Assembly (NCBI GenBank): GCA_039801225.1
Contig: JBDRUH010000043.1
Span: 1-13,516 of the forward strand
DNA: 13,516 nt
Direction of reading: 5' to 3'
Origin: a candidate division WOR-3 bacterium
GTDB lineage: Bacteria > Hydrothermota > Tepidihabitantia > Tepidihabitantales > Tepidihabitantaceae
Below are positions 1-13,516 of this stretch, in pieces. The translations under genes and the position numbers were made by a program. The notes under the pieces are model-generated. The model did no database searches, was not told the origin of the DNA, and worked only from the letters and a program-made list of their open reading frames with translations. The first letter of the stretch is position 1. Every line of letters begins with the position of its first letter.

Positions 1-6
1 AAATTG

Positions 7-13
7 CCTCCTT
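7..13 (-). promoter_or_regulatory. Shine-Dalgarno site (AAGGAGG) for a minus-strand gene starting just left of the window
   Basis: cctcctt at 7-13 reads AAGGAGG on the minus strand, 6 nt from the window edge and downstream of a minus-strand promoter. The start codon itself is outside the window. Confidence 0.6.
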
Positions 14-43
14 AAGCAAATTGTGCTCAATTAAACTAAACTA

Positions 44-71
44 ATATTAACCTATTCTCCTTCTCTGTCAA
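44..71 (-). promoter_or_regulatory. Putative sigma70-type promoter pointing left
   Basis: Minus strand: TTGACA (71-66), 16-nt spacer, TAATAT (49-44), followed by the SD at 13-7. Confidence 0.55.
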
Positions 72-86
72 ACTTCTGTTATTTTT

Positions 87-114
87 TGTGGATCCCCAAG
101 GAAAATGTCATAGG
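87..114 (+). repeat. Left terminal inverted repeat (IRL)
   Basis: TGTGGATCCCCAAGGAAAATGTCATAGG versus the reverse complement of 1373-1400, TGTCAGTCCACAGGGAAAATGTCATAGG. The inner 15 bp are identical. Confidence 0.85.
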
Positions 115-139
115 TTAAATCCCCAAGGAAAATGTCATA
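92..139 (+). repeat. Two perfect 21-bp direct repeats at the left IS end (likely transposase-binding sites)
   Basis: ATCCCCAAGGAAAATGTCATA at 92-112 and 119-139, period 27 bp. Confidence 0.9.
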
Positions 140-191
140 TTGACACTTTTTGGAACGTGACACCATCTTTGTCCCAAGATATGGTGAAAAC

Positions 192-1379
192 ATGGAAAGC
201 AATTTTAACTTTAACTGTAGCGAGATGGAGCGACTAAGAGTGATTGAGAGAAGTTTTGCCGGTTTATCGGCAGCCAAAGCAGCGGCAATGCTTAATTGTA
301 GTCCCCGTCAGGTATTCCGACTAAAAGCCAAGGTGAAAAAGGACGGACCAAATGGCATCATCCACGGCAATACCGGTCGGCTGCCCCTGAACGCCAAACC
401 CCTCTTTTTTCGTAATCACATCATCACCCTCTATAAAGAGGAGTTCTCCGATTACAACATCGCTCACTTTGTTGATACTCTGGTAGAGGAGTATGGGATT
501 GTTCTCGCCTATGAGACCGCTCGGCGCTGGCTTCGGGCAGAAGCAAATGGCTCACCCAAACACCACTACCCCATCCACCGCCGGCAAAGGGAGCGCCGCA
601 CCCAGTTTGGCGAACTGCTCTTCTTGGATGGCAGCCCCCACCCTTGGCTTGGACTATCACTTCCCTCCATAACACTGATTCTGGCTACCGATGACGCCAC
701 CGGCAAACCCCTCTACGGTCTCTTCGCACCACAGGAGACACTAAATGCTTGTTTTGAGGTGCTTTATCATGTCTGCCACAAATACGGACTCCCCAGTGCC
801 CTTTATCTCGACCGTGCCAGCCATTTCACCACCACCAGACAGGGAGGCATCCCCCGATTCCAAAGAGACGACCAGCTCACCCACTTTGAAATTGCCCTTA
901 AAACTCTGGCAATTGAACCTATCTTCGCCCACAGCCCTCAGGCACGAGGAAGAGGTGAACGCATCAATGGGTCGTTCCAGCGCCGGCTCGTCCCAGAACT
1001 CAGACACCACCATATCACCACTATTGAACCTGCCACAAAATATCTCAATGAGGTCTTTATCCCCAAGTATGCCCGCCGATTCGGAGTTAAACCACAAAGC
1101 CCAAAACCAGCATTTCGCCCTGTCCCAAAGGGTATTGACCTCCGCACCATCCTTTGTGCCAGGACCACCCGCCGAGTTACTAACGACGAAACCATCTCTT
1201 ATCAAGGCACCATCTACCAACTACTTCCACCAAAACGGGCACTCACTCTCGCTGGCATCACCATCCAAATCCAGCACTGGTTTGACAACTCCATCCATGC
1301 CTTCTATCCTCACCTCGGTGAAATCCCAATACAACCTCTCTCACCAAAAAACTCCCCACAATCAGAAGAGCACCTATGA
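192..1379 (+). CDS. ISNCY/IS1202-family DDE transposase
   Basis: N-terminal HTH (AAAMLNCSPRQVFRL, IIHGNTGR). DDE motifs LLFLDGSPHPWL / LYLDRASHF / SPQARGRGERINGSFQRRL. C-terminal RRVTNDETISYQG. ATG at 192 is preceded by GGTGA and is preferred over TTG at 150. The stop codon lies inside IRR. Confidence 0.9.
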   Translation: MESNFNFNCSEMERLRVIERSFAGLSAAKAAAMLNCSPRQVFRLKAKVKKDGPNGIIHGNTGRLPLNAKPLFFRNHIITLYKEEFSDYNIAHFVDTLVEEYGIVLAYETARRWLRAEANGSPKHHYPIHRRQRERRTQFGELLFLDGSPHPWLGLSLPSITLILATDDATGKPLYGLFAPQETLNACFEVLYHVCHKYGLPSALYLDRASHFTTTRQGGIPRFQRDDQLTHFEIALKTLAIEPIFAHSPQARGRGERINGSFQRRLVPELRHHHITTIEPATKYLNEVFIPKYARRFGVKPQSPKPAFRPVPKGIDLRTILCARTTRRVTNDETISYQGTIYQLLPPKRALTLAGITIQIQHWFDNSIHAFYPHLGEIPIQPLSPKNSPQSEEHL

Positions 1380-1400
1380 CATTTTCCCTGTGGACTGACA
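1373..1400 (-). repeat. Right terminal inverted repeat (IRR)
   Basis: CCTATGACATTTTCCCTGTGGACTGACA, an inverted match to 87-114. Confidence 0.85.
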
Positions 1401-1415
1401 GCCGATATTTTCTTC

Positions 1416-1443
1416 TTGACAGGGGGGGTAAACTTTTTATAAT
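1416..1443 (+). promoter_or_regulatory. Consensus sigma70-type promoter for the 1484 gene
   Basis: TTGACA (1416-1421), 16-nt spacer containing G7, TATAAT (1438-1443). SD AAGGAGG at 1473-1479 precedes ATG 1484. Confidence 0.8.
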
Positions 1444-1483
1444 TGGATAATTTTGAAAAGCTGCAAGATGAAAAGGAGGAAGA

Positions 1484-2536
1484 ATGCATAAAAAGCAGAT
1501 TGCTTTTGCAGCAATTTCGGTTGCTCTTTTGGGAGCGTTTGTGTTTACCCTGCCTGTTTTCGCAGCGGAGGTAAATCATGGCCCCTGTTTGTGCCGACCA
1601 AGTATAACACCGATGCAAGGAGGGGCAAGGCAGGTGTATGTGGCTCAGGTTCGTTATTCCGACCCGGATAACGACCCACCGGCAAAGGTAGAGGTTTATG
1701 TGGACGGAATTGCTTATCCAATGCGCCTGGTTAAAGGAAAGGCAGCGGCAGGAATATATCAGGCTCGGCTTACCCTCACACCTGGAGAACATACCTATTA
1801 CTTTTATGCCGAGGATGTCCGTGGGGCCTCAGAGCGATTTCCCCGCATCGGCGCTAAACCCGGACCTTTCGTCGGGTTTGGCAAACAGACCTACAATCGC
1901 CTTCCCGTTCTTTCTAAGGGTGGTTATTATGAAGACTATATCACCGGTTCAGGGGTATATACATTTACCCTTAACTATCTGGATAAGGACGGACAGAATC
2001 CTCAGGCGGTGCGGGTGGTGATTGACGGTATCCCTTATGATATGAAACTCCACAAAGGTTCACCCGCTGCTGGAGTTTATCTCTACAAAACCAAACTATC
2101 TCCGGGTACCCATTGCTATTATTTTGTTGGTATTGACGACTGTGGTGCCTGCGTTCTCCATCCCCAGCAAGGAGTGCTCTACATCTCAGCTATCAGCGAA
2201 GAAAAAAACTCCTCGCCTCTCCTAATTGGTGAACCTTTCCTAATTAGTGAAAAGGTTGAACCGGCGGCCGGTAATTCGAGGACGGTCTTTTCTTATTATG
2301 TGGAGTATCGGGACCCGGATTGTGATCCACCCTCCCGTGCCGAAGTCTACATCAACGGTAAACCCTATAAGATGAAACTGGTTGGCGGCAAACCCTCAAC
2401 AGGCATCTACCGATACCGAACTCGGCTTTACCCGGGAAGTTTTCATAATTATTATTTCTATTTTGAGGATGGGAAAGGCGGGTTTTGCCGCTACCCGACA
2501 ATCGGGTATTTTCACGGTCCGGTGGTAGTTAGATAA
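1484..2536 (+). CDS. Secreted protein of three tandem ~100-aa beta-rich (Ig-like) repeats, function unknown
   Basis: Strong SD. Signal peptide ending LPVFA|A. Three copies of YxDxDxxxP...VxxDGxxYxMxLxxG...GxY....LxPGxHxYYF...DxxG. Confidence 0.8.
   Translation: MHKKQIAFAAISVALLGAFVFTLPVFAAEVNHGPCLCRPSITPMQGGARQVYVAQVRYSDPDNDPPAKVEVYVDGIAYPMRLVKGKAAAGIYQARLTLTPGEHTYYFYAEDVRGASERFPRIGAKPGPFVGFGKQTYNRLPVLSKGGYYEDYITGSGVYTFTLNYLDKDGQNPQAVRVVIDGIPYDMKLHKGSPAAGVYLYKTKLSPGTHCYYFVGIDDCGACVLHPQQGVLYISAISEEKNSSPLLIGEPFLISEKVEPAAGNSRTVFSYYVEYRDPDCDPPSRAEVYINGKPYKMKLVGGKPSTGIYRYRTRLYPGSFHNYYFYFEDGKGGFCRYPTIGYFHGPVVVR
2216..2251 (+). repeat. In-frame 18-bp tandem duplication
   Basis: CCTCTCCTAATTGGTGAA / CCTTTCCTAATTAGTGAA (16/18), encoding PLLIGE-PFLISE. 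Confidence 0.8.
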
Positions 2537-2554
2537 AAGTAAGGGAGGTAGGAT

Positions 2555-4363
2555 GTGAATAAAAAAGGGCTGCTCTTAATATTGGGCGGTATTGCTGCGC
2601 TAATTGTTTCCCTCGGCCTGAAATGCGGGACTGGTCCACCGAAAACGCCAGTTATCGTTTATGCCCCGGAGTCAACCTGGTTTAAGGCAACGACCCCGAT
2701 CAAGGTTTTCACCACCGCACCAAAGAATAAGGATATTCGTTATGTGGCCGATTTAGGTCAGTCCGATGGTAAAATGGATACTTCGGATGTTCTTCCCAGC
2801 GGTGATACCGTATACATCTATCCCAAGTGGACTCAACTGGGCAATTTCAAATTCAAGGTTGCTGCTTTTTTAGATGAAAATCAGGCAAAAATTTCCGAGT
2901 TCTCCAAGGAGAAAAGTATCCGCGTCCTGCCTAACAGTCCGCCGGAAAGTATCTGGATATATGCCCCATCTGTCTTAGCCAAAGATGTGTGGGAATATTT
3001 TTATGTCAGTGCGGTTGACCCGGAAGGAGATTCAATCACCTTCTACTTTGACTTTGGTGATGGGAAAAAGGAGTGGGTGGATACCCTTATCGCCTCGGGT
3101 GAGACACTTACTTACGCCCATAAATACACGAAAGTTGGCAATTTCTGGTTAAAGGTGAAGGCACGAGATAAAAAACGCACCGAGAGTGAACCGGAATCTA
3201 TTCAGGTTACTGTTGGCACCGCCGGTAAAGTCAAGTGGTGGTTTGTGAATAATGCCGAGGAGGAGTTACCGCCGGTGGCTTCGCCGGTCGTGGCAATTCC
3301 TGGCGACACATGGATTTACACCTATTGTGGTGATGGACGTTTCTATGCGGTGAATTATTCTCAGGGGAAAACAAGAGCCTCGGCAATCGCCCTGGATACA
3401 TTCCGCGACTTCTGCGGTCATCCAGCCTACTGTGCCAGCCAAAGGCATATCCTCATTGGTGAAGAAGGGGGATATCTCCATAGCCTGCGGGTGGAAGATT
3501 TGGCTCGCGTCTGGTATTGGAACACCCCGGAAACCACCGACCTTAGCACCCCGGCGATCAATGGTAGTTACATCTATATCGCTTCGGGAAAGGACACGCT
3601 CTACTGGCTAATTGACCAAGGCAGTACCTGCGTGGAGAGCGCCGCCTACAAACTCCCCGCCGGCTTAGAGGCACCGGTTATCGACCGTTCCGGCAATGTC
3701 CTCTGTGCCCTTGACAATGGTATTCTCTATAAGATGCCGCCGGACCTGCAGAATCCGGTCTGGGAATGCACCTTAAACCTCGGTGTTTCACTTCTGCCAC
3801 CGATTATCGGCGATAACGGAATGATATATGTTGCTGACGATTCCGGCTATGTTTATGCGGTCCGAGAAGATGGCAGTAAGGCTTGGACCGCTTTAGGCAA
3901 TGCCGGCGATATCGGCGGAATGGTTCTTGGCACCAGGCTGTTTGTTACCACCAGTTCGGGTAAGTTAATCGCCCTCAGTCCAGAAAATGGCAGTAAAGTG
4001 TATGATAAAAAAGTTCATCTGATCAGAACCCCCAACCTCATTGGCTCACCGCTCCTCGCTACCAATGGCTACATCTATTTTATGGACGACGACGAAATTC
4101 TCTATGCTGCCCAACAGTCCACCGGCGATGTTATCTGGTCGGCCAACTGCCTTGAGCAGGTTGAGGGCGGTGTTCGCTGCCACCATCCGAGGAGGCTTGC
4201 CGAACTGATGGAACCGAGTCTGACGATAGGTCCTTCGGGTAACATTATTGTCGTCGGTTCATCTTATATGTACTGCGTCCTCGGCGAAACCGATAAAGTG
4301 CTTGACGAGGCCGCCCCCTGGCCGAAGTGGCAAAAGGACCTTTTCAACACCGGGAAGAAATAA
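2555..4363 (+). CDS. Probable lipoprotein with Ig/PKD-like domains and a PQQ-like (BamB-like) beta-propeller
   Basis: GTG start with SD GGGAGG. Hydrophobic N-terminus ending in Cys (SLGLKC). PKD-like AVDPEGDSITFYFDFGDG...HKYTKVGNF. Propeller blades such as PPIIGDNGMIYVADDSGYVYAVREDGSKAW. C-terminal APWPKWQKDLFNTG closure motif. Confidence 0.8.
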   Translation: MNKKGLLLILGGIAALIVSLGLKCGTGPPKTPVIVYAPESTWFKATTPIKVFTTAPKNKDIRYVADLGQSDGKMDTSDVLPSGDTVYIYPKWTQLGNFKFKVAAFLDENQAKISEFSKEKSIRVLPNSPPESIWIYAPSVLAKDVWEYFYVSAVDPEGDSITFYFDFGDGKKEWVDTLIASGETLTYAHKYTKVGNFWLKVKARDKKRTESEPESIQVTVGTAGKVKWWFVNNAEEELPPVASPVVAIPGDTWIYTYCGDGRFYAVNYSQGKTRASAIALDTFRDFCGHPAYCASQRHILIGEEGGYLHSLRVEDLARVWYWNTPETTDLSTPAINGSYIYIASGKDTLYWLIDQGSTCVESAAYKLPAGLEAPVIDRSGNVLCALDNGILYKMPPDLQNPVWECTLNLGVSLLPPIIGDNGMIYVADDSGYVYAVREDGSKAWTALGNAGDIGGMVLGTRLFVTTSSGKLIALSPENGSKVYDKKVHLIRTPNLIGSPLLATNGYIYFMDDDEILYAAQQSTGDVIWSANCLEQVEGGVRCHHPRRLAELMEPSLTIGPSGNIIVVGSSYMYCVLGETDKVLDEAAPWPKWQKDLFNTGKK

Positions 4364-4385
4364 AATAGTTCATAGTTTTAAACCG

Positions 4386-4420
4386 GCAGGGGCGAGCTGA
4401 CGCTCGCCCCTGCTTGACTT
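4386..4420 (+). terminator. GC-rich hairpin, probable intrinsic terminator
   Basis: Perfect 12-bp stem GCAGGGGCGAGC-TGAC-GCTCGCCCCTGC 22 nt after the stop codon. The T-tail is weak (TTGACTTT). Confidence 0.65.
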
Positions 4421-4441
4421 TCTGGTGATTAGCGGTAATGT
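4414..4441 (+). promoter_or_regulatory. Putative promoter for the PPIase cluster
   Basis: TTGACT (4414-4419), 16-nt spacer, TAATGT (4436-4441). Confidence 0.4.
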
Positions 4442-4447
4442 TTGGCA

Positions 4448-5752
4448 ATGCGTTTTTCTCTTATCTTAACAATTTTACTGCTCACGCTTAACTGCACCCG
4501 TGGCCCGTTACCGGTTGCTTGGGTGAACAAAACGCCAATTTTAGTTGAGGAGCTAGCACGTGCCCTGCCCCAAGGGTTTGAGTCAGGTAAAGAGACAATC
4601 GTTGTCCGGGAGTGCCTTGAGGAGTTAATTAACCGGGAGTTATTTATTCAGGAGGCGGAGCGCCAGGGACTGGACTCCTGCATCACCTATCCACTGGAAC
4701 TGGAGAAGAAAGGGTTGGTTATCTATGAGCTTTTTGCTCAGGTGGCGGAGAAGGCACAACCGGTTACTGAGCAGGAGTTAAAAAATGCCTATGAACTTTT
4801 GAGTGAGGAGGTGCATTGCCGGATGATAGCAGTCCGAGAAAAGAGCACCAGCCAGCAACTTTATCAGGAACTCTGCCAGGGAGCGAATTTTGAAACCCTG
4901 GCGGTTCGCTACTCAATCCACCCCAGCCGGACTAAGGGCGGTGACCTCGGGTATATTCCGGAATATTATATTGAGGAACCGTTGCGCAGTGCGGTGGTTG
5001 GTCTGAAGCCGGGTGAGTTTACCAAGCCGATATTTTTTGACTCCAGTTACCAGATTGTCCTCTTGATTGACCGCCGGCCGACATCTCCCCCATTGCCCCC
5101 ATTTCTTGAGGCAAAACAGCAACTGAGTGAGCAGATAAAACTTTGGCGACGCCGGCGCGCTGCGAATGAATATGTGCAAAATCTCCGGGAGCGTTTGGTT
5201 TATAATCCAGCCGGGTTGGCGATATTTTATAAGCCGGTTGACTCCATCACAGAGGAAGAGAAAGAAATCTGGGTGGCGATCCGCGACCAGAAGAAATATG
5301 TCAAAGTCGGGCGACTGCTCCATATTGCCCGGCGTTTCCCATTAGGGCTGGATACCGCCATCCGCACCTACGCTATCAAACGGGCGATTGAGGATGACCT
5401 GATGTTTGAAGATGGGCTGAATCTTGGATTAGATAAGGCACCAAAGGTCAAGGAGCAACTAAAAAGGCTTAGACGCAAACTGCTTTACGAGACCCTGTTC
5501 AACCGATTGGTTGTTGAGCAAGCGGTAGTTACCGATTCGGAATGTTTTGCCTATTATCAAAATCACCGCGAGCGCTACCCAAAAGAAGAGTATGCGGCAG
5601 TTGCTCCACTTATCCGGAACCATCTCCTCCTGGAGCGTCAGAAGATGCGGCAGAACGAAATTTTAACCGAGTTACGCTCCCGGGCAAAAATTACCATTAA
5701 TCAAAAAGTTCTAAAACGGGTGTTAACTAACCTATCCAAGAAAAGGAGTTAA
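4448..5752 (+). CDS. PpiC/parvulin-type peptidyl-prolyl isomerase / foldase (probable lipoprotein)
   Basis: MRFSLILTILLLTLNC signal. SurA-N-like LEELINRELFIQEAERQGL. Parvulin GANFETLAVRYSIHPSRTKGGDLGYI...LKPGEFTKPI. ATG 4448 preferred over TTG 4442. Confidence 0.85.
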   Translation: MRFSLILTILLLTLNCTRGPLPVAWVNKTPILVEELARALPQGFESGKETIVVRECLEELINRELFIQEAERQGLDSCITYPLELEKKGLVIYELFAQVAEKAQPVTEQELKNAYELLSEEVHCRMIAVREKSTSQQLYQELCQGANFETLAVRYSIHPSRTKGGDLGYIPEYYIEEPLRSAVVGLKPGEFTKPIFFDSSYQIVLLIDRRPTSPPLPPFLEAKQQLSEQIKLWRRRRAANEYVQNLRERLVYNPAGLAIFYKPVDSITEEEKEIWVAIRDQKKYVKVGRLLHIARRFPLGLDTAIRTYAIKRAIEDDLMFEDGLNLGLDKAPKVKEQLKRLRRKLLYETLFNRLVVEQAVVTDSECFAYYQNHRERYPKEEYAAVAPLIRNHLLLERQKMRQNEILTELRSRAKITINQKVLKRVLTNLSKKRS

Positions 5753-5753
5753 A

Positions 5754-6578
5754 ATGAAAAAAATATGGTTTATTTTTCTTTTTCTTCTCGGCTGCACGAA
5801 AGAGCCGCTTCATTCACCAAAGGGCACGGCTGTCGGCACCATTAACGGCGAGCAGATTACCGCGCCACAGGTTGACTATGCTGCCGGGCAACTCCGGATA
5901 GAAGTTTCGCCAACAAATCTACCCAAACTCCTTGACCATATGGTTGCCGTCTCGGTCTGCGCTCAGGAGGCGGTGCGCCAGGGGATGCTTAAAGACGAGA
6001 AGGTAGTCTCCGGACTTGCCTGGATGGAAAGGATGTTTCTTGCCCAGGAACTCCTCAATCGGCTAACTGATACATTAGTACCTTCCTTGAGTGAAATTGC
6101 CACCTACTTCTCCGAGCATCGTGATCAGTTTACCTGGGGGTTAAAATTAAACCTTATGGTTCTACCCGATTCAGTTTTAGCTGAGCAGACACTTAATGAA
6201 CTCAAATCGGGTGGCAACTTCGTCCAACTGGCAAAAGAGCGGTCATTGGATACTTCAGTAATCAATCTTCCTGGCTACCCTACCCGAGGGATTGGGATGT
6301 CATTGGGATGGAGTTTGGCGGACGAAGAGATGGTATTTGACTTAGCGCCTGGTGCGGTGTCAAAAGTGATTCCCACGCCGGTTGGTTATCAGTTGGTGAA
6401 GGTTGTGGATAAGAAACGGATTACCGATAGCCCTTCACTTAACGAGATGACCCAGTTTTATATTTCCGAGGCGCTCAAAGCCCAAAAACGCCAGTTGGTA
6501 ATGAACCGCCTCTTAGACAGTTTACGCCAGAGTAAGAAAATCGTGTTAAAGCCCGAAGCCTATCAGAAACGACAATGA
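5754..6578 (+). CDS. PpiC-type foldase lipoprotein (degenerate parvulin domain)
   Basis: SD AAGGAG. Lipobox LLGC. GGNFVQLAKERSLD...VFDLAPGAVSKVIPTPVGYQLVKV. Confidence 0.8.
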   Translation: MKKIWFIFLFLLGCTKEPLHSPKGTAVGTINGEQITAPQVDYAAGQLRIEVSPTNLPKLLDHMVAVSVCAQEAVRQGMLKDEKVVSGLAWMERMFLAQELLNRLTDTLVPSLSEIATYFSEHRDQFTWGLKLNLMVLPDSVLAEQTLNELKSGGNFVQLAKERSLDTSVINLPGYPTRGIGMSLGWSLADEEMVFDLAPGAVSKVIPTPVGYQLVKVVDKKRITDSPSLNEMTQFYISEALKAQKRQLVMNRLLDSLRQSKKIVLKPEAYQKRQ

Positions 6579-7870
6579 CAGTAAGGGGAAGGTTTTTGGC
6601 TTTTGGTTTTTGGCTTTTGGTTTTTGGCTTTTGGCTTTCGGCTTTTGCTAATATTGCCGACCGGATTGTGGCGGTTGTCGGCGATAAGATAATCCTAAAG
6701 AGTGAAGTGGAACAACTTGTGACTTTCGTCCGACTGTCAACTGGGGATACATTGACTCCTGATTCAATTCTTCAAGAAGAGGCGCGGCGTCGTCTTATTG
6801 ACGAGGCGCTGCTCCAGACGGAGGCAATCCGGGAGTCGGTAGAAGTGGGTCGGGATGAGATTGCAACCGAGGTGGCAAAAAGCATCGCCTCACTAAAAGA
6901 GCGATTTGAGTCGGAAGAGGAGTTTGCCGCAGCGCTGGGCGAGGAGGGGCTTTCAGAAAAGATGCTCAAGGAGCGGATTGGTGAGGAGGTGCGAAAGAAT
7001 CTTTTAGCCCGACGACTCTTAGAAAAAAAGGGACTGATGCAGATTTATATCTCGCCCGCTGAGGCGGAACAGTTTTATAATGAGCATAAGGATTCCATCG
7101 CTTTTCTGCCCGGTAGAGTTTCCTTAGCCCATATCCTCATTCCTATTACACCATCAGAATCGGCCGAGGCTGAGGTCCAGCGTCGAGCCTGGGAGGTAAT
7201 TGACCTTCTCTCCCGTGGTGGCGATTTTGCTACCTTAGCCCGCTCCTTTTCCGACGACCCGAAAACCAAAGAGAGGGGCGGGGACTGGGGGTTTAGAAAC
7301 GAGGAGGAAATTCCTCTTGATCTAGGGATGGTTCTAACCCAACTTAAACCCGGGCAAATCTCACCCCCCTTCCGCACTCAAGATGGCTATCTCATCGCTA
7401 AACTTGAAGCGCGGGAAAAAAAGCGGTGGCACTTCCGAACGATTCTTTTCTCCCTGAAAACAACTCACACCGACACCGTTCGTGCCCGTCGGCTCGCCCT
7501 GTCAGTAAAAAATAAAGCGCTCAGCGGCGTTCCTTTTGACTCACTGGCGAAACTATACTCCGCCGACCCTGAGAGCAAAAAATCGGGCGGTTATCTCGGG
7601 CAGTTTTTTCTTGAAGGTTTGACCCCGCCCTTTGATAAGGTGATTGCCGGAATGGACTCCGGAGATATCAGCGACCCGGTCCTTTCTGAGCACGGCTTCC
7701 ACATCATCAAACTCCTCGCCAAAGAGCCAGCACGAACCCTTAGTTTCCTGGAAATCCAGGATGCTATCCGGAACTACCTATACCAAGAGCGGTTTACCGA
7801 GCGTTTGCGCCAGTATCTTGACCGAATTGAGCGAACGGTCTATGTGGAGATTAAAAAAAACGACAATTAA
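6575..7870 (+). CDS. surA: SurA-like periplasmic chaperone with two parvulin domains
   Basis: ATGA overlap with the upstream stop. DRIVAVVGDKIILKSEV SurA N-terminal motif. Two rotamase domains (HILI...DFATLARSFSDD...GGDWG; FDSLAKLYSADP...GGYLG...GFHIIKL). C-terminal YVEIK. Confidence 0.85.
   Translation: MTVRGRFLAFGFWLLVFGFWLSAFANIADRIVAVVGDKIILKSEVEQLVTFVRLSTGDTLTPDSILQEEARRRLIDEALLQTEAIRESVEVGRDEIATEVAKSIASLKERFESEEEFAAALGEEGLSEKMLKERIGEEVRKNLLARRLLEKKGLMQIYISPAEAEQFYNEHKDSIAFLPGRVSLAHILIPITPSESAEAEVQRRAWEVIDLLSRGGDFATLARSFSDDPKTKERGGDWGFRNEEEIPLDLGMVLTQLKPGQISPPFRTQDGYLIAKLEAREKKRWHFRTILFSLKTTHTDTVRARRLALSVKNKALSGVPFDSLAKLYSADPESKKSGGYLGQFFLEGLTPPFDKVIAGMDSGDISDPVLSEHGFHIIKLLAKEPARTLSFLEIQDAIRNYLYQERFTERLRQYLDRIERTVYVEIKKNDN
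6591..6646 (+). repeat. Eight tandem heptamers GG(T/C)TTTT within the signal-peptide coding region
   Basis: GGTTTTT GGCTTTT GGTTTTT GGCTTTT GGTTTTT GGCTTTT GGCTTTC GGCTTTT. Confidence 0.9.
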
Positions 7871-7877
7871 TTTTTTC

Positions 7878-7905
7878 TTGACTTACTTTCTAAATAATAG
7901 ATAAT
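7878..7905 (+). promoter_or_regulatory. Putative promoter for the FG-GAP gene
   Basis: TTGACT (7878-7883), 16-nt spacer, GATAAT (7900-7905) in an AT-rich gap. SD AAGGAGG at 7914-7920. Confidence 0.5.
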
Positions 7906-7924
7906 AACAGCAAAAGGAGGCTTT

Positions 7925-9181
7925 ATGCAAAAAGGCACACTGTTTGTTATTATCGGACTGTTATTCTCACTGGGCTTCAGTCTGGAACTCCGTTTTAGCG
8001 GTCCTTCGCCAGTTTATGATGGCGGTACCCCGATTGATGTTGGCAACTACGGAGCACCGGTGATAGCCGACTGGAACGGCGATGGCAATAAAGACCTCAT
8101 CTGCGGTCAATTCACCAATGGCAAAATCCGGTATTACGAAAATATCGGCGCCGACACCGCGCCGGTTTTTAATGGGTTTGAGTTCCTTAAAGCGGATGGA
8201 GTGGAGATTGAACTCCCTTATGGTTGATGTGTTGGTTCTACTCCACAGGTTGTGGATTGGAACTCTGATGGTGAGTTAGATGTCGTTTCTGGTGACCGCG
8301 AGGGCTATTTCAATGTCTTCATCCGGCAGGGGGGTGAACTTACCGGCTACTATCAATACAAACTTATGGATTCCACCGTTCTTAAGGTTGACGCCAACTC
8401 CCATCCGGCGGTCATCGACTGGAACGGTGATGGTAAAAAGGACTTAATCCTCGGTTCCCAGACCGGCTATATCTACTTCTACCCCAACCAGACAAGCGAT
8501 ACCTGGCCGATGTTTCAGGACTACTCTTATCTGGAGGTCCGTGGTTCGCCCATCAACCGTTATCGGGTAAACCCATACATATTTGACCTTGACCGCGACA
8601 CCATTTATGACTTAATCTGCGGTGCCGATGATGGCTATATCCTTTTTTATAAAAATGTCGGCACTAACGCTACGCCGGTTTTTCTCTTCCCGGAGACCCT
8701 GAGAGCCACTGACGAAACACCGATTCAGCCCAGCCCAACCTCCTATGGCTCGCGCTGCGCCTTCGGCTATTGGAACTCCGATACCCTTCCCGACTTTCTC
8801 CTCTCGGGTTATGACGGCACCGTGGACTTATACTTAGGAACTTCATTGGTCGGCACCGAAGAACCTCTTTCCACCTTAGAGGTTTCTTGCCGGCTGTCGG
8901 TTACCCCAATACCCGGAAGACCACCAGTTCGCATTCAGTTTAGTCCGGTTCTCCCTCAGGAGGTACAGCTAATAATCACCGATGTTTCCGGAAGGAAGGT
9001 TCGCACCGTTATCCTTTCACCTTGCCAAAGTGAGTTTGTCTGGAATGGGATAACTGACCAGGGAACCAAGGCGAATTCCGGTGTTTACTTTTGTGGGATA
9101 AAGCGCCCCTTAAACCGAAGCGAAAAAAACGGTGGAGGTAATAGCCCAGTTTGGACGACGAGAATTGTTTTAGAGAAGTGA
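7925..9181 (+). CDS. Secreted FG-GAP/VCBS-repeat protein with FlgD-Ig/T9SS-type C-terminal domain; candidate selenoprotein (in-frame TGA 8225-8227 read as Sec101; 418 aa)
   Basis: ORFs 7925..8227 and 8252..9181 share one frame. Readthrough gives ELPYG-U-CVGSTPQVVDWNSDG and completes the second of five D/YW(N/D)xDGxxDLxxG-type repeats. Signal peptide at the N-terminus. C-terminus has ITDVSGRKVRT...VWNG..DQG....SGVYF. Confidence 0.8.
8234..8264 (+). promoter_or_regulatory. Candidate bacterial SECIS hairpin
   Basis: GGTTCTA-C-TCCACA-GGT-TGTGGA-T-TGGAACT: 13 pairs (two G-U) with one C/U mismatch. The apical loop GGU begins after a 20-nt spacer from the UGA. Confidence 0.75.
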
Positions 9182-9298
9182 AATTATTAACCCGGAGGTG
9201 TCTGTAAGGCTGAGTTAAATTATATAAAACAAAAAGAGCGTAGTGATTAAACTTTCTTAAGAGGATAGATTTCGCCAGAAGTTTTAAATCCACCTAAA

Positions 9299-9327
9299 TT
9301 GACAACCGCTGATTTATATTCTAAAAT
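9299..9327 (+). promoter_or_regulatory. sigma70-type promoter for the pdxJ-secDF operon
   Basis: TTGACA (9299-9304), 17-nt spacer, TAAAAT (9322-9327). Confidence 0.7.
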
Positions 9328-9335
9328 TCTTTAAC

Positions 9336-10052
9336 TTGTTTACACTTTCCGTTAATATTGACCATATTGCCACTTTGCGTCAGGCGCGGCGGGAAAACTT
9401 TCCCGACCCGGTGCAAGCCGCCGCGTTGGTGGAATTGGCTGGTGCCGATGGAATTACCGTTCATCTGCGTCAGGACCGCCGGCACATCAATGAGCGGGAT
9501 GTGAAACTTCTCCGTCAGACAATAAAGACTGAACTTACTGTAGAGATGGCAGCAACACCGGAGATGGTTCAATTTGCCCGGATAGTAAAACCCGACCAGG
9601 TGACATTTGTTCCGGAGTTGACCACCGAGGTAACCACAACTCAAGGGCTGAATATCAAAAAGAAGAGGGATGAGTTAAAACGGGCAACTGAAGGTTTGAG
9701 AAAAGTTGGGGTACGGGTATGCATTTTTGTTGAACCGGACCCGGAACAGGTCAACCTGGCGGCGAAAATTGGTGCCCAGGCGGTGGAGTTGAATACCGAC
9801 AGGTATAACAAAGAGCCGAAGAGCCGGGATTATCATCTAGACCGGTTGACGGTTGCCTCTCAGACGGCAAGGGAGGCGGGACTGATTGTCAATGTCGGTC
9901 ACGGTTTGGATTATTTGAATGTTGTGCCCATCTTAGAACGGAAAATCGCTCAAGGGTTCTCCATCGGTTTTGCGATTGTTGCCCGGGCGGTCTTTGTTGG
10001 CCTGCGCGAGGCGGTGGCAGAGATGAAACATATTCTGGAGGTGTTTTCTTGA
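9336..10052 (+). CDS. pdxJ: Pyridoxine 5'-phosphate synthase
   Basis: LSVNIDHIATLRQAR, GADGITVHLRQDRRHI, VTFVPE...EVTT and GHGLDYLN motifs. 238 aa, TTG start. Confidence 0.93.
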   Translation: MFTLSVNIDHIATLRQARRENFPDPVQAAALVELAGADGITVHLRQDRRHINERDVKLLRQTIKTELTVEMAATPEMVQFARIVKPDQVTFVPELTTEVTTTQGLNIKKKRDELKRATEGLRKVGVRVCIFVEPDPEQVNLAAKIGAQAVELNTDRYNKEPKSRDYHLDRLTVASQTAREAGLIVNVGHGLDYLNVVPILERKIAQGFSIGFAIVARAVFVGLREAVAEMKHILEVFS

Positions 10053-11719
10053 GAGGCGCGAGGATAAAACTTGCTATCTGGCTGGTGGTTTTTGTCATTG
10101 CCGGGGTTGTGCTCTGGCCCAGTTTTCAGTTATATGTCCTGTTACCGAAACAGGAACGAGCACTCCGGTACCGGCTTGCCCAAGCGACAACCGCGGAGGA
10201 GAGCACCGCAGTTCTAACCGAAATCAGTGAGTTCAACCGGCACAAGGCGGCACTTTATGAGAAGCGCATCGTTCATCTCGGACTTGACCTGGTTGGTGGA
10301 ATGCATGTTGTTTTGGATGTTGACCGGACGAAGTTGAGTGAAGAGGAGTCCCGACGGGCACCAGATTTAGCCCTGGAGGTAATTAGGAATCGGATTGACC
10401 AGTTCGGGGTTTTTGAGCCGACAATTCAGAAAACCGACAAAGGGCGAATCCTGGTGCAGTTGCCGGGTGTGGACCGGGACCGGGCGCTCAATATCATCAA
10501 ACAGCCCGCCCATCTCACCTTCCATCTTGTGGAAGAGAAGGCAAAGGTTTACGATGCCCTTAAGACAATTGATGAGCATCTGGTGACTAAGGGGATCGCC
10601 AAGGGACCGGCGGCGTTGGACACAATTCAACCAATTGACACCACTTTGGGTAAAGAGGCGCCACCCGGCAGCCTGCTCAGTTACATCCGGGGCGAAGGTG
10701 ATGAGTTGGACCTGTTAATTGCCATTGATGATACCGCTGATTTCAAGAGACTTTTGAATCAGGGAAGGGAGTTCTGGCCTGAGGGATACGAGTTTCAGTT
10801 CGGTCCGGGAGAGAGTGAGGAGTATGGTAAGGTGGTAAGGCTCTATCTTTTAAAGAGCGAGCCGGAACTTTTCGGCACCCGGCTGCGCCGGGCAGAGCCA
10901 GCGATTTACCAGGGGGCAGAACTGGAGCGAACAAACACCTGGGTGGTGAATTTTGAACTGGACCGGGAGGGGGCAACAAAGTTTGCCCAGGTTACCGGTA
11001 GGAATGTGGGCAGGCGGCTGGCGATAGTTTTAGACGGTGTGGTGCGTTCAGCACCGCGGATTCAGGAACGGATTCCCAATGGACGGGGGCAGATTACGAT
11101 GAATGACCGGAAGGGCGACAAGGCACGCGATTTGGCGATTGTCTTAAACTCCGGGGCGTTGCCGGCACCGGTGCAGGTGGTTGAGGAGCGGTCAATCGGT
11201 GCTTCCCTCGGTGCCGATGCGATTCGGCGTGGACTCATTGCCAGTGCGGTTGGTGCGCTGGTGGTGGTGTTGTTTATGCTCATCTATTATCGCATTGGCG
11301 GGCTACTTGCTGACCTGGCACTGATATTTAATATCTTTTTACTATTGGCGGTCCTGGCAGCGCTGCGGGCAACATTAACTCTGCCTGGACTCGCCGGTAT
11401 TGCGCTGACGATTGGTATGGCGGTAGATGCCAATGTCCTGGTATTTGAGCGGATTCGGGAGGAGTTGCGCGCGGGCAAGACGCCGATGGCGGCGGTTGAT
11501 ACCGGTTACTCCCGGGCGCTGACCACAATCATTGATGCCAATGCCACCACCATCATCACCGCCATCGCCCTTTACTTCATCGGCTCAGGTCCGGTGCGGG
11601 GCTTTGCCATCACCCTTACGGTGGGGTTAATCATCAATGTCCTGACCGCAGTATTTTTGACCCGATTTGTTTTTGACTGGTTCCTTGCCCGTTTTGAAGT
11701 TAAAACCTTGAGGATTTAA
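10049..11719 (+). CDS. secD: Protein translocase subunit SecD
   Basis: LGLDLVGGMHVVL, IRNRIDQFGVFEP, LAIVLNSGALPAP, LTLPGLAGIALTIGMAVDANVLVFERIREE, IIDANATT. SD GGAGGTG at 10037-10043, TTG start overlapping the pdxJ stop. Confidence 0.97.
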   Translation: MRGARIKLAIWLVVFVIAGVVLWPSFQLYVLLPKQERALRYRLAQATTAEESTAVLTEISEFNRHKAALYEKRIVHLGLDLVGGMHVVLDVDRTKLSEEESRRAPDLALEVIRNRIDQFGVFEPTIQKTDKGRILVQLPGVDRDRALNIIKQPAHLTFHLVEEKAKVYDALKTIDEHLVTKGIAKGPAALDTIQPIDTTLGKEAPPGSLLSYIRGEGDELDLLIAIDDTADFKRLLNQGREFWPEGYEFQFGPGESEEYGKVVRLYLLKSEPELFGTRLRRAEPAIYQGAELERTNTWVVNFELDREGATKFAQVTGRNVGRRLAIVLDGVVRSAPRIQERIPNGRGQITMNDRKGDKARDLAIVLNSGALPAPVQVVEERSIGASLGADAIRRGLIASAVGALVVVLFMLIYYRIGGLLADLALIFNIFLLLAVLAALRATLTLPGLAGIALTIGMAVDANVLVFERIREELRAGKTPMAAVDTGYSRALTTIIDANATTIITAIALYFIGSGPVRGFAITLTVGLIINVLTAVFLTRFVFDWFLARFEVKTLRI

Positions 11720-11724
11720 GAATT

Positions 11725-12630
11725 ATGAGACTATTTGGCGAGACCAATATACCTTTTGTTTTTAAACGGCGGCTATTTTTTATAATCTCTGCGGCTCTTG
11801 TTGGAGTGAGCATTATTGCAGTTGTGGTAAAGGGGTTCCGTTATGGAGTGGACTTCACCGGTGGCGGATTGATTCAGGTCCGTTTTTCCCGACCGGTAAA
11901 GATTGATGCGGTGCGGGCGGCACTGACCGCAATTGGTGAAGCCGGTGCATCAATTCAAGAGACCGAGACCGGTGACTTTCTTATCCGGGTGAAGCCCAGC
12001 GAAAAATCTGGCGAAGAGTCCGGATTTTCCTCCCGGGTCCGCCAGCAGTTCGCCATTACCTTTCCGGATAATCCGTTTGAGGTCCTGCGCGATGAGGCGG
12101 TTGGACCGCGCATCTCCAAGGAGTTGCAGAGCAAGGTGCTCTGGGCGGTATTATTGGGTTTGGTGGGAATTCTTATCTATGTTTCTTTCCGGTTTGACTT
12201 TCGGTTTGGCACCGGCGCGGTGCTCTCACTTATTCACGACACCTTGATCACCTTAGGGTTCTGCGCCCTTTTCAACCGCGAGGTTACCATCACCCTTATC
12301 GCTGGCATTTTGACAATGATTGGTTATTCGGTAAACGACTCAATTGTGGTATCGGACCGCATCCGCGAGGATATAAAGAAGATGCGCAAGGAGTCTTTTG
12401 CTGAAGTCTGCAATCGGGCGATAAATCAGGTTTTGAGCCGGACAATTGTAACCTCGCTTACCGTCCTTTTTGTTACCATTGCCCTTTTGCTCTTAGCCTC
12501 GGCAGAAATAAGAGACTTCGCCTTTGTTATGACCATCGGCACAATTGTGGGCACCTACTCCTCAATTTTTATCGTAGCGAACTCGGTGGTGGAGTGGGAA
12601 CAGCACTTCCCCACCAAACGCCGTCGCTAA
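11725..12630 (+). CDS. secF: Protein translocase subunit SecF
   Basis: YGVDFTGG, VGPRISKEL, HDTLIT, IGYSVNDSIVVSDRIRE, LSRTIVTS, VGTYSSIFI. Confidence 0.97.
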   Translation: MRLFGETNIPFVFKRRLFFIISAALVGVSIIAVVVKGFRYGVDFTGGGLIQVRFSRPVKIDAVRAALTAIGEAGASIQETETGDFLIRVKPSEKSGEESGFSSRVRQQFAITFPDNPFEVLRDEAVGPRISKELQSKVLWAVLLGLVGILIYVSFRFDFRFGTGAVLSLIHDTLITLGFCALFNREVTITLIAGILTMIGYSVNDSIVVSDRIREDIKKMRKESFAEVCNRAINQVLSRTIVTSLTVLFVTIALLLLASAEIRDFAFVMTIGTIVGTYSSIFIVANSVVEWEQHFPTKRRR

Positions 12631-12658
12631 TCGGCTGTCAGCCATCGGCTGCCAGCGG
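12631..12658 (+). repeat. Four degenerate heptamers filling the secF-pgpA gap
   Basis: TCGGCTG TCAGCCA TCGGCTG CCAGCGG. Confidence 0.55.
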
Positions 12659-12659
12659 T

Positions 12660-13130
12660 ATGAATTATAAACTGAAATTCTGGCTTCAAGCCAGCCTGGG
12701 CTCAGTTTTTTTCACCGGCTACTTCCCGATAGCACCGGCAACGGTTAGTTCCTTTTTTTCCCTTCTCCCCGCCTACCTCCTTTGCCGCAAACCGCTCCTG
12801 GCTTTCTTTACCATCGTTATAGTTTTCTTTTTTGGCGTCTGGCTGGCAAACGACTTGGAAAAGGTCTGGGGCAAAGACCCCAAGCGGGTAACGATTGACG
12901 AAACGCTCGGCACCCTCATAACCTTCTTTTTTATTCCGGTCTCCTGGCTCGGTCTTTTAATCGGTTTTTTTCTTTTCCGCGCTTTTGACATCCTGAAACT
13001 GCCCTTCATCAACCGGGTTCAAAATGTTCGGGGTGGCTGGGGCGTAATGCTTGACGACCTCCTTGCCGGTATCTGTGCCAACTTAGTTTTGCGAGTACTC
13101 GGGCAATTTTTCCCGGTGTTAAAGGTATGA
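12660..13130 (+). CDS. pgpA: Phosphatidylglycerophosphatase A
   Basis: GYFPIAPAT, KDPKRVTIDETLG, GFFLFRAFDILK, GGWGVMLDDLLAG. ATG 12660 preferred over the overlapping GTG at 12594. Confidence 0.93.
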   Translation: MNYKLKFWLQASLGSVFFTGYFPIAPATVSSFFSLLPAYLLCRKPLLAFFTIVIVFFFGVWLANDLEKVWGKDPKRVTIDETLGTLITFFFIPVSWLGLLIGFFLFRAFDILKLPFINRVQNVRGGWGVMLDDLLAGICANLVLRVLGQFFPVLKV

Positions 13131-13516
13131 TGTCGGCGGAAATTATCATCATCGGTGATGAGGTCCTTGCCGGTCGGGTCCTGGACACCAACTCTGCGGT
13201 CATAGCCCGGGCTCTGGCAAAAATCGGCATTAATGTTAAACGGGTAGTCCGGGTTGGTGATGATGAAGAGTCAATTAAGCATGCCTTAGCCAGCGGGCTG
13301 GTCCTGAGCCGGCTGGTGTTCGTTGTCGGCGGATTGGGAGTAACTCCGGACGACAGAACACTGTCTGCGGTTGCCAGCCTGCTTGGTCGTAAACTCATCC
13401 TCCATCAGCCGACCTATCACCGGGTTGAGCAAATCTTCCGCAAGAGAAATATCAGACCGCCCCAACTGGCAAAGCGGCACGCCTTAATCCTTGAGGGCGC
13501 CACGGTGTTCACCAAC
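13127..13516 (+). CDS. cinA: CinA-family competence/damage-inducible protein, N-terminal MoCF-type domain (3'-truncated by the window edge; absent from the ORF track)
   Basis: ATGA overlap with pgpA. Translates as MMSAEIIIIGDEVLAGRVLDTNS...VGDDEESIKHAL...VVGGLGVTPDDRT and stays open to the window end. Confidence 0.9.
   Translation, partial: MMSAEIIIIGDEVLAGRVLDTNSAVIARALAKIGINVKRVVRVGDDEESIKHALASGLVLSRLVFVVGGLGVTPDDRTLSAVASLLGRKLILHQPTYHRVEQIFRKRNIRPPQLAKRHALILEGATVFTN

Follow-up and report, generated by a model that had tools for sequence, protein, structure and literature searches.

A gene interrupted by an in-frame UGA in a candidate division WOR-3 bacterium very probably encodes an exported propeller selenoprotein with adjacent selenocysteine and cysteine

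The locus described here belongs to a stretch of 13,516 nucleotides (further designated as the window; GenBank assembly GCA_039801225.1, contig JBDRUH010000043.1, positions 1 to 13,516 of the forward strand) from a candidate division WOR-3 bacterium, whose draft genome comprises 72 contigs and is 88.8% complete. The neighbouring genes in the window are devoted to envelope housekeeping and include three PPIase/SurA-like genes, a BamB-like gene, pdxJ, secD, secF, and pgpA. Translation with table 11 yields two ORFs at the locus, 7925-8227 and 8252-9181, while with TGA translated as selenocysteine (U) the frame is open from the ATG at 7925 for 418 codons, where U is residue 101 and is followed by 317 sense codons. 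Around this site positions 8219-8263 read TAT GGT TGA TGT GTT GGT TCT ACT CCA CAG GTT GTG GAT TGG AAC. The original prediction, made from the letters of the window, had joined the two ORFs into one selenoprotein gene, and its TGA-TGT string, the 317 sense codons after the TGA, and the joined frame of 418 amino acids were all found in place, as were the lead-in peptides GAPVIADWN, SHPAVIDWN, and VNPYIFDLD in the translation. The features of the locus are collected in Table 1, where the promoter-like site is listed only as a candidate because three such sites occur in the region where chance alone would give 2.4. A terminator-like hairpin within the gene (8144-8166) was also considered and was rejected as being at chance level (3 found versus 2.2 expected).

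Table 1. Features of the selenoprotein locus, in window coordinates.
Feature	Positions	Strand	Basis
Candidate promoter-like site, TTGACT, 16 nt, GATAAT	7878..7905	+	Consensus scan, 10/12 matches
Shine-Dalgarno sequence AAGGAGG, 4 nt before ATG 7925	7914..7920	+	Sequence reading
Predicted selenoprotein gene, 418 codons and terminal TGA 9179-9181	7925..9181	+	TGA=U frame, homologues, AlphaFold2
Probable signal peptide, residues 1 to ~22, MQKGTLFVIIGLLFSLGFSLEL	7925..7990	+	Basic start, then hydrophobic stretch
Five FG-GAP-like repeats, residues ~23-312	7991..8860	+	Pfam FG-GAP_3; modelled five-bladed beta-propeller
UGA, most likely read as Sec101	8225..8227	+	Column conserved in homologues; unchanged in X1, X2, and X8 contigs
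Cys102 codon of the vicinal Sec-Cys pair, G-U-C-x-G	8228..8230	+	Invariant in alignment A2
Putative SECIS hairpin	8234..8264	+	RNAfold, bSECIS criteria, compensatory changes, synonymous-site constraint
GTG taken as start of the second ORF; Val110 codon in the 3' arm of the hairpin	8252..8254	+	No Shine-Dalgarno sequence; library proteins start at residue 110
C-terminal beta-sandwich, residues ~322-418, probable type IX sorting domain	8888..9178	+	Pfam FlgD_ig

According to profile matches and a confident structural model, the product is predicted to begin with a signal peptide, continue as a five-bladed propeller, and end in a sorting domain. The N-terminal residues are probably a signal peptide, since all 29 aligned homologues begin with basic residues and continue into a hydrophobic stretch, and residues 2-14 form a helix in the model. 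The repeats are recognized by Pfam FG-GAP_3 with 54.4 bits (cut-off 26.9), one match of this family covering residues 111-175, and the same family is matched by 29 of 29 homologues. In the AlphaFold2 model the joined sequence forms one chain with a mean pLDDT of 87.2, including the blocks across the junction (residues 91-110), which have values of 94 and 86. VIA-align ranked five-bladed propellers highest, with Z of 15-19.3 and an rmsd of 3.0-3.9 A over 230-259 residues (model range 21-312), while Foldseek against PDB gave generic propellers only, with TM of 0.31-0.40 and no functional lead, and the search of representatives was dominated by giant multi-repeat FG-GAP proteins. From the strand order, Sec101 and Cys102 would be placed close to the propeller axis, in the loop preceding the innermost strand of blade 2.

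Directly after the UGA, RNAfold of 8225-8275 gave a hairpin of 7+6 pairs with -15 kcal/mol, in which the lower stem (8234-8240/8258-8264) and the upper stem (8242-8247/8251-8256) are separated by a 1x1 mismatch (8241/8257) and closed by the apical loop GGU (8248-8250); this is the 13-pair structure, 20 nt from the UGA, that had been read from the letters beforehand. The bSECIS model demands a loop of 3-9 nt, an upper stem of 4-16 bp, a G at loop position 1 or 2, a spacing of 16-37 nt, and a minimum free energy of -7.5 kcal/mol or lower (PMC13188914, section 5), and the window hairpin fits this model in all four respects, with a loop of 3 nt, an upper stem of 6 bp, G as the first loop base, a spacing of 20 nt, and the energy given above. 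Taken as a single sequence the fold is not beyond chance (z of -1.75, equally good folds in 16 of 200 shuffles), so that its significance derives only from the comparison of homologues.

This comparison, which the original prediction had proposed as a check, revealed both kept pairing and constrained synonymous sites. Of the 102 distinct Sec sequences, 90 encode the stem as CCN-CNN-NNN-GNG-G, where the third base of the Pro codon pairs with the second base of a Val, Ala, or Glu codon in 90 of 90 cases and with zero mismatches (A-T in 74, G-C in 10, G-T in 5, and T-A in 1). Ten other Sec sequences use an alternative stem, [AG]TCGC...GCGA[TC], which codes for A[IV]AVC in place of SPQVV. The Pro codon of the stem is CCA in 27/27 cases (30 genes), while CCA makes up 109/663 (16%) of all Pro codons and only 2/24 in the same peptide motif of other blades; similarly, the Val codon of the stem is GTG in 27/27 cases versus 355/993 (36%) overall. 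The hairpin is missing in six of the eight non-Sec homologues. Because it is built from codons of PQVVDWN, the most conserved peptide of the FG-GAP repeat, the protein and RNA constraints overlap, and changes in the stem pull amino acids along, with Val replaced by Ala when CCA becomes CCG and Val replaced by Glu when CCA becomes CCT. This overlap is a clear-cut case of dual coding.

Sixty-one related genomes, the source genome among them, were searched and gave 47 match rows, 43 of which carry exactly one in-frame TGA, the remaining four being partial or weak. Full-length homologues with one in-frame TGA are present in 30 of the 61 genomes, and at the best locus of each matching genome the TGA occupies the same column (30/30) within the motif G-U-C-[VMQI]-G, at identities to the window protein that go down to 32%. 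On 79 named contigs the TGA is found at the Sec column in 78 of 87 gene copies, and additionally in L122, where it is offset in the alignment, but this proportion is biased because the peptide patterns used to select the contigs were themselves taken from the residues directly following Sec. The TGA-bearing copies on these contigs span about ten phyla by record titles, in which Stahlbacteria, Fermentibacteria/Aegiribacteria, Phycisphaerales, Victivallales, Verrucomicrobiota, Planctomycetes, Gemmatimonadota, KSB1, Calditrichaceae, Cytophagia, and Desulfuromonas are named, and the family as a whole comprises at least 504 loci. Of the 78 Sec copies, 75 show the x-U-C pattern, with Cys102 invariant in alignment A2, while one family member, L131, has the motif G-C-U-G.

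It had been expected that homologues would carry either TGA or Cys at this column. The TGA part of this expectation held in both sets, while exchange with Cys proved to be rare: among the eight non-Sec homologues on the named contigs there is a single clear case, L089 with A-C-Q-G against L107 with G-U-Q-G. More commonly, in five of these eight homologues and also in library protein P0098, Gly stands at the Sec column and is followed by the conserved Cys, the equivalent of Cys102 being kept in L112, L117, L126, L127, L136, and P0098. Since homologues have Gly-Cys in place of Sec-Cys, Sec may have arisen beside an older functional Cys, and if this is true, it would represent a different route from the usual replacement of Cys.

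In the source genome itself no paralogues were detected, only tail-domain or weak repeat matches. Among 138 ORFs flanking 79 loci no partner gene is shared across taxa; the flanking families are lineage-specific (Methyltransf_11 in five cases, DUF362 in three, and SurA in one), and a sixth methyltransferase match, at L076, is best assigned to a family other than Methyltransf_11. In the absence of a conserved partner gene beside the family, the neighbourhood therefore gives no functional clue. No run recorded as RNA contains the stretch, and the X8 contig over 8151-8301 was rejected as a sign of expression, its run being labelled metatranscriptomic and flagged as probably DNA.

The genes of selenocysteine synthesis and insertion, whose presence the original prediction had asked to be established, were all four found above curated cut-offs, with 571 bits for selA, 381 for selB, 359 for selD, and 74.6 for tRNA-Sec (selC), the last being identified by ARAGORN as the one tRNA-SeC of the genome with anticodon tca (UCA). 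A second selD adjoins selB; it too contains Sec and is accompanied by a hairpin of its own. Co-occurrence with selA barely discriminates, because selA is present in 57 of 61 relatives; in G058, a carrier of the gene with 76% completeness, selA, selB, and tRNA-Sec were not found. Homologues, hairpin, Sec machinery, and checks of the genetic code together support the union of the two ORFs into one selenoprotein gene, and selenocysteine is most likely the residue encoded by the internal UGA.

Other interpretations of the UGA have to be weighed against this one. If it were a true stop, the locus would produce a secreted peptide of 100 residues together with a protein of 309 residues from the GTG at 8252, or the downstream part would not be made at all. 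Table 11 yields exactly these two ORFs, the hairpin alone is within chance, and public gene calls do hold proteins of about 290-300 amino acids (P0015, P0026, P0027, P0045, and P0057) whose first residue corresponds to residue 110 of the query; however, such fragments are also what was predicted from gene callers splitting the gene, and termination is regarded as very improbable for several reasons. Just as the original prediction claimed, the GTG lies inside the stem, in its 3' arm, and lacks a Shine-Dalgarno sequence, with no GGAGG in the preceding TTGGTTCTACTCCACAGGTT, unlike the ATG at 7925. The eight codons between the TGA and the GTG are conserved in frame in 30/30 relatives, including an invariant Cys and Gly. 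Moreover, the second ORF has no signal peptide and yet bears the secretion tail, blade 1 needed by the propeller comes from the first ORF, and homologues that lack Sec, for instance P0098 (430 aa), are unbroken single proteins.

The decoding of UGA as Gly, Trp, or Cys, by a reassigned code or near-cognate read-through, draws on the Gly found at this column in the five non-Sec homologues and P0098, with TGA and GGA only one base apart, and on NCBI table 25, in which TGA means Gly. It is nevertheless considered very unlikely, since TGA closes 208 of 684 open frames of at least 300 codons and 4 of 12 ORFs of the window, in agreement with the standard code assumed beforehand, and the anticodon UCA is carried by one of 42 tRNAs, which is tRNA-Sec and neither tRNA-Gly nor tRNA-Trp. 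In addition, family members carry a single in-frame TGA, at this very site, and the compensated hairpin beside the codon fits SelB-dependent recoding and is unneeded for a change of code. A recent nonsense mutation, or an error of sequencing or assembly, in an ordinary FG-GAP gene would likewise show a single in-frame stop, and the draft state of the genome speaks in the same direction. The probability of this explanation is close to negligible, and it is already contradicted by the comparative data: the same TGA is present in 102 distinct sequences spread over many phyla, residues remain strongly conserved past it, and no more stops or frameshifts follow. The triplet 8225-8227 is also free of listed differences in the X1, X2, and X8 contigs, which are independent assemblies from three public runs of two studies, while in run X5 it is outside the coverage.

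Under selenocysteine insertion, the ribosome would arrive at the UGA, and SelB with Sec-tRNA(Sec), charged and supplied by selA, selB, selD, and tRNA-Sec of the same genome, would bind the hairpin with its GGU loop 20 nt downstream. Selenocysteine would then be inserted as residue 101, and translation would continue to the real stop. The product would pass the inner membrane via the Sec pathway and would then be carried outward by a type IX-like system. The C-terminal domain is probably a type IX secretion sorting domain. In the window protein FlgD_ig is matched with 27.9 bits, barely over the cut-off of 27, and Por_Secre_tail is not matched; among 29 homologues the tails are FlgD_ig in 17, Por_Secre_tail in 8, and CHU_C in 4. 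The genome contains a SprA-like ORF of 1877 aa (443 bits summed versus a cut-off of 200), and its best PorV-like match has 65.7 bits, far under the cut-off of 250, so export by a type IX-like system is suggested by these profiles but is not secure. Outside the cytoplasm the vicinal pair near the axis may perform redox or metal chemistry, probably as a redox-active selenenylsulfide or as a soft-metal/chalcogen site. In summary, 7925-9181 is very probably one gene for an exported propeller selenoprotein with Sec at the UGA, whose role may lie in redox or soft-metal/chalcogen chemistry.

Comparison with published collections indicates that a widespread protein family is missing from the selenoprotein catalogues checked. 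NCBIfam release 20 gave no match to a selenoprotein model, just a weak FlgD-like match of 16.2 bits, and no FG-GAP, VCBS, or propeller protein is among the 119 families of the 2026 catalogue (PMC13188914, Table 1). The main texts of PMC13326102, PMC13188914, and PMC12013277 make no mention of FG-GAP, VCBS, propeller, integrin, T9SS, or secretion. The literature search on FG-GAP selenoproteins or on selenocysteine in type IX secretion gave nothing relevant, and for a beta-propeller selenoprotein with SECIS the matches listed were all eukaryotic SELENOP or general reviews. The portion of the BSepDB supplement covered is a genome list, in which zero matches for the family carry little weight. Because gene callers cut its members in two, the family is invisible to surveys of selenium use, though it is found in ten or more phyla and at 504 or more loci.

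A broader reading is offered tentatively and with less than even confidence. According to it, this may be among the most widespread bacterial selenoprotein families still uncatalogued, and an unusual one in that its members would be exported five-bladed FG-GAP propellers, in many lineages type IX cargo, in place of enzymes with a thioredoxin fold. Their Sec-Cys pair at the propeller mouth, with Sec arisen beside the older Cys, would serve in redox, soft-metal, or chalcogen (sulfur/selenium) reactions on the surface of hot-spring and sediment anaerobes or outside it. Most of the bacterial selenoproteins catalogued so far are redox proteins, and many adopt a thioredoxin-like fold (PMC13188914, section 7). 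A propeller that is exported and bears neighbouring Sec and Cys residues would widen the range of scaffolds and compartments in which selenium is used. The family also forms a defined target for asking about the extracellular role of selenium in anoxic, sulfidic, or hot habitats.

Among known systems the closest parallel for the recoding is E. coli fdhF, in which the UGA is followed immediately 3' by a SelB-bound hairpin. The window gene resembles it in the in-frame UGA, the stem-loop just 3' within the coding region and at the modelled distance, the G/U in a small loop, and the selA, selB, selC, and selD genes of the genome, while its stem sequence has no known relation to that of fdhF and its loop is of just 3 nt. 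The scaffold is similar to FG-GAP/VCBS propellers, with Pfam FG-GAP_3 and FG-GAP matches and DxDxDG-type loops in each repeat, and integrin alpha, CRTAC1, and BBSome propellers appear in the Foldseek list for the model. Integrin propellers have seven blades; the window protein, unlike them, has five repeats and is best superposed on five-bladed GH43, GH62, and GH32 proteins (Z up to 19.3). By sequence signature it does not belong to these glycoside hydrolase families: the similarity is one of fold (Z 15-19.3, 6-14% identity), and Pfam gives no glycoside-hydrolase match at E <= 0.01. From other FG-GAP proteins it differs by the extra L-P-x-G-U-C-x-G insertion before blade 2, which carries Sec.

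Known vicinal Sec/Cys pairs serve in selenenylsulfide formation or soft-metal binding. In thioredoxin reductase the GCUG motif, with Cys-Sec penultimate, lies at the flexible C-terminus of a flavoenzyme, and a centre of this type is ruled out for the window protein by the U-C order, the propeller loop, and the lack of a flavoprotein domain in Pfam. Other pairs are represented by the CopZ-like 2Fe-2S protein with "GxUC" and the MerB-like SaoL with "CU" (PMC13188914, Table 1). A vicinal Sec/Cys pair flanked by Gly is common to all three and to the window protein, which, however, has no sequence relation to them and carries the pair neither in a ferredoxin-like or MerB fold nor at a flexible C-terminus; unlike C-U pairs, its pair has the order U-C and lies at residues 101-102 of 418, in an internal propeller loop of a protein that is probably exported.

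When the window is read with table 11, the frame opening at ATG 7925 ends at TGA 8225-8227, and GTG 8252 opens another ORF that extends to 9181, while with TGA taken as selenocysteine (U) the frame is unbroken over 418 codons, with U as residue 101, followed by Cys102, as far as the terminal TGA 9179-9181. The original prediction that the two ORFs form one continuous gene was confirmed in this way, as was its view of GTG 8252 as a start buried in a stem, since this codon lies in the 3' arm of the hairpin and has no Shine-Dalgarno sequence. The locus is very probably a real selenoprotein gene divided in two by annotation. The public protein library carries the family as C-terminal fragments beginning at residue 110, and therefore it was overlooked. 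The genes directly upstream (2555-7870) are one for a BamB-like PQQ propeller and three chaperone genes in a row, and a SurA-like gene also lies 5' of the homologue in locus L062; the downstream neighbours are pdxJ, secD, secF, pgpA, and a CinA-like gene.

Features at and upstream of the start of the selenoprotein gene
Feature	Position	Strand	Remark
Start codon	ATG 7925	+	read from sequence
Shine-Dalgarno AAGGAGG	7914-7920	+	read from sequence, 5' of ATG 7925
Promoter-like site	7878-7905	+	upstream of ATG 7925
PPIase/SurA-like chaperone genes	4442-5752, 5754-6578, 6575-7870		upstream of selenoprotein gene

The gene has no paralogue in the own genome (72 contigs, 1.50 Mb, completeness 88.8%). 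When 61 related genomes, the own one among them, were searched with read-through, 30 gave matches, and exactly one in-frame TGA was present in 43 of 47 match rows, the other four being partial or weak pieces. When the best locus was extracted for each matching genome, TGA occupied the same column in 30/30, within the motif G-U-C-[VMQI]-G, which was followed by ..P[QR]VVDWN[SA]D in 27 and by AIAVCDWN[EN]D in 3. These loci share 32-62% identity with the window (70% in one partial copy) and terminate with TAG, TAA, or TGA like ordinary genes. A wider scan with one genome per species returned at least 504 encoding stretches, from which 79 loci were kept, labelled as Stahlbacteria, Aegiribacteria/Fermentibacteria/Sabulitectum, Phycisphaerales, Victivallales, Verrucomicrobiota, Planctomycetes, Gemmatimonadota, KSB1, Calditrichaceae, Cytophagia, Desulfuromonas, Nitrospirae/Thermodesulfovibrionia, and Dehalococcoidia. 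TGA stands at the Sec column in 78 of their 87 gene copies, a proportion biased upward by scan patterns taken from peptides just after Sec; 75 of the 78 read x-U-C, and in L122 the TGA is a few residues off in the alignment. L071 (JANQEH010000279.1) has five copies in tandem, all on the same strand and every one with its own TGA at the Sec column, and L067, L078, and L093 have two Sec copies each.

The hairpin of the original prediction, 13 pairs at 8234-8264 with a GGU loop (8248-8250) and 20 nt of spacing from the UGA, was reproduced by RNAfold of 8225-8275 as 7 + 6 pairs around a 1x1 mismatch with -15 kcal/mol, and it agrees with the consensus bacterial SECIS model, as set out in PMC13188914, on four of four criteria. 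As a single sequence it does not exceed chance (z -1.75; 16 of 200 shuffles fold equally well), so that only comparison could decide what it means. The coding region also has a terminator-like site some 60 nt ahead of the UGA, a G+C-rich hairpin at 8144-8166 followed by TTTTTAAT, which shares bases with the codons for the conserved G-x-D-x-A-P-x-F motif; it was rejected, since the region has about as many of these sites as chance would give.

CCN-CNN-NNN-GNG-G encodes the stem in 90 of 102 different Sec sequences, and in all 90 the third base of the Pro codon, a synonymous site, has as its pairing partner the second base of the Val/Ala/Glu codon further downstream (A-T 74, G-C 10, G-T 5, T-A 1, mismatch 0). 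Ala (GCG) always occurs with CCG (10/10) and the single Glu (GAG) with CCT; the compensatory changes that the original prediction looked for are thus present in four pair types. Ten further Sec sequences have A[IV]AVC instead of SPQVV and another stem, [AG]TCGC...GCGA[TC], displaced by a single base, and two Nitrospirae-type sequences have a third one. In the 30-sequence alignment 80% of cells are paired in the named structure versus 25-52% with the partner slid by 1-3 columns. Over these 30 genes the stem Pro codon is CCA in 27/27 cases, against a background of 109/663 for all their Pro codons and 2/24 for the same peptide motif in other blades, and the stem Val codon is GTG in 27/27 versus 355/993 overall. 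With the other blades as an internal control, this codon bias argues that the hairpin is selected as RNA. Six of the eight non-Sec homologues (L112, L117, L126, L127, L136, and L138) have no such hairpin, and L089 and the second copy of L087 retain it.

The own genome possesses the complete selenocysteine machinery: tRNA-Sec (74.6 bits, anticodon tca by ARAGORN), selB (381 bits), selA (571), and selD (359), all over the curated cut-offs. A second selD (own-genome contig C5:25243-26151, locus L017) adjoins selB (C5:26205-28073) and contains TGA in frame within C-A-G-U-A-S-K, with a hairpin of its own (GCGC-AGUUG-GCGC) after a further 22 nt; this copy is itself a selenoprotein, and a TGA-free selD is located on C39. 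Co-occurrence with selA says little, because selA was found in 57 of the 61 relatives. Genome G022, where selA was not matched, has the gene, selB, and tRNA-Sec; in G058 (76% complete) the gene is present and a search for Sec machinery found none; G013 and G039 are without clear Sec machinery and without the gene.

Decoding of the UGA as another amino acid is contradicted by the tRNA set of the own genome, where among 42 tRNAs only tRNA-Sec has the anticodon UCA and tRNA-Trp has CCA, by the fact that TGA serves normally as a stop (it closes 208 of the 684 open frames with 300 codons or more), and by the selection on the hairpin; a reassigned code was therefore rejected, and the standard code claimed by the original prediction stands. 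The reading of the locus as two separate genes, as annotated, is contradicted as well: the in-frame linker between TGA and GTG is conserved, the second part has neither ribosome site nor signal peptide, the model folds as a single chain, and the non-Sec homologues are uninterrupted. A pseudogene is likewise contradicted, and a nonsense mutation or sequencing error excluded, since the TGA is shared by more than 100 independent sequences and is present in independent assemblies, where the contigs of three public runs, made in two studies, have it unchanged.

At 8208-8295 of the window the contigs of public metagenome assemblies are broken and the summed depth approximately doubles (run X1), and 3-5 bases differ in the short contigs that cover 8219-8274; the Sec-site and hairpin stretch seems to be shared almost unchanged with co-occurring relatives, fragmenting the assembly graph. 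One X1 contig runs straight from 8097 to 8501 and omits 403 bases; its shorter side has only 24 letters, and it is probably a mis-join between similar DWNGDG repeats or comes from another organism.

According to Pfam the selenoprotein contains FG-GAP_3 (54.4 bits) and a C-terminal FlgD_ig (27.9 bits, cut-off 27), and over 29 aligned homologues FG-GAP_3 was found in 29, FlgD_ig in 17, Por_Secre_tail in 8, and CHU_C in 4; all 29 have a hydrophobic N-terminus that by eye resembles a signal peptide. The own genome has a SprA-like translocon frame, and its best PorV-like match is well below the cut-off; export by the putative signal peptide and then by a type IX-like system is likely. AlphaFold2 with the homologue alignment (pLDDT 87.2, pTM 0.70) places Sec101 in loop 97-105, leading into strand 106-110. 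Foldseek gave integrin alpha, CRTAC1, and BBSome propellers with low TM, and VIA-align against 48,161 chains ranked five-bladed propellers first (GH43, GH62, GH32, GH130; Z 15-19.3, rmsd 3.0-3.9 A over 230-259 residues, 6-14% identity), in agreement with five DxDxDG-type repeats in the sequence. The match is one of shape, not of function.

Recoding follows the standard bacterial mechanism, whereas the family itself does not appear to have been described as a selenoprotein. None of the selenoprotein models in NCBIfam release 20 matches, Table 1 of the 2026 review PMC13188914 has no FG-GAP, VCBS, or propeller protein among 119 families and subfamilies, no mention was found in the main text of this review or in those of BSepDB (PMC13326102) and deep-Sep (PMC12013277), although an entry in supplementary family tables is possible, and full-text literature search gave no relevant paper on such a selenoprotein. 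It appears to be a new family in an already familiar type of system, of interest for its breadth, for a fold and location that are unusual among selenoproteins, and for the clear way in which RNA and protein constraints overlap.

The Cys seems to be the more ancient functional residue, because most non-Sec homologues keep it and carry Gly at the Sec column (L112, L117, L126, L127, L136, and the library protein P0098, 430 aa). The sole clear Sec/Cys exchange is in the G-U-Q-G subtype, with A-C-Q-G in L089; G-U-Q/L-G without Cys occurs in L107/L125/L122 (Nitrospirae/Thermodesulfovibrionia), Y-U-C-C in L116, and G-C-U-G in L131 (Victivallales), while in L087 neither Sec nor Cys survives in the second copy (G-E-T-T-G), which has kept the hairpin.

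Comparison shows that the UGA is recoded with the aid of the hairpin and that the product is a single propeller protein, probably exported, with Sec101 and Cys102 as its putative functional centre; both the selenium content and the function are predicted from sequence. In propellers of the FG-GAP repeat type, as in integrin structures, the loop that leads into a blade's innermost strand sits on the face surrounding the central axis, the location of the active site in five-bladed propeller enzymes. Adjacent Sec and Cys form a selenenylsulfide in thioredoxin reductase. The catalogue of known selenoproteins includes the adjacent Sec/Cys families "GxUC" and "CU" (PMC13188914). A redox or chalcogen/metal-binding role outside the cytoplasm is tentatively favoured, at rather less than even confidence, on account of the loop position and of the likeness to those known selenoproteins in which neighbouring Sec and Cys form a selenenylsulfide or bind soft metals.
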